Below are positions 1 to 52,977 of a stretch of DNA of 52,977 nucleotides, piece by piece. The position numbers and the translations under genes were made by a program. The stretch spans positions 1 to 52,977 of the forward strand of contig CAZGES010000003.1 in NCBI GenBank assembly GCA_964524375.1, written 5' to 3'. Each line of letters starts with the position of its first letter. Within the stretch, counting starts at the first letter, position 1. The DNA is from an uncultured archaeon. Lineage in GTDB: Archaea; Iainarchaeota; Iainarchaeia; Iainarchaeales; VGJJ01. The notes under the pieces are model-generated. The model saw only the letters and a program-made list of their open reading frames with translations. It had not been told where the DNA came from and searched no databases.

Positions 1-45
1 AAGCGTGTAGAGGCGGTCGAGCATCTGCTCGTAGGACAGTTCCAT
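1..45 (-). CDS. 5' end (15 codons) of a gene running off the window start; possibly translation initiation factor aIF-2 beta
   Basis: ATG at 45..43 on the minus strand opens MELSYEQMLDRLYTL in frame to position 1. This resembles the aIF2-beta N-terminus, but only 15 aa are visible. Confidence 0.3.
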   Translation of the reverse strand, partial: MELSYEQMLDRLYTL

Positions 46-114
46 AACGTAAAACGCTGAAAAACCCTTAAAAAGACCCTAGAATGTTCCCCTTTCCTTG
101 TCCGCTAGGGCGTG

Positions 115-606
115 TTAGAGGTATTCCCTTTCCACGTTGATTTCCGCCGCGGAAATGAACTCGTTGGGCGTGTTTTCCGCGGGTTTGACGGTTTTTATCT
201 CCGTTTTCACGAGTTTTGGTTCCGGTCTCACGAATGGTTTGAGTTCATTCAACCCCGCGTGTTCCTGCGTCAACCGCTCCCACTCAATACTCGTTTGTCT
301 CACACAAAATTCCTTTTCCAGCTCATCAATCATTCGAATCCACTTGCACGCCAGCACATTCCTTCCGTCCGGCTGCGCGGAAATGATTCCATACGCGCGC
401 ACGTTCATGTTTTCACTCAGCACGGGGGCGTTTCTTTCTTCAATGAACCCTTCCCATTCTCCTTTTTCATCTTTCACACGCAGGCTTATTTCTCCATTGC
501 GGGTTTTGAGCTCCATGAGTTTTCCGTGCGCAAAGACCATTTTGTTTTCAATGGTTGAGCGCGGATACAAGGCGGGAGAGAATACGAATCGCACACCGGA
601 AGTCAT
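115..606 (-). CDS. OB-fold nucleic-acid-binding protein, RPA32/Stn1-like (putative)
   Basis: 163-aa ORF with an ATG start. ISLRVKDEKGEWEGFIEE...NVRAYGIISAQPDGRNVLACKWIRMIDELEKEF fits an RPA32-type OB barrel plus a helical tail. The family call is from memory. Confidence 0.4.
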   Translation of the reverse strand: MTSGVRFVFSPALYPRSTIENKMVFAHGKLMELKTRNGEISLRVKDEKGEWEGFIEERNAPVLSENMNVRAYGIISAQPDGRNVLACKWIRMIDELEKEFCVRQTSIEWERLTQEHAGLNELKPFVRPEPKLVKTEIKTVKPAENTPNEFISAAEINVEREYL

Positions 607-632
607 GATACTATACTACGTCGCGTTGGTTT

Positions 633-1469
633 TTATCCAAATAACACGGATGCTTTGAGAATCCCGTACATGAGGACCATTAACCCCACTTGCAAGGGCA
701 GCGCGGGGAGGGCTTTTCCCACATTCTTGCTCCCGTAATCGAGTGTAAAGGCCAGTCCTGCAAACGATGCTAACAGCACAGCGAGGGAAGGTATGACCGC
801 ATACGGCCAAATCCATCCAGCGTCTAATGATTCTCCTAAAATGGCCACGCTGAAGACAAGCGGCATGACCAAATCTCCCGTGCCTAATTCAAATTGGTGC
901 TTACTGGTTGGAAGCGCAAACGTGAAACTCAAATTTTTTTTCGCCACCGCTTTGGCCATCGTCACCATGTGTTTGGTTCTAAACACGGCGACGTAATCAT
1001 ACACGGCTAACAAAACCAAAAATACAATCACCGGCCACACGCCAATGCTCGCTCCTAATAGCGCGCCCACTCCCACCGTGGCAAGTGTAGAAGAAACGTT
1101 TCTCCAAATCAAGTATTGCGGGAAAAATATTCGAATGACAATAATGACAAACGCTAAAAATATGGCGAATTCTTCCGGGAGAAATGCAATCATCACAATA
1201 ACCGTACTAAAGAGCAGGGCCATGGCCTCCAATCCCTTGAGGAACCAATACAATACTTTGTCCGGGAAAAATTTAATCGCTGCGAGAATGACAAGCGTTC
1301 CCACGAGCATGTATCCTAAAAGTCCAAATGAATTCACCACATCATTCGGGTCATCATTGATGATAGTCGGTTGAACGTCCTGCAGAATCAAATAATGCCC
1401 CACAAACAGTCCAAGCAAATTGACAATCAAAAAATACCCCGCGAGCTGGGCAATGAGTCTTGTGTCCAT
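633..1469 (-). CDS. presenilin / signal-peptide-peptidase homolog (A22 intramembrane aspartyl protease)
   Basis: 278-aa polytopic membrane ORF with the three signature motifs in order: YD (LAVYDYVAV), GxGD (LGTGDLV) and PAL (KALPALP). Confidence 0.85.
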   Translation of the reverse strand: MDTRLIAQLAGYFLIVNLLGLFVGHYLILQDVQPTIINDDPNDVVNSFGLLGYMLVGTLVILAAIKFFPDKVLYWFLKGLEAMALLFSTVIVMIAFLPEEFAIFLAFVIIVIRIFFPQYLIWRNVSSTLATVGVGALLGASIGVWPVIVFLVLLAVYDYVAVFRTKHMVTMAKAVAKKNLSFTFALPTSKHQFELGTGDLVMPLVFSVAILGESLDAGWIWPYAVIPSLAVLLASFAGLAFTLDYGSKNVGKALPALPLQVGLMVLMYGILKASVLFG

Positions 1470-1505
1470 GCGTCTAAGAACGCGTCAAGGGCTTTTAATG
1501 GTTGG

Positions 1506-2015
1506 TCAGGCCGCTCGTTTTTTGTTCAGGTTTCCAAAGCGTCCTTGAATAATTCTTCCATAGACCGGCCTCTGAACAGGCTCTTTTCTTCCTGTTTCAC
1601 TTTTCATTGCGCGCGCTTCTCCTTCCACAAAAATTCCTTTCCCTGCTTCGAGCGCCGCTCCCATGCTTTGCGTGTACACGCGCTGCATCATTTCCGCGCG
1701 TTTCTTTCCAATGCGTTGTTCCACTTCTCTCCATGTGCGCGCATTTACTAATGCGTTTCGTGTTTCATTTCCAAATATTCCCGCCGCGCGGAATGCGCGC
1801 GTGAGTGCGAAGCGGTGATTCGTTGAGCGTATGCGTCCAAACATCGTATTCGCTGTTTCGTTCGCGCGCGGCGTGTTCAGGTTTTGCCGCACTGCCTCAT
1901 GCGCGCCATGCACCGGCCGTTGAAGTTTTGTTTGCGCCTCTGGAATGGAAATAGGTTTTTGCGCGCGCCGTGAAATAATCCACTTTTGAATAAACCGTTT
2001 GAGTGGGCGCGGCAT
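1506..2015 (-). CDS. hypothetical basic protein (MPRP N-terminus), third gene of a tight three-gene array
   Basis: Start re-set to the ATG at 2015 (MPRPLKRF...), 1 nt after the TAG of the upstream gene (2017-2019). Arg/Lys-rich with no recognised domain. Confidence 0.5.
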   Translation of the reverse strand: MPRPLKRFIQKWIISRRAQKPISIPEAQTKLQRPVHGAHEAVRQNLNTPRANETANTMFGRIRSTNHRFALTRAFRAAGIFGNETRNALVNARTWREVEQRIGKKRAEMMQRVYTQSMGAALEAGKGIFVEGEARAMKSETGRKEPVQRPVYGRIIQGRFGNLNKKRAA

Positions 2016-2016
2016 G

Positions 2017-2331
2017 CTATCTCCTCTTGATGGGTGGAAATAAATTTTCGATGAGTATCGCATTCTTTCCATTTCGAACGCGGTCCGCGTTAATCACGCG
2101 GAGGTATTTTTGCGCGCTCGCCATTATTCCAAGCAGTTCTTTCTTGATTTTGGGGTCTGAATTGCCATTCATCTTTTTCTTCCAAATTTTTGCAATCTCA
2201 ATATGTTCGTCCAGCATCGCTTTGGCGTTGGCCAGTTTTACATACGCTCTCGGCCGAGTATTTCCCTCTCCTCCAAAACGCGCTGAATTTCTTCTTGGAG
2301 GATTTGTTTTTCGTCGTCGGGGGGTTGGCAT
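2017..2331 (-). CDS. small basic protein, MPxPR family (paralog of 2339..2656 and 51094..51501)
   Basis: 104 aa, begins MPTPRRRKTNPPRR. The C-terminal YLRVINADRVRNGKNAILIENL aligns with LAAVNIERKKRGKKPLTFNELEEL of the neighbouring gene. Confidence 0.55.
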   Translation of the reverse strand: MPTPRRRKTNPPRRNSARFGGEGNTRPRAYVKLANAKAMLDEHIEIAKIWKKKMNGNSDPKIKKELLGIMASAQKYLRVINADRVRNGKNAILIENLFPPIKRR

Positions 2332-2338
2332 CGTCTTT

Positions 2339-2656
2339 TCACTCTCTTTCTCGGATGAGTTCTTCTAATTCGTTGAACGTCAATGGTTTTTTTCCGCGTT
2401 TTTTTCGCTCAATATTTACTGCGGCTAAAAATGTTCTCGCCTGTTTTAATTCGGAGTCCATGGCGTGCCTCCATTCGTTTTCTTTGATTCTTCGCTGTTC
2501 TTTCGTCCATTTTCCTTCGATGGGGTCCTTTACACTCTCATTGAATTTTCTTCCCCATCGTGCGGCGTGTCGGTACGTTTGAACCATTTGTTCATCGGGT
2601 GATTTAGGTCCGGAGCGATTGGATTGGAGTCTTCGCGGCTTTCGGTTCGATGTCAT
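2339..2656 (-). CDS. small basic protein, MPxPR family
   Basis: 105 aa, begins MTSNRKPRRLQSNR. The C-terminal VNIERKKRGKKPLTFNELEELIRER motif is shared with 51094..51501. Confidence 0.55.
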   Translation of the reverse strand: MTSNRKPRRLQSNRSGPKSPDEQMVQTYRHAARWGRKFNESVKDPIEGKWTKEQRRIKENEWRHAMDSELKQARTFLAAVNIERKKRGKKPLTFNELEELIRERE

Positions 2657-2690
2657 TCAAACCGTGCGGTTTTCATGTTTATTAACATGC

Positions 2691-4847
2691 TCACATCGCT
2701 TTCAGGAAGCCGTGCGAGGGTTCGTAAATATCTCCCGCTTTCTTGAGTTTGGTGATGAGTTCGCGCACCTTTTCTTCTTCAATTCCGCGTGAAAGTGCTT
2801 CTGCCACCACATCTTGAATGGGGACCTTGTCCATTTCCTTGCTCTTTGCTCTAATAATATCCGTGATTGTGCGCATGTGGTCGCGCGAGGATTGTGTTTG
2901 CCCACTTGTAACGATGTCAATGTCAATTCTTCCCGTCTCCGGGTCCTTCACCACATCTTCCAACGACGCTCGTACGAGGCGCATGGCGCGTTCTGCATCC
3001 TCCTGTAAAACTTCATCACTCAATCGCACGCGTGCACTCGCTTCCGCCAATCGTACGAGTCCTTCCAATTGTCTCGCCGTCGCGGAGTAGCTTCCAGCCT
3101 GTCTTCCTTGGTCGCGCAGCCCCACATAAAAATCTTGTATCATTTGCGTGGCTTCTAAACTCAAAATGGGGAACACGCGCTGGCGCGAGTAGGAGATGTA
3201 TTTTCTCAAGAGTTCCGTGTCAATAATCGGCGTGACTTTTTCTTCCATGCGGAGCATTTCTTCCGTGTATCCTTTCTTTCCCGCGCGCTGCATTTGTAAC
3301 ATTTGCTCCCCCACCTTGTGCGAGGACAAAATGTGCGCCGCAATCATTTCATCTCGTTCCTTGTTCAACGTATCGTGAATCATGAAAAACAAATCAAATC
3401 GTGAAATTAAGGATGGGGGCAAATCAATTTGTTCAAAGAATGGCTTGAATTTATCAAAGCGCGAGAGTTTAGGATTGGCCGCCGCGAGAACACTCGTGTC
3501 CGTTTTGAATCGCGTCACCATTCCCGCTTTTGCCACGCTCACCATTCCCTGTTCCATCGCTTCGTGCATCGCCGACCGGTCTTCCGGTTCCATCTTATCA
3601 AACTCATCCACCATTACCATTCCGCCGCTGGCAAGAACGAGTGCACCTGCCTTGAGGGTCCATCCACCCTCGCCGAAGTCATCTTTGACAGCCGAGGCGG
3701 TCAGTCCCGCCGAGCTCGACCCTTTTCCTGAAACATACACACTCTTCGGCGCAATCTTATCAGTAGCCTGCAGCAAAATGGACTTTCCCGTTCCCGGGTC
3801 GCCCACTAACAACACGTGAATGTTCCCGCGAATTTTCATATCTCCCGGGAGGGTTTTTTTGACGCCGCCAAATAATTGGAGTGAAATGGATTCTTTGGCA
3901 ATGTCATGCCCGTGAATGGTTGGCGCAATGGATTGAATGAGTATTTCATAAATCTTAGGATTTTTTGCAATCTCCTTAATTTTTTCCTCATCCTCCTCGT
4001 TAATCGTCACATCCTCAAATTCTTTTTCGGTTTCTTCTAAGTGAATGGCTTCAAGATAACGGCCGTACACATTTTTCTTATCCTTGTTCGGCGGATACAA
4101 TCTCAAAATTCCCGTAATTTGCGTGCGGTTCCCCGGATACACACGATTGACAAAATCATCTTCAATGTACACGTCCAAATTCACCGCTTGCTCGCTTCCT
4201 TTGAGCATTTCCAGCGGTTCTTGAATCTGAATCTTTTGATAGTCCACGAATGTACTCTCTTCCGGAACCAATTCAAAATCCCTATGTTTGCAATTGCAAA
4301 ACGCCGGCTTGCGCTGCTGGTGCCCATCTTGCTCTAACACGTATTGGTTTCCGCACCGCTTGCAACGCCACGTCGCGCTTTTCAATTTTGGCATCACTTC
4401 AGTAACCTGTCGAATAACTCCTTCCACGGCAAACAGTTTTCCCAATTGTTGCGCGGAAATATCTCTCACGAGGGGGGTTTTGTCTTTGGGCAATCCACGA
4501 AAACGTACATTGGGAGAAAATTTGTCTAACTGTAACACCGGCACTTCAATTTTTTGCACCGCTAATTCCGCGGCTTCAATGAGCAAGTCCGGGTGAGCCA
4601 TTAATTCTTCCGCGAGTTGATAGTCAAACGAATCCACATCGTTGTAATCCACGATCAACGATTTGTTTTGCGGATATTCGTGCGCCAATTTTTCAATTTT
4701 CTTTTTGTATTCTAACGTAGAAAAAAATTCTTCAAATTTGGGGATGAATGGGTTTGCCGCCCCTTTGAGCGGGGTCTGTGCGATTTCCGTTTCTTCCGGT
4801 TTGTGGAAGCTCTTTGCTTCCTCGTATCCAAATCCTTCCCCTTCCAT
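2691..4847 (-). CDS. mcm: MCM replicative helicase
   Basis: 718 aa with a Zn motif (CKRCGN...CNCKH), Walker A (GDPGTGKS), Walker B (VDEFDKM) and an arginine finger (SRFDL). The motifs are contiguous, so there is no intein. Confidence 0.97.
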   Translation of the reverse strand: MEGEGFGYEEAKSFHKPEETEIAQTPLKGAANPFIPKFEEFFSTLEYKKKIEKLAHEYPQNKSLIVDYNDVDSFDYQLAEELMAHPDLLIEAAELAVQKIEVPVLQLDKFSPNVRFRGLPKDKTPLVRDISAQQLGKLFAVEGVIRQVTEVMPKLKSATWRCKRCGNQYVLEQDGHQQRKPAFCNCKHRDFELVPEESTFVDYQKIQIQEPLEMLKGSEQAVNLDVYIEDDFVNRVYPGNRTQITGILRLYPPNKDKKNVYGRYLEAIHLEETEKEFEDVTINEEDEEKIKEIAKNPKIYEILIQSIAPTIHGHDIAKESISLQLFGGVKKTLPGDMKIRGNIHVLLVGDPGTGKSILLQATDKIAPKSVYVSGKGSSSAGLTASAVKDDFGEGGWTLKAGALVLASGGMVMVDEFDKMEPEDRSAMHEAMEQGMVSVAKAGMVTRFKTDTSVLAAANPKLSRFDKFKPFFEQIDLPPSLISRFDLFFMIHDTLNKERDEMIAAHILSSHKVGEQMLQMQRAGKKGYTEEMLRMEEKVTPIIDTELLRKYISYSRQRVFPILSLEATQMIQDFYVGLRDQGRQAGSYSATARQLEGLVRLAEASARVRLSDEVLQEDAERAMRLVRASLEDVVKDPETGRIDIDIVTSGQTQSSRDHMRTITDIIRAKSKEMDKVPIQDVVAEALSRGIEEEKVRELITKLKKAGDIYEPSHGFLKAM

Positions 4848-4869
4848 AAATGGCTCACGTCTTTCGAGG

Positions 4870-4876
4870 TTTAAAG
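4870..4876 (-). promoter_or_regulatory. putative TATA box of mcm (leaderless)
   Basis: TTTAAAG (minus-strand reading GGCTTTAAACC) with 22 nt between the box and the mcm ATG at 4847. Confidence 0.45.
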
Positions 4877-5076
4877 CCCTGTCCTAAGCAAAGCGCCGGA
4901 CTCGACCCAACCTATTTTCGATTAACCCAACCTTATTTCTATTCTATTCTGCTCGTATTGGATACGTAAAAGGAGTCTATACTCAACGCCCCGCCAGTAC
5001 TTAACCCAATTGAGTTTGGGAAGCGAACCCTCCCTGGTTGTGCGTGTTTTAGTTTTTGAACTCCCCACACTAGCCC

Positions 5077-5084
5077 GTTTTTAA
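5077..5084 (+). promoter_or_regulatory. putative TATA box of metG
   Basis: TTTTTAAT ends 26 nt upstream of the ATG at 5110. Confidence 0.4.
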
Positions 5085-5109
5085 TCCATTTTACCCGTTA
5101 AACGTGTGT

Positions 5110-6642
5110 ATGTCCAAAGGTTTCTTTATCACGTGCGCGATTGACTATCCCAATGCAAAGTTGCACATGGGCCACGTCTATGAAAAAACCGTCGCCGATG
5201 TGATTGCGCGCGTCCACCGCTTGAATGGGGAGAAAGTCTTGTTTACCGTTGGCACGGACGAGCACGGGGAAAAGATTGCCGAATCGGCCAAGCACGCGAA
5301 CATTCCCCCCAAACAATTTGTGGATGAAATGTCCCAAGAGTTTCAAAAATTAATGGACCTTGCATCCATTTCCTACGATCGTTTTGTCCGCACCACCGAC
5401 AAAGATCACGTGAAAGCCGCGCAGCATTTTTTTCAAACGCTGTGGGACAACGATGATATCTATCCTGACTTGTATGAGGGGTGGTATTGCGTTTCGGACG
5501 AAACATTCTGGATGGAGAAAGACACGGTTGAAAAACTCGGCAAGCGTTTTTGTCCGAATGAGCATTGCGGAAAAGAATTGAAGAAAGTCAAAGAGGAAAG
5601 CTATTTTTTCAAGTGGTCAGCGTACCAAAAAAAGTTGGAAGAATGGTACGCGCAAACAAACGGAAACGTTTTTCCCGAATTTAGAAAAAAAGAAATGGAA
5701 AATTTCATGAAAAACGGTTTGCGTGATGTTTCATTCTCGCGAAAATCCATTAAGTGGGGCATTCCCACGCCCATGAATCCAGAGCACACCATTTACGTGT
5801 GGAGCGATGCCCTGGTGAACTATTTAACCGTCTGCGGTTACCCGGATAAAAAATATTTGGACTATTGGCCCGCCGATGTCCACGTGATTGGAATGGACAT
5901 CAACCGCTTCCACTCTCTTTTATGGCCCGCCATGCTGATGAGCGCCAACATCGCGTTGCCCAAGCAAGTGTTAGTGCACGGTTTCATTAATGATGAAAAT
6001 GGCGTGAAAATGTCCAAGTCATTAGGAAATGTGGTGGACCCCCTTGCAATTATTCCCAAATACGGCATCGAGGCGCTGCGCTATTATTTGCTGCGCGAAG
6101 CCCCGTTAGGAAATGATATTTCGTTTTCGGAAAAAAACCTCGTGGAGCGTGCCAATTCGGAGTTGGCTGATTCGCTAGGAAATCTTGTTTTCCGTGTGTT
6201 ATCCATGTTGGAAAAATACACGAATGGAGTAATCCCTGCTGCCGTGTTGAATGAACCCGTTCTTCACCAGGCTCGCGTCTCCGCGCAGGAAGCGTATCGC
6301 TTATACCTCTCTCACGACATTCAAAACGCCCTTGCTCACACTATGAAAGTTTCTGCGGTCGGAAACAAATTCATCGCCGACACGGAACCGTGGAAATTGA
6401 TGAAAGAAGGAAAGCGTGCGGAAGTCGAATCACTTTTAACAACGGAAATTGAAATCATCCGTGTGCTCAGCATCCTCCTCGCTCCCGCCCTTCCCCTAAC
6501 GTGTGAAAAAATTTGTTCGCAATTTGGTTTTTCCAAACCCTTGTTTTCCGCGCTCAACTCTGCTCCCTCATTGAGCGGAAAGAAAGTTGTTAAAGGAATG
6601 GTTTTGTTTCCAAAGTTTGAAGCAGAAAAAGAAAAGAAATAA
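5110..6642 (+). CDS. metG: methionyl-tRNA synthetase (no C-terminal Trbp111-like domain)
   Basis: HIGH-type motif (LHMGH), KMSKS (VKMSKSLGN) and a Zn knuckle (CVSDE...CPNEHCG). Start set to the ATG at 5110, because the track start at 5104 is GTG. Confidence 0.95.
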   Translation: MSKGFFITCAIDYPNAKLHMGHVYEKTVADVIARVHRLNGEKVLFTVGTDEHGEKIAESAKHANIPPKQFVDEMSQEFQKLMDLASISYDRFVRTTDKDHVKAAQHFFQTLWDNDDIYPDLYEGWYCVSDETFWMEKDTVEKLGKRFCPNEHCGKELKKVKEESYFFKWSAYQKKLEEWYAQTNGNVFPEFRKKEMENFMKNGLRDVSFSRKSIKWGIPTPMNPEHTIYVWSDALVNYLTVCGYPDKKYLDYWPADVHVIGMDINRFHSLLWPAMLMSANIALPKQVLVHGFINDENGVKMSKSLGNVVDPLAIIPKYGIEALRYYLLREAPLGNDISFSEKNLVERANSELADSLGNLVFRVLSMLEKYTNGVIPAAVLNEPVLHQARVSAQEAYRLYLSHDIQNALAHTMKVSAVGNKFIADTEPWKLMKEGKRAEVESLLTTEIEIIRVLSILLAPALPLTCEKICSQFGFSKPLFSALNSAPSLSGKKVVKGMVLFPKFEAEKEKK

Positions 6643-6687
6643 TTTTTTCCCCGTCATCCAAAAAGTTTAGATTCTATTTTTCAATTT

Positions 6688-8385
6688 TTATTTTTCTTTC
6701 CGCGCGGAAAAAAATAACCATCCCAAAACAATGCTCAATGTGAACATGCTCATCCACGCGGGAAAATCCGGAATGGATACTGCTTGCGGCGGTTCAAAGG
6801 ATGTGAATGTTTTGAAACCGTTGTTGTTTGCCGTAAATGTTTCGCTCTCGTCGAATGGAACTGGAGTCCCATCCACGTATGGTTGCACCGTCGCATAAAT
6901 AGCATACGTTTCTCCTTCGTTGAATGTACATACTGTTCCCGTCGTGGCGCCGCAGGGGGGTTGCAGTGGAATGGTTATGACGGTTGTTGCTCCCGGCACG
7001 GTTAATGTTGCAGGAATGATGGCGGGGTCAAACCCGATTACTTTTGTCCCTTTCGAGTCGCGGATGAGCACGCTGACAGTCACATTCTCCGATTGCGGGA
7101 GTGCGGTGTTTCTATTTTCGATTGTCACTTCCGCAAACACGGTTCCGCTTCGGAAAGTGTTCGGCACGACTAAGTCTTTCAGCACGTACACATCGCCTGC
7201 CGTTCCTGTGACGGGTGGTGTGGTTGGCGCTGTGACGTCAAATACAAATGTCTGGATGTTGTTTCGGCGATAACTCACTTCTTCTATTCCATTGACAATG
7301 GCGGGCGAGGATAATGTGTAATCAAATTCTGCGCGGTAAGATATCGTAAAAAATTTGTATGTGCTACCCGGCGTCATGTTGAGTGCGGCCGGCGTGAAAT
7401 TGTATTGGTATGAAGTAACGGCGCTCGGCAAATCTTCTAGATTCGTTGGGAAAAATTGTCCCGGTATTCCCTGCGTGAGAGTGAGGTCGGTGTAAATTGT
7501 ATCAAATGCAGTTCCTGAACCATACTTATTTACGCGCATCGATCCCGGAACAATGAATGTTGCTCCCGTCGCGATGAAATTGGTTATTTCTCCTTCCACA
7601 TTATCATATCCTGCTCCCGTCGGCACAATGTTCTGGCACGCCACATCTGCCATGTCGCATATTCCCGAAATCTGGAGCGTGGTCATTTCATCGTATCCCG
7701 CTGAACCAAATACCATGTCTCGCATCGGCACGGTTATTGTTCCCGGATTGTTAGACGAGAGCGGCGGGTTTGGAATCGCAGGGGGTGATGCGCCCGGCAA
7801 GTTGTGCGTTAGCGGGTCAATTTGCACTAAATCTTCCGGCACGTACGGTCCCGCTCCTCCTGTGGGGTCGTATCCCGCGCAAATAATGATAGGATAATTC
7901 GTCAGCCCCGGAATTTCCATGTGCGCGTTCGTCAGCGAAGACAAGCGCACGACTTCGGTGTAGGGAAAACTGGCTCCAATGTTAGCGCACGTTTGTCCGA
8001 GGGCGGTGTTGCGCACGCGCACGTTAATCGTTCCAGTAATGCTATTGTCTCCCATCGCTATAGGAATAGTATACCCCATCGGCTGTCCCGGTTCTTCTCC
8101 GTGTGCATTGGTTGTGCTTGAAAGCCGCATCAATGTGACAGGGTTGCTTTGTCCTGGTCCCACTAAAACGCCGGTCGTTTCGCGGCATCGAATCTCATGC
8201 AGCGTGTACCCTGCCGGAATGTGACTTGTTGACTCTCCGTGCGCATTCGTCTGTCCAGACAATCGCAAAATGGTTGTTCCGCCCGCCAAATTTTCAGCGC
8301 ATTGCAATACCGCATGCCCGCTCGCTGCGAGAAAAAGGATTGCCAGCAAAAAAAGGAATGGCGCGGCGGAGCGGGGGGGCTTCAT
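6688..8385 (-). CDS. secreted cell-surface protein: signal peptide, three RLSxxTNAHxE repeats, CARDB-like domain, PDFPAW C-terminal sorting signal
   Basis: ATG at 8385 gives MKPPRSAAPFLFLLAILFLAASGHA. The C-terminus is IPDFPAWMSMFTLSIVLGWLFFSARKEK (motif, TM helix, basic tail). The C-terminal third is paralogous to 8408..8962. Confidence 0.8.
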   Translation of the reverse strand: MKPPRSAAPFLFLLAILFLAASGHAVLQCAENLAGGTTILRLSGQTNAHGESTSHIPAGYTLHEIRCRETTGVLVGPGQSNPVTLMRLSSTTNAHGEEPGQPMGYTIPIAMGDNSITGTINVRVRNTALGQTCANIGASFPYTEVVRLSSLTNAHMEIPGLTNYPIIICAGYDPTGGAGPYVPEDLVQIDPLTHNLPGASPPAIPNPPLSSNNPGTITVPMRDMVFGSAGYDEMTTLQISGICDMADVACQNIVPTGAGYDNVEGEITNFIATGATFIVPGSMRVNKYGSGTAFDTIYTDLTLTQGIPGQFFPTNLEDLPSAVTSYQYNFTPAALNMTPGSTYKFFTISYRAEFDYTLSSPAIVNGIEEVSYRRNNIQTFVFDVTAPTTPPVTGTAGDVYVLKDLVVPNTFRSGTVFAEVTIENRNTALPQSENVTVSVLIRDSKGTKVIGFDPAIIPATLTVPGATTVITIPLQPPCGATTGTVCTFNEGETYAIYATVQPYVDGTPVPFDESETFTANNNGFKTFTSFEPPQAVSIPDFPAWMSMFTLSIVLGWLFFSARKEK

Positions 8386-8407
8386 GCACGTCAAAATCGT
8401 TCATTGT

Positions 8408-8962
8408 TTATATACTTCGGCCTTTTTTTGCGCTGAAAAACAGCCACCCAAAAATAATACTAAACACGAGCACGCTCATCCAGGCAGGAAAGTCTGGAAT
8501 CGAATACGATTGTGGCGTCGCGAGCACGGTGAATGTTTTGAATGCACTATTATTGCTCGTTTCGGTTTCACCTGCGAAAGGTTCAATGGTCGCATACAGC
8601 GTGTACGTTTCCCCCTCATTCAAAAATGGAGTGCTGTTGGCGAGCTGAATGTCAATTTGCATCGTTTGAATTTCTCCGCTTGAAAAATCTGGGAGTGAAA
8701 ATGTGCGCACTCCCCATGCTGCGACTGAAACGCCTTTGGAATCGCGCATCGTGGTTGTTACCATTTCTCCAGGCTGAGGGTTTGTCAAAAATAAATTATT
8801 GTCAATCGTCACATTGGCAAAAACATTATTTCCCGCATACACGTTTGGGAAGGAAATATCTTTGAGCGTGTACACGTCCAACGTCGCCGCCCATCCACTG
8901 GAAGCAAATAAAAGAAAACTAATTAGAAAAATTGTCTTTGCAGGTGTGTATGCCACATTCAT
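8408..8962 (-). CDS. secreted CARDB-like surface protein with PDFPAW C-terminal sorting signal
   Basis: ATG at 8962 (MNVAYTPAKTIFLISFLLFASSGWA). DVYTLKDISFPN...NEGETYTLYATIEP...IPDFPAWMSVLVFSIIFGWLFFSAKKGRSI is collinear with the C-terminus of the neighbouring gene. Confidence 0.75.
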   Translation of the reverse strand: MNVAYTPAKTIFLISFLLFASSGWAATLDVYTLKDISFPNVYAGNNVFANVTIDNNLFLTNPQPGEMVTTTMRDSKGVSVAAWGVRTFSLPDFSSGEIQTMQIDIQLANSTPFLNEGETYTLYATIEPFAGETETSNNSAFKTFTVLATPQSYSIPDFPAWMSVLVFSIIFGWLFFSAKKGRSI

Positions 8963-9041
8963 TCCCACCCCACCTTTTTCGTGTTTATATGGTTAGCCGT
9001 GTGGAAACTCGTTTTTTATAAAATTTTTCAAAACAGGACAA

Positions 9042-9443
9042 CTATGTCGTGGCGGTGCGTTTGCGCAAAATCTTCAAATTGGTTCCGAAGCGCAAATACT
9101 CTACTTCGTCCCCGCTCGTCAAATCTTTCAATTCCGCGGGTTTGGGAACGTTGTGGGTTTCATACGTGGCGACGTCCATAATCTGAATCTGTCCGCCCAT
9201 GACTGCCACCACTTGCGCGTTTCCTCGGTCCACAATGGGAACTTCCGCATCCGCGTGGACGGGTGCCATGAGGTTTCTTTTTTGGTTGTCAAACAATCCA
9301 TTGGCGGTTATTCGCGCTTTTGCCGCACCGTGCTTTCCGGGTTTTGACTTTTCCATCGTCTTAATCTGGCAGACGAAGCCGTCGATCATCACATATCCGC
9401 CTTCGCGGAGTTGTCCAACGTGGGTAAATTTGATTTCAGACAT
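9042..9443 (-). CDS. eif5a: translation initiation factor aIF5A
   Basis: MSEIKFTHVGQLREGGYVMIDG...SKPGKHGAAKA contains the hypusine loop. Start re-set to the ATG at 9443, which follows GAAGGTG. The track ORF extends 36 codons further upstream. Confidence 0.93.
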   Translation of the reverse strand: MSEIKFTHVGQLREGGYVMIDGFVCQIKTMEKSKPGKHGAAKARITANGLFDNQKRNLMAPVHADAEVPIVDRGNAQVVAVMGGQIQIMDVATYETHNVPKPAELKDLTSGDEVEYLRFGTNLKILRKRTATT

Positions 9444-9601
9444 GTTTGGTACACCTTCGTGTTTAACGTACAAGTCTGGTGGCGGACGCTTTTTAAGTGT
9501 ACGCGTCGGCGTGGCGTCTGGTTGCCATCCTTCCCCTGCGCGCGCCCTCAATGCTTAATAACGCCCGCGCCCTGAGGGTACCGTTGAGCGTGTGATAAAC
9601 C

Positions 9602-10099
9602 ATGAATTTACCCGCAGGCGTGACCCGTGTTATTGGAAAAAGCGTCAAGACGTTTGACGCAAAGAAAGATTTGGATGACCTCTCCGCGGCGGGTTTTTCC
9701 GGCTATGTGGTTGAATCCTTATTCGGAGAGAATGGCGTGGAAGAGTCTGCTATCATTTACCGCCAAGGACAGGGCATGGGTGCCGTGTACGAGTATTATG
9801 GCCTCCAACAAACCTTGCAGGGGGACGAAGCCCTTGTTCATGTCATGAATGGTTTTCTCTCCAATTTTGGCGTGCTGGACATGGTTGACTTGTCAATACA
9901 ACAAGTCGATTTAGTCACCGCGTTCAACTCCAAAATTAAATTATCCAAACCCATCTTGAAAGGACAGTTCAAGCCGCTCGTGAAGGATTCATTTGATGCC
10001 AATTTATCCAAAAAAATGGGTCCTGCGAAAGCAGTTGAGTCTGCGTCCAAGGAATCGCTGTTCAAGCGTTTCGGTTTGGCGGGGATTGAAGGTCGTTAG
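9602..10099 (+). CDS. hypothetical protein, first gene of the Roadblock-like/MinD cluster
   Basis: 165-aa ORF with an ATG start. It is 29 nt upstream of the next same-strand gene. No motif recognised. Confidence 0.55.
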   Translation: MNLPAGVTRVIGKSVKTFDAKKDLDDLSAAGFSGYVVESLFGENGVEESAIIYRQGQGMGAVYEYYGLQQTLQGDEALVHVMNGFLSNFGVLDMVDLSIQQVDLVTAFNSKIKLSKPILKGQFKPLVKDSFDANLSKKMGPAKAVESASKESLFKRFGLAGIEGR

Positions 10100-10128
10100 T
10101 TTAACAATGGAATGAAGGTGAATGGATT

Positions 10129-10593
10129 ATGGTCATGGGAAAAGTCAAACGATTAGTTCGCGGCGTCACGAAGCGCGTGTTGGATGTGGAAGATAATCAC
10201 ACGCCGCAGGAACAGATGAAATTGTTGAACACTTTCCTCTCGCGCCACAAACTCGAACTCAACACGACGTCCATTCAAGAGCTTGTTCAATCCATGAAGA
10301 AAAAACATTTGGTGGATTCCATTTGTATTTGTTCCCCCAACGGAAGCATTGTCATTTCCACGGACGAGAATGATTTTTCGGAAGCCATTATTGGTTCCGC
10401 AATGTTCAATTACATCAAGACCGAACTCCCCGAGAGTGAAACCATCCTTGTGAAAGACAAAGAGAATTGGTTCATGATTTTTCCCTTTAATGGAAAAATT
10501 TACATTGTCCGCGCCGCGAGCGACCTTACAAGAGTAGAGTTGCAGGTCTTGGCGAAAGAAATCGAATCCTTCTTGAAAGCGCACGGGGACTAA
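10129..10593 (+). CDS. Roadblock/LC7 (MglB-like) domain protein (tentative)
   Basis: 154 aa. VDSICICSPNGSIVISTDENDFSEAIIGSAMFNYI...KIYIVRAASDL fits the Roadblock alpha-beta pattern only loosely. Confidence 0.4.
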   Translation: MVMGKVKRLVRGVTKRVLDVEDNHTPQEQMKLLNTFLSRHKLELNTTSIQELVQSMKKKHLVDSICICSPNGSIVISTDENDFSEAIIGSAMFNYIKTELPESETILVKDKENWFMIFPFNGKIYIVRAASDLTRVELQVLAKEIESFLKAHGD

Positions 10594-10630
10594 CCTTAAT
10601 GAGCCGATTGCCCCTTTGTTCACGCGTGCC

Positions 10631-10638
10631 TTTAAATG
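10631..10638 (+). promoter_or_regulatory. putative TATA box upstream of minD
   Basis: CCTTTAAATGCC lies 51 nt upstream of the ATG at 10689. Confidence 0.3.
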
Positions 10639-10688
10639 CCTAAACCACGTTTAGGTTGTTATTCCGTAGGTTATTCGGTGGAATCAGC

Positions 10689-11528
10689 ATGGGTCGAAGT
10701 ATAGCAATCGTTTCAGGAAAGGGTGGCGTTGGAAAGACGTCTATTTGCGCCAACCTCGGTATTGCCCTTGCGCAGCGCGGCGTGTCCGTTTGTTTAGTGG
10801 ACGCGGACATTGCCATGGCAAATCTTTCTCTTTTACTCGGAATGCAATCCTCTCCCATAACCCTACATGATGTGTTGTTAGGAGAAGCGGGAATCCAAGA
10901 CGCTATTTACGATGGCCCCAATGGGTTGAAATTCATCCCCTCCGGATTATCACTCGAAAACTACCGCAGAGTAGACGCAGACAGATTGGCAACGGTTATC
11001 AAAACCATTCAACCCAAATTCGATTTTGTTTTGTTAGATGGTCCTGCTGGAATTGAAAAAAGTGTTCTCGCCACCATCGCTTCCACGGAAGAAAGTTTGC
11101 TCATCGCCACGCCCGACTCGCCGAGCATTGCGGATGTGTTGAAAACAAAAATTGTTGCTCAACGACTGGGAAACAAGCCCTTGGGTGTTGTGCTCAACAT
11201 GGTTCGTTTCGAAAAGGGCGAAATCGGAAAGGATGAAGTTTCGCGCATGATGGAATTGCCCGTGTACGCTACCGTTCCCTACGATGATGAAATGAGACAT
11301 TCGTTTCAACGCGACAAAGCCGTTCCCGTGATGCTGCGCAACACGCAAGCAAAGTCTTCCATTGAAGTGCAAAAACTCGCCGCACGCTTAGCCGGTCTTC
11401 CGGTGCAATTTGATGAAAAGAAATCCTCTTCCGGATTCTTCGGTTCCATTTTCGGTTTCTTCGCTCGCTTATTCGGCGGAGGAAAGAAATCCTCTTCTGG
11501 AAAAGGGATGGAAGAAATGAAAGTGTAA
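10689..11528 (+). CDS. minD: MinD/ParA-family P-loop ATPase with C-terminal amphipathic tail
   Basis: Deviant Walker A (SGKGGVGKTS). The C-terminus GFFGSIFGFFARLFGG resembles a membrane-targeting helix. Start set to the ATG at 10689, because the track start is TTG. Confidence 0.9.
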   Translation: MGRSIAIVSGKGGVGKTSICANLGIALAQRGVSVCLVDADIAMANLSLLLGMQSSPITLHDVLLGEAGIQDAIYDGPNGLKFIPSGLSLENYRRVDADRLATVIKTIQPKFDFVLLDGPAGIEKSVLATIASTEESLLIATPDSPSIADVLKTKIVAQRLGNKPLGVVLNMVRFEKGEIGKDEVSRMMELPVYATVPYDDEMRHSFQRDKAVPVMLRNTQAKSSIEVQKLAARLAGLPVQFDEKKSSSGFFGSIFGFFARLFGGGKKSSSGKGMEEMKV

Positions 11529-11558
11529 TGTTAGTATTGTTATTAGGAGCTGAAAACC

Positions 11559-11795
11559 ATGACTACGAATACCCCCACTGCCTCGCGCCCGTTTGATTTG
11601 CTGAGCGACAGCATTGGCAAAAACGTTTTAGTCGAGCTGAAGGGAGGGTGGTCCTTCCGCGGTTCGTTGAAAGCATTTGACGTGCACATGAACATCGTCA
11701 TGGAAAACGCCGAGAGTTGGGAAAACGGCCAGCCCAAGACAAAATACGGGAAAATTATTCTGCGCGGCGATAATATTTTGCTTATTTCGCCGTAG
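11559..11795 (+). CDS. Sm-like archaeal protein (SmAP/LSm)
   Basis: 78 aa with Sm1 (VLVELKGGWSFRGSLKAFDVHMNIVMENAE) and Sm2 (ILRGDNILLISP). AGGAG lies upstream. Confidence 0.9.
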   Translation: MTTNTPTASRPFDLLSDSIGKNVLVELKGGWSFRGSLKAFDVHMNIVMENAESWENGQPKTKYGKIILRGDNILLISP

Positions 11796-11803
11796 GAAAT
11801 AGA

Positions 11804-12676
11804 ATGTCTTTAATCGAATGTTTTGATGTCGGCGGAACATCCATCCGCGGCGCGATGATTGAAAACGAGAAAATTCTTTTTCAAAAAACGATTCCAAGCA
11901 CACAAAATGGTTTTTCCGCGCTGGTTTCATTAATCAAAAATCTTTCAAATGAAATTCGCAGTGGTGCCCAAAAATCGAATGTGGATTGCACCGTTATTGG
12001 TCTCCCGGGCCCGATTCAGGAAAATATCCTCCTCAACTCCGGTCCGCTGGGTATTCTCTCTCCCACGCCGCTCAACCCCCTCCTCGAAGCGTTTCCCAAT
12101 CGCGTAAAAATTGAAAATGATTTGAATCTCGCCGTCAACGCAGAGTTTTTTCGCGGGCAAGGAAAGGGACTGGATTCATTCTACGTGCTCGCCATCAGTA
12201 CCGGAATGGGCGCCGGTTTAGTCTGGGACCAAAAAGTTGTGGAAGGAACAATGGGCGAATTTGGCCACATGATTTTGGACGCGCAACCAACTGCTCCCGC
12301 GTGCGCGCTCAACCATCGCGGCTGTTGGTTTTCATTTTCCTCCGGAAAAGGTATTCATTCCTTGTCCGGAAAATCTCCCGAAGAAGTTTTTTCACATGCA
12401 AAAAGCGGAGATGAAAAAGCAAAAAAAATTATTGCGCAGGCGCGTGCCGCGAATGCACACGGTTTAGGAACAATGTTGAACGTTTTCGCGGTGCAAAAAA
12501 TTATTATCATGGGCAGCGTCGGCGTGTCGCAATTTGCTGAAGTTATTCCAACCGAAAAAGAAATTCAACCATTCACACTCCACCCTATCCCTCCCATCGT
12601 CTCAACAAAATTGGGCGATGACATTGGTTTGTGGGGCGCGTATTACTCTGGCGTTTCTGCTCTAAAAAAAGAATAA
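11804..12676 (+). CDS. ROK-family sugar kinase/regulator
   Basis: N-terminal FDVGGTSIRG phosphate-binding motif, and GHMILD...C..NHRGC as a ROK Zn/Cys motif. Confidence 0.7.
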   Translation: MSLIECFDVGGTSIRGAMIENEKILFQKTIPSTQNGFSALVSLIKNLSNEIRSGAQKSNVDCTVIGLPGPIQENILLNSGPLGILSPTPLNPLLEAFPNRVKIENDLNLAVNAEFFRGQGKGLDSFYVLAISTGMGAGLVWDQKVVEGTMGEFGHMILDAQPTAPACALNHRGCWFSFSSGKGIHSLSGKSPEEVFSHAKSGDEKAKKIIAQARAANAHGLGTMLNVFAVQKIIIMGSVGVSQFAEVIPTEKEIQPFTLHPIPPIVSTKLGDDIGLWGAYYSGVSALKKE

Positions 12677-12677
12677 A

Positions 12678-12748
12678 TGCGGATGCTGGGAGTCGAACCC
12701 AGCCCCCGACCTTGGAAGGGTCGAATACTACCGATATACGACATCCGC
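12678..12748 (-). tRNA. tRNA-Gly (UCC)
   Basis: Hand-folded cloverleaf: acceptor GCGGATG/CATCCGC, anticodon arm CGACC-CTTCCAA-GGTCG, T arm CTGGG-TTCGACT-CCCAG, 4-nt variable loop, discriminator A, no CCA. Confidence 0.9.
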
Positions 12749-12806
12749 ATTTCTCTACAAGAAATGGTTTCCCATCTCTTTTTATTTGACCAATATTATT
12801 GGCCAG

Positions 12807-12878
12807 TGGACGCTGGGGGATTTGAACCCCCAACCTCTTCCATGCCATGGAAGCGCGCTACCGTTGCGCCAAGCGCCC
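12807..12878 (-). tRNA. tRNA-Ala (GGC)
   Basis: Acceptor GGGCGCT/AGCGTCC with the G3:U70 alanine identity pair. Anticodon arm CTTCC-ATGGCAT-GGAAG and T arm GGGGG-TTCAAAT-CCCCC. No CCA. Confidence 0.9.
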
Positions 12879-12896
12879 GAACTTTTGCAAAAGTTC
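12879..12896. repeat. perfect 18-nt palindrome abutting the tRNA-Ala 5' end
   Basis: GAACTTTTGCAAAAGTTC (7-bp stem, TGCA loop) starts 1 nt upstream of tRNA-Ala position 1 and lies 75 nt downstream of the coiled-coil gene stop. Confidence 0.6.
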
Positions 12897-12971
12897 GATC
12901 AAAAAGCCGTTCTTTTAGCCTTTCTTCAAGGAAATGGCCAGGAAACGATTAAAAATGGGGCTTTTGGCGGG

Positions 12972-14465
12972 TTATTTCTTGAATGGATTAAACCCGCTTT
13001 TCTTGGTTGTTTTCTGCTCTTCCGCCGCGTGGTCAGCTGCCGCGTTCGCATTCGCGGTGTTTTGCGCCTGCTGTCCTTTCCATTGTGATAGAAGCACGCT
13101 CAACTCTCCCACGACCGCGTCCAATTGTTTCAATCGTTGATCGATAATCGCTACCTTCTCATCCGCGCGCGCGTCAAACGAATCAATTTTCTTTTTGAGA
13201 ATTCCCATTAATTCTTCCCGTTCAAAGTTGCTTTTTTTGAGTGTTTCCAAAAATTGGCGTTGGAATCCGTCCAGTCCCTGCATGCGCGTTTCCGTTTCGA
13301 GTAATTTTTGGGCTAATTCTTTTTTCAGCGAGTTAACGTCCATGGACTGCGTGTCCACTTTTTTTGAGAATGATTGTTCTTTTTCCCTTACGAGCGAATC
13401 CATTTTTGTATTGACAATTTTTTCCACGTTGACGAGTTTGTCTTCAATCATCTTGTCTACTTCTCTCGCTTTTTGCTCCACGAGTTCATCTACTCCCTTT
13501 TTTGTTTTCTCCATCTTTTCATTCATCTCTTTGAATTCTTCAACCACTCCCTGAATGTCTTTCGATGCTAAATCCGCTCCCAATTTTTTGAGTTCAATAA
13601 TCTCTTTCTTGATTTCCATGCGCAAGTCTTCCACTTTTGCCTCGACAATTTTGTTGGCCTGCTCTTCCATCTGCGAACTCAAATTGGATGTAATTTTTTC
13701 TTCGAGTTCAAGTGTTTTCGTCGCGCGATTCTCCACTTCTCTCATGCGGGATTCGGTTTCGCTCACTAACTCATCCACTTTCTCCTGCAAGTCTTCCAAT
13801 TTTTGTCCCGTGTCATCAATAATGGCCTTTTTTGTCGCGTCCAATGCAATGGATTTGTTCTCCAAATCCTTCGCCAAATCCTCAATAATCATTTTCTGTC
13901 CCTTGATGCGCTGCAAGTCTTCTTGTGTCGAGAGGTTCAATGTTTTAATGTCATTAATTTTTTGGTCCAGAATATCTTCCACTTCCTTCGTCTTCGCATT
14001 CAGTTCCGCGTCCATTTTGAATTTGTATAATTGTCGCTGCGCGTCAAACAGTGCTTCTAATTTTTTTTCCATGGAATCATAATGCACCTGAATTCGTTTT
14101 TCCATTTCATCATCTAATTCTTTCTTCAATCGTTCCATTTGCGCCAAACGTGCATCCACGGTTGCGAGTATTCCTTTCTCCCACAGTTTTTCGGTGGCGA
14201 GCGGCGCACTAGGTTGTGCGGGCGGAGAAGGAGGAACGTACGTGCTTGAGGAAATGGTCGGTGCTGCGAGTGCATGTTCACGCGTTTGCGGAGTTGGCTG
14301 ATTCGAATACGGTGCGTTTTGCGCTTGGTGCGCTTCGCGAACCCATCGTTCGGCTTGAAAGCGCGGGATGCCCAAATGGTCCAGCTGCGTAATGAGTTCT
14401 TCGCCGTGCAAACCCATGCTTTCGAGCTTGCGGATGTTCTCAATGATGGCTTGCTGGTTGGGCAT
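12972..14465 (-). CDS. long coiled-coil protein (about 497 aa) with a small N-terminal helical domain and a Pro/Ser linker
   Basis: Start re-set to the ATG at 14465 (MPNQQAIIENIRKLESMGL...), because the longer track ORF overlaps tRNA-Val. About 330 aa are K/E/L/D-rich heptad-like sequence. No enzymatic motif seen. Confidence 0.7.
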   Translation of the reverse strand: MPNQQAIIENIRKLESMGLHGEELITQLDHLGIPRFQAERWVREAHQAQNAPYSNQPTPQTREHALAAPTISSSTYVPPSPPAQPSAPLATEKLWEKGILATVDARLAQMERLKKELDDEMEKRIQVHYDSMEKKLEALFDAQRQLYKFKMDAELNAKTKEVEDILDQKINDIKTLNLSTQEDLQRIKGQKMIIEDLAKDLENKSIALDATKKAIIDDTGQKLEDLQEKVDELVSETESRMREVENRATKTLELEEKITSNLSSQMEEQANKIVEAKVEDLRMEIKKEIIELKKLGADLASKDIQGVVEEFKEMNEKMEKTKKGVDELVEQKAREVDKMIEDKLVNVEKIVNTKMDSLVREKEQSFSKKVDTQSMDVNSLKKELAQKLLETETRMQGLDGFQRQFLETLKKSNFEREELMGILKKKIDSFDARADEKVAIIDQRLKQLDAVVGELSVLLSQWKGQQAQNTANANAAADHAAEEQKTTKKSGFNPFKK

Positions 14466-14523
14466 ACCACGATTGGCATTTGGTGGAATAAAAGAGAGAT
14501 GGCAAAAAGAGTTATTTGAAGGA

Positions 14524-14595
14524 TAGCCCCGGGCAGAATCGAACTGCCCCCTCCACCATGTCAAGGTGGCATCCTAGCCGATAGACAACGGGGCC
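14524..14595 (-). tRNA. tRNA-Val (GAC)
   Basis: Acceptor GGCCCCG/CGGGGCT (G1-U72 wobble), anticodon arm CCACC-TTGACAT-GGTGG, T arm GGCAG-TTCGATT-CTGCC, 4-nt variable loop, no CCA. Confidence 0.85.
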
Positions 14596-14623
14596 GGATA
14601 ACTAGAATTGGCACGGGAATCCA

Positions 14624-14629
14624 TTTAAG
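14624..14629 (-). promoter_or_regulatory. putative TATA box of tRNA-Val
   Basis: Minus-strand CCCTTAAATGG lies about 29 nt upstream of tRNA position 1. Confidence 0.35.
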
Positions 14630-14647
14630 GGAAAGCGTTGGGCGGCG

Positions 14648-15667
14648 CTATTGCAAGATGGGCAGCCCGTTTCCGGGTTTGCGTTTTCCCATCGCATTAA
14701 TCTGCCCCGGCGAAAGGGTTTGAGACAATTCCCCCGCGTCGCGGATGCGTGTTTCATATTTGCACGCCTGGCACACGGGTTGCGAACTCAAATCGCCGCA
14801 TCTCTCGCACATCTGCAGATTGGTTTCCGTTTCCATTTTTTGCAGTAAAGGTTTCATCTCCAAGAATGATTTAATCATCGCGAATTTGCTTCCAGGCTTT
14901 TTCATTTCCAACTGGTCGGTCATCAAGCGATACACGTTTCGGTCCGCTCCGTGTGAAAACGGGCAGCACATTTCATTGTAGTGGGGGTATTTTTTCATTT
15001 GCGCGAACAATTCCACTTCTTCCTCGGGAGACGTGTACAATGGTTTCACGCGCGGCACCCACCCCTTCACATTCACGTGCTCCACTTTGGGTCCCATGCG
15101 TGACAAGCGTTCCACTTGACTTGTAAAGAGGTTCATTGTGATGCTTTGCACTTCATCATCTAAATTGTGTCCCGTTACAAGTTTGTCCGCGCCCATTTCG
15201 CGCGCCGCTTGGTTGATGTACTTACGCCGGAACACTCCGCAAAACGTGCACGAGTTTTCATTCCATTTGTTTTCGTGTGTTTTTTGCACGATTTCTTGCA
15301 TCGAATTTCCAATTTCTTTTTTCAGGGAAATAATTTTGTAGTCGACATCCAATAGTTCATAATTTTTCACCGCTTCGTCAATGGCTTTGTTTCGGTACCC
15401 GTCAATCCCTTCATCGATGGATATTCCCACAATCTCATTTTGCGGCATGATTTGTTTGACTAAATTTAACGCAACCACCGAGTCTTTTCCTCCCGACACC
15501 GCCACGGCAATTTTTTCGTTTACATTAAACATTTTTTGCGCGCGGGTGAATTGTTTCACGCGGTTTTCAAAAAATTGTTCAAAATGGTCTTGACAAAAGG
15601 CGTGCGGTCCGTATGCTAGACGGATAACTGCTTCTTTCGTGCATCGCTGGCATGCGGAGTTGCTCAT
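14648..15667 (-). CDS. PP-loop ATPase, tRNA 2-thiolation protein (Ncs6/NcsA/TtuA family)
   Basis: PP-loop SGGKDS (IAVAVSGGKDSVVAL) is flanked by CxxC Zn fingers (N-terminal CQRC...CQDH, C-terminal CERCG...CQAC). Start set to the ATG at 15667. Confidence 0.85.
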   Translation of the reverse strand: MSNSACQRCTKEAVIRLAYGPHAFCQDHFEQFFENRVKQFTRAQKMFNVNEKIAVAVSGGKDSVVALNLVKQIMPQNEIVGISIDEGIDGYRNKAIDEAVKNYELLDVDYKIISLKKEIGNSMQEIVQKTHENKWNENSCTFCGVFRRKYINQAAREMGADKLVTGHNLDDEVQSITMNLFTSQVERLSRMGPKVEHVNVKGWVPRVKPLYTSPEEEVELFAQMKKYPHYNEMCCPFSHGADRNVYRLMTDQLEMKKPGSKFAMIKSFLEMKPLLQKMETETNLQMCERCGDLSSQPVCQACKYETRIRDAGELSQTLSPGQINAMGKRKPGNGLPILQ

Positions 15668-15770
15668 ACTCAAAACCCCCACATTTGGGTTAAAAACCGC
15701 CACTTGTTTAACGTGAAAAAGCGGGTCTTAAATACTCTTGAATGTCTTCTCCCTGCATAGGAGTGGTACC

Positions 15771-16514
15771 ATGAACCCTAAAATCCTCGGAATATCTATT
15801 TTGCTTTTCATCGGACTCGTTTTGTCCGGCTGCGTCCAATCGGCCGCGCCAGTAACCAATCAAACAACGAATAACGATGATTCCGTTGTCACTACTCCTA
15901 ACCCCAATGAAACGCTCCCCGAAAACGTAATTGAAATTACGGTTTCTCCTGCTGCGCCTAAAGCGGGTGATAACGTGGCTTTTTCCGCCGCGGTCATGTC
16001 TCCCTATGAGTTGAATTGGGAGCAGCAGTTCTCCTTTGAATTATGGGTTCGACAGTTTGGTAATTGGGCCAAAACAAGTTGTTATGAATCACCCTGCAAT
16101 TACGTCTTAGACGCCGCGTCGCAGGGAACGGTTGAATACAAGATTGTTCGTACCTCCAAGAGTGGTGTGGTCACGGAAGAAGGATCATACTACTTAGACG
16201 TTGTCTCCACCACCCAAACAGGAGACACGCTCGGTCCTACAGTAACAGTGTCTCACTCTCCTCAGAATCCTAAAGTGGGTCAAGAGGTAACCATTATTGC
16301 CCTCGTGAATGACATCTCCTCCTTGAATGGAGTGGAATTGTACAACGCGGGTGCCGTGCTCAAGTCCTGTGCTCAAAAGGTGAAAATTATGACCTGCCAA
16401 GCTACTGTCACCGTCACTGAGCAAGGAACGTTTGAGTATTACGTGGTAGCAGAAGACACGTTTGGAAACACCACTCAAACAACGCCCCAAACGTACTCGG
16501 TTGCCCTAAACTAG
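15771..16514 (+). CDS. secreted lipoprotein-like protein with two Ig-like repeats
   Basis: ATG at 15771 follows GGAGTGG. It has a signal peptide plus a lipobox-like LSGC, and an internal duplication (ITVSPAAPKAGDNVAFSA and VTVSHSPQNPKVGQEVTIIA). Confidence 0.65.
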   Translation: MNPKILGISILLFIGLVLSGCVQSAAPVTNQTTNNDDSVVTTPNPNETLPENVIEITVSPAAPKAGDNVAFSAAVMSPYELNWEQQFSFELWVRQFGNWAKTSCYESPCNYVLDAASQGTVEYKIVRTSKSGVVTEEGSYYLDVVSTTQTGDTLGPTVTVSHSPQNPKVGQEVTIIALVNDISSLNGVELYNAGAVLKSCAQKVKIMTCQATVTVTEQGTFEYYVVAEDTFGNTTQTTPQTYSVALN

Positions 16515-16530
16515 GCGCCCGGGGAACCGG

Positions 16531-16538
16531 TTTAAAAG
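16531..16538 (+). promoter_or_regulatory. putative BRE/TATA of rpl15e
   Basis: CCGGTTTAAAAGCG. The box ends 26 nt upstream of the ATG at 16564. Its core is nearly identical to the box at 24215. Confidence 0.45.
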
Positions 16539-16563
16539 CGTTTACCCAGCGTTTTTGCTTAGT

Positions 16564-17175
16564 ATGACCTTTGCCAAGCGTTTAACGGAAACCATCCAGA
16601 AGGAATGGGCTCGCGAGAGAACAGAAGACACGGATTATGGTACCCTTTTCCGCTCTCGAATGATGGAATACCGCAAAGAGGACAAGGCCGTTGTTCCCGT
16701 GGACAAACCGTACAATATTATTCGCGCCCGCGCGTTGGGATACAAAGCCAAGCCCGGAATAGTTGTTGCGCGTGTTCGAATTCGACGCGGCGGAGGATTA
16801 TTCATTCGCCCGCGCCGCGCACGTAAACCTAAACGAATGCAAGTTGCTTCCGCCACACGAAGAAAGAGTGCGCAAGTCATGGCCGAAGGTCGTGCTCAAA
16901 CACACTTCCCCAACATGGAAGTTTTGAACTCGTATAAAGTGGGTCAAGACGGAAAGAATCAATATTTTGAAGTTATTTTAGTCGACCCGCGCAATTCAAG
17001 TGTGCTCGCCGACAAAGACATGAAGTGGATTGCGGAACCCCAGCACGGTGGCCGCGTCTTCCGAGGAAAAACTTCCGCCGGACAAAAATCTCGCGGCTTG
17101 CACAACCCGGTTGGTTCACGCGGTTCGGAAAAAGTCCGCCCCGGTGCGCGCGCCAACGATCGAAAGAGCAAGTGA
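16564..17175 (+). CDS. rpl15e: 50S ribosomal protein L15e
   Basis: VDKPYNIIRARALGYKAKPGIVVARVRIRRGGG is a typical L15e core. Confidence 0.93.
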   Translation: MTFAKRLTETIQKEWARERTEDTDYGTLFRSRMMEYRKEDKAVVPVDKPYNIIRARALGYKAKPGIVVARVRIRRGGGLFIRPRRARKPKRMQVASATRRKSAQVMAEGRAQTHFPNMEVLNSYKVGQDGKNQYFEVILVDPRNSSVLADKDMKWIAEPQHGGRVFRGKTSAGQKSRGLHNPVGSRGSEKVRPGARANDRKSK

Positions 17176-17221
17176 TTGCTTCACAGCAAAGGATTATTTA
17201 CCACGCATCCATCTCCTCTGA

Positions 17222-18199
17222 ATGCCTATTGAACGCCGTCACACGCCCCGCGCTCGTTTCTATATTCAGTTGCGTCGGAAGAATGTTCCCAAAGACAAAG
17301 CGAAAGGGCAATCCCTCTTCATGTCGGAAATCTATCCGGATTTGAACAGGTTGAAAAAAAAAGACTATCCTAGTTCGAACGCATTTATGGGTGCCAAAAC
17401 CATTGCGAGTGCGCGTAACATTCAAGATTTAGCGGCGGTCCAGCATCAAAAAGTATCCATTCACGAAGCCCGTGACCTTCTATTGTTCAATAGAAATTTC
17501 GCGACGTTACTGCATAATCACCCAGCGCTCTGGCATAAAATTCCGGGGAACGAATTGATATTCCCCATGATTGCACTTTATTGCATGGTGCGTCAGAAAA
17601 GATCTCATCCGCACACCGTGAAAGAAGCGCGCGCGTTCGTTGAAAACATGGCTCAACTCATTTTTGGGCGATTGACTCCTCGACAACGCCGATCACTATT
17701 GTCAGAACCCATTGAACTATCGGCTGGTCTCGAAGAAGGAATCATTGTTGACCTGCCCGAATTCTATGAGCGAGTAGTGCGGGAGAGTGCACGCAATAAA
17801 CCCCGCGAGGGATTGGAAAGTCTTCCAAATCAAAAACGCGGAATCGAATTGGCATTTAATCTCATGATAAATGCTGATCAGGCGTGGATAAAGACCGTTT
17901 CCTCTTTCATCAAACGCTTGAATGCGCCACCACACGAAGAAGAATTGGAACAGCTGCGTAAACGAATTCGAAATTTTGATGACCGTAAATCCGAACAAAA
18001 GGAATTGGTGCGGGGTTATCGCATGCGCGTGTTAGGAAACGCGCTCGCCGATGCGTTGGATTTTGTGATAAAAAACTCCGGCATGGACACGGACGTGAAA
18101 GCATGGATAGGGTCCTCGCTCAAAAATCCTGAAAATAAAAAATTCCTTGCCGATAAAGCCATTGAATGGATGGGTGTGGGACCTTCCAAATTGAGCTGA
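17222..18199 (+). CDS. hypothetical helical protein (325 aa) inserted between rpl15e and the RNase P genes
   Basis: Long ORF with an ATG start and no recognised motif. It occupies a position that is normally contiguous in the archaeal superoperon. Confidence 0.55.
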   Translation: MPIERRHTPRARFYIQLRRKNVPKDKAKGQSLFMSEIYPDLNRLKKKDYPSSNAFMGAKTIASARNIQDLAAVQHQKVSIHEARDLLLFNRNFATLLHNHPALWHKIPGNELIFPMIALYCMVRQKRSHPHTVKEARAFVENMAQLIFGRLTPRQRRSLLSEPIELSAGLEEGIIVDLPEFYERVVRESARNKPREGLESLPNQKRGIELAFNLMINADQAWIKTVSSFIKRLNAPPHEEELEQLRKRIRNFDDRKSEQKELVRGYRMRVLGNALADALDFVIKNSGMDTDVKAWIGSSLKNPENKKFLADKAIEWMGVGPSKLS

Positions 18200-18240
18200 T
18201 ATCCAAATCCAATTAAACTCCTCGTTCAACGTATACATTT

Positions 18241-18795
18241 ATGCGCCTCCAATCAGTTGTTGATGTTGTGTATCCTTCCGGCGCCGCGGGAGAAGCCAAT
18301 CCATTAGGAATTTTGTATACGAGCGCTGCGGAGGCGCAGAAAGATAATTTTGTTCAGCACCAAAAAATGGTTTTTTTGACGCAAACAAACCGAGAAGAAA
18401 TCCAACGCTGCGCTTCGCAAAAAATCCCCGTCATTTTGCAATTGCATAATTTGCAATCTTCGTTTGACGTGTTCAAAATGGGTGCTGTAAAAATTATTTT
18501 TGTCGCGCCGCGCGGAAACGCTCCCATCATTGATTTCGGTTGGATGGGAAAAGCCTTTGAAGAAAGAAAAAGTGTCGTGTTTTCGTTGAAAGAATTGCAG
18601 CGCGCGTTCATGTCGAAAGATTCTTCTTCGTTGCAGGAGTATCGCAAGCTCGCTCAGCTTTTGCAAAAATCCAAAATTCCTTTGGGGGTGGCGAGTTTTG
18701 CCTCGCACGAGAATGAGCGTTTGTCAAACGAGGACAATGCCGCGTGGGCGGGGTATTTGGGCGTTCCCGCGTTGAGCGTGCAATGGTTTCTTTAA
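18241..18795 (+). CDS. rnp3: RNase P protein component 3 (Rpp30), short form
   Basis: It sits directly upstream of Pop5. The C-terminal KIPLGVASFASHENERLSNEDNAAWAGYLGV aligns with the Rpp30 pattern ..TSSA....vR.P.D......v.G. Confidence 0.65.
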   Translation: MRLQSVVDVVYPSGAAGEANPLGILYTSAAEAQKDNFVQHQKMVFLTQTNREEIQRCASQKIPVILQLHNLQSSFDVFKMGAVKIIFVAPRGNAPIIDFGWMGKAFEERKSVVFSLKELQRAFMSKDSSSLQEYRKLAQLLQKSKIPLGVASFASHENERLSNEDNAAWAGYLGVPALSVQWFL

Positions 18796-18817
18796 CGAGA
18801 AGACGCGTTGAGAGTGT

Positions 18818-19186
18818 ATGAAGATGCAAAAGAAATCCGTGTCCACGATTCCATTGAGCATGCGCGGAAAAAAAAGGTATATTGTATTCACCCTCTCCGT
18901 GGAAGGACTTTCCTTCGTTCCCAAAGAGGAGTTTTCCAAAGTCCTCAAGCAGCACATGCTGCACTGCTTCGGCGTGCTCGGTTTGCCGCTGCATCGCGTC
19001 AAATTAATCGTCTTCGACTCCAAACAGGGAAAGGGTATCGTGCGCTGCGCCCACACGTCCAAAGATTCCATCATTTCCGCCCTCACCCTGCTCTCGGATT
19101 TCAACGGGAAAAAAGCCGTGGTGCGAACCAAACTCACGAGCGGCACGCTCAAAACGCTTCGGCCGGGTTTTTACGAAGGGAAGTAG
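18818..19186 (+). CDS. rnp2: RNase P protein component 2 (Pop5/Rpp14)
   Basis: KKRYIVF...GIVRCAHTSKDSIISALTLLSDFNGKKAVVRTKLTSGTLKTL closely follows the Pyrococcus Pop5 sequence as I recall it. Confidence 0.85.
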   Translation: MKMQKKSVSTIPLSMRGKKRYIVFTLSVEGLSFVPKEEFSKVLKQHMLHCFGVLGLPLHRVKLIVFDSKQGKGIVRCAHTSKDSIISALTLLSDFNGKKAVVRTKLTSGTLKTLRPGFYEGK

Positions 19187-19305
19187 CGTTTTCGTTCCGT
19201 CATCAAAAAGCCATCTTTAAAAAGGAATAGCGACTTCATAGGTTATTGTTCCAATTAAGAATCTGAAAAAAATGGGTTGAGTTCCCGTAGCGAGTGTGAG
19301 TTATC

Positions 19306-20061
19306 ATGTATCCTGGTTCCGCAAAAAGTGCTGCATACGACCGTTCCGCCACCATGTTTAGTCCGGATGGGCGATTATACCAAGTTGAGTATGCGTCAAA
19401 AATCGTTCAACAAGGAACAACTGGCGCCGCGTGCGTGTACAAGAATGGTGTCGTTTTCGGCGCGGACAAAAATGTTACCAGCAAACTCATGCTTCCGGAT
19501 TCCATTGAAAAATTATTCAAAATCGACGACCACATTGGTGCCGTTTCCGCCGGATTAGTGGGGGACGCTCGAAGACTTATTCAAGACGCGCGTGCGCGTG
19601 CGCAAGAAAACGTCATGCATTACGATGAGCCCATTCACATTGAAACACTTTCAAAAGACATTTCGGGAAACATGCAAGCCGTGACACAATACGGTGGAAC
19701 CCGCCCGTTTGGAGTTTCATTCATTATTGGCGGCGTCGATGAAACCGGCGCGCGATTATTCGAAACCGAACCCTCGGGTGCGTTAGCCGAGTACATGGCG
19801 GTTGCTATTGGCGCCGGCCGAAAAGAAGCCATGGAGTTTTTTGAGAAAAACTTCCAATCAAACTTAACCCGCGAGCAAGCCGTGAAATTGGTATTCGGAG
19901 CTCTCGAACAAGGCTTGCCTAAGAATCAAAAGTTAAGCTTGGACCGCGTCGACTTTGGCTTTGTGGACAAAGACAAAGCGTTCGTGCGCATGGACAAGAA
20001 TGAGTTGAAAGCCGTAGTGGGAACCGCCAAAGCGGATAAGACTGCTGCCGAAAGCAAATGA
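19306..20061 (+). CDS. psmA: proteasome alpha subunit
   Basis: YDRSATMFSPDGRLYQVEYA is the signature N-terminus. The protein is 251 aa. Confidence 0.95.
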   Translation: MYPGSAKSAAYDRSATMFSPDGRLYQVEYASKIVQQGTTGAACVYKNGVVFGADKNVTSKLMLPDSIEKLFKIDDHIGAVSAGLVGDARRLIQDARARAQENVMHYDEPIHIETLSKDISGNMQAVTQYGGTRPFGVSFIIGGVDETGARLFETEPSGALAEYMAVAIGAGRKEAMEFFEKNFQSNLTREQAVKLVFGALEQGLPKNQKLSLDRVDFGFVDKDKAFVRMDKNELKAVVGTAKADKTAAESK

Positions 20062-20218
20062 ACTTTTAGAAAAAGTTCAATCAAAAGAAAGTCAAAAAAT
20101 AAAGTAAGAGCCAAAACAAAACCATAATCAAAAAATCGGGCAACGCCCTCTAAACGGAAAAAAACAAACCAATCGCCACGCAAACAAGAGCGGGCTTGAA
20201 AACGAAGTGAACAAATCT

Positions 20219-20926
20219 ATGGTAAAATTGGAAGATGCCATTGTGGCAAAATACGTGCACGCGGGCGTGCACTTTGAAATACTCGTCGACCCGGACTTAG
20301 CTCTCAAGCTCAAAAAAGGACAGCCCGTGAACATGGACGACCTTCTCGCAACCGATGATATTTACGAAGACGCCAAAAAAAGCGAGCGCCAAACCGAGGA
20401 AAAAATCCTCAAAGCATTTGGCACAACGGATGTTAGGCAAATCGCCCTCAAAATAGTCAAGGACGGGGAAGTCCAACTCACCACCGAACAGCGCCGCGCC
20501 CTCAAAGAGGAAAAGCGCAAAGCCATCGTGGAATTTATCTCCAAAAACGCCATGAATCCCCAAACGGGAGCCCCGCACCCCCCGTTGCGTATTGAAAACG
20601 CCCTCGCGGAGCTCAAAATCCAGGTTGATGAATTTAAGGACATTCCTACGCAAGTAAATGATATCCTTCCCAAGCTGCGCGCCCTCTTGCCTATTTCCAT
20701 GGAAAAGGTCCAAGTCGCGGTGCGCGTGCCCGTGATGTACACCGCGCAAGCGCTGAATGTGTTACACAAGTACGGAATGAAAAGTCAAGAATGGCAGAAT
20801 GATGGAAGCCTCATCGCAGTCGTAGAAATTCCCGGCGGAATGAAACAAGAGTTGTTTGAAAAACTCAATCACGCCACGCACGGGGAAGTCGTGACAAAAC
20901 TGTTGGAGAACAAAGCGAGTGCATAA
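20219..20926 (+). CDS. SBDS-family ribosome maturation protein (Sdo1)
   Basis: VAKYVHAGVHFEILVDPDLALKLKKG is an FYSH-domain start, and the gene sits in the canonical position between psmA and rrp4. Start set to the ATG at 20219, because the track start is GTG. Confidence 0.88.
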   Translation: MVKLEDAIVAKYVHAGVHFEILVDPDLALKLKKGQPVNMDDLLATDDIYEDAKKSERQTEEKILKAFGTTDVRQIALKIVKDGEVQLTTEQRRALKEEKRKAIVEFISKNAMNPQTGAPHPPLRIENALAELKIQVDEFKDIPTQVNDILPKLRALLPISMEKVQVAVRVPVMYTAQALNVLHKYGMKSQEWQNDGSLIAVVEIPGGMKQELFEKLNHATHGEVVTKLLENKASA

Positions 20927-20994
20927 GCATTGCACGATGCACCAAAATAATAAAATGCAAGCAAGAAATTGAAAATAAAAAAAAGGAAAAAATA

Positions 20995-22305
20995 ATGAAA
21001 AACGAAAAAACCAAAACCAAAGAAACAAACGAGAAAAAAATGACACTAATCGAAAGAGGGAGTGAAAAACCTATGAGTAAAGAAATCGTTGTTCCGGGAG
21101 AATTGCTCACGGACGAAAGCAAGCAGATTGGCGTGCACACCTTTGCGCGCGATGGAAAAATATTTTCCGACTGTCTCGGAATAAAGAATGAGAGCGACGA
21201 CCGCGTGTCTGTGGTACCGTTGCGCGGCCGGTATTTGCCCATCGAGAATGATGTGGTGATTGGCGTCGTGAAAAACGAAAAGTTCGCCGGGTATGATATT
21301 GAAATTAATTCATTCTACACGAGCTTCGTTTCCAACAAGGACATGCGCGAACCCCTGAAAGTGGGTTCCGTTATCTCCGCGAAGATTGTGAAAGTCAATG
21401 AAATGAACGAAGCCGATTTAGGGATGGTTCGTCCGTTGAGCGATGGGGAAGTTGTTTCCGTGACTCCGGTAAAAGTTCCGCGAATCATTGGAAAGAACGC
21501 TTCCATGCTGAACGCCGTGAAAAACGGAACAGGTTCAAACATCATGGTGGGGCGAAATGGGTTGGTGTGGATTCACGGCGGAAACGCTGCGGTGGCTGCA
21601 GAAACCATTTTGCGAATTGAAGAATATTCTCACGCGGAGAATTTGACGCACGACATACAGTGCTTCCTCGCAGCGAAAACAGGCACGGGAATGCCCGACA
21701 CGAAGGGGCCGAGCAATGAAGATGCATTTGAATCAGGTTACACAGGCGGCGGAGGCGGCTTCGGTAGAGGACGCGACTTCGGCGGACGCGGTGGCGGAGG
21801 AGGATTCCGTCCACGTGGTAATTTTAGCCGAGGACCCCCTCGCTCTGGAGGATTTGGCGATCGTTCACGAGGTGGATTTGGTGGAGGACGTGAACGCAGC
21901 GGTGGGTTTGGCGGAGGCGACCGAGGATTCGGACGCGGACCTTCGAGAGGGCCTCCTCGCTCCGGTGGATTTGGCGGTGGAAGAGATCGTATGGGCGGAG
22001 GAATGGAACACGGCGAGCGTGGTTTCGCCCCGCGAAACGATCGAGGATTTGGAGACAACCGCTCACGTGATTTTCGCCCGAGACCTTCATTTAATCGAGG
22101 CTTCGGCGGAGAACGAAACGATGAAGCGTACACTCCCAAGCCCCGCTTCGGAAAACAGTACGATGACCCTCAAGTGGGAAATGATTTTGGAAACAAATCC
22201 AACTTTGACAAACCCGGTTTCGACCGACGCAAGCGTTTTCCGCGAGAAGACGCGCCGCGACGCGAAACACGTGTGCGTGGAGATGAAGACCCCATGTTCG
22301 AATAG
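20995..22305 (+). CDS. rrp4: exosome complex RNA-binding protein Rrp4 with a C-terminal tail of about 200 aa containing an RGG/FG low-complexity region
   Basis: Has an S1 domain and a KH domain (GKNASMLNAVKNGTGSNIMVGRNGLVWIHG). From about aa 250 it reads GGGGGFGRGRDFGGRGGGGGFRPRG...RGPPRSGGFG (twice)... Confidence 0.9.
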   Translation: MKNEKTKTKETNEKKMTLIERGSEKPMSKEIVVPGELLTDESKQIGVHTFARDGKIFSDCLGIKNESDDRVSVVPLRGRYLPIENDVVIGVVKNEKFAGYDIEINSFYTSFVSNKDMREPLKVGSVISAKIVKVNEMNEADLGMVRPLSDGEVVSVTPVKVPRIIGKNASMLNAVKNGTGSNIMVGRNGLVWIHGGNAAVAAETILRIEEYSHAENLTHDIQCFLAAKTGTGMPDTKGPSNEDAFESGYTGGGGGFGRGRDFGGRGGGGGFRPRGNFSRGPPRSGGFGDRSRGGFGGGRERSGGFGGGDRGFGRGPSRGPPRSGGFGGGRDRMGGGMEHGERGFAPRNDRGFGDNRSRDFRPRPSFNRGFGGERNDEAYTPKPRFGKQYDDPQVGNDFGNKSNFDKPGFDRRKRFPREDAPRRETRVRGDEDPMFE

Positions 22306-22362
22306 CGAATATGGAGTTTAACAGTTGTAAAAAAAAAAAACGAAAATGGAGATGAAAAAAAC

Positions 22363-23325
22363 ATGGCAAAAGATGTAAAAGAAACCAAGGCAAAAAAAGC
22401 CGGTAAAGACGAGAAACTCTGGTGGGTTGACTCGAAAGGAAAGCGTGTCGATGGTCGCGGAATCAACGACTTGCGCAATATCAAAATTCAAGCGGGCGTT
22501 TTACCCAACGCAGACGGTTCGTGTTATCTTGAATGGGGACAAAATAAAGTATTAGTCTCCGTCAACGGACCGCGCGAAGTGTTGCCCAAGCACCAGGCTA
22601 ATCCCTATCGCGCGATTGTGCGTTACACATACCGAATGGCCGCGTTCTCGGTAACCGAGCGAAAGAATCCTCGCCCCGGTCGACGCGAAACAGAAATTTC
22701 AAAAGTTTCCGGAGAAGCTTTAGAAAAAGCCATTTTCTTGGAACGATTTCCCAACACGGCGATTGATATTTTCGTCGAAGTCTTGGACGCAAACGCAGGA
22801 ACACGAATTGCGTGCTTGACAGCCGCAGCCGTTGCGGTGGCCGATGCAGGAATTCCCATGCGCGACATGGTTTCCGGTATTACAGTAGGACGAGCCGATG
22901 GAAAGTGGATTGTTGATTTGAACAAACACGAAGAAGACGCTCCGGATGCAGTTGACATGGCCGTGGCATTCCTTCCTAACACGAAGGATGTTACCTTGTT
23001 GCAAATGGATGGAGAAATCACTCCCGATGATTTCGCTGCGTTAATGAAAACCGCCGCGGAGAACGTGGAGAAAGTCTATGAGTTGCAGAAGAAAGCACTC
23101 AAAGAATCGTTCGAAAACAAGAAGCCCGTCCAAGTTCCCGGCATGGAAGAATTCATGTCCTCGGAAGGAAAGATGCACTTCGATGATGAGCGCGTGAACG
23201 AGCGTGTTTCCATGAAGACGAAGGACCCCATGTCCTTCGATTCCTCCGATTACACGGAGAATGCTGAATTGGAAGAAGAAAATGCCGACGCCGAACACGA
23301 AGCGTACGACAAAGGAAAAGAATAG
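22363..23325 (+). CDS. rrp41: exosome RNase PH subunit Rrp41 with a 70-aa acidic C-terminal tail
   Basis: DGRGINDLRNIKIQAGVLPNADGSCYLEWGQNKVLVSVNGPRE, with GGAGATGA upstream of the ATG. Confidence 0.93.
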   Translation: MAKDVKETKAKKAGKDEKLWWVDSKGKRVDGRGINDLRNIKIQAGVLPNADGSCYLEWGQNKVLVSVNGPREVLPKHQANPYRAIVRYTYRMAAFSVTERKNPRPGRRETEISKVSGEALEKAIFLERFPNTAIDIFVEVLDANAGTRIACLTAAAVAVADAGIPMRDMVSGITVGRADGKWIVDLNKHEEDAPDAVDMAVAFLPNTKDVTLLQMDGEITPDDFAALMKTAAENVEKVYELQKKALKESFENKKPVQVPGMEEFMSSEGKMHFDDERVNERVSMKTKDPMSFDSSDYTENAELEEENADAEHEAYDKGKE

Positions 23326-23358
23326 TTGAAACATGGAGAAAAATGAGGTGAAAAAACT

Positions 23359-24150
23359 ATGGGACACATGGATATTTTGATGGAATTGCAACGAAACAAA
23401 GTCTTAGAATCGTTGAAGACAGGAAAGCGCGTGAGCAATCGTGCGTTTGACGAATACCGAAGCGTAGACGTGCAAACCAACGTGAGTGAAAACGCAAATG
23501 GTTCTGCGCGGGTTCGCGTAGGAAAAACCGACGTTATCGCCGGAACAAAGTTTTCCGTTGGCACGCCGTATCCGGATTCTCCTGACGAAGGAAGTATTTC
23601 GGTGGGTGCAGAATTAACTCCGTTAGCGTCACCGCTCAACGAAGTGGGTCCGCCCTCCACGCACGAAGTGGAACTCTCTCGCGTAGTGGATCGCGCAATC
23701 CGCGAATCACACGCCGTGGATTTGAACGCGCTATGTTTAGTGGAAGGAGAAAAAGTTTTGTCATTGTTCATTGACGTGTATGCAGTCAACGATGATGGTA
23801 ACTTGTTCGACGCTGCCTCCATGGCTGCGCTCGCCGCGCTGAACACCACGCGCTTGTCGAAAGTGGAAGACAATGTCATTCAGTACGGAGAATACGATGG
23901 CATGTTGAAAATGGCCAACCAGCCCCTTCTTTCGACCATTTACAAAGTCGGCGGACACTTGCTTTCGGACGCTGACTTGGGAGAAGAAAAGGCGATGACC
24001 GCCCGATTTTCTTTCGGCGGAACCGAAAAAGGCGTTCTCACCGCGTTTCAAAAAGGCGGCTCCGGCTCCTTCACCATGGACGAATTAGACAAGTCTGTGG
24101 AAATGGGTCTGAAGAACGCTAAAATGCTGAGAAAGTTGCTGAAAGGATAA
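23359..24150 (+). CDS. rrp42: exosome RNase PH-like subunit Rrp42
   Basis: SNRAFDEYRSVDVQTNVSENANGSARVRVGKTDVIAGTK, with GAGGTGA upstream of the ATG. Confidence 0.9.
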   Translation: MGHMDILMELQRNKVLESLKTGKRVSNRAFDEYRSVDVQTNVSENANGSARVRVGKTDVIAGTKFSVGTPYPDSPDEGSISVGAELTPLASPLNEVGPPSTHEVELSRVVDRAIRESHAVDLNALCLVEGEKVLSLFIDVYAVNDDGNLFDAASMAALAALNTTRLSKVEDNVIQYGEYDGMLKMANQPLLSTIYKVGGHLLSDADLGEEKAMTARFSFGGTEKGVLTAFQKGGSGSFTMDELDKSVEMGLKNAKMLRKLLKG

Positions 24151-24169
24151 ACCAGGGTTATTTCCCATT

Positions 24170-24191
24170 TGGAGGGGGTTTTCCCTCTCCA
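24170..24191 (+). terminator. 9-bp hairpin directly after rrp42 (terminator or processing signal)
   Basis: TGGAGGGGG-TTTT-CCCTCTCCA has 9 pairs, one of them G-U, and starts 20 nt after the stop codon. Confidence 0.35.
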
Positions 24192-24214
24192 TTCACGGGA
24201 GTCCACTGGGCAGG

Positions 24215-24222
24215 TTTAAAAG
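24215..24222 (+). promoter_or_regulatory. putative internal BRE/TATA upstream of rpl37ae
   Basis: CAGGTTTAAAAGAG has the same core as the rpl15e box. It lies 65 nt upstream of the ATG at 24287, which has a GGGG SD. Confidence 0.4.
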
Positions 24223-24286
24223 AGTTTTTCGGCGGTTTTACCTATAACCCGCTGATTTACAGTTTATTGAAAGGGGAAAAAACACT

Positions 24287-24742
24287 ATGGCCAATAAAAC
24301 CAGACGACACACGGCGCGATTCGGTGCCCGATACGGAGTATCCGTCAAAAAGCGTTACGAAGCCGTTGAAGAGAAGCAGCGCCGCCAGCACACCTGCCCC
24401 AAGTGCGGTTTCGAGAAAGTTCAACGCATCTCGACTGGAATTTTCATGTGTTACAAGTGCAACACCAAGTCTGCGGGTGGAGCATTCTATCCTCAAACTC
24501 TTTCCGGCGGAATCATTTCAAAGATGGTGGACGCGCGCACATTCACTCCCGAACTTTCGGCGATGGTGGATTCAAACGTTCAGCCCATTGTTCGCCCCGC
24601 GAAGAAGGTTGAGTTAACGGACGAAGAAAAAATTGATTCGTTGATGGAAGAGAAACCTTCTAAGAAAAGCAAGAAGAATTCACCCAAAGCCGAAATGACA
24701 GACGACGATTCAAAGAAAATGGAAACACCCGAGGAGGCGTAA
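24287..24742 (+). CDS. rpl37ae: 50S ribosomal protein L37Ae with a C-terminal extension of about 70 aa
   Basis: RFGARYG...CPKCG...GIFMCYKCNTKSAGGAF is the zinc-ribbon core (about 80 aa), followed by a K/E/D-rich tail. Confidence 0.9.
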   Translation: MANKTRRHTARFGARYGVSVKKRYEAVEEKQRRQHTCPKCGFEKVQRISTGIFMCYKCNTKSAGGAFYPQTLSGGIISKMVDARTFTPELSAMVDSNVQPIVRPAKKVELTDEEKIDSLMEEKPSKKSKKNSPKAEMTDDDSKKMETPEEA

Positions 24743-24745
24743 ACC

Positions 24746-24880
24746 ATGGCGTACAAATGCAACAAGTGTTTGCAAGTCTTGGACCAATTGCCTGTAGGGT
24801 TAATTCGCTGCCCTAATTGCGGTAATAAAGTTTTTTACAAAGTCCGCGCCCCTGTGGAAAAGCGCGTCATCGCTCGTTAA
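24746..24880 (+). CDS. rpoP: DNA-directed RNA polymerase subunit P (Rpo12)
   Basis: 44-aa ORF missing from the track: MAYKCNKCLQVLDQLPVGLIRCPNCGNKVFYKVRAPVEKRVIAR. It has a CxxC...CxxC zinc ribbon, starts 3 nt after the rpl37ae stop, and is in the canonical position. Confidence 0.8.
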   Translation: MAYKCNKCLQVLDQLPVGLIRCPNCGNKVFYKVRAPVEKRVIAR

Positions 24881-24895
24881 ACAGTTGAAGGATGC

Positions 24896-25138
24896 ATGAC
24901 ACGCATGCTTACTAAAAAAACAATTAAATCATTTTCATCCGCGAAGCAAGCCCGCGCGGTGGCAGACGCTCTTGCGCCCGAAACACGTTCCACGCATGAA
25001 AAACGCGCGCGCACCACCCTTACCGTTAAAAACAGTCGCCTGGAGATTACTAGTATAGGAACCGACTCCACATACGTGAAAGCCTCGCAGGACACGTATG
25101 GAAAGTTAGTCAGTTATTTGCAATCGTTAAAACACTAA
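24896..25138 (+). CDS. KEOPS subunit Pcc1-like protein
   Basis: 80 aa. AKQARAVADALAPE...LTVKNSRLEITSIGTDSTYVKASQDTYGKLVSYL fits the Pcc1 pattern, and it sits in the usual superoperon position after rpoP. Confidence 0.6.
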   Translation: MTRMLTKKTIKSFSSAKQARAVADALAPETRSTHEKRARTTLTVKNSRLEITSIGTDSTYVKASQDTYGKLVSYLQSLKH

Positions 25139-25153
25139 GGAGAATGAAAACAC

Positions 25154-25492
25154 ATGGCACAACAAGACATTCGAGAAATGGTCAACGAATTTGAGAAACA
25201 GCGACAAATGCTCATGTCGGTTTCCATGCAGAAGCAGCAGATGCAGGCCAACATCAATGGTCTTGAACTCTCGCTCAAAGAATTGGAAAATACGAAAGAA
25301 AGTAAAGTCTACAAAGCTGCCGGAGCCATTCTCGTTTCGCGCGATACGAAAGAAGTGAAGAAAGAATTGGAAGAGCAGAAGGAAAGCACCGAATTGCGTT
25401 TGAAGACGATGGAAAAGCAAGAGAAAAATCTTGTGGACAAACTCAACACCCTCAAATCGGAAATTGAAACCGCTGCGAAGCCTAAGCAGTAA
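25154..25492 (+). CDS. pfdB: prefoldin beta subunit
   Basis: 112-aa coiled-coil / beta-hairpin / coiled-coil (KVYKAAGAILVSRDTKEV hairpin), with AGGAGA upstream. Confidence 0.85.
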   Translation: MAQQDIREMVNEFEKQRQMLMSVSMQKQQMQANINGLELSLKELENTKESKVYKAAGAILVSRDTKEVKKELEEQKESTELRLKTMEKQEKNLVDKLNTLKSEIETAAKPKQ

Positions 25493-25515
25493 ATTCAATT
25501 CGTAACTACTTTCTA

Positions 25516-25538
25516 TTTTTTTGCTGGCCTAGGGCCAG
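25516..25538 (+). terminator. T7 run plus a 6-bp hairpin after pfdB
   Basis: TTTTTTT (25516-25522) is followed by CTGGCC-TAG-GGCCAG. Confidence 0.4.
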
Positions 25539-25571
25539 AATCATTTTATTCTCCAAAACCAGTCTCCACGC

Positions 25572-26597
25572 ATGCGTGGAACATTTTATCGCGAAGCCGA
25601 AATGCTCGTGCGCGAACTTGCAGGAAAACGGGTTCTTTTTCTCTCGCACGCGCGGCCGGATATGGACACGCTTTCTTCTGCATACAGACTTGCGCACATT
25701 TTAGGACAGAAAACACGCGCAACCTGGGGCGTGTGTGAGAAATTAAACGATTCCTACGCTCAACGGACTTCATCATTCGCTATTCAACCCAAACTCATTG
25801 ATTCGTTAGAATCATTTGACGCCGTGGTGTGCGTCGACTTCCGTTCCCCTGCGCAAGCAGGTGAGCTGGAAAGCGCTTTGAAAAAATTTTCCGGAAAAAT
25901 AATTATTTTGGACCATCACAATCCTTCTTCCAATGAATTCTCTGGAAAACTCATCAAAATTATCCGCCCCGCGAGTGCGGCAACCGCACAGATGGTCGCG
26001 CAAATTGGAATTGAAATGAATACGGAATTTACTAAACCTCTGGCTTCCGCTCTCGCGATGGGTATTCTTACGGACTCCGCCACTTTTGCGGTTGCTTCCG
26101 CTGAAACATTTTCCACGTTCTCGTTTCTCCTTGAAAAATCCGGGCAATCGTACGAACAACTCTCCCTGCGTGCCATTCCCCCGCTGGATGTGGAGGATGT
26201 TGTTTCCACCTTCCAGAGTTTGCGCCAAGTAAAGCTAGTGAGCGTGGGAAAGTTTCTCCTCGCGACGGCGAATGCCCCTTACCACAACTCCCGCTCGGCC
26301 AATGCGCTCATTCAATTGGGCGCGGACGTGGCGTTGGGGTTGTTTCCCAGCGAAAAAGGATTGTTTTGCGCGGTCCGCGTTTCTGGTCGCGCGCATTCGG
26401 TGCTGCAATTTGACGCAATGAAAGTCCTTCCCACACTGGCACATGAACACAGCGGAACGTGCGGCGGCCACGCGCGCGCGGCTCAACTCAATTTGCCCCC
26501 GTATCTTTCCGAAAACATTATTGTGGACGCATTCACTCACGCATTGCAGGCGCGCGTGCGCAAAATGGATAAGCAGGGAAAAATGAAAATTTATTGA
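25572..26597 (+). CDS. DHH/DHHA1 phosphoesterase (NrnA/RecJ-like)
   Basis: Motif I SHARPDMDTLSS, the DHH motif (ILDHHNPS) and a DHHA1-type CGGHARAAQ near the C-terminus. Confidence 0.8.
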   Translation: MRGTFYREAEMLVRELAGKRVLFLSHARPDMDTLSSAYRLAHILGQKTRATWGVCEKLNDSYAQRTSSFAIQPKLIDSLESFDAVVCVDFRSPAQAGELESALKKFSGKIIILDHHNPSSNEFSGKLIKIIRPASAATAQMVAQIGIEMNTEFTKPLASALAMGILTDSATFAVASAETFSTFSFLLEKSGQSYEQLSLRAIPPLDVEDVVSTFQSLRQVKLVSVGKFLLATANAPYHNSRSANALIQLGADVALGLFPSEKGLFCAVRVSGRAHSVLQFDAMKVLPTLAHEHSGTCGGHARAAQLNLPPYLSENIIVDAFTHALQARVRKMDKQGKMKIY

Positions 26598-26644
26598 ACG
26601 AGGTTTTCAAATTATTCAATTGATTCATTTTTTTATCTTATTTC

Positions 26645-27052
26645 TCAAACGTAAATAACATTCTTCCCCTTGTGTATTTTTTGTCTCTTGGCTTTCTTGA
26701 GCAAATAATGAATCGTACTCTTCGGCACGCCCGTCTTCGCTTCAATTTCACGCATACTCAAAAAGTCTTTTCTCAAATCCGCAATCAATCGAATCTTTTC
26801 CAAGTCCACGTTTAACGCACGTCCGGGTCGGTGATTCCGTTTGACAAGAATGCGATGCTTCTGCAAAACGTCGCGTGTTTTCGGCGCGAGTCTTTTTTCC
26901 ACGCTCGAGGACGCGCCCACGTATGAAATATTGGGGCACTGCACCAGCACCGCGGCCATCTTTTTGGCCGAAATAGGTCTCACCAGGTGAATCTCGCTCA
27001 AGTCCTTGGGAAGCGTCGAAATGGGCGTGTGTTCACGTATAGCGTATTGCAT
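26645..27052 (-). CDS. small protein with a C-terminal resolvase-type HTH
   Basis: 135 aa. SMREIEAKTGVPKSTIHYLLKKAK is a helix-turn-helix. Confidence 0.5.
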   Translation of the reverse strand: MQYAIREHTPISTLPKDLSEIHLVRPISAKKMAAVLVQCPNISYVGASSSVEKRLAPKTRDVLQKHRILVKRNHRPGRALNVDLEKIRLIADLRKDFLSMREIEAKTGVPKSTIHYLLKKAKRQKIHKGKNVIYV

Positions 27053-27163
27053 AATGCGTAGCCATAAAGCGTTTGTAAAGCATCTTTATATATCTCGCTC
27101 CGCCTCTCTTGGGTAATGCATCCCCGTGTGGGGATTGTACAAAATGGAGAGGTGAAGGAACTT

Positions 27164-28369
27164 ATGAATCGAACACTCACGCTCCTTCTTTCCCTCGCGT
27201 CGATTTTCTTCCTTTTTGGAAGTCTCGTCGTGGCGGAGGAAGGCTCGAGTAATTTGCCCGGTCTCACAACCACTGCTGCCTTAACAACTCAGCAGAAGGC
27301 CGCTTTGGAAAAGGAAAAAATGGAACAAGAACGCGAAAAGCTGAAAGAAAAATGGGAAGCTGAAAAAGAACGAATTAAATCGTTGAAAGTTGTTTCAGCT
27401 AAAATCGCCATTACCACTACCGGCTCCGTCAACAGCGACGATGTCCGTGCTGAAATTGAAGCAAAAATCGCCGAGCGCCGCGCCGAACAATTGGCCAAGC
27501 TCGCCGAGAAGAAAGCAAAGGCAATCGCCAAACTCGAAAAGCGATTAGCCGCCCGCGATTTGGAAGGACGCGAAAAACTCATTGCTCGCCTCCGCTTAGC
27601 GGTGGAGAGTTCAGACGACGCTGACTTAACCGTTCGCGCCGAGTTGAAAGCGCTCTTGGAACGCTTAGAGAACAAAACTTCTCTCACAACGGCCGAGCAG
27701 AAAGAAATTGAAGATAAAATTCGCGCCTACAAAAAAGAACATTTGAACGCGACCGCGACGCGCTTGATTGCAAACGCCGAAAGCGTGTCCACGAAACTGG
27801 AAAGCATTCTCAAGCGAATCAAATCCAAGATGGATGAATTAGACGTTCTCATCCCCGGCTCAAAAATTCGAATGGAAACTGTCTACAATAAATTAACCCG
27901 CATCAACACGCAATTGGATGCCCGCATCGACGCTGCGAAGGCCGCTCAAGCCGCTTTCGTAATATCCGATGAAGGCGGAAACACTAATGCGTTGCGAGCC
28001 GAGCTTCACCGCTTGCGCAGCTGGAGTAAAATTGGCGTTAAATCCATGACGCGATTAGTGGCGATGATTAACCACTATCAGAATCAAGGTGAAGACGCGG
28101 ATGACGATGTCTTAGATGCATACGCTGCAGACGTTCTCGACGTGAGCGCGGCCGCCGATGTAGTTGAGAGTGAAGTCGCAGACGTGTTTGCCTTGACGGA
28201 AACCACTGTTCCTGCTGCCGATGTGGTAGTCGAAACAGATGACTCCGGAATGGACAGCTCTGACGACATCAACGATGCTCCTGACGATTCAGACGGGCGC
28301 GTAGATGACGACGACTCCGATGATGAAGAGGATGAAGATAATAGCGGATCAGGAGGAAACAACTCATGA
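27164..28369 (+). CDS. secreted alpha-helical/coiled-coil protein with a poly-acidic tail
   Basis: ATG at 27164 follows GGAGAGGTGA. It has a signal peptide (MNRTLTLLLSLASIFFLFGSLVVAEE), then K/E/A-rich helices, and ends DDSDGRVDDDDSDDEEDEDNSGSGGNNS. Confidence 0.65.
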   Translation: MNRTLTLLLSLASIFFLFGSLVVAEEGSSNLPGLTTTAALTTQQKAALEKEKMEQEREKLKEKWEAEKERIKSLKVVSAKIAITTTGSVNSDDVRAEIEAKIAERRAEQLAKLAEKKAKAIAKLEKRLAARDLEGREKLIARLRLAVESSDDADLTVRAELKALLERLENKTSLTTAEQKEIEDKIRAYKKEHLNATATRLIANAESVSTKLESILKRIKSKMDELDVLIPGSKIRMETVYNKLTRINTQLDARIDAAKAAQAAFVISDEGGNTNALRAELHRLRSWSKIGVKSMTRLVAMINHYQNQGEDADDDVLDAYAADVLDVSAAADVVESEVADVFALTETTVPAADVVVETDDSGMDSSDDINDAPDDSDGRVDDDDSDDEEDEDNSGSGGNNS

Positions 28370-28650
28370 ATCACATGAAATTACTTCCCGCATTGTTTGT
28401 GGTGAGTCTCGTGCTTATTGCCCTTTCCGGCTGCACGGGTACCAACACGCAAACCACGACAAACCCCCTCACGGATGGAAGTGCCACCGGCGCAGTAACT
28501 GCTCCCACGAGCCAGTCACTCGCCCAGGAATTATCATCCGGCACCGGCACGGGTTCGAATGACATAACCACAAATGAATTAGACGACATTCAGAACGACC
28601 TCGACGAAATAGACATTGCCGCCGACGCGTCGGAAGAATCAAACATATAA
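28366..28650 (+). CDS. small acidic lipoprotein
   Basis: ATGA overlap with the upstream gene. Lipobox-like LSGC after the signal peptide, and an acidic C-terminal half. Confidence 0.6.
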   Translation: MNHMKLLPALFVVSLVLIALSGCTGTNTQTTTNPLTDGSATGAVTAPTSQSLAQELSSGTGTGSNDITTNELDDIQNDLDEIDIAADASEESNI

Positions 28651-28666
28651 AATTTCAAGTAGGACG

Positions 28667-28690
28667 AAGAGGGGTTAAGTGCCCCTTTTC
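28667..28690 (+). terminator. hairpin plus T-run after the lipoprotein gene
   Basis: AAGAGGGG-TTAAGTG-CCCCTTTT is an 8-bp stem running into a T tract, 17 nt after the stop. Confidence 0.4.
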
Positions 28691-28714
28691 TCCTATGCCC
28701 ATATTCCTCTTTTT

Positions 28715-28726
28715 TTGGCATGCCAA
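28715..28726. promoter_or_regulatory. perfect 12-nt palindrome just upstream of the TATA box (candidate operator)
   Basis: TTGGCATGCCAA lies 10 nt upstream of the CTTATATA box (28737-28744). The box is 22 nt upstream of the ATG at 28767 of a wHTH gene. Confidence 0.35.
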
Positions 28727-28766
28727 AATAATAACTCTTATATAGCGGGCCATTTTTCGATTAAAC

Positions 28767-29234
28767 ATGCCCTCGCAAACCCTTTCGCAGTTCTTTTCAG
28801 GCATGCCTGATTTATCGGACGTTTCCTCTTCCTCCCCGCCTCTCCCCGCCCTTTCGGATTGGGAGAATAACGTCCTCCGCGTCGTGCGTTCCCGCTGGCC
28901 CACTTCTTCATTGGAAATCGCCGAATTTTTAGGACATTCTTGCACGACCCGCGAACAGAAACGCCTCCTTAGTTCACGTGTCGTGTATCACGTGAAAAAA
29001 CTCGTGGAAAAAAAACACGTGATGAGCAAGCGCTTCGGAAACGCATTAATTGTGTGGCCGTACGAAGTGGAAACCCTGCGCATCATGCATGAGATGATGG
29101 GCGTTAAACCCGCGCACCATTCCACTCATTCTCTCCCACATGAAAAAAAAATAGTTAAAGAAAAAAACTCTACAGAAAAAATTCACCCGCCCGTGCACGC
29201 AGTGAAAAAAAGTATTTGGAAAGAGGACGCATAA
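28767..29234 (+). CDS. winged-helix DNA-binding protein
   Basis: NNVLRVVRSRWPTSSLEIAEFLG...VVYHVKKLVEKKHVMSKRFGNALIVW fits a wHTH (recognition helix plus wing). Confidence 0.6.
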   Translation: MPSQTLSQFFSGMPDLSDVSSSSPPLPALSDWENNVLRVVRSRWPTSSLEIAEFLGHSCTTREQKRLLSSRVVYHVKKLVEKKHVMSKRFGNALIVWPYEVETLRIMHEMMGVKPAHHSTHSLPHEKKIVKEKNSTEKIHPPVHAVKKSIWKEDA

Positions 29235-29237
29235 CGT

Positions 29238-29801
29238 ATGGTCCTCAACAATTTTTTTGATAAATTCATTTTCACTTCTCAACTGAGATTCAAAGACAGT
29301 AATTTTTATGTGTTGGACATTCCCTTCGTCATCGTTCCCGTGGATATTTTGTTGGGCTTCTCCGAATTAGACGACCCGGTGATTAACAAAGCCGTGTATT
29401 ACGCGTACAAATCCTCCGCGCTCAAAAAACTTATTCCCAAATTTCAAGCGGGTGCCACCAAACAAAAATTCCTCGATTTGGCACAGGCATTCTTCGGCGC
29501 CTCCGGGTGGGGTATTTCCAAAAACATTCAAATTGACGAAGTGAACAAGCGTGCGGTAGTAGTCGTGTCACACTCTCCATTAGCGCGCATCCTCCAAGGA
29601 AAAGCGCAGCGTCCCGTGGACCATTACACGCGTGCTATTCTCGCGGCCATTTATTCGGCATATTTTGATACGCCCGTCGAGTGCGTCGAATCCGAGTGCA
29701 TGGCTCTCCGCCCCGGCGATTGTACGTTTGTCATTAAACCCTTGAACGAGTTCGACTTCACGAAGGATGAAACCCAGCGCCAGCTGAGTTTGAATTCGTG
29801 A
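29238..29801 (+). CDS. V4R (4-vinyl reductase-like) domain protein
   Basis: The C-terminal HYTRAILAAIYSAYFDTPVECVESECMALRPGDCTFVIKP fits the V4R Cys pattern (E.xC...G...C.F.I). It starts 3 nt after the wHTH gene. Confidence 0.55.
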   Translation: MVLNNFFDKFIFTSQLRFKDSNFYVLDIPFVIVPVDILLGFSELDDPVINKAVYYAYKSSALKKLIPKFQAGATKQKFLDLAQAFFGASGWGISKNIQIDEVNKRAVVVVSHSPLARILQGKAQRPVDHYTRAILAAIYSAYFDTPVECVESECMALRPGDCTFVIKPLNEFDFTKDETQRQLSLNS

Positions 29802-29821
29802 ACTAATTTACTTGAACCTGA

Positions 29822-30895
29822 CTATATTTTTCGGTTGATGAGATACGTTGCAAACGCACGCAGAATAGTCTTCGCTTCGCTCTCGGGGAGAACTTTTTCC
29901 ACATCTTTCCATGATTTCTCGACTAATTCCTTCGCCTTGGCGCGGCCGTATTCAATTCCATTGTACTTTTGAATAATCGCAATCGCCTCATGAATAGTCT
30001 TCTCATCTTCCGGGTGCGCATTCAAAATCTCGAGCAAGCGTTTCTTGTCCGCTTCCGTTGCTTTGGAAATAGCATGTAATACCATAATGGTTCGCTTGCC
30101 TTCGTGAATGTCTTCCCCCACTCCCTTTCCTTTGGCAAATTCTTCTCCTACTAAATTCAAAATATCGTCCTGGATTTGGAATGCCACTCCAATCGTTTCT
30201 GAAAATCGTCCTAATTTTTCAATTTGGTCCGGGGTTCCTTTTCCTAGTATTCCACCCAATTTCGCAGCGAGGCGCGCGAGCGTTCCCGTTTTGTATGCGC
30301 ACATCTGCAAATATTCTTTCTCTTGAATGAGATACTTGTTTCCGCGGTGCCACCAAATGTCTAATCCTTGCCCGGCGTGAACGCGCAACAATTCATTCGT
30401 AATTAAATCTAATATTTCTAATTTTTGCGTGTCGGTGATGGTTTTGTCCTTCATCACCATGACGCTGGGCATGAAATACATGGCGTTTCCCGCGTTAATC
30501 GCCACATCCACTCCATAAATTTTGTGCAGGCACGGCTTTCCGCGTCGCAACTCAGAATTATCTTCAATATCATCCACGATCAACGAGCCGTTGTGAATAA
30601 TTTCAGGAATCACAACATAGTCAAAATATTTTTTCGTGTCCCCGCCCACGGCTTCTAAACTGAGCAAGAACAACGCCGGTCTCCACCGCTTTCCGCCGCG
30701 GTCGAGCAAATTCCACATGGGTTCGACAATACTTTTTTGCAAACTCTCCAAATCATACCCGTACGAAGGGTTGCCGAATGTTTTCTCCAACCATGCGAGA
30801 GTGATTTGATGGGGGACCACTTTGTCTAACGTCTTGTTTATTTCAACGGATTTTTCAGTCAAATACGCTTCAATGTCAATCGGTTTAGCGTCCAT
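29822..30895 (-). CDS. idsA: polyprenyl (geranylgeranyl) diphosphate synthase
   Basis: First Asp-rich motif LIVDDIEDNSELRRG and second Asp-rich motif FQIQDDILN. Confidence 0.9.
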   Translation of the reverse strand: MDAKPIDIEAYLTEKSVEINKTLDKVVPHQITLAWLEKTFGNPSYGYDLESLQKSIVEPMWNLLDRGGKRWRPALFLLSLEAVGGDTKKYFDYVVIPEIIHNGSLIVDDIEDNSELRRGKPCLHKIYGVDVAINAGNAMYFMPSVMVMKDKTITDTQKLEILDLITNELLRVHAGQGLDIWWHRGNKYLIQEKEYLQMCAYKTGTLARLAAKLGGILGKGTPDQIEKLGRFSETIGVAFQIQDDILNLVGEEFAKGKGVGEDIHEGKRTIMVLHAISKATEADKKRLLEILNAHPEDEKTIHEAIAIIQKYNGIEYGRAKAKELVEKSWKDVEKVLPESEAKTILRAFATYLINRKI

Positions 30896-30984
30896 TCCAA
30901 TCCCCTCGTTTTGCCGTATTTACCTTCGTTAATAGACGTTTAGGGGGAGGACTCTATAAAAATCTAGCGAGAAAAAGGGAGTAT

Positions 30985-31476
30985 ATGGCCACGTATACGG
31001 GCGAATACTACGCTCAACACTATCCCCCCATCCAGCAGGCCAAATACACGCAGCTCTGGCCCCATATCAAGCCCTTTATCTCCCCCCACGTCAAACAAAC
31101 CCTCCTCGACATAGGAATAGGCCCTGCCTGGTTTGAGTCCTTCCTCGCCGAGAAAAACATGTCCTTTACGCGTGTAGTAGGGGTGGACGTTTCCGAATCC
31201 TCATTGAGCGCGCGGAAAAAAGGAATCGAATACATTATTTCCTCCCATTTCGACACGGACGAAAAATTCGACCTTGTCATTTGCTTCGACGCGTGGCATT
31301 GTTTTCCGGAAATGGATTTGATAAAATTCGTCAAACCGAATGGTCTGCTTCTCGTGAGCGAACCCCTCACGTTCGAAAAGCAATTGGAAAAACTCCCCGC
31401 TCAACGTTTAGTTGATGTGTGCGTGGGCGAAATGGAGAAGTCGCGCGTGGTTGTTTGGAAAAATTCTTTTCAATAA
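30985..31476 (+). CDS. class I SAM-dependent methyltransferase
   Basis: Motif I LLDIGIGPAWF and post-I DLVICFDAWHCF. 163 aa. Confidence 0.55.
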   Translation: MATYTGEYYAQHYPPIQQAKYTQLWPHIKPFISPHVKQTLLDIGIGPAWFESFLAEKNMSFTRVVGVDVSESSLSARKKGIEYIISSHFDTDEKFDLVICFDAWHCFPEMDLIKFVKPNGLLLVSEPLTFEKQLEKLPAQRLVDVCVGEMEKSRVVVWKNSFQ

Positions 31477-31556
31477 TTTTCTCATTGGCGGCGCCGCGGG
31501 TCCTCGCAAATGCTCTTCGTCTTCGTGCGCGTGAGTAGGTTAGGGGGTTGACTAGC

Positions 31557-31706
31557 ATGGGTGTGTTAATCGTTGACGTGGAAAAGGACATTGATTCAGC
31601 CTTTCGAAAAATAGTCGAAAAACGGTACGGCCACGGAGAGCAGGTCGTTGAATTAGTGCTCAACGCCGTGATGAAAGACTGGGTGGAGAAACAAGCGGTG
31701 GAATAA
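31557..31706 (+). CDS. small (49 aa) RHH/antitoxin-like protein (tentative)
   Basis: Not in the ORF track. GGGGG lies 8-12 nt upstream of the ATG. MGVLIVDVEKDIDSAFRKIVEKRYGHGEQVVELVLNAVMKDWVEKQAVE has a beta-strand plus two-helix layout. Confidence 0.4.
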   Translation: MGVLIVDVEKDIDSAFRKIVEKRYGHGEQVVELVLNAVMKDWVEKQAVE

Positions 31707-31797
31707 TTTCCACTACTTCTCTCCGAAATATCCTTTATTTTTTCTGTTAATTCCACGCGTGAATCTCAGAATTCTTTCCGCCGATGAAGGGGTCGAG

Positions 31798-32667
31798 CTA
31801 ATGTTTGCGGTCATTTTTTTCTCTCAGTTCGCTTAACGCAGTCTCCACTTGATTTTGAATCATTTTTGCCATCGTTGGATTTCGTTCGATAGTGATTTCA
31901 ATCCTAGTTGATTCATTTTTTTTCTCATTTAGAAAATAAAAGTTAAAAAGTTCTTTCAAATCACCAATTTTGGAGTAGATTTTGTCCATATATTTTCGGG
32001 TTTCGGGAGAAAATTCCACGCGAATGACCATTTCCCCGTTGGCAAAATAGTCGTCCTGAAGGTCAATTTGTATTCCAGTCTTAAATTGTGCAACTCCGCC
32101 CAATTTGTAATGTTTGCAGATCCATTTATCTAGTGGCATATCGCAAACAGAAATTCCTTTGGTTGGGCAGTTAGTTGTCATTTGTCGGAGTAACTCAAAA
32201 TCCATGAAGTTAAATCGGAGCGGCCACACCGCATGGTAAAACATTCCAAATATTGGCGCGGGTTTTCCTCCAGTAAATTTTCCATCTCTGAAATTTTCAG
32301 CCATCCACGTAACATATGTGGACAGATCTTCGATTACAATTTTGACGGGCTTATCAATTTTAGTTGGAAGATGGTAATTATGTCCCTTCGTATACATCAT
32401 GTCAACAGCCACGGCATAATCTTTTACTTGGCTAATCCAGTTTTTGCTTAAACGAACGCCTTTGCCTTCTTTTTCAACTATTTTTTCCTGAACTAGTTCT
32501 TGGACGACTTTATGCACTGCCTGATACGTCACTTCTTGCCCATCCCTTCGAATACGGTTAAACAACTCTTTTGTGGAGAGAGGGAATTCTTGACTCAGAA
32601 TGATTAGCAATCGGTCCCGAACACGGGTGCTGCCTGGAGAAAAGGACAACACTTTATCAGGCACCAT
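31798..32667 (-). CDS. wHTH protein with an uncharacterised C-terminal domain of about 200 aa (intact paralog of the 38276..39132 pseudogene)
   Basis: N-terminal FPLSTKELFNRIRRDGQEVTYQAVHKVVQELV is a winged helix. The C-terminal domain contains WPLRFNF and has no known motif. The gene is AT-rich. Confidence 0.7.
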   Translation of the reverse strand: MVPDKVLSFSPGSTRVRDRLLIILSQEFPLSTKELFNRIRRDGQEVTYQAVHKVVQELVQEKIVEKEGKGVRLSKNWISQVKDYAVAVDMMYTKGHNYHLPTKIDKPVKIVIEDLSTYVTWMAENFRDGKFTGGKPAPIFGMFYHAVWPLRFNFMDFELLRQMTTNCPTKGISVCDMPLDKWICKHYKLGGVAQFKTGIQIDLQDDYFANGEMVIRVEFSPETRKYMDKIYSKIGDLKELFNFYFLNEKKNESTRIEITIERNPTMAKMIQNQVETALSELREKNDRKH

Positions 32668-32726
32668 ACAGACATAATTTACTTTTTCAACGATTTAAAG
32701 CCACGCTACCGCTTGGCGGGGTCTCC

Positions 32727-32735
32727 TTTTTATAT
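32727..32735 (+). promoter_or_regulatory. putative TATA box of the KaiC-like operon
   Basis: TTTTTATAT ends 21 nt upstream of the ATG at 32756. Confidence 0.4.
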
Positions 32736-32755
32736 CCCCAAAATATAGCATAGAC

Positions 32756-33514
32756 ATGCAACGCAGCAAGACCGGTATCCAAGGCTTAGACAAGGCTCTC
32801 AATGGAGGCTTTCCCGAGGGCAATTTGGTTTTACTCTCCGGCGGCGCGGGAACTGGAAAGTCCACGCTTGCCATGCAATATTTAGTGAATGGTGCCACTC
32901 TCTTGGGAGAAAAAGGCTTGTATATTTCCACGGAGCAAAGCGAAGAAGAATTGCAGAAGGCCGCTTCGCAATATGGGTGGAAATTAGTTGATTTAGAAAA
33001 CAAGAACATGCTGAAGGTTGTCTATTTCAAAGTTTTAGAGGAAGATCATTTTTTGCAAAAAGTGGATGAGCTTGTTCAAACATTCAAACCTAAACGCATT
33101 GTCATTGACTCGCTAACCACATTAACGGACTCGATGATGATGTCCGAATTGCAGAAAGATGTTGGAGTGTCCTTAATCAAAATCGCCGATACCGTTTCTC
33201 CGGTTCCGCGCACGGAACAAATTGTCACGAAAATTATTTTGTATAATTTAGTGAACAAGCTCAAGGAGTTTCAGTGCACCGTTTTAATGACATCCGAACT
33301 CCCTGAAGGATTGCAACGCCTTTCCGCGGACGGCGTAACGGAATTTGTCGCCGATGGTGTCATGACGCTCGAAAATTTAGTGGTGGGACAAAGTGCGTTT
33401 CGCACCCTCCGCATTCGAAAGATGCGCTACACCGATCACGAGAAAACATCGCTTAACTATAATCTTGGTCCGCAAGGCGTTAAATTTGAGGAAAGCGCCG
33501 GGCTGGGTTTATAG
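32756..33514 (+). CDS. KaiC/RecA-superfamily ATPase (single KaiC-like domain)
   Basis: GIQGLDKALNGGFPEGNLVLLSGGAGTGKST (Walker A), with ISTEQSEEEL downstream. 252 aa. Confidence 0.85.
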   Translation: MQRSKTGIQGLDKALNGGFPEGNLVLLSGGAGTGKSTLAMQYLVNGATLLGEKGLYISTEQSEEELQKAASQYGWKLVDLENKNMLKVVYFKVLEEDHFLQKVDELVQTFKPKRIVIDSLTTLTDSMMMSELQKDVGVSLIKIADTVSPVPRTEQIVTKIILYNLVNKLKEFQCTVLMTSELPEGLQRLSADGVTEFVADGVMTLENLVVGQSAFRTLRIRKMRYTDHEKTSLNYNLGPQGVKFEESAGLGL

Positions 33515-33553
33515 TGAAATAGGTGCCAGTTACTAGTGTCGAGGCTATGCTAC

Positions 33554-34168
33554 ATGACTCCTGAGCAACTAATTCTCAGTTCCCCCTTGATATCATTCCC
33601 GTTTTTCATCGCCGGTTACATGATTTTGGGCGGGGGCATTAAATACATCGATGATGCGTTTGACGAAAAAACGTTTGCCAAATCAACAGCCATTCTCCTT
33701 TCTCCCGTTATTGCCATTTTTTGGGTCTTCATGATGTACATGACCCCTGCCTCTGCCACTATCCTGGGGGCGATTTTCCTTGCGGTGTTATTCCGCAACA
33801 AAGTCGATAACATTGGCTTTCACGTGGGGGCATTAGCAATCGTTTCCGGTCTGGCCATTCTCTATTTCTTCAAGGTCGTGGACTTCTATTGGGGCCCGCT
33901 CGTTTTTCTAACAGTAGCAGGAGTTTTAGACGAAATTGGAAACGACTACGTGGATTCGCATTCTAAATTGAGTAAATACGTCACGCTCTTCTTCACGTAT
34001 CGCTTCGTCATGAAAATTGCCGTCCTTGTGTGTGTACTCTTGGGTTTCTTCGGCATCGAATATTTGCTCGCCTTCCTGGGCTTTGACATCGCCTATGCCT
34101 CTGTAGGGGCTTATTCCCTCCGCCTCAAGCGCCACCACAAGTTTAACATCTCCAACGTCAAGATTTAG
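33554..34168 (+). CDS. polytopic membrane protein with two Asp-rich motifs
   Basis: ATG at 33554 follows GAGG. It has about 6 hydrophobic helices, plus KYIDDAFDE and LDEIGNDYVD. Confidence 0.6.
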   Translation: MTPEQLILSSPLISFPFFIAGYMILGGGIKYIDDAFDEKTFAKSTAILLSPVIAIFWVFMMYMTPASATILGAIFLAVLFRNKVDNIGFHVGALAIVSGLAILYFFKVVDFYWGPLVFLTVAGVLDEIGNDYVDSHSKLSKYVTLFFTYRFVMKIAVLVCVLLGFFGIEYLLAFLGFDIAYASVGAYSLRLKRHHKFNISNVKI

Positions 34169-34174
34169 ACCAGT

Positions 34175-34555
34175 ATGCCCACCAAAACCGAACTCGTCAT
34201 GGTCGAGCTGCAGAATTTACTCAAACTCGAAGACGTGCTCGCGTGCATGCTGGCAAAGAAAGGACTTGGTGGAGTGGTTCCTGTTAACCAGAAAATTAAG
34301 AACGTGGGATTATTCAAACTAATTTTAGAAACGACGAATGATTTGTTTGATACTATTGGGAAATTCTACGACTATAAACTTGAACGATTGAATATGGAGC
34401 TATCTGAAAATACTATTATCATCGCACCTGTTTCACGCGAGATGGGGTTAATCGTGATGATTCCTTCGCTGGCCAACTTGGGCTTATTAGACATTGAAAT
34501 AGAAAATACACGACGAAAAATTGTAACTATTTTGTCCACGCCGGAACAGAATTAA
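34175..34555 (+). CDS. Roadblock/LC7 domain protein
   Basis: 126 aa. LEDVLACMLAKKGLGGVVP...TIIIAPVSREMGLIVMIPSLANLGLL fits the Roadblock fold pattern. Confidence 0.5.
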   Translation: MPTKTELVMVELQNLLKLEDVLACMLAKKGLGGVVPVNQKIKNVGLFKLILETTNDLFDTIGKFYDYKLERLNMELSENTIIIAPVSREMGLIVMIPSLANLGLLDIEIENTRRKIVTILSTPEQN

Positions 34556-35762
34556 CAATTTTTTGTACTGTTTGTTTCGCACTTACCACTGCGCCTTCCA
34601 TCGATGGAAAGGTGGTGTAATCTCCTGCCAAAAATAAATTTTTGAGTGGAAGTTTTTGTAATTCGGGTTGGATGCGATGCAATTCCGGATTCAATATTGG
34701 TAGCGCATTTTTCCATTTGAACACTTTTATTGAAATTATTTCATTTTCAGATATTGGGAGAGCGCGTGATGCTTCATCAATAATTCTGCGAATAAGTTTT
34801 TCATCAGATAAACTGCACAATTTTGGGTCAATTGTTAATAATCCATATTGAAACTTGCTCTGAGTCGAACGATTTAGTATCGAGATTATAGGTGATGATA
34901 AATCAGAAAAAGCAACATTTTCATTGTAATTCAAAATAGGTTTTTTAGTTTCAATATAGACAAATGAACATGTCGAATAGGATACTTTGTCAAGTAATTT
35001 GTATTTTTTATCTGGAACTATTTTCCGCAATTGGTTTGCATTAATTGTACTGACAATATTATCAAACTGGCTGATTTTTTTTCCACTGGTGGTTAAAATT
35101 GCAGCAACTTTATCTCCGTCAACTTCTATTTTTTTAACGCCCTCATTATTGGTTATTTTTGTTTGGTCGAGATGATTAGAAATTGTTTTTATCATTTCTG
35201 TTAGTCCTCCGTGCACCGAATAAGGTGTGGAATACATTGCTTGAAGAACGTTAATGCCGTTCCACGCGGATATTTTATCATAAGGCGTTGTGGTTGCTTG
35301 GATAATCGCTCCAAAAAACCACAAGGTATCTTCGCCAAAATTATCAATATACCATTCTGGAAAATATTGTTCGCAAAGTTCCTCTTGTTTAGTGTTGATT
35401 GTAGTTGTTTTTAGGATTCCTCGAATAATTTGCATAGTTTTTAGAGGGTTAATTTTCAAAAATAAATTAATTGGCACTCCGCTCTTTTTTCCATCATAAA
35501 TAAACGATGCCTTTACTCCAGAATGAGGATAAACTAGTTTTGGGTTGATTTCGCGAACTAATTTTAGTGCCTCAACATCGGTCGCCGCTAAATATTGCGC
35601 CCCAACTTCTACAACTGTGTTTTCTCTTTTAATAGTTTGAATTCTTCCGCCAATATTATCTGATTTTTCAATAATTTTCGTTCCTTTAAATCCATTTTTT
35701 TCAAGATATGTTGCAGTTGAAACGCCAGATATTCCAGCGCCTATTATTAGATTATTTTTCAT
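34527..35762 (-). CDS. FAD-dependent oxidoreductase (amine oxidase / protoporphyrinogen-oxidase-like fold)
   Basis: MKNNLIIGAGISGVSTATYLEKNGFKGTKIIEKSDNIGGR is a dinucleotide-binding motif. The C-terminal LFLAGDYTTFPSMEGAVVSA also fits. Start set to the ATG at 35762. Confidence 0.8.
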   Translation of the reverse strand: MKNNLIIGAGISGVSTATYLEKNGFKGTKIIEKSDNIGGRIQTIKRENTVVEVGAQYLAATDVEALKLVREINPKLVYPHSGVKASFIYDGKKSGVPINLFLKINPLKTMQIIRGILKTTTINTKQEELCEQYFPEWYIDNFGEDTLWFFGAIIQATTTPYDKISAWNGINVLQAMYSTPYSVHGGLTEMIKTISNHLDQTKITNNEGVKKIEVDGDKVAAILTTSGKKISQFDNIVSTINANQLRKIVPDKKYKLLDKVSYSTCSFVYIETKKPILNYNENVAFSDLSSPIISILNRSTQSKFQYGLLTIDPKLCSLSDEKLIRRIIDEASRALPISENEIISIKVFKWKNALPILNPELHRIQPELQKLPLKNLFLAGDYTTFPSMEGAVVSAKQTVQKIVNSVPAWTK

Positions 35763-36915
35763 GGAACTCACTCGGTGTTGGTGAAAGTATTATTCGATTT
35801 GGGATATGCCATGATCTTACTTCGTTAAACGGAAATTTTTTATCAAACAACTTTACCAAAAAAAGTCCTTTGTCAAATGCTGGTTCAATAAATCCATATT
35901 TGCTAAAAAGTCTACTCTTAAATTCATCTTTTTTATCGAGCAAATCTACAACCATTCCACTCAATTCTAACCCAATTCCCGGGTGCTCATACCGCCTTGA
36001 TAATATGTTTTCCAAAAGAAGTGATGATGCAGATGTATTTTCGTATTCTTTCATAACCGTAAATTCATCGAGCGTAATAGTGTAAAATTTTTCCCAATCA
36101 TTTTGGGTAGGTTTTCCATACATCATGCCAGTCCACGGTGAAATGAAGTAGCTTGCAAAACCAATAATTGTCCCTTTTTTCTCTACCAAAAGAATTCTCA
36201 AACCAATTTTCTTTATCAGTTTTCTAATGTCATCTGCCGTATACACTGAAACATATTCATTATTTTTTTCTTGTTGAGAAATAAATTTGCTTATTTTATC
36301 AATATCTTTTTCGCCGGCATCGCGGACAGTAAATTCTCCATTTGTTTTTGATGGTTTTTTTGGAATTAGAAAATGATTTCTAAGTCGAAATAAATGATAA
36401 AGTAATTTAACTGCGGTTTTATTTTTTCCTCGCCATTTCTTAGGGCTTTGCGAGTTGTATTCTATCCCGGCAATCGACCAATTAATGTCTTTAAGTGGGA
36501 CGAATCCTTTTTCTAGATAGAAATTTTTGTGTAATTCAAATTTGTTTTCATAGTCCCATATGATTGCAGCTGCATATTTTTCTTTTGATAGTTCCTGAAA
36601 AGTCGAATCAAATAGTTTTCCAAAGACGACTTCGAAATCCGCGTTTTTTTCTGGAGCAATGCAATTGTCGACCAATACTGCCAATTTGTGTTCATTACCT
36701 TTAAACGACACATTGTGTGGAATTGCGCCCAATGTTCCAATAATTTTTTTATTTTCAGTAATAATTTTTATATGTTTTTTGAATTGGTCATATCTCCACA
36801 CCCATGTCGGTTCTTTCACATATTCAATTTCATCTCGTTCATGAAAAATAGAACTATAAAATAAATCTAATAACTTGTTGTCAATTTTTTTTGAGTATTT
36901 TGTAAATGTGTACAT
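35752..36915 (-). CDS. tandem GNAT-like acyltransferase (tentative)
   Basis: 387 aa with two segments that fit a GNAT core (KKIIGTLGAIPHNVSF... and ILLVEKKGTIIGFASYFISPW). There is 1 nt between the upstream stop and the ATG, and an 11-nt overlap with the downstream gene. Confidence 0.45.
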   Translation of the reverse strand: MYTFTKYSKKIDNKLLDLFYSSIFHERDEIEYVKEPTWVWRYDQFKKHIKIITENKKIIGTLGAIPHNVSFKGNEHKLAVLVDNCIAPEKNADFEVVFGKLFDSTFQELSKEKYAAAIIWDYENKFELHKNFYLEKGFVPLKDINWSIAGIEYNSQSPKKWRGKNKTAVKLLYHLFRLRNHFLIPKKPSKTNGEFTVRDAGEKDIDKISKFISQQEKNNEYVSVYTADDIRKLIKKIGLRILLVEKKGTIIGFASYFISPWTGMMYGKPTQNDWEKFYTITLDEFTVMKEYENTSASSLLLENILSRRYEHPGIGLELSGMVVDLLDKKDEFKSRLFSKYGFIEPAFDKGLFLVKLFDKKFPFNEVRSWHIPNRIILSPTPSEFHEK

Positions 36916-36916
36916 A

Positions 36917-38185
36917 TTAGCCCACCGCTATCACATTAAACGAGTGAGTGCGCACATTAATTCTTTCATTTGGTTTTGAATAATGCTCTCCGCCAAAATA
37001 TGTAATCAAATAAGGCATAGATTGTCTTAAGCTATCAATAATCTCTTTTTGTTTGTAAATTTTTGCGCCTACTGCCTCACAACTAGTTTCACATGCTGAA
37101 ACATATAGCATTCCAGATTTTTGTGAAAGAATTTTTTTTAATTTTTCACTCATGTCAAGGATGCGGTGGCCAGACGCATTGAGTAGTTCGATTTTGTTGC
37201 TAATTAGTTTATGTCCAATCAATATGTGGTCGCCGTATACTGCCCCGATTGCAGTTGATGATTCGATGTTTTCTGATGTGGAGATTGGATAAAATAGTGT
37301 TGTTCGATACAGTAAATGTTGGTCTCTGAAAGCTAGTGCTGTTAAATTTAATTTTTCTTTAAATACTTCAAATGCTGGTCTTCCATCAATTTTGTCAATT
37401 ACCGTTCCATTTTCAGATGTTGCAGTTACATTAAAGGTGGTGTTAGTTTTTTCCATATGCAATGAACCATCTGTTTCGACGTCATCATTTGTCTGTATTG
37501 CTAGTCCTACAAATGAATTAGTTAGAACTTGTTTTCCAAAAAACTGAAAATTACCGAATAGTTTTCCATCGTCAATGCAGGATCCGCCGATAATCGCATA
37601 GCTTTGGCATTTTTCGCGAATTCCTGTCAATATAATGTCATCTTTTGCAACGCCGTATCCAAGCATTGATGTAATTGGCATGCCTGCCTTTGTTAGGATG
37701 TATCCGATTTTTTTGTATTTGACAAAATTCAATCTATTAATGATTGGAAAACGAGGTATCGTTGGTCCAGAAATAAATTCGACCAAGAATTTATTTTTAA
37801 AATTTTTATCATCATTTACCAATATTTTTTCTGAAACCTTTTCCGCAACCGCTTTTGGATTTCCTTTAGTATTATTTTCATATAATGCGGTTATTTTTGA
37901 GTCAGGTGAAAAAACTGCCATTACCGCAACGCCATGAGAAAAAACACCTTGATTTGTCATAAACCCAGATGTTGTTCCGCCAATTATTGGTATTTTGCCC
38001 TTTGTTAATAGAGAAACTGATTCAAGAATTTTGGCAAAACCGTCATTTTTTTCATAACCAATTGTTGAAAAAACTAGAATAAAAGAAGGATCACTAGGTA
38101 TCTCAGAAATTGCTTTCAAACATGCATCGTGCCCTGCTGATGAGCTATCTGAATGTTGACTTACTCCAACTCCTGTCTGAAACAT
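36917..38185 (-). CDS. stand-alone FIST domain protein (FIST_N + FIST_C)
   Basis: VGVSQHSDSSSAGHDACLKAI...PSFILVFSTIGY...IPIIGGTTSGFM fits FIST_N, and IDGRPAFEVFKEKL fits FIST_C. Confidence 0.7.
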   Translation of the reverse strand: MFQTGVGVSQHSDSSSAGHDACLKAISEIPSDPSFILVFSTIGYEKNDGFAKILESVSLLTKGKIPIIGGTTSGFMTNQGVFSHGVAVMAVFSPDSKITALYENNTKGNPKAVAEKVSEKILVNDDKNFKNKFLVEFISGPTIPRFPIINRLNFVKYKKIGYILTKAGMPITSMLGYGVAKDDIILTGIREKCQSYAIIGGSCIDDGKLFGNFQFFGKQVLTNSFVGLAIQTNDDVETDGSLHMEKTNTTFNVTATSENGTVIDKIDGRPAFEVFKEKLNLTALAFRDQHLLYRTTLFYPISTSENIESSTAIGAVYGDHILIGHKLISNKIELLNASGHRILDMSEKLKKILSQKSGMLYVSACETSCEAVGAKIYKQKEIIDSLRQSMPYLITYFGGEHYSKPNERINVRTHSFNVIAVG

Positions 38186-38207
38186 ACTATTACAGGCATT
38201 TTTTTCC

Positions 38208-38214
38208 TTTATAA
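38208..38214 (-). promoter_or_regulatory. putative TATA box of the FIST operon
   Basis: Minus-strand GTTATAAAGG has 22 nt between the box and the ATG at 38185. Confidence 0.4.
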
Positions 38215-38275
38215 CGATTAAGACCCCATACCTGGATATTGGAAATTGCTGTTTGATCTATTTAATCAATTTTCT

Positions 38276-39132
38276 TCATTTTGTATGTTTTTTTGTCTCT
38301 TCCATGTACTTTTCCATTTCTTGTATAATATATCTTGCTAATTCCGGATTTCTTGTCACTTTTACGGTTGTAAGGAATTTTGGCTCTTCCTTGAGCCCAA
38401 ATTCCTTATAGCAGTCTTCGAGGTTTTTCCATTATTCCAGTAGTGTTTAATGTGTTTTATTCCTGCAGGGGAGATTTCGACTTGTGCAATCCAGTCTTCT
38501 TGCACGAAAATGTCTTGCTGAATATTTACAGTTGTTCCGACTGGTAATGAGCGATAAGGGTCCCCAGCGCGGTCATATTGTTTTTGAATCCAGATTCCAA
38601 ATGGCGTTATTTTCTGTATGACTGAAAATGAACGAAGCGCATTTCGGCCGAGCTTGTATAACAATTCGAGTTGTTCAAATTTGAATTTGAATGGCCACCA
38701 CCCATATTGCAAAGCGAAGTATGCTGGTTTTCCAGCAGGGGACAATTTGCGGTTTGCAACGAGATGCGCCGTCTCCACGCAAAAGTCCGTAAAGTTATCA
38801 AACTCAAACACCTGCGGTCCATCATAGTTCAAGTCGATATTGTATTTGTTTTTGTTTCCGGAGTATTTCTGCCTCGTTTATCGAATAAAGTTTTCTTGCG
38901 AGTCTAACCATGTGGAATTGAGCTGCCATCCCTTTTCGTGTTTGGCGGCAATATTTTCATTTTCTAATTCTAGAAGCGCTTTGTGCACCGCTTGGTACGT
39001 GACATTCATTCCTTGTTCGCGTTCAAGGAGATGGTGCAGTTTCTTTGCCGTAAGCGGGAAGGTTTGCGCGAGCGTTTGAATAATGGCATCTTTAGCCGTT
39101 TTTGGTTTAGTGTGTTTGGTAAACGTGTTCAA
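38276..39132 (-). pseudogene. disrupted paralog of 31798..32667 (wHTH plus unknown domain), with an in-frame TAA and a 1-nt homopolymer frameshift
   Basis: The two track ORFs (38878..39132 and 38362..38832) are in the same frame, separated by TAA at 38878-38880. After GGAAAAACC (A5 run, plus strand 38424-38428) the paralog alignment continues in another frame to the TGA at 38276 (..KVTRNPELARYIIQEMEKYMEETKKHTK versus ..TIERNPTMAKMIQNQVETALSELREKNDRKH). Confidence 0.7.
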
Positions 39133-39192
39133 TTCAACCCACTCTATATAACTACATAAATTCGGTTGGATTTAAACGAAGCGGGTGACTTC

Positions 39193-39546
39193 TCAATTTG
39201 GCTTGTTTTGGTCAATTCCATAATATCGTCTACAGTTCTCCATCCCGCCTAGTTCTCTGTCGCACACGGTTGGGTCGTTGACTGCTTCGTAGTAGTCTTG
39301 CGTGCAAATACTATCTACCGACGTATGTAGGTGGAAACAGAGTGTGTGGTTTCGTTCTTGGATAGCTACTTTTTCAACGCATTGGAAGTCCCAATTATTA
39401 TTGAAAAACTGGACTGAAAAATTATCTAGAACCCAGTTTCCACTAGTGTAGCAGTGCTTAATGGAATCGGGGATGGGCGAAATGCACCCTGCCGTCAAAA
39501 AAAGTAAAAGCAGGGCAATGACTGCCCCACTTTTTGCATGTTTCAT
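39193..39546 (-). CDS. small Cys-rich lipoprotein-like secreted protein
   Basis: Signal peptide plus a TAGC lipobox-like site, with 8 Cys in 117 aa. It starts 1 nt after the upstream gene's stop. Confidence 0.6.
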   Translation of the reverse strand: MKHAKSGAVIALLLLFLTAGCISPIPDSIKHCYTSGNWVLDNFSVQFFNNNWDFQCVEKVAIQERNHTLCFHLHTSVDSICTQDYYEAVNDPTVCDRELGGMENCRRYYGIDQNKPN

Positions 39547-39547
39547 T

Positions 39548-40417
39548 TTAGCAACCTGCGTGTCCGTTTGGTTGTGGCCATACTTGGTGCCACCAGAGCA
39601 CGTATGGGCCCCACCATATTGCGGCTGGCCAAGTATATGAAAGTATTTCCGGGTTAGGTTCAGGTGTTTGATACCTATACTTCCATTTTATTCCACTTGT
39701 CGTGTTGACACTATATGGAATGGCTTGCGTTCTAAATACTCCCAGATTGCAACCATTGGCCGAAATCCACTTTGTATAATCAGAACTGCATGAATATTCC
39801 CATCCACATCCGGGGGCATACGTGTTATGGAATCCCATTTGGGCCAGCGCACTTTTGACGGCGGTCTGGCTGCTGTACAATGTGCTTGGATAATTCCAAC
39901 TGGGGCAATACGCCGGCGCAGTAGGTCCGCCTCCATTACAAGCAAATGAAATGATTGGTATTTTTGTTTTTGCACTAAAATTAATTACAGTCGGTTTCTT
40001 TGAATATAATGTACCTTGGGCTGCCGTAGCAGTTGTAGTAGTGATTTGTCTGGAATTAATCAATTCTTTCGTAGTCGTTGAACCGCTCTGTTGAATGGCA
40101 ATGAAAAAGGGTTCAAATACTTTCAAATCTTCTTTATCCTGCGTCGTTTGGAATGGTTTTTGATTTGAACGAATAGCGTTCATGGTTGAATTATGAAATC
40201 GCTCATATTTTTTTCCAATTTCAAGAGTACGCGCGTCCAGAATTAATTTTGCGCTAATAAAATCAAATCGCACTGTTTTATCTTGATTTAATTTCATGTA
40301 CGGCTCAACTTTTGCCATCGTTGAAATAATATCAATTGACGTATTCTCAATCTTTTGTATCGCAAAAGCGTTGGAGAACAAACTAAATAAAATTAATACA
40401 ATCAATAATCGTTTCAT
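39548..40417 (-). CDS. secreted protein with a Thr-rich linker and a Cys/Trp-rich C-terminal domain
   Basis: GGAGG lies 8 nt upstream of the ATG. It has a signal peptide (MKRLLIVLILFSLFSNAFA) and a C-terminus ...TWPAAIWWGPYVLWWHQVWPQPNGHAGC. No known motif. Confidence 0.6.
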   Translation of the reverse strand: MKRLLIVLILFSLFSNAFAIQKIENTSIDIISTMAKVEPYMKLNQDKTVRFDFISAKLILDARTLEIGKKYERFHNSTMNAIRSNQKPFQTTQDKEDLKVFEPFFIAIQQSGSTTTKELINSRQITTTTATAAQGTLYSKKPTVINFSAKTKIPIISFACNGGGPTAPAYCPSWNYPSTLYSSQTAVKSALAQMGFHNTYAPGCGWEYSCSSDYTKWISANGCNLGVFRTQAIPYSVNTTSGIKWKYRYQTPEPNPEILSYTWPAAIWWGPYVLWWHQVWPQPNGHAGC

Positions 40418-40557
40418 AGTAATTCCTCCCTTTCCGCTCTTGCAACCGAATTCATTAAATTGCTAAGGAAAATTTTTTGTTTTGCGAAAGCATGTTCGTC
40501 AATCGCTTACAAAAACAACTTATAGTAGTGATTAAATTTTACATAATTATTTTTTTT

Positions 40558-41043
40558 TCACAAAAACCCCTTAATCTCCTCAAACGTCTTCCCCGATAGC
40601 ACGCCCCCGGCCAAGTGTTCCGTGTCGCTGATTTCCCGTGTTAAGAAGGGTGCCGGCGTGAATGCGTGCAGCGTTTTTTCGTTTTCAAATTCGACTTCCG
40701 CGATGATTAATCCTGCGTGTTTTCCCCTAAACACGTCTATTTCGATGGTGTGCGTGTTAAACGGATAATAGTAGCGTGTTTTCTCAATGCGCCGAGTGCT
40801 TTTCTCATAGAGGAAGGCAAATTCTTCCGGAGTAATGTCAATGGTTTGTTCTACCATGATATATTTTTCTCCTTCGTTCTTGCGTGTTTTCTTGGTTAAC
40901 TCGTATTTTTCTCCGATCTTTCGCGCGCGCAATTTGGCATGCGGAGAAACCTCCGGGATGTAGACGTCAATCATATCTACTTGCTTGCACTCGGATAAAT
41001 CCGGCAACTGGTTGACTAGGTAGCGTTTTTCGATTTCGAGCAT
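40558..41043 (-). CDS. CYTH-domain protein (triphosphate tunnel metalloenzyme)
   Basis: N-terminal EIEKRYLV is the ExExK signature. 161 aa. Confidence 0.85.
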   Translation of the reverse strand: MLEIEKRYLVNQLPDLSECKQVDMIDVYIPEVSPHAKLRARKIGEKYELTKKTRKNEGEKYIMVEQTIDITPEEFAFLYEKSTRRIEKTRYYYPFNTHTIEIDVFRGKHAGLIIAEVEFENEKTLHAFTPAPFLTREISDTEHLAGGVLSGKTFEEIKGFL

Positions 41044-41053
41044 GGTTTATCTC

Positions 41054-42307
41054 CTAAGGTGCTATTCGCGTCATTGTGCGCGGAAAACCAACTGTGTCTC
41101 GGATATGGTCTATTTTGAACAACCACATGGTCAGGCGAGATAGTCCAAGTCCACCACCTGTGTGGGGGGTACTGCCAAATTTTCGTAGGTCAACGTACCA
41201 TCGGTAATCAGATTCCTTCAATCCAGCAATTTTCATTCTCTTGACAAGTTCATCGTATTTCCAACATCGTTCTCCGCTTCCGATAATTTCCCCAAACCCT
41301 TCAGGAGCTAACATATCACAACAAAGCACTGTTTCGAGCCGCGTGGGGTCGGGGCGATGATAAAATGGTTTCAATACTGTGGGGTAATGGTGGACAAGGA
41401 TTGGCACCTCGAAATCTTTTGTTATTTCACGCTCGTGCATCTCTTGCAAGTCGTCTCCCCATTTAAGTTCAGGGAATTTTTGCTGAGCAATCTTGAAGAC
41501 CTCGTCGTACGTATATCGTGGGAATGTGATAGAAAGAATTTTTTTTAATTGTTCAGAGTCTCGTTCAAAATACTTCAATAAATCAGGAGCTTGTTCTATG
41601 ACGTATTGAATAACATGTTTGATTAGCTTTTCTTCAAACAACATTAATTCGTCAAGACTGGAAAAAGCTGTTTCCCACTCTGCGTGAGAAAATTCAGTTA
41701 AATGTCTGCGTGTGCGAGAGGGTTCTGCGCGAAATGAAGGGGTAATGGTGAAAACCTTTCCCATGGCGTGTGCATATGCCTCTAAATAAAATTGTGAGGT
41801 TCCAGAAAGCTGAACTTTTTTACCAAAATAGTCTACTTCGAAAACTTCATTTTGGCTTTCAACAGCACCCGTAACAAAAGTTGGACAGGGGACTTCTAAG
41901 TATCCTTCCTTTTTGAAAAAATCTCTAAATCCGTCCACTACTACAGAATATGCTCGCACACTATTTTGTAATCGTTCTGAACGGATAGCCAAATGGCGGA
42001 GATCAAGTAGGGCTTCCTCGCCTGTATCGTGATGGATAGGAAACTCTTCTGCTATTTGCACTATCCTTACTTTAGTTACGTGGAACTCTTTTCCGGAAGG
42101 AGCGCGTTTATCTTCCTGGAATGCGCCTTCGATTTCAATCGAGCTTTCGATAGGGGCTTTCCGAGCAAGTTCGTAGGCCTCACTATCAGAAACTTTATCC
42201 TTTGATAAAACAACTTGGAGTTCACGGAAATCTGCAGTGCGGACTAACCAAATGAGAGTGCCTTTGAAATCCCTCTTTTGTTTAATCCAACCACTGCATT
42301 TTTCCAT
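41054..42307 (-). CDS. asnS: asparaginyl-tRNA synthetase (class IIb)
   Basis: N-terminal OB domain. LSGTSQFYLEA, motif 2 (FRAEPSRTRRHLTEF), YRWYVDLRKFGSTPHTGGGLGLSRL and motif 3 all fit the AsnRS type. Start set to the ATG at 42307. Confidence 0.82.
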   Translation of the reverse strand: MEKCSGWIKQKRDFKGTLIWLVRTADFRELQVVLSKDKVSDSEAYELARKAPIESSIEIEGAFQEDKRAPSGKEFHVTKVRIVQIAEEFPIHHDTGEEALLDLRHLAIRSERLQNSVRAYSVVVDGFRDFFKKEGYLEVPCPTFVTGAVESQNEVFEVDYFGKKVQLSGTSQFYLEAYAHAMGKVFTITPSFRAEPSRTRRHLTEFSHAEWETAFSSLDELMLFEEKLIKHVIQYVIEQAPDLLKYFERDSEQLKKILSITFPRYTYDEVFKIAQQKFPELKWGDDLQEMHEREITKDFEVPILVHHYPTVLKPFYHRPDPTRLETVLCCDMLAPEGFGEIIGSGERCWKYDELVKRMKIAGLKESDYRWYVDLRKFGSTPHTGGGLGLSRLTMWLFKIDHIRDTVGFPRTMTRIAP

Positions 42308-42328
42308 ATATTCCACTCCAGAATTGTT

Positions 42329-42412
42329 TTACTGAGGTCCAGTACATGATGTACAGGCGTGACCTGAACAATTTGACTCGATTATCATTTCATATTTTGT
42401 CGTTACATTCAT
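42329..42412 (-). CDS. micro-ORF B, 27-aa Cys/Ser/Thr-rich peptide (MNVTTKYEMIIESNCSGHACTSCTGPQ)
   Basis: Not in the ORF track. AAGGGGGTGAAAACT precedes the ATG, the same SD spacing as rrp42. It shares ATGAATGTAA and AAATATGAAA with micro-ORF A. Confidence 0.5.
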   Translation of the reverse strand: MNVTTKYEMIIESNCSGHACTSCTGPQ

Positions 42413-42427
42413 AGTTTTCACCCCCTT

Positions 42428-42490
42428 TTATTCGTTTCCGCAGCAATTTATTTTTGCGTATTTTTTTTCATATTTTTCTCTTACATTCAT
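42428..42490 (-). CDS. micro-ORF A, 20-aa peptide (MNVREKYEKKYAKINCCGNE)
   Basis: Not in the ORF track. Its ATG overlaps the TGA of the upstream 133-aa gene (ATGA). The leader MNVxxKYE is shared with micro-ORF B. Confidence 0.45.
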   Translation of the reverse strand: MNVREKYEKKYAKINCCGNE

Positions 42491-42888
42491 GTGCTTTTCA
42501 CTTCCTTCTTTCGGAGACCCCAAATACCAATGACATCGGGTTCACCGAAATTGTCTTCATATGTTTGTATCGTGTTCCAAAAAGCTTCTCTATTCAGTTC
42601 ATTTTGTTTTTTGGAACCGTCAGAAGGAATGTGGTGGAGATATTTGCCGAATATTTTTGCCATTTGAAAGTAGAGTTTTGTGTGCATGATGCATTGGTGC
42701 CAATACTCGTCAATGACAGGCGGCGGGGACAATGTCTTTTTTGTTGATGCACAGAGGGCAAGGAATCGAAGCGTTTCTTTCTTTACTTTTTCAACCGAAT
42801 ATCCTTTCAAATCACACTCGGCAACTTTCTTATCTATGATAGAGTAGTCAAGTTTGTTCAATTTTTCAAATACGTGTTGGGCTTCCAT
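42487..42888 (-). CDS. His-motif protein resembling the GRDP-like/DUF1399 family (function unknown)
   Basis: ATG at 42888 (MEAQHVFEKL...). The conserved-looking core is VIDEYWHQCIMHTKLYFQMAKIFGKYLHHIP. The family assignment is from memory only. Confidence 0.55.
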   Translation of the reverse strand: MEAQHVFEKLNKLDYSIIDKKVAECDLKGYSVEKVKKETLRFLALCASTKKTLSPPPVIDEYWHQCIMHTKLYFQMAKIFGKYLHHIPSDGSKKQNELNREAFWNTIQTYEDNFGEPDVIGIWGLRKKEVKST

Positions 42889-42923
42889 TAGAACAAAGCC
42901 TGTCACGTGATTAATAGTCGTAC

Positions 42924-42967
42924 GGTTGAAACCAATTCAACCGCCAAGTTGATTTCCTTTCAACCGC
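42924..42967. promoter_or_regulatory. inverted and direct repeats in the divergent promoter region (candidate operator)
   Basis: GGTTGAA-ACCAA-TTCAACC is a perfect 7-bp inverted repeat. TTCAACCGC is repeated at 42936 and 42959, and the second copy abuts CCTATATTA (42968-42976). Confidence 0.35.
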
Positions 42968-43092
42968 GCCTATATTACTCGCGTGATAAGACTTCTCTTC
43001 ATGGTGCGTCATGCCAAATGGAAAATCGGGCGGAGCGAGCCTATCCCCTTTGTTTCTCCCCCGTTTTCCGTTGCGCGTGGGAAGTTGATCGT

Positions 43093-43458
43093 ATGAATTT
43101 GCGTGAGCAAGCATTGTTCAAAGCCGTTTCCTCGTTTGAGGACATTGGTTTCATGGAGTGGCACGCCCGTGTTTTGCGTGAGCTTTCCACGACTCCGTTG
43201 CCCGTCAAAGAGATTTCCCGCCGCACGGGATTGTTTCATTATCAAATTCAAGGCGTGCTGCAGGATTTGTTGGCGTTGCAATTGATCGAGTATACGCGCT
43301 ATGGTATTCAACTCATCGATGATTGGAGTGCTTTCGCACAATTAGTGGATTGTTGCGAAGGAAAGGGAAGAAAATCCTCGTACGATTGGGAGGCCGCGTT
43401 TGAGATTGCTCTTCCTCGTGTTGTGAGTTTGAAGAAGAAGTTTGATTTTGACGGGTGA
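43093..43458 (+). CDS. winged-helix transcriptional regulator (MarR/TrmB-like)
   Basis: WHARVLRELSTTPLPVKEISRRTGLFHYQIQGVLQDLLALQLIEY. An alternative in-frame ATG lies at 43018. The track ORF start at 42907 is implausible. Confidence 0.6.
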   Translation: MNLREQALFKAVSSFEDIGFMEWHARVLRELSTTPLPVKEISRRTGLFHYQIQGVLQDLLALQLIEYTRYGIQLIDDWSAFAQLVDCCEGKGRKSSYDWEAAFEIALPRVVSLKKKFDFDG

Positions 43459-44418
43459 TTATTTCGTCAAGTAAATATAGTATTCTCTCCGCGCCCACCA
43501 TGCATTCGTGGTGCGTTTAACGTTCCATTTTCCAATTTTATCCCCAACTTTAGGGATGGCATCCAAGTCTTTTCCACCCATGACTTTTTGCGTGAGAATA
43601 ACCTCGTTTGCGTGAGGATTTTTCTTGGCGAACGTAAGGAGTATTTTCCGCGCGTGCGCCGGGTTCACGTTAATATCCCCCACAATCAAATTAATATTCT
43701 GTTTGAGTTTGGGAGCGTCCTCGGCTTTTTTTGGGATGTATGTGACGCGCTTGTTTTTTTGCAGTTTCTTGTCAAGCGTGGTTTTGTCAATCGCAAACAC
43801 ATGCTTCGCTCCCCGCTCCACAAGGGATTCCGTCCACCCTCCGCTTCCGCACCCTAAATCCGCGATGGTTTTGTCTTTCACATTCACGTGCAACGTGGCG
43901 AGCAAATAGGTTAACTTTTTTCCCGAGCGCGTAACCGTTTTTTCTTCAGATGTTTTACTATCGGCGTACGGAAACATGTGCGCGTCCAGCGAAAAGGGTT
44001 CTTCTGACACGTAATATTTCTTCTTGTGCAGCAAAATGAACCAAATGTTGTGTTTAGTTTTCAAATCAATTTTAACCCCGGCTTTCTCCAATGCGATTCC
44101 ATTCTTCACTTCCAAGTCTCTTCCCGAGAGTTTCTCGTGTTCCACGGACCATCCGCGCAACGCGTGCGTGTCGTTTCGCGCAGCGTGTTTGATAATGTAC
44201 GCGCGCATTTTTTTATCATCCGTAAACCGTTTCACCATTTGTGCGTGAATCAAGTACGGTTGAATGCTTTCATTCTCGAACACGCTCGGCTTTGCCTTGA
44301 CTAAAAAATGGTGCTCTCCCGCAAAATCGGGTTTGAGTTTTTTTCGCGTTAAATATTCATGCATCTTCCGCGAAAAGTGCCTATTGTACGCGGCAAGAAA
44401 GAGTTTTTCGGCGGGCAT
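43459..44418 (-). CDS. SAM-dependent RNA methyltransferase, FtsJ/RlmM-like with an N-terminal THUMP-like region
   Basis: TRSGKKLTYLL...IADLGCGSGGWTESLVERGAKHVFAIDK fits the RlmM-type arrangement. Confidence 0.5.
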   Translation of the reverse strand: MPAEKLFLAAYNRHFSRKMHEYLTRKKLKPDFAGEHHFLVKAKPSVFENESIQPYLIHAQMVKRFTDDKKMRAYIIKHAARNDTHALRGWSVEHEKLSGRDLEVKNGIALEKAGVKIDLKTKHNIWFILLHKKKYYVSEEPFSLDAHMFPYADSKTSEEKTVTRSGKKLTYLLATLHVNVKDKTIADLGCGSGGWTESLVERGAKHVFAIDKTTLDKKLQKNKRVTYIPKKAEDAPKLKQNINLIVGDINVNPAHARKILLTFAKKNPHANEVILTQKVMGGKDLDAIPKVGDKIGKWNVKRTTNAWWARREYYIYLTK

Positions 44419-44442
44419 ACTATACTTGAATGCGTCGCGGAC

Positions 44443-45651
44443 TTAAAATCCCGCGTTTCGGAGGCGCTCAAATGCTTCCTTAATCTTGTCTTTTCCCGTC
44501 GCATAACTAATGCGTACGAATCCTTCTCCGTGCTTTCCAAATTCGTTTCCGGGCACCATGAGTACGCGGGCTTTTTTGAGCATGGTGTGAACAAATTCGG
44601 AAGAATTTTGCTTGGTTGAAACAATGCGCGGGAAAACATAGAACGCTCCCTCGGGTTCCACTTCCACGTGCAATGAGGGGGTGTCTTTCAGTAGTTTGAG
44701 TGTGAGTTTTCTTCTCTCATCATACGATTTTTTCATTCGCTCCACATTTGTTTTGTTCATGTCCAGCGCGGCCATGGCGCCATATTGGTTCGCCGTGCTG
44801 GCGGCGAGAGATGTGAAAATGTGTATTTGCGACATCTTTCGCACGAGTTCATGATGCCCCGCCACATATCCTAAGCGAAAACCTGGCATCGCATAACTCT
44901 TCGAAAAGGAATGGAATGTCAATACATGATCGTGCAGTCCGTTTAGCGACGCCATGCTTACATGTTTTCCTTTTCCGAAGCAGAACTTTTCATACGCTTC
45001 ATCGGAGAACACGATCAAATCATTTTCCACCGCAATGTCGGCAATCTCTTCCAAGACTTTCCGTTTCAACACTGTTCCCGTGGGGTTGGAGGGCGTGTTC
45101 AAAATAATCGCGCGCGTTTTTTTGGTAATTTTTCCTTTCATTTCTTCCGGGTGGATTTGAAAACCATCTTTATCGGAGAGTTTGTAGGATACGGGTTCGC
45201 CCGTCACTAAATCCACCATGGGGGCATAGGCGAGAAACGCTGGGTTGGGCACTAATACTTCTTCTCCCGCGTCCACCACCGTCATGAGTCCCATCAACAG
45301 CGCTTCCGTGCTTCCGGCGGTGACGCAAATCTCACTCATGGGGTCGTCCAATGAAATATGATTTTCTTTTTTCAGTTTGCGAGCGATCTTTTCGCGAAGG
45401 GTTGGGAGTCCGGGGATGCTTGAATAATGCGTCTTCCCCTCTTGCAGGGCTTTCACCGTGGCATTAATTACGGGCGTTGGTGCATCGAAATCGGGCTCGC
45501 CGGGACCGAGTGAAATAACGCTTTTGTCTTCCTTCGCAATGCGCATAATATTTTCAAATTCCGAATCGGGCAATTCTTGCACGCGTTCGGAAAGAATGTG
45601 TCCCCAGCGCGATTTGGAAATGCGCTTGTTTCGCGACAAAAAATGGTGCAT
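44443..45651 (-). CDS. class I/II PLP-dependent aminotransferase (aspartate aminotransferase-like)
   Basis: SFSKSYAMPGFRLGY contains the PLP lysine motif. 402 aa. Confidence 0.9.
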   Translation of the reverse strand: MHHFLSRNKRISKSRWGHILSERVQELPDSEFENIMRIAKEDKSVISLGPGEPDFDAPTPVINATVKALQEGKTHYSSIPGLPTLREKIARKLKKENHISLDDPMSEICVTAGSTEALLMGLMTVVDAGEEVLVPNPAFLAYAPMVDLVTGEPVSYKLSDKDGFQIHPEEMKGKITKKTRAIILNTPSNPTGTVLKRKVLEEIADIAVENDLIVFSDEAYEKFCFGKGKHVSMASLNGLHDHVLTFHSFSKSYAMPGFRLGYVAGHHELVRKMSQIHIFTSLAASTANQYGAMAALDMNKTNVERMKKSYDERRKLTLKLLKDTPSLHVEVEPEGAFYVFPRIVSTKQNSSEFVHTMLKKARVLMVPGNEFGKHGEGFVRISYATGKDKIKEAFERLRNAGF

Positions 45652-46307
45652 TATTTTCCCTCGATGATTCGCACGTCCACCGCTTGTACGTTTGTTTGAG
45701 TGGCGATGACCGGGTTCAAATCAAGCTCGCGTATTTTTCCACTGGTCATGAGTTTTGAAACCCCTGCGAGAATTTTTTTCAAATCCGAAAAATTAATTCC
45801 TTTTTGCCCGCGCGTTCCTTCCAAAATAGGGTGGATTTTCAATTCATGAATCATTTCATCCATATCCGCGTTTGACAACGGGGCGATGCGCACACTCGAA
45901 TCCTTGAAAACTTCCGTGTACACGCCACCCATTCCCACTAATACGGTGGGGCCGAATTGCGGGTCCATTTTTCCTCCCACAATAATTTCGATTCCTTTGC
46001 GCATGGGCTGCACGACCACATACTCACACCCGGGGATTTTTTTCATGAATTTGAACGCGGCGAACGCTTCCACATCATTTGAAATGTTCAACTTCACGCC
46101 GCCCACATCTGTTTTGTGAATAAGTTTCTTTCCCACCGCTTTCATGACCCACGGAAAAGGAATCTTCTTACTTGTCGTGTGAATTTGTTTTTCGCTTTTC
46201 ACTCCCGCGCTCGGTATGAATGGCACGCCTGCTTTTTGGACAACTTGTAACGAGGAGAGAAAGTCCTTCTGTGAAATTGTTTTCATTTCTTTTTTGGCGG
46301 GTTTCAT
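45651..46307 (-). CDS. ADP-forming acetyl-CoA synthetase beta-subunit-like ATP-grasp protein
   Basis: VMKAVGKKLIHKTDVGGVKLNI...GPTVLVGMGGVYTEVFKDSSVRIAPL...ELDLNPVIA. The stop overlaps the aminotransferase ATG (TAATG). Start set to the ATG at 46307, because the track start is TTG. Confidence 0.78.
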   Translation of the reverse strand: MKPAKKEMKTISQKDFLSSLQVVQKAGVPFIPSAGVKSEKQIHTTSKKIPFPWVMKAVGKKLIHKTDVGGVKLNISNDVEAFAAFKFMKKIPGCEYVVVQPMRKGIEIIVGGKMDPQFGPTVLVGMGGVYTEVFKDSSVRIAPLSNADMDEMIHELKIHPILEGTRGQKGINFSDLKKILAGVSKLMTSGKIRELDLNPVIATQTNVQAVDVRIIEGK

Positions 46308-46338
46308 GTGTTCACGTTCTTTTTCGTCTTTAAAATGA

Positions 46339-46998
46339 TTAGGCCAGTCGTTCAATGAATACCGTAAAATCCTTCACTGCGACTCGAATTTTCGTTTGAG
46401 TGGGATCGAGGGCTTCTTGCCAAAATTCAGTAAACCCTGTTTTTACTACCGGGTTGAAGACGATTCGGCCGCCCACTTTTAACATGGGAATGAGTTCGTG
46501 AATGTGTTCGATTAAGAATTGCACATTTCCATTTTTTCCTTTTCCTGCCAAGTGATGTATTCCAGAATGGGAATAAATCAGGTCGATTCCTCCTAGTTTT
46601 TTGAAATAGCGCAGCGCTCGTTGCGGTGATTCTTGGATGAATTGCACGTTGGAAGGGTGTGCCCACTCGGCGTAAGAGTCCTTACCATATCCGAACGCCC
46701 GGACGTTTTTTTCTTCTCCGATGGTCCGTATCGCATCGCCTGTTCCGCAGCCCCAGTCCACTACCGTGGCCGGTTTCCCAGTCTCTCGAATCCGTTTGCG
46801 CAAAAATACCCTAGGACTAAAACCCATTATTTTGGCTAATTGCAAATACGGCGTGCGATTGATATCCCAGGGGTCGGCAGGATAGTATCGTTTGGCCGTG
46901 CGTCTCCGTAAAACATTCCGGTTGACGTTAATTCGTTGTCCTAGTTTGGGATAGTTAGGTCTTGTTCGTGTACTTCTATTTTTCCCATATACCGGCAT
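46339..46998 (-). CDS. class I SAM-dependent methyltransferase
   Basis: Motif I VVDWGCGTGDAI, plus LKVGGRIVFNP. It has a basic N-terminal extension. Confidence 0.6.
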   Translation of the reverse strand: MPVYGKNRSTRTRPNYPKLGQRINVNRNVLRRRTAKRYYPADPWDINRTPYLQLAKIMGFSPRVFLRKRIRETGKPATVVDWGCGTGDAIRTIGEEKNVRAFGYGKDSYAEWAHPSNVQFIQESPQRALRYFKKLGGIDLIYSHSGIHHLAGKGKNGNVQFLIEHIHELIPMLKVGGRIVFNPVVKTGFTEFWQEALDPTQTKIRVAVKDFTVFIERLA

Positions 46999-47214
46999 TC
47001 TCCTCTCAACGGATTCCCCCTTTATAGCCTTATTTTAGACTTTTAACGGCATTTTGGGCTTCTTTTTATAAAGTCCCCCTCACACAAGTTAGTTGAATAT
47101 AGCATTTGAACGTATTTTTCGTTCCGTTTTGACCCGGTCGGGGTCCGTATTAATTGGGTGCACGCCTGTGCCCGGAACGCTGCGAAAAAGATAGCAATGC
47201 AGGAAAAAAAAACT

Positions 47215-48489
47215 ATGAGTAACTACACGTTAACCGTCCACGGGGCGGGAAAAGAAATTGGCCGTTCAAGTTTCGTGCTTGAAGCCGAAAATGAAAACAT
47301 TTTGATGGATTACGGTGTGAAATTCACCCCCGAAGAAACCGCGTATCCGGTTCCATTAACCAAAAAACTCGATGCTGCGATTTTGTCGCACGCACACTTC
47401 GACCATTCGGGATTTGTTCCCCACTTGTTTGTGGATAACCCCACACACTTGTTCACGACCAAACCCACGCTCGAATTAAGTAAGATGTTGTGGGCCGACT
47501 CGTTGAAGATTGCCGCACAAGAGGGAGAAACTCCCGCGTATTCCAAAGCGCACATCGCCGCTGCGGAAACAAACGCCGTGGGAATGAATTACCGCAAGCC
47601 GGTGGACATTACGCCCAATGCACGACTCGAATTTTTTGATGCCGGACACATTTTAGGCTCTGCCATGTGTAAGGTTGATTTGAAAAAGAAAAGTTTTGTG
47701 TATTCGGGAGACTTCATGGTCTCTCCTATTCGTTTGCACAATGGTGCGGACATCAAATCCATTGGTAAAGTGGATTACTTGATGATGGAATCCACGTACG
47801 GTAATCGCGTCCACCCGGATCGTGAAAAAACCATTCAACAGTTCATGGCAAAAATCCGCGAAACACTTGACCGAGGCGGTCACGTCATTATTGCGGCGTT
47901 TGCTATTGGAAGAAGTCAGGAAATTTTGGACATCTTGTTTGAGTATGGAGTAGATGCCCCTGTTTTCGTGGATGGAATGTCACGCAAGGCAACGGAAATT
48001 TACCACCAATTCCCTCAATACAATTCCAAACCCAAGGTGGTGCAGCGTATGTTAGAGCAATTGAACTTCGTTGAGCACCCTGGAATTCGTAAACAGACGT
48101 TGAAGCAGCCGAGTGTTATTGTTACAACCGCCGGAATGCTCGAAGGCGGTCCCGTCATGTTCTATTTGGACAAGCTCCACGCGGATGAGCGAAACTCGTT
48201 GCTCATTACCGGGTACCAAGTTCAAGGAACCAAAGGACGCACCTTGTTAGAAACCGGAAAAATCGAATTGGACCACGGCACCGTAGAACCTAAACTCGAA
48301 ATCCAGCGCTTTGATTTCTCCGCGCATTCAGGAAAGGATGACTTGTTGCGAACCATCAAGACACTCTCTCCGGAGCATCTCATTTTGATTCATGGGGATG
48401 TGAAAATCAGCGGCGATTTCACCGCGGAGCTGAAAGAGCAAGGCTTCAAAGTCAGCAACCCCGGCGTGGGAGAAACAGTTCAGCTGTAA
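47215..48489 (+). CDS. metallo-beta-lactamase/beta-CASP ribonuclease (aCPSF2-like, no KH domains)
   Basis: HAHFDHSG (HxHxDH), the DAGHILGS motif, and C-terminal HGD. The likely start is the ATG at 47215 (MSNYTLTVHGAG), with an alternative at 47197. Confidence 0.85.
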   Translation: MSNYTLTVHGAGKEIGRSSFVLEAENENILMDYGVKFTPEETAYPVPLTKKLDAAILSHAHFDHSGFVPHLFVDNPTHLFTTKPTLELSKMLWADSLKIAAQEGETPAYSKAHIAAAETNAVGMNYRKPVDITPNARLEFFDAGHILGSAMCKVDLKKKSFVYSGDFMVSPIRLHNGADIKSIGKVDYLMMESTYGNRVHPDREKTIQQFMAKIRETLDRGGHVIIAAFAIGRSQEILDILFEYGVDAPVFVDGMSRKATEIYHQFPQYNSKPKVVQRMLEQLNFVEHPGIRKQTLKQPSVIVTTAGMLEGGPVMFYLDKLHADERNSLLITGYQVQGTKGRTLLETGKIELDHGTVEPKLEIQRFDFSAHSGKDDLLRTIKTLSPEHLILIHGDVKISGDFTAELKEQGFKVSNPGVGETVQL

Positions 48490-48534
48490 ACGGGGAATAT
48501 TTATTCCTTGTTTTTTCAGTAGCGGTGTGCGTGT

Positions 48535-49266
48535 ATGGCTTCCAAATACTCTCACCCGCCCTGCCCTAAATGCGGTTTGTCCGAAGGCAAGTCGTTTGTG
48601 GGAATGTTCTGCACCGAATGCTACTTGAAAGACCATCCTAGCTTAATCAAAATTCCTTCCAAGATGGAAATTGAAAAATGCAAGCGCTGCGGAAAAATTA
48701 GATTAAACGGACGGTGGGCCGAGTGGACGAATGAAGCCGTGCACAAGTGGATTCAAGACCACGTCAATGCGAAAGCCCTGCAGGCGCCTGAAATTTCCAT
48801 TGAGATGAAACCGCATCCCAAGGAAGAAAAAGAATTCCGCCTCAAAATTAACATTAAAGGAGAAGTGGAAAATTCTCCCGTGGATGTGACGCTGCATTCA
48901 ACATTGTTCATTCGCTCCAACATTTGCAATGATGACATGCTCATTACCTCAGACTATTACGAAGGCATTGTTCAAGTTCGTTTTTCCGAAAAAACCGTGG
49001 AGAAAATCCGCGCGGTGCAGGATGAAATCGTCGCCGCGCTGGCTCCGTTGCAAAAATTGGATTCAAAGGCCGTTGTAGTGAATTGGATTTTGCAGGATTT
49101 TGGTATTGATGCGTGGATTGTTTCCAAAAAGGGTGCGAAAGCCGCTGCCGTTGCCGTGTCGCGCGCCCACGGAGGAACGATGTCCGTGTCTGGAAAACTG
49201 ATAGGCTTGGATGTGCACACGTCTAAAACAAAAAATAGGCTGACTTTTTTAGTGCGGATTCCGTGA
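48535..49266 (+). CDS. NMD3-family protein (ribosome large-subunit biogenesis)
   Basis: N-terminal CPKCG...CTEC...CKRCGK...W fits the 4xCxxC NMD3 pattern. 243 aa. Confidence 0.6.
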   Translation: MASKYSHPPCPKCGLSEGKSFVGMFCTECYLKDHPSLIKIPSKMEIEKCKRCGKIRLNGRWAEWTNEAVHKWIQDHVNAKALQAPEISIEMKPHPKEEKEFRLKINIKGEVENSPVDVTLHSTLFIRSNICNDDMLITSDYYEGIVQVRFSEKTVEKIRAVQDEIVAALAPLQKLDSKAVVVNWILQDFGIDAWIVSKKGAKAAAVAVSRAHGGTMSVSGKLIGLDVHTSKTKNRLTFLVRIP

Positions 49267-49308
49267 CTAAAACTATCTATTTAATTTTTATTTTATCTTT
49301 TTTTATAA

Positions 49309-50010
49309 TCACGTCTCATTCCCTTTCATTGCTTCTATCACTTTTTCGACGGGCATCATGGTCACAATGAGTGGAATTTTCTCGTTTTCGGCGATGCGTC
49401 GTGCAATCGGGTCTACTTTTTGGCAGCCGTGCAGCACGACAACGGATGGTCGCATTTCCGTGGCGAAGCGCCCCACTTTAACGGCGATGAGTGGAGAGCG
49501 TCCATTTTCCACTTGCGTGAAAATAAGTGCGCGCTCCGGAGTTTTACCATACATTTGCAAATACTCATGCACGGGGACGTCCAAAATGACTTTCAGCGAA
49601 TCAATGATCGTGTACCCATACAATGTCAATTCTTTCAAGCGCAGAGGATTGGCAATGCATTCTCCTTCAATTTTTTCCATGAATTCTTTTCCGTTTATTC
49701 CTGAATTAAATTCGTGAATGTCAAAAACCTTGTCCACCGGCCCTTCTTGGCGAGAAAGCTGCGTCGCAACCTTCGCCCCGCGCGTCTTGTCTATTTCCAA
49801 CAGCGCTTCCACGAGGCGATTAATCACGGCAATTCCCGGACTCTTTCTCCGTCCCCCTTCATAATCTGAAATGGTGGAGGAAGAAACGTGCAAAAATTCC
49901 GCCAATTCCGTTTGAGAAATGCCGAAAATCTCTCGCCATTTCTTCATCGAGCCGCCCGGGTCTTTTGATAGGGTTATTTCTCCGGCGATGGTGACTTTGA
50001 GCTGGTCCAT
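49309..50010 (-). CDS. XRE-family HTH regulator with a C-terminal alpha/beta (DRTGG-like) domain
   Basis: GISQTELAEFLHVSSSTISDYEGGRR is an HTH_3 motif. The C-terminal VVVLHGCQKVDPIARRIAENEKIPLIVT fits the alpha/beta domain. Confidence 0.7.
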   Translation of the reverse strand: MDQLKVTIAGEITLSKDPGGSMKKWREIFGISQTELAEFLHVSSSTISDYEGGRRKSPGIAVINRLVEALLEIDKTRGAKVATQLSRQEGPVDKVFDIHEFNSGINGKEFMEKIEGECIANPLRLKELTLYGYTIIDSLKVILDVPVHEYLQMYGKTPERALIFTQVENGRSPLIAVKVGRFATEMRPSVVVLHGCQKVDPIARRIAENEKIPLIVTMMPVEKVIEAMKGNET

Positions 50011-50059
50011 GCGCCAAACATCGGTAAACGTCTATTTAAATCTACGTCAAAAAGCGTTC

Positions 50060-50446
50060 TCATGTTTTTGTGTTGACGAAAGTTTGTCCGCCGTTCACAC
50101 GGCATTGCTCCGGGTAACTCTCCATAATGGGGTAACCCGCGGCCACACATGCTTCATACGAGTCCACGTCATTCACTCCCGGGATGATTTGCACCACCGT
50201 TTGTCCGTCCGGCCACACGCATTTCGCGGGGTAGATTTTCAAAATGGGGTTTCCTGCCGCGACGCAGGTTTCATACGGGGTTTCATACGTCGTTACCACG
50301 TGCGTGGGAATGAAGTACATTACCGCGAGAATAACCAGGAGAATAATCGCTCCCACTCCCGCCGCGGCGAGTTTGAGGAATGTGATTCCAACCGGTTCTT
50401 TTTCCGCGAGAGGTTTTTGGGGGTGTTTTTTGGTTTTAATGCTCAT
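50060..50446 (-). CDS. membrane-anchored protein with a duplicated Cys module
   Basis: An N-terminal TM helix is followed by YETCVAAGNPILKIYPAKCVWPDGQTVV and YEACVAAGYPIMESYPEQCRVNGGQTFV. Confidence 0.6.
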   Translation of the reverse strand: MSIKTKKHPQKPLAEKEPVGITFLKLAAAGVGAIILLVILAVMYFIPTHVVTTYETPYETCVAAGNPILKIYPAKCVWPDGQTVVQIIPGVNDVDSYEACVAAGYPIMESYPEQCRVNGGQTFVNTKT

Positions 50447-50538
50447 ATTACGTTGAGCGTAATTTTTCCTTTTAATTCGTTTGGTTTGTTCAGGATTTTT
50501 CCGCGCAGGCTTATAATGCGTACTAATGAGTAGTGTGA

Positions 50539-50949
50539 ATGCCTGCTAAAAAAGAAAAACCCCTTTCCATGAATGATGAAAAAGTTTGGAAGAAGAAATT
50601 GTCGCCGGAGCAATACCATGTGCTCCGCGAGAAGGGAACGGAAGCCCCGTTCACGGGAAAGTATGTTCACACCAAAGACAAAGGGATGTACACGTGCGCG
50701 GCGTGCGGAGCGAAATTATTTTCCTCCGATGCGAAGTTTGACTCTGGAACGGGCTGGCCGAGTTTTGATGAACCCGCGAACTTGAAAAATATTGAATTGA
50801 AAGAAGATAATTCTCATTTCATGCATCGCGTGGAAGTGAATTGTAAAACGTGCGGTTCGCACTTAGGACACGTTTTCGACGACGGTCCCACGAAAACGAG
50901 GAAGCGTTTTTGTATTAATTCATGTTCGCTCGAATTCAAGAAGAAATGA
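50539..50949 (+). CDS. msrB: peptide-methionine (R)-S-oxide reductase MsrB
   Basis: CAACGAKLF...GTGWPSF...CKTCGSHLGHVFDDGP...RFCINS includes the catalytic Cys. Confidence 0.93.
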   Translation: MPAKKEKPLSMNDEKVWKKKLSPEQYHVLREKGTEAPFTGKYVHTKDKGMYTCAACGAKLFSSDAKFDSGTGWPSFDEPANLKNIELKEDNSHFMHRVEVNCKTCGSHLGHVFDDGPTKTRKRFCINSCSLEFKKK

Positions 50950-50957
50950 ATTAGAAA

Positions 50958-51029
50958 AGCCTCCGACGGGAGTTGAACCCGCGACCTCCAGTTTACGAAA
51001 CTGGCGCTCTGCCACTGAGCTACGGAGGC
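50958..51029 (-). tRNA. tRNA-Thr (CGU)
   Basis: Acceptor GCCTCCG/CGGAGGC, D arm GCTC-AGTGGCA-GAGC, anticodon arm CCAGT-TTCGTAA-ACTGG, T arm GCGGG-TTCAACT-CCCGT. No CCA. Confidence 0.92.
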
Positions 51030-51093
51030 ATTTTTGGCCTATTCTAAGCAAAAACCGGTCGGGAATGCTTTAAAACGGCGCGGTGGGCGAGTT

Positions 51094-51501
51094 TCAATCC
51101 GGTCGGTTGCGGAGCAACTCGGCTATGCCCTCTTTGGTGAGAATGGGCTTTTCGCCATGGGCGATGCGTTCTTTGTTGAGTTCGTTGAATGCGCGTATCA
51201 GGTCATTCTGTCGCTTGGGAATGAAGCTGCGCTCGTGTTCCAATTTATTTTGAAGGAGTTTGATGGCATCGATGATTCGTTTCTTTTCAGCAATGGAAGT
51301 CTTTTCGAACCGTGTATTTTCAAGCCGGACTCTTTCAATATCAATCTTTCTGAGAAGCAATTGCTCCACCTCACGGTGGCTCTTGAGAGCGTCCGAGATG
51401 ATAATCGCTTCGTGCCTCAATGCCTGGGCAGTAGGGCGCATTCCTTTACGATACGGGGATTCAGGTTCGGGGCGCGGTTTTGGTTTTTTTCGGTAAGGCA
51501 T
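51094..51501 (-). CDS. small basic protein, MPxPR family (distant paralog of 2017..2656)
   Basis: Begins MPYRKKPKPRPEPES. The C-terminal AFNELNKERIAHGEKPILTKEGIAELLRNR aligns with AAVNIERKKRGKKPLTFNELEELIRER. Confidence 0.55.
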   Translation of the reverse strand: MPYRKKPKPRPEPESPYRKGMRPTAQALRHEAIIISDALKSHREVEQLLLRKIDIERVRLENTRFEKTSIAEKKRIIDAIKLLQNKLEHERSFIPKRQNDLIRAFNELNKERIAHGEKPILTKEGIAELLRNRPD

Positions 51502-51504
51502 GCG

Positions 51505-52977
51505 TTAATCCGCCAAATCGTCAAATGTTTTTCTTCCGGTGGAGAATTTCCAGAATATCTCGTCTAATGCTTCCACGGGCACGCGTTTTTGCACCATGTC
51601 ATTCCGTTCACGCAGCGTCACGGTTTGGTCTTTGAGCGTGTCATAATCCACCGTAATCGCAAACGGTATTCCTATTTCATCCCCGCGCGCGTAGCGTTTT
51701 CCAATGCTCCCGCTTTCATCATACAGCGCGTTCACGCTCATCTTTTGAATTGCTTGAAAAATGCGGTACGCTTCCTCGCTCATTCCATCTTTTTTCATGA
51801 GCGGATACACTCCCACTTTGTACGGTGCAATGCGCGGGGGCAAGTTGAGCAAAATTCTCTCTTCGGTTCCGCGCGTCTCTTTCATGTATGCTGCGTTGAG
51901 TGTCGTGAGCAGCACGCGGTCCACTCCCATGGATATTTCGAAAATGTGCGGGTAAAACTTTTCCGCGTTTCCGTCTTCGCGAACCTGCAAATCATTCTTG
52001 GATAGTTGTGCGTGCGTTTTCAAATCGTGGTCCGTGCGATAGTTGCATGCCGCGAGTTCCACCCAATTTTCGTCTATTTTGCACTCAAAGTCCCACGTCT
52101 CCGCGGCGTAAAAGGCGCGCGCCTCGTGTTCGAGTTCGCGAAAACGCATCGTATTGAGCGCAATACCCAGCGCTTCGCCCAATTGCTGCGTGCGCGCCAA
52201 ATAGTATGCGATTAGTTTTCCCGAAACCACTTCTTGGTCCACGGCTTCCTGGCACGTTAACGCGTGAATTTCTTTGTCGGCGAGCAAATACAAATTAAGT
52301 TTGTAGTTTTTCACATCGTCCCAATTTTCCACGTCATTAATTTTTTCCGGATTGAAAAATACTTCCACATCCATTTGTTCGAATTCGCGTTTTCGTAAGA
52401 GCCCTTGCCGCGGGGCGATTTCATTCCGATACGTTCGCCCGACTTGCGCGAGTGCGAGTGGAAGTTTTACGCGTCCTTGCTTCCAAACGCGGTTGAAATC
52501 CAGGAAAATGTTTTGGCACGATTCTGGTTTCAAATACCCCGGGTTTCCTTTGCTCGCACCAATCTCCACGCGCATCATCATGTTGAATTTAGTTGTTTTT
52601 TCAAACGATTTTTTGTCTTTGGGGCAGACCAAATTCAATTCCACTACTTTCGCGTCAAAATACTCCAGCGACGCTCCTTCCGGGATTTCGTGTCCGACTT
52701 TCTCTTCGATGAGCTTGTCCACGCGGTAGGGGGTTTTGCATTCCGTGCAAACTACTAATGGGTCGTTGAAATTTTCCAAGTGTCCCGAGGCGCGGAACAC
52801 ACTCTCGGGAAGTATCGTGCTTCCATCAATTTCCAGCGCCCCTTCTTTCTCCACGAGCAAGCGTCTCCACAATTGCACGACGCGGTGTTTGATGCGCGTC
52901 CCTTCCGGGCCGTATTCGTAAAATCCCGCGAGCGCATCGTGGTATATTTCCGCGGACGGAAAAAATAATCCGCGTCG
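51505..52977 (-). CDS. glyS: glycyl-tRNA synthetase (archaeal/eukaryotic alpha2 type), 5' end beyond the window
   Basis: Motif 2 is YRNEIAPRQGLLRKREFEQMDVEVF. The frame stays open to position 52977 (RRGLFFPSAEIYHDALAGFYEYGPEG...), so the track start at 52878 (GTG) is internal. Confidence 0.93.
   Translation of the reverse strand, partial: RRGLFFPSAEIYHDALAGFYEYGPEGTRIKHRVVQLWRRLLVEKEGALEIDGSTILPESVFRASGHLENFNDPLVVCTECKTPYRVDKLIEEKVGHEIPEGASLEYFDAKVVELNLVCPKDKKSFEKTTKFNMMMRVEIGASKGNPGYLKPESCQNIFLDFNRVWKQGRVKLPLALAQVGRTYRNEIAPRQGLLRKREFEQMDVEVFFNPEKINDVENWDDVKNYKLNLYLLADKEIHALTCQEAVDQEVVSGKLIAYYLARTQQLGEALGIALNTMRFRELEHEARAFYAAETWDFECKIDENWVELAACNYRTDHDLKTHAQLSKNDLQVREDGNAEKFYPHIFEISMGVDRVLLTTLNAAYMKETRGTEERILLNLPPRIAPYKVGVYPLMKKDGMSEEAYRIFQAIQKMSVNALYDESGSIGKRYARGDEIGIPFAITVDYDTLKDQTVTLRERNDMVQKRVPVEALDEIFWKFSTGRKTFDDLAD

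Follow-up and report, generated by a model that had tools for sequence, protein, structure and literature searches.

The GRDP-like/UCP032817/TIGR04222 superfamily is large, extends over archaea, bacteria, giant viruses and plants, and has no known biochemistry or solved structure. Its plant members GRDP1 and GRDP2 (PF07173/DUF1399) are multi-domain proteins of about 800 aa, described by stress and development phenotypes only, with no separate peptides; the C-terminus of GRDP2 is formed by a Gly-rich domain "with interspersed cysteine residues" (PMC4299439). Most members of PF27765, which carry the NCBI name "glycine-rich domain-containing protein" (given, for example, to a Nonomuraea member), also have their tail in the same polypeptide. 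In some TIGR04222 proteins, such as P0060 and those of the Bacteroidota loci L032-L038, the domain is N-terminal, and is followed by transmembrane segments and then by a ...GCGGGCGGCGGGD tail. The TIGR04222 Cys tail has been proposed to be post-translationally modified: Cys-tail proteins are the proposed substrates of MNIO, and their "N-terminal moiety possibly participates in biogenesis" (PMC12452194). Many TIGR04222-MNIO clusters feature no separate partner protein, and MNIO is absent from a third of the genomes having TIGR04222 (PMC12452194).

Other described systems make separate peptides. In TOMM/NHLP clusters a conserved leader precedes a variable Cys/Ser/Thr/Gly core, and precursors occur as tandem paralogues. 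Bufferins, methanobactins and oxazolins are small Cys peptides, whose cysteines are functional or modified and which may handle metals; for the known Cys-derived RiPPs of the MNIO world, a role in copper handling is reported (PMC12452194). Their precursors carry Sec signal peptides or are members of unrelated families such as DUF2282, and need MNIO and partners.

The locus described here was found in a contig of 52,977 nucleotides from an uncultured archaeon, in the following indicated as the window. It encodes a protein of 133 aa, which has the tag and the conserved core of PF27765 and belongs to the same superfamily as the plant GRDPs. Unlike most PF27765 members, it ends in a Lys-rich stub, while the Cys-rich part is encoded by leader-bearing micro-peptides; unlike TIGR04222 proteins, it has no transmembrane region, its tail is in trans, and no MNIO is encoded in the approximately 30 ORFs scanned. 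The TOMM/NHLP logic of leader, core and tandem paralogues is shared; in contrast to those clusters, YcaO, E1-like protein, dehydrogenase, protease and exporter are absent from the window ORFs scanned and from the tags recorded at the other split loci, and the leaders, about 15 aa long, are unrelated to NHLP or Nif11. Of the features needed by bufferins, methanobactins and oxazolins, the window has none.

The domain gene and its peptide genes

The features of the locus are listed below.

42487..42888, minus strand: gene of the 133-aa protein, an ORF with ATG start, with a Lys-rich C-terminus and no Cys tail
42498..42505, minus strand: Shine-Dalgarno-like GGAAGTGA of peptide A, inside the 3' end of the 133-aa coding sequence and separated by 7 nt from the ATG
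42428..42490, minus strand: gene of peptide A, 20 aa, MNVREKYEKKYAKINCCGNE, an ORF with orthologues in L001 and L003
42418..42425, minus strand: Shine-Dalgarno sequence GGGGGTGA of peptide B, separated by 5 nt from the ATG
42329..42412, minus strand: gene of peptide B, 27 aa, MNVTTKYEMIIESNCSGHACTSCTGPQ, an ORF with paralogous units in L001, L003 and L029
43093..43458, plus strand: MarR-like winged-helix gene, about 121 aa, divergent (MarR_2 E = 4.9e-5, below the Pfam cutoff)

The domain gene and the two peptide genes span about 560 bp. An alternative GTG start at 42906 would extend the 133-aa protein, which ends in ...WGLRKKEVKST, to 139 aa. The distance from its gene to the GTG at 42316 of the downstream asnS-like gene is 171 nt, the ATG at 42307 being the likelier asnS start. 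In this spacer the original prediction had placed two unlisted Cys-rich micro-ORFs on the minus strand, starting with a shared leader: both coordinates and sequences were reproduced. ATGAATGTAA opens both ORFs, and AAATATGAAA is present in both. In peptide A, a leader of about 15 aa is joined to a CC core, with just these two adjacent cysteines. Peptide B has the same M-N-V-x-x-K-Y-E leader motif, followed by a hypervariable Cys/Ser/Thr/Gly core, where four cysteines are spaced C-x4-C-x2-C-x2-C... The peptides had been called unannotated, and correctly so, because none of them is found among about 15 billion predicted proteins.

As anticipated, the ATG of peptide A (42490-42488) overlaps the TGA of the 133-aa gene (42489-42487) as ATGA, and peptide B is preceded by AAAGGGGGTGAAAACT-ATG. 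Peptide A may be made by termination-reinitiation at the overlap, while peptide B would be translated from its own Shine-Dalgarno sequence. These signals recur: GGGAGTGA, GGAGG or GGGGGTGA is found ahead of the first peptide in six of six loci, and the GGGGGTGA element also ahead of the second and later units in L001, L003, L029 and L031. No RNA element was found by Rfam in the spacer (at gathering thresholds only four distant tRNAs are reported); the scan for sigma-70 promoters and terminators was at chance level, and the stretch from the domain gene to asnS gave no terminator.

The divergent MarR-like gene, over-extended in its listed ORF of 183 aa, shares 91% identity over 120 aa with its counterpart at the same relative position in L001; it is a possible regulator, and is reported as context rather than as a proven part of the system. 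The absence of known RiPP maturases nearby, already noticed in the original prediction, holds for the approximately 30 window ORFs scanned against Pfam and NCBIfam (those between 34.5 and 49.3 kb plus ten chosen from the stretch of 0.6-32.7 kb, excluding small ORFs and a few more), where none scored as YcaO, DUF692/MNIO, radical SAM, LanB/C/M, E1-like protein, dehydrogenase, protease or exporter. Likewise, the precomputed Pfam tags record no maturase, protease or exporter in L001, L003 and L029-L031.

Family and predicted fold of the 133-aa protein

Precomputed Pfam annotation tags the 133-aa protein (P0001) and all its close homologues as PF27765.1, UCP032817-like. The assignment rests on this tag and on a strong profile match to PF27765 members, since the local Pfam scan matched no family, PF27765 included; NCBIfam also gave no family, TIGR04222 included. 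The original prediction had described the protein as GRDP-like/DUF1399. In the strict sense this was rejected, as PF07173 gives no match to it at E <= 0.1. What holds is a more distant relationship: bridging proteins, collected with the window-family profile, pass the PF07173 gathering score (22.7 bits) on the homologous segment (P0016, 46.6 bits; P0036, 24.9; P0058, 23.1), and the AlphaFold2 model matches, at TM 0.78, a protein from a giant virus annotated as "Glycine-rich domain-containing protein-like". By bridging sequences and predicted fold, the 133-aa protein belongs to the GRDP-like/DUF1399 superfamily, the link being at the level of superfamily and fold only, and is not a PF07173 member sensu stricto.

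The model describes an all-alpha, soluble, six-helix domain, with pLDDT 94.1 when the 65-sequence alignment is used (59.6 in a run with 3 sequences). Neither Foldseek against the PDB nor a profile search of PDB sequences gave significant matches for it. The family itself is wide: its profile matches 6,131 representative clusters at 50% identity, and the core P-x-x-x-D-E-x-W-H ... Y ... G-x-x-x-H-H-x-P is common to the window protein and thousands of members. In 65 diverse sequences D60, W63, Y73 and H86 are invariant, while H64 and H85 are conserved in at least 90%. The motif originally described as WHxxxxH...YLHH is present, as DEYWHQCIMHTKLY...GKYLHH; its second His (H69), however, varies among family members. 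The polar residues D60, H64, H85 and H86, a putative cluster, suggest a metal or catalytic site. A match to a well-characterised family unrelated to peptides, named in the original prediction as a refutation, was not obtained: the family of the protein is uncharacterised.

Scanning of a genome collection found nothing with the close alignment and, with a custom one, nine bacterial loci, all of the fused type with transmembrane segments and tail. PHROGs and PADLOC have no match for the domain or for the zinc-ribbon proteins encoded near it at other loci, and scanning viral contigs turned up no relative: these searches lend no support to the idea of a phage or defence system.

Fused tails and separate peptides

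Relatives from bacteria, giant viruses and plants usually feature fused Cys/Gly/Ser-rich C-terminal tails. Among the 151 best family representatives, 88 have at least two cysteines within the last 25 residues, where Cys content is 9.3%, versus 1.8% elsewhere. The tail of the closest fused relative, P0004 (...NCSCNPTC...SGHNCTCSGCK), resembles the core of peptide B. In 17 of the 38 fused tails the opening is a [D/N]-Cys junction (background 9.6%, p = 2e-8), as it is in 7 of 12 split units. Given the frequency of fused tails among the relatives, the window may be regarded as a split version of the same architecture: the 133-aa protein lacks the Gly-rich region found C-terminal to the domain in the same polypeptide, and its Cys-rich element is provided by ORFs A and B. 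By sequence, the separate peptides are thus the equivalent of the fused tails. The claim of a previously undescribed system needs to be narrowed accordingly: the fusion of domain and Cys/Gly tail already has names ("glycine-rich domain-containing protein", TIGR04222), and what is new here is the split, separately translated peptide form, together with the RiPP associations described below.

The micro-ORFs recur in homologous loci. Peptide ORFs directly follow the homologous gene in L001/L002, L003, L029, L030 and L031, uninterrupted and with the same layout of leader and Cys core. Including the window, peptides are found behind every tail-less homologue with readable DNA: six loci from about five lineages, for a total of 12 units, all with a Shine-Dalgarno sequence. 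All split loci come from metagenomes, and the count leaves out P0005, P0008, P0010, P0012 and P0014; a homologue search with a tail-less alignment added three further usable proteins. The six loci are not assembly duplicates, because the domains of their tail-less, Lys-terminated homologues are 27-78% identical. For the tail-less subfamilies L016, L020, L022 and L025, no Cys-rich ORF was found downstream. L003, L029 and L030 resemble strings of small orphan genes.

Each locus contains one to four tandem units, coding for peptides of 20-55 aa. The leader, about 15 aa long, has the consensus M-[NTSD]-[VAI]-x-x-[KR]-Y-x-[KR]-[KI]..., and the hypervariable core opens at an [N/D/E]-Cys junction; paralogues contain from 2 to 6 cysteines. 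Tyr7 is present in 11 of the 12 units. As counted by script, the Cys run starts at position 15-16 in 10 of them; disregarding the single Cys within the leader of L001 peptide B makes it 11. The orthologues of peptide A are MTVQQKYEKKYAKIDCCGRMQ in L001 and MTVREKYERKYAKINCCGAGCSSA in L003. When Tyr7 and a Cys run from position 15-16 were used as a pattern, 13 of 7,246 short-ORF starts matched in 295 kb: all 13 are directly behind a tail-less domain gene, each with a Shine-Dalgarno sequence, a result which speaks for specificity only, these peptides being the source of the pattern.

Strong purifying selection acts on peptide A. Window and L003 differ by 12 nucleotides over 18 codons, and 8 of these differences fall at third positions (pS = 1.0, pN = 0.06); the full ranges are 0.88-1.0 for pS and 0.06-0.10 for pN. 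Peptide B evolves fast, with pN (0.45) close to pS (0.51). The 133-aa protein has a dN/dS of 0.08 against L001. By synteny at six loci, pattern specificity and selection on peptide A, the peptide genes are real and conserved, not chance ORFs, and their original reading as a precursor-peptide pair is supported.

Only domain, peptides and a small zinc-ribbon protein are common to the split loci. The zinc-ribbon gene usually follows the cassette; in L001, a close relative, it is followed by a GNAT gene, with no asnS. No such partner was found in the window, whose only good small ORF of the CxxC...CxxC type, at 24746..24880, looks like RNA polymerase subunit P.

Links to RiPP machinery and possible roles of the domain

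In other genomes the domain is tied to RiPP machinery in four independent ways. In L005, it is fused N-terminal to a radical-SAM/SPASM enzyme. In Chlamydiales (P0058/P0165), it takes the place of YcaO and follows an E1-like module that binds leaders in TOMM systems; immediately downstream are genes for an NHLP precursor, ending in ...CASPSGCFGPP (91 aa in the P0165 cluster), and for its dedicated ABC exporter with C39 peptidase, and the cluster shows no other recognisable enzyme. In Nonomuraea, one operon holds the domain gene and, directly behind it, the genes of a TfuA-YcaO fusion and of a radical-SAM enzyme. Finally, P0060, which carries the domain, is a bona fide TIGR04222 protein, from the family with MNIO neighbourhoods. 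Together with the fused tails found in most relatives, these links strongly back the earlier proposal of the His-motif protein as the candidate partner of the peptides.

The layout by which RiPP systems are generally recognised, a conserved leader and a variable core encoded beside the (here candidate) processing protein, is found in 12 units at 6 loci. The locus may be read, with about even confidence, as a minimal two-component peptide system, where the PF27765 domain and the Cys-rich micro-peptides form a RiPP-like pair of maturase and precursors, for which no protease or exporter was found among the window ORFs scanned. The 133-aa protein is a stand-alone PF27765/GRDP-like domain, whose tail is supplied in trans in this archaeal sub-clade. 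The domain would dock the peptide leader, and Asp60/His64/His85/His86, presumably a metal site, would modify or cross-link the core cysteines. What suggests covalent modification by the domain is its association with peptides and maturases. A broader proposal, put forward tentatively and with some doubt, is that the PF27765/GRDP-like domain may be a previously unrecognised metal-dependent peptide-modifying fold for Cys-rich segments, acting in cis on its own C-terminal tail in most bacteria, giant viruses and plants, and in trans on the leader-bearing micro-peptides in these archaea.

Since the TIGR04222-MNIO, Nonomuraea and L005 contexts hold another enzyme, to which the chemistry could be due, the domain may only recognise or present the peptide. 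According to this rather unlikely explanation, it is a scaffold, not a catalyst, comparable in function to an RRE or to a partner protein of MNIO, which docks real precursors and presents them to an MNIO, YcaO or radical-SAM maturase encoded elsewhere. RiPP maturases usually bear their recognition element N-terminally, the position held by the domain in L005; the TfuA-YcaO fusion and the radical-SAM enzyme directly behind the Nonomuraea gene, and the many TIGR04222-MNIO clusters devoid of a separate partner protein (PMC12452194), point the same way. Against this, Asp, His, Tyr and Trp residues invariant in very diverse members are unusual for a pure peptide-binding module, and in Chlamydiales the domain sits at the catalytic place of YcaO, beside a separate leader-binding module. 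Moreover, no maturase was found among the window ORFs scanned or recorded at the other split loci, and a third of TIGR04222 genomes do without MNIO (PMC12452194).

A short leader and low-complexity cores also fit plain metal-binding peptides. The peptides would in this case be metallothionein-like metal or redox micro-proteins, not covalently modified, with the His/Asp domain as metal donor, acceptor or sensor, an explanation to which a low probability is assigned. It would account for the hydrophilic Cys-rich cores with C-x2-3-C spacing, for the conserved His and Asp residues of the partner protein, for the lack of protease and exporter among the ORFs scanned and for the zinc-ribbon protein usually next to the cassette, and it recalls the copper handling by Cys-derived RiPPs of the MNIO world (PMC12452194). 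Conserved leaders with hypervariable cores and tandem paralogues of 2-6 Cys are, in contrast, the pattern of RiPP precursors, not of a defined metal site; fusions of the family with peptide-modifying enzymes, or positions next to such enzymes and to an NHLP exporter, are found repeatedly, and peptide A has no cysteines besides its CC.

That the ORFs are non-functional, arising by chance, as regulatory uORFs of asnS or as remnants of a fused tail (decaying, or rejoined by -1 frameshift), is barely credible, and comparison between loci effectively refutes it: although of very small size and located ahead of an asnS-like gene, the ORFs are conserved at six loci, with a Shine-Dalgarno sequence at each unit and purifying selection on peptide A, and in L001, where zinc-ribbon and GNAT genes follow, they cannot serve as asnS leader peptides. 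A programmed -1 frameshift joining the domain to peptide A was also rejected. In the window, L001 and L003, more than 10 codons ahead of the peptide A ATG are free of stops in the -1 frame, because Lys codons are T-poor; L001 has the heptamer A-AAA-AAG, but the window has A-AAG-AAG, not a canonical slippery heptamer, so that no consistent slippery site is found, and in L030 and L031 the peptides are in other frames. Peptides B, C and D, in addition, start independently.

The Cys-rich peptides and the GRDP-like protein probably constitute an uncharacterised peptide-handling, peptide-modifying system, to which belongs a family of 20-55-aa peptide genes recorded by no gene caller. The split arrangement shows that domain and tail are functionally coupled, beyond mere adjacency; along with the radical-SAM, TOMM and TfuA-YcaO contexts, it makes their role testable. 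By separating the folded domain from its Cys-rich partner, it offers a three-gene system open to co-expression and mass spectrometry, much easier to handle than a membrane protein with a low-complexity tail. Should the domain prove to be a peptide-modifying fold, the window would hold the first "split" representative of a new RiPP class, and would provide the first biochemical handle on a domain which occurs in all domains of life and is shared by plant GRDP stress proteins and TIGR04222 proteins.

Organization of the cassette and of its homologues

The two tandem micro-ORFs of the original prediction, A and B, are found on the minus strand as described: coordinates, ATGA overlap, SD before B and shared strings (ATGAATGTAA and AAATATGAAA, common to both peptides) are all present.

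Features of the cassette region in the window
42888..42487, minus: ORF, 133-aa domain gene
42505..42498, minus: SD-like GGAAGTGA ahead of peptide A, within the 3' end of the 133-aa gene
42490..42428, minus: ORF, peptide A, MNVREKYEKKYAKINCCGNE; its ATG overlaps the TGA of the 133-aa gene (ATGA)
42425..42418, minus: SD GGGGGTGA ahead of peptide B
42412..42329, minus: ORF, peptide B, MNVTTKYEMIIESNCSGHACTSCTGPQ; starts 15 nt past the stop of A
likely ATG 42307, minus: asnS-like class II aminoacyl-tRNA synthetase gene, within about 20 nt after peptide B
43093..43458, plus: MarR-like gene, about 121 aa; start set by homology with L001 (91% over 120 aa)

A terminator scan found no terminator-like element between peptide B and the asnS-like gene, and no Rfam family was matched in the cassette region. 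The 183-aa ORF at 42907..43458 (plus) is over-extended with respect to the true MarR-like product; with the start at 43093, about 200 bp of divergent intergenic DNA separate this gene from the cassette. The window is archaeal, encoding exosome Rrp4-like and RNase PH subunits and NMD3.

Only two close homologues of the 133-aa protein are present among 5.8 billion clusters; three more tail-less relatives with readable DNA came from a profile search and from another homologue search. Recurrence of the micro-ORFs behind homologous genes, proposed as a check in the original prediction, is observed: the same kind of uninterrupted peptide ORF lies immediately 3' of the domain gene in each of these tail-less loci (6 out of 6, with the window), and an SD-like element is located 5-10 nt ahead of every unit.

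Peptide units and zinc-ribbon genes in the homologous loci (L-numbers)
L001/L002: MTVQQKYEKKYAKIDCCGRMQ (ATGA overlap); MSVQKKYEKKCNKLDCSHGCSSCSTCSSCTRA; zinc-ribbon gene at 2141..2245 (L001)
L003: four units, MTVREKYERKYAKINCCGAGCSSA; NIRKKYERIHYTNCDSGNCCGGR (GTG start, overlapping the preceding stop); MNVQNKYTRIQKPLQCSCDGGTGCQT; MNAQNKYIKIAKSECNSGNGCSQSGSCSATP; zinc-ribbon gene at 1293..1484
L029: two units sharing one reading frame, the second with its own internal SD and ATG; zinc-ribbon gene at 970..1185
L030: a single unit of 55 aa; zinc-ribbon gene at 2646..2870
L031: MVTIEQVKQKYVVDKDGISKSRADNCCCGC; zinc-ribbon gene at 716..841

In L029, both units are held by a 73-aa reading frame (683..904), because the spacer with the second SD (AAAAGGGGGTGAAACT, translated ...KGGET) contains no stop codon; the alternative ATG of the second unit is at 809. 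Of all these peptide ORFs, a gene caller recorded this one alone. In L031, the recorded 151-aa product P0017 (175..630) contains an in-frame TAG read as sense, and the translation of the locus differs from the query; if TAG is taken as stop, the domain gene runs only to 588, and a Cys-rich peptide ORF follows at 590..682. The read-through is either an artefact of gene calling or a sign that the organism has reassigned TAG.

Domain, peptides and a small zinc-ribbon protein are the only elements common to split loci. The zinc-ribbon gene follows the peptide genes in 5 out of 6 of them, being absent from the window, and may represent a third component of the cassette. Its product carries the motif C-x2-C-[GN]-x2-I ... 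G-x-C-[VIL]-x-C (51% identity between the copies of L003 and L029), with no match in PHROGs for these two copies and none in NCBIfam for the L029 copy. A 44-aa CxxC...CxxC ORF of the window (24746..24880, plus; MAYKCNKCLQVLDQLPVGLIRCPNCGNKVFYKV...) resembles archaeal RNA polymerase subunit P and is unrelated to this protein. In L003, L029 and L030 the cassette lies within long runs of small co-oriented genes without Pfam match; L029 and L030 share another orphan protein of about 57 aa, and an Rce1-like CPBP protease is found near the cassette in L029. These surroundings look like a mobile element or virus; PHROGs, PADLOC and a viral-contig scan all gave nothing.

Conservation of the micro-ORFs

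When peptide A is compared with its L003 counterpart, 12 of the 54 nt differ, third codon positions accounting for 8 (pS = 1.0, pN = 0.06); against L001, pS is 0.88 and pN 0.10. Stops are present in both other frames. For peptide B, pN (0.45) is close to pS (0.51), and only the M-x-V-x-x-K-Y-E leader and the cysteines are kept: the leader is conserved, the core hypervariable. A pattern with Tyr7 and a Cys run from position 15-16 was applied to 295 kb of retrieved sequence with 7,246 short-ORF starts. It matches 13 of these starts, each of them immediately after a tail-less domain gene; as the pattern was derived from these peptides, its matches show specificity only. The peptides were originally described as unannotated, and none of them, in any start variant, is present among about 15 billion predicted proteins. 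On comparative evidence, the micro-ORFs are genes: they are conserved and carry translation signals, and peptide A is under selection at the protein level.

A role as regulatory leader peptides of asnS is effectively excluded by L001. The source of this contig is closely related to the window organism (the flanking FtsJ-like methyltransferase and MarR-like genes are 87% and 91% identical); the contig keeps the cassette, with zinc-ribbon and GNAT genes downstream in place of asnS. An extra 197-aa gene of no family (849..1442) separates its MarR-like and domain genes. Chance ORFs are effectively excluded as well, by the SD on every unit, the purifying pattern of peptide A and synteny. A frameshift fusion of the domain to the peptide is effectively excluded too.

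The domain family and its Cys-rich tails

No family was assigned to the 133-aa protein by local Pfam and NCBIfam searches; the protein and its homologues are tagged PF27765 'UCP032817-like' in the precomputed annotation of the collection, and the NCBI name of one family member is 'glycine-rich domain-containing protein'. At E <= 1e-3, a three-sequence profile retrieves 6,131 representative clusters. D60, W63, Y73 and H86 are invariant in an alignment of 65 diverse members, and conservation reaches at least 90% for P55, H64, T70, G81, H85, P88 and G115; H69, the second His of the originally proposed WHxxxxH motif, is not conserved. The AlphaFold2 model built on the 65-member alignment has six helices and is confident (pLDDT 94.1, pTM 0.88); its Lys-rich C-terminus is disordered. 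Solved structures yield neither a fold match (best TM about 0.2) nor a profile match (best E = 0.19); the best match among viral predicted structures is a giant-virus 'Glycine-rich domain-containing protein-like' (TM 0.78, probability 1.0). Three proteins found by the window-family profile (P0016, P0036, P0058) exceed the Pfam PF07173 threshold on the same residues, yet the 133-aa protein itself does not match PF07173: the GRDP-like assignment therefore holds for the superfamily, not as strict membership.

Among the 151 best family representatives, the last 25 residues contain 2 or more Cys in 88 cases; Cys amounts to 9.3% there, vs 1.8% elsewhere. Among soluble short forms, P0004, the closest fused relative, has the tail ...NCSCNPTCKTTC...SGHNCTCSGCKPENN; others end in ...NDCSSHNCTCSGCKSSCKQS, ...ADCGPCQGPP or ...SHNCTCSNY. 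Bacterial forms, including those from Bacteroidota, Leisingera and Phycisphaeraceae, have inserted TM segments and the C-terminus ...GCGGGCGGCGGGD; one of them, P0060, is a bona fide TIGR04222 protein (81 bits). The Gly-rich domain at the C-terminus of plant GRDP2, too, has 'interspersed cysteine residues' (PMC4299439). In the tail-less close relatives, the C-terminus is always a basic WG[LI]xKK stub, and the readable ones (6/6) have peptides instead of the tail. A [D/N]-Cys junction opens 17 of the 38 fused tails (background 9.6%, p = 2e-8) and 7 of the 12 split cores. A tail fused in most of the family, with peptides behind tail-less members, indicates by fusion/fission that domain and Cys-rich segment work together; as far as sequences tell, the peptides are the trans-encoded counterpart of that tail.

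Not every family member is paired with cysteines. L016, L020, L022 and L025 form a separate tail-less subfamily, with a conserved ...GKPPxxWSGWTG end and no Cys-rich tail, and the screen found no Cys-rich ORF downstream. In apparently eukaryotic or giant-viral members (L012, L017, L023, P0016, P0043, BFVD A0A3G4ZPD8 from Terrestrivirus) the domain is fused to a ubiquitin/SUMO-like domain (Rad60-SLD), the protein of L012, L017 and L023 ending in ...QQGC; such fusions may hint at a link to the C-terminal Gly/Cys chemistry of ubiquitin-like proteins. L007 shows a weak F-box match.

Peptide-modification contexts and possible function

The domain family recurs in the genomic contexts of RiPPs. In Chlamydiales MAGs, P0058 and P0165 combine a winged helix, a TOMM leader-binding E1-like module (TIGR03882, 72-74 bits vs cutoff 36.9) and the PF27765 domain; in the proteins nearest to them (about 740 aa), that position is occupied by YcaO. 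In this NHLP cluster the PF27765 domain takes the place that YcaO has in the usual cyclodehydratase fusion, and no YcaO is recorded within +/-7 kb.

Next genes in the Chlamydiales cluster (L041/L042 7001..13507; L043 3270..4862)
NHLP-family precursor, TIGR03793 54.1 bits vs cutoff 50.9, ending ...NIAAASCASPSGCFGPP (core ...CASPSGCFGPP)
HlyD-type adaptor
dedicated NHLP C39-peptidase ABC exporter, TIGR03796 878 bits
second ABC subunit

An 854-aa protein of no family is encoded upstream (2180..4744). In the cultured Nonomuraea purpurea (L044 6001..10374), an apparent operon contains the gene of a 206-aa PF27765 protein, a TfuA-related/YcaO-type kinase domain fusion (899 aa; TIGR00702, 100.9 bits vs cutoff 75.65) starting 2 nt after its stop, and a radical-SAM gene; the PF27765 protein, with its C-terminal ...ESCKSSQHHCKK... 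segment, could be substrate or partner of a thioamidation-type pathway. In L005 (5660..7896) a 544-aa protein features the domain fused N-terminally to a radical-SAM/SPASM enzyme; a 201-aa gene, whose GxGxG motif looks like that of a methyltransferase, overlaps its end, and no convincing Cys-rich precursor is seen nearby. TIGR04222 proteins with a Cys tail have been proposed as substrates of MNIO, their N-terminal part possibly contributing to biogenesis, and one third of genomes with TIGR04222 are without MNIO (PMC12452194). In the window, none of about 30 ORFs scanned encodes an MNIO, YcaO, radical-SAM or Lan enzyme, a protease or an exporter, in line with the original remark that no known RiPP maturase lies nearby.

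The peptides are very probably partners of the domain and represent its split-off tail. That the domain itself is the catalyst is given close to even chances: it would bind the leader of about 15 aa, and its conserved Asp/His cluster, presumably a metal site, would modify or cross-link the core cysteines. According to one main rival, the modifying enzyme is encoded elsewhere, and the domain does no more than present the peptides to it. According to the other, the peptides stay unmodified and act as metal or redox micro-proteins, which the domain would serve by binding metal through His and Asp.

The searchable literature holds nothing tying PF27765, UCP032817, DUF1399 or GRDP to RiPPs, and nothing on these archaeal peptides. 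The fused architecture is already named and functionally blank. Two observations appear to be new: the split, leader-bearing peptides, and an NHLP cluster in which the domain replaces YcaO. There is a realistic chance that the finding exposes a new class of peptide-modifying enzyme.
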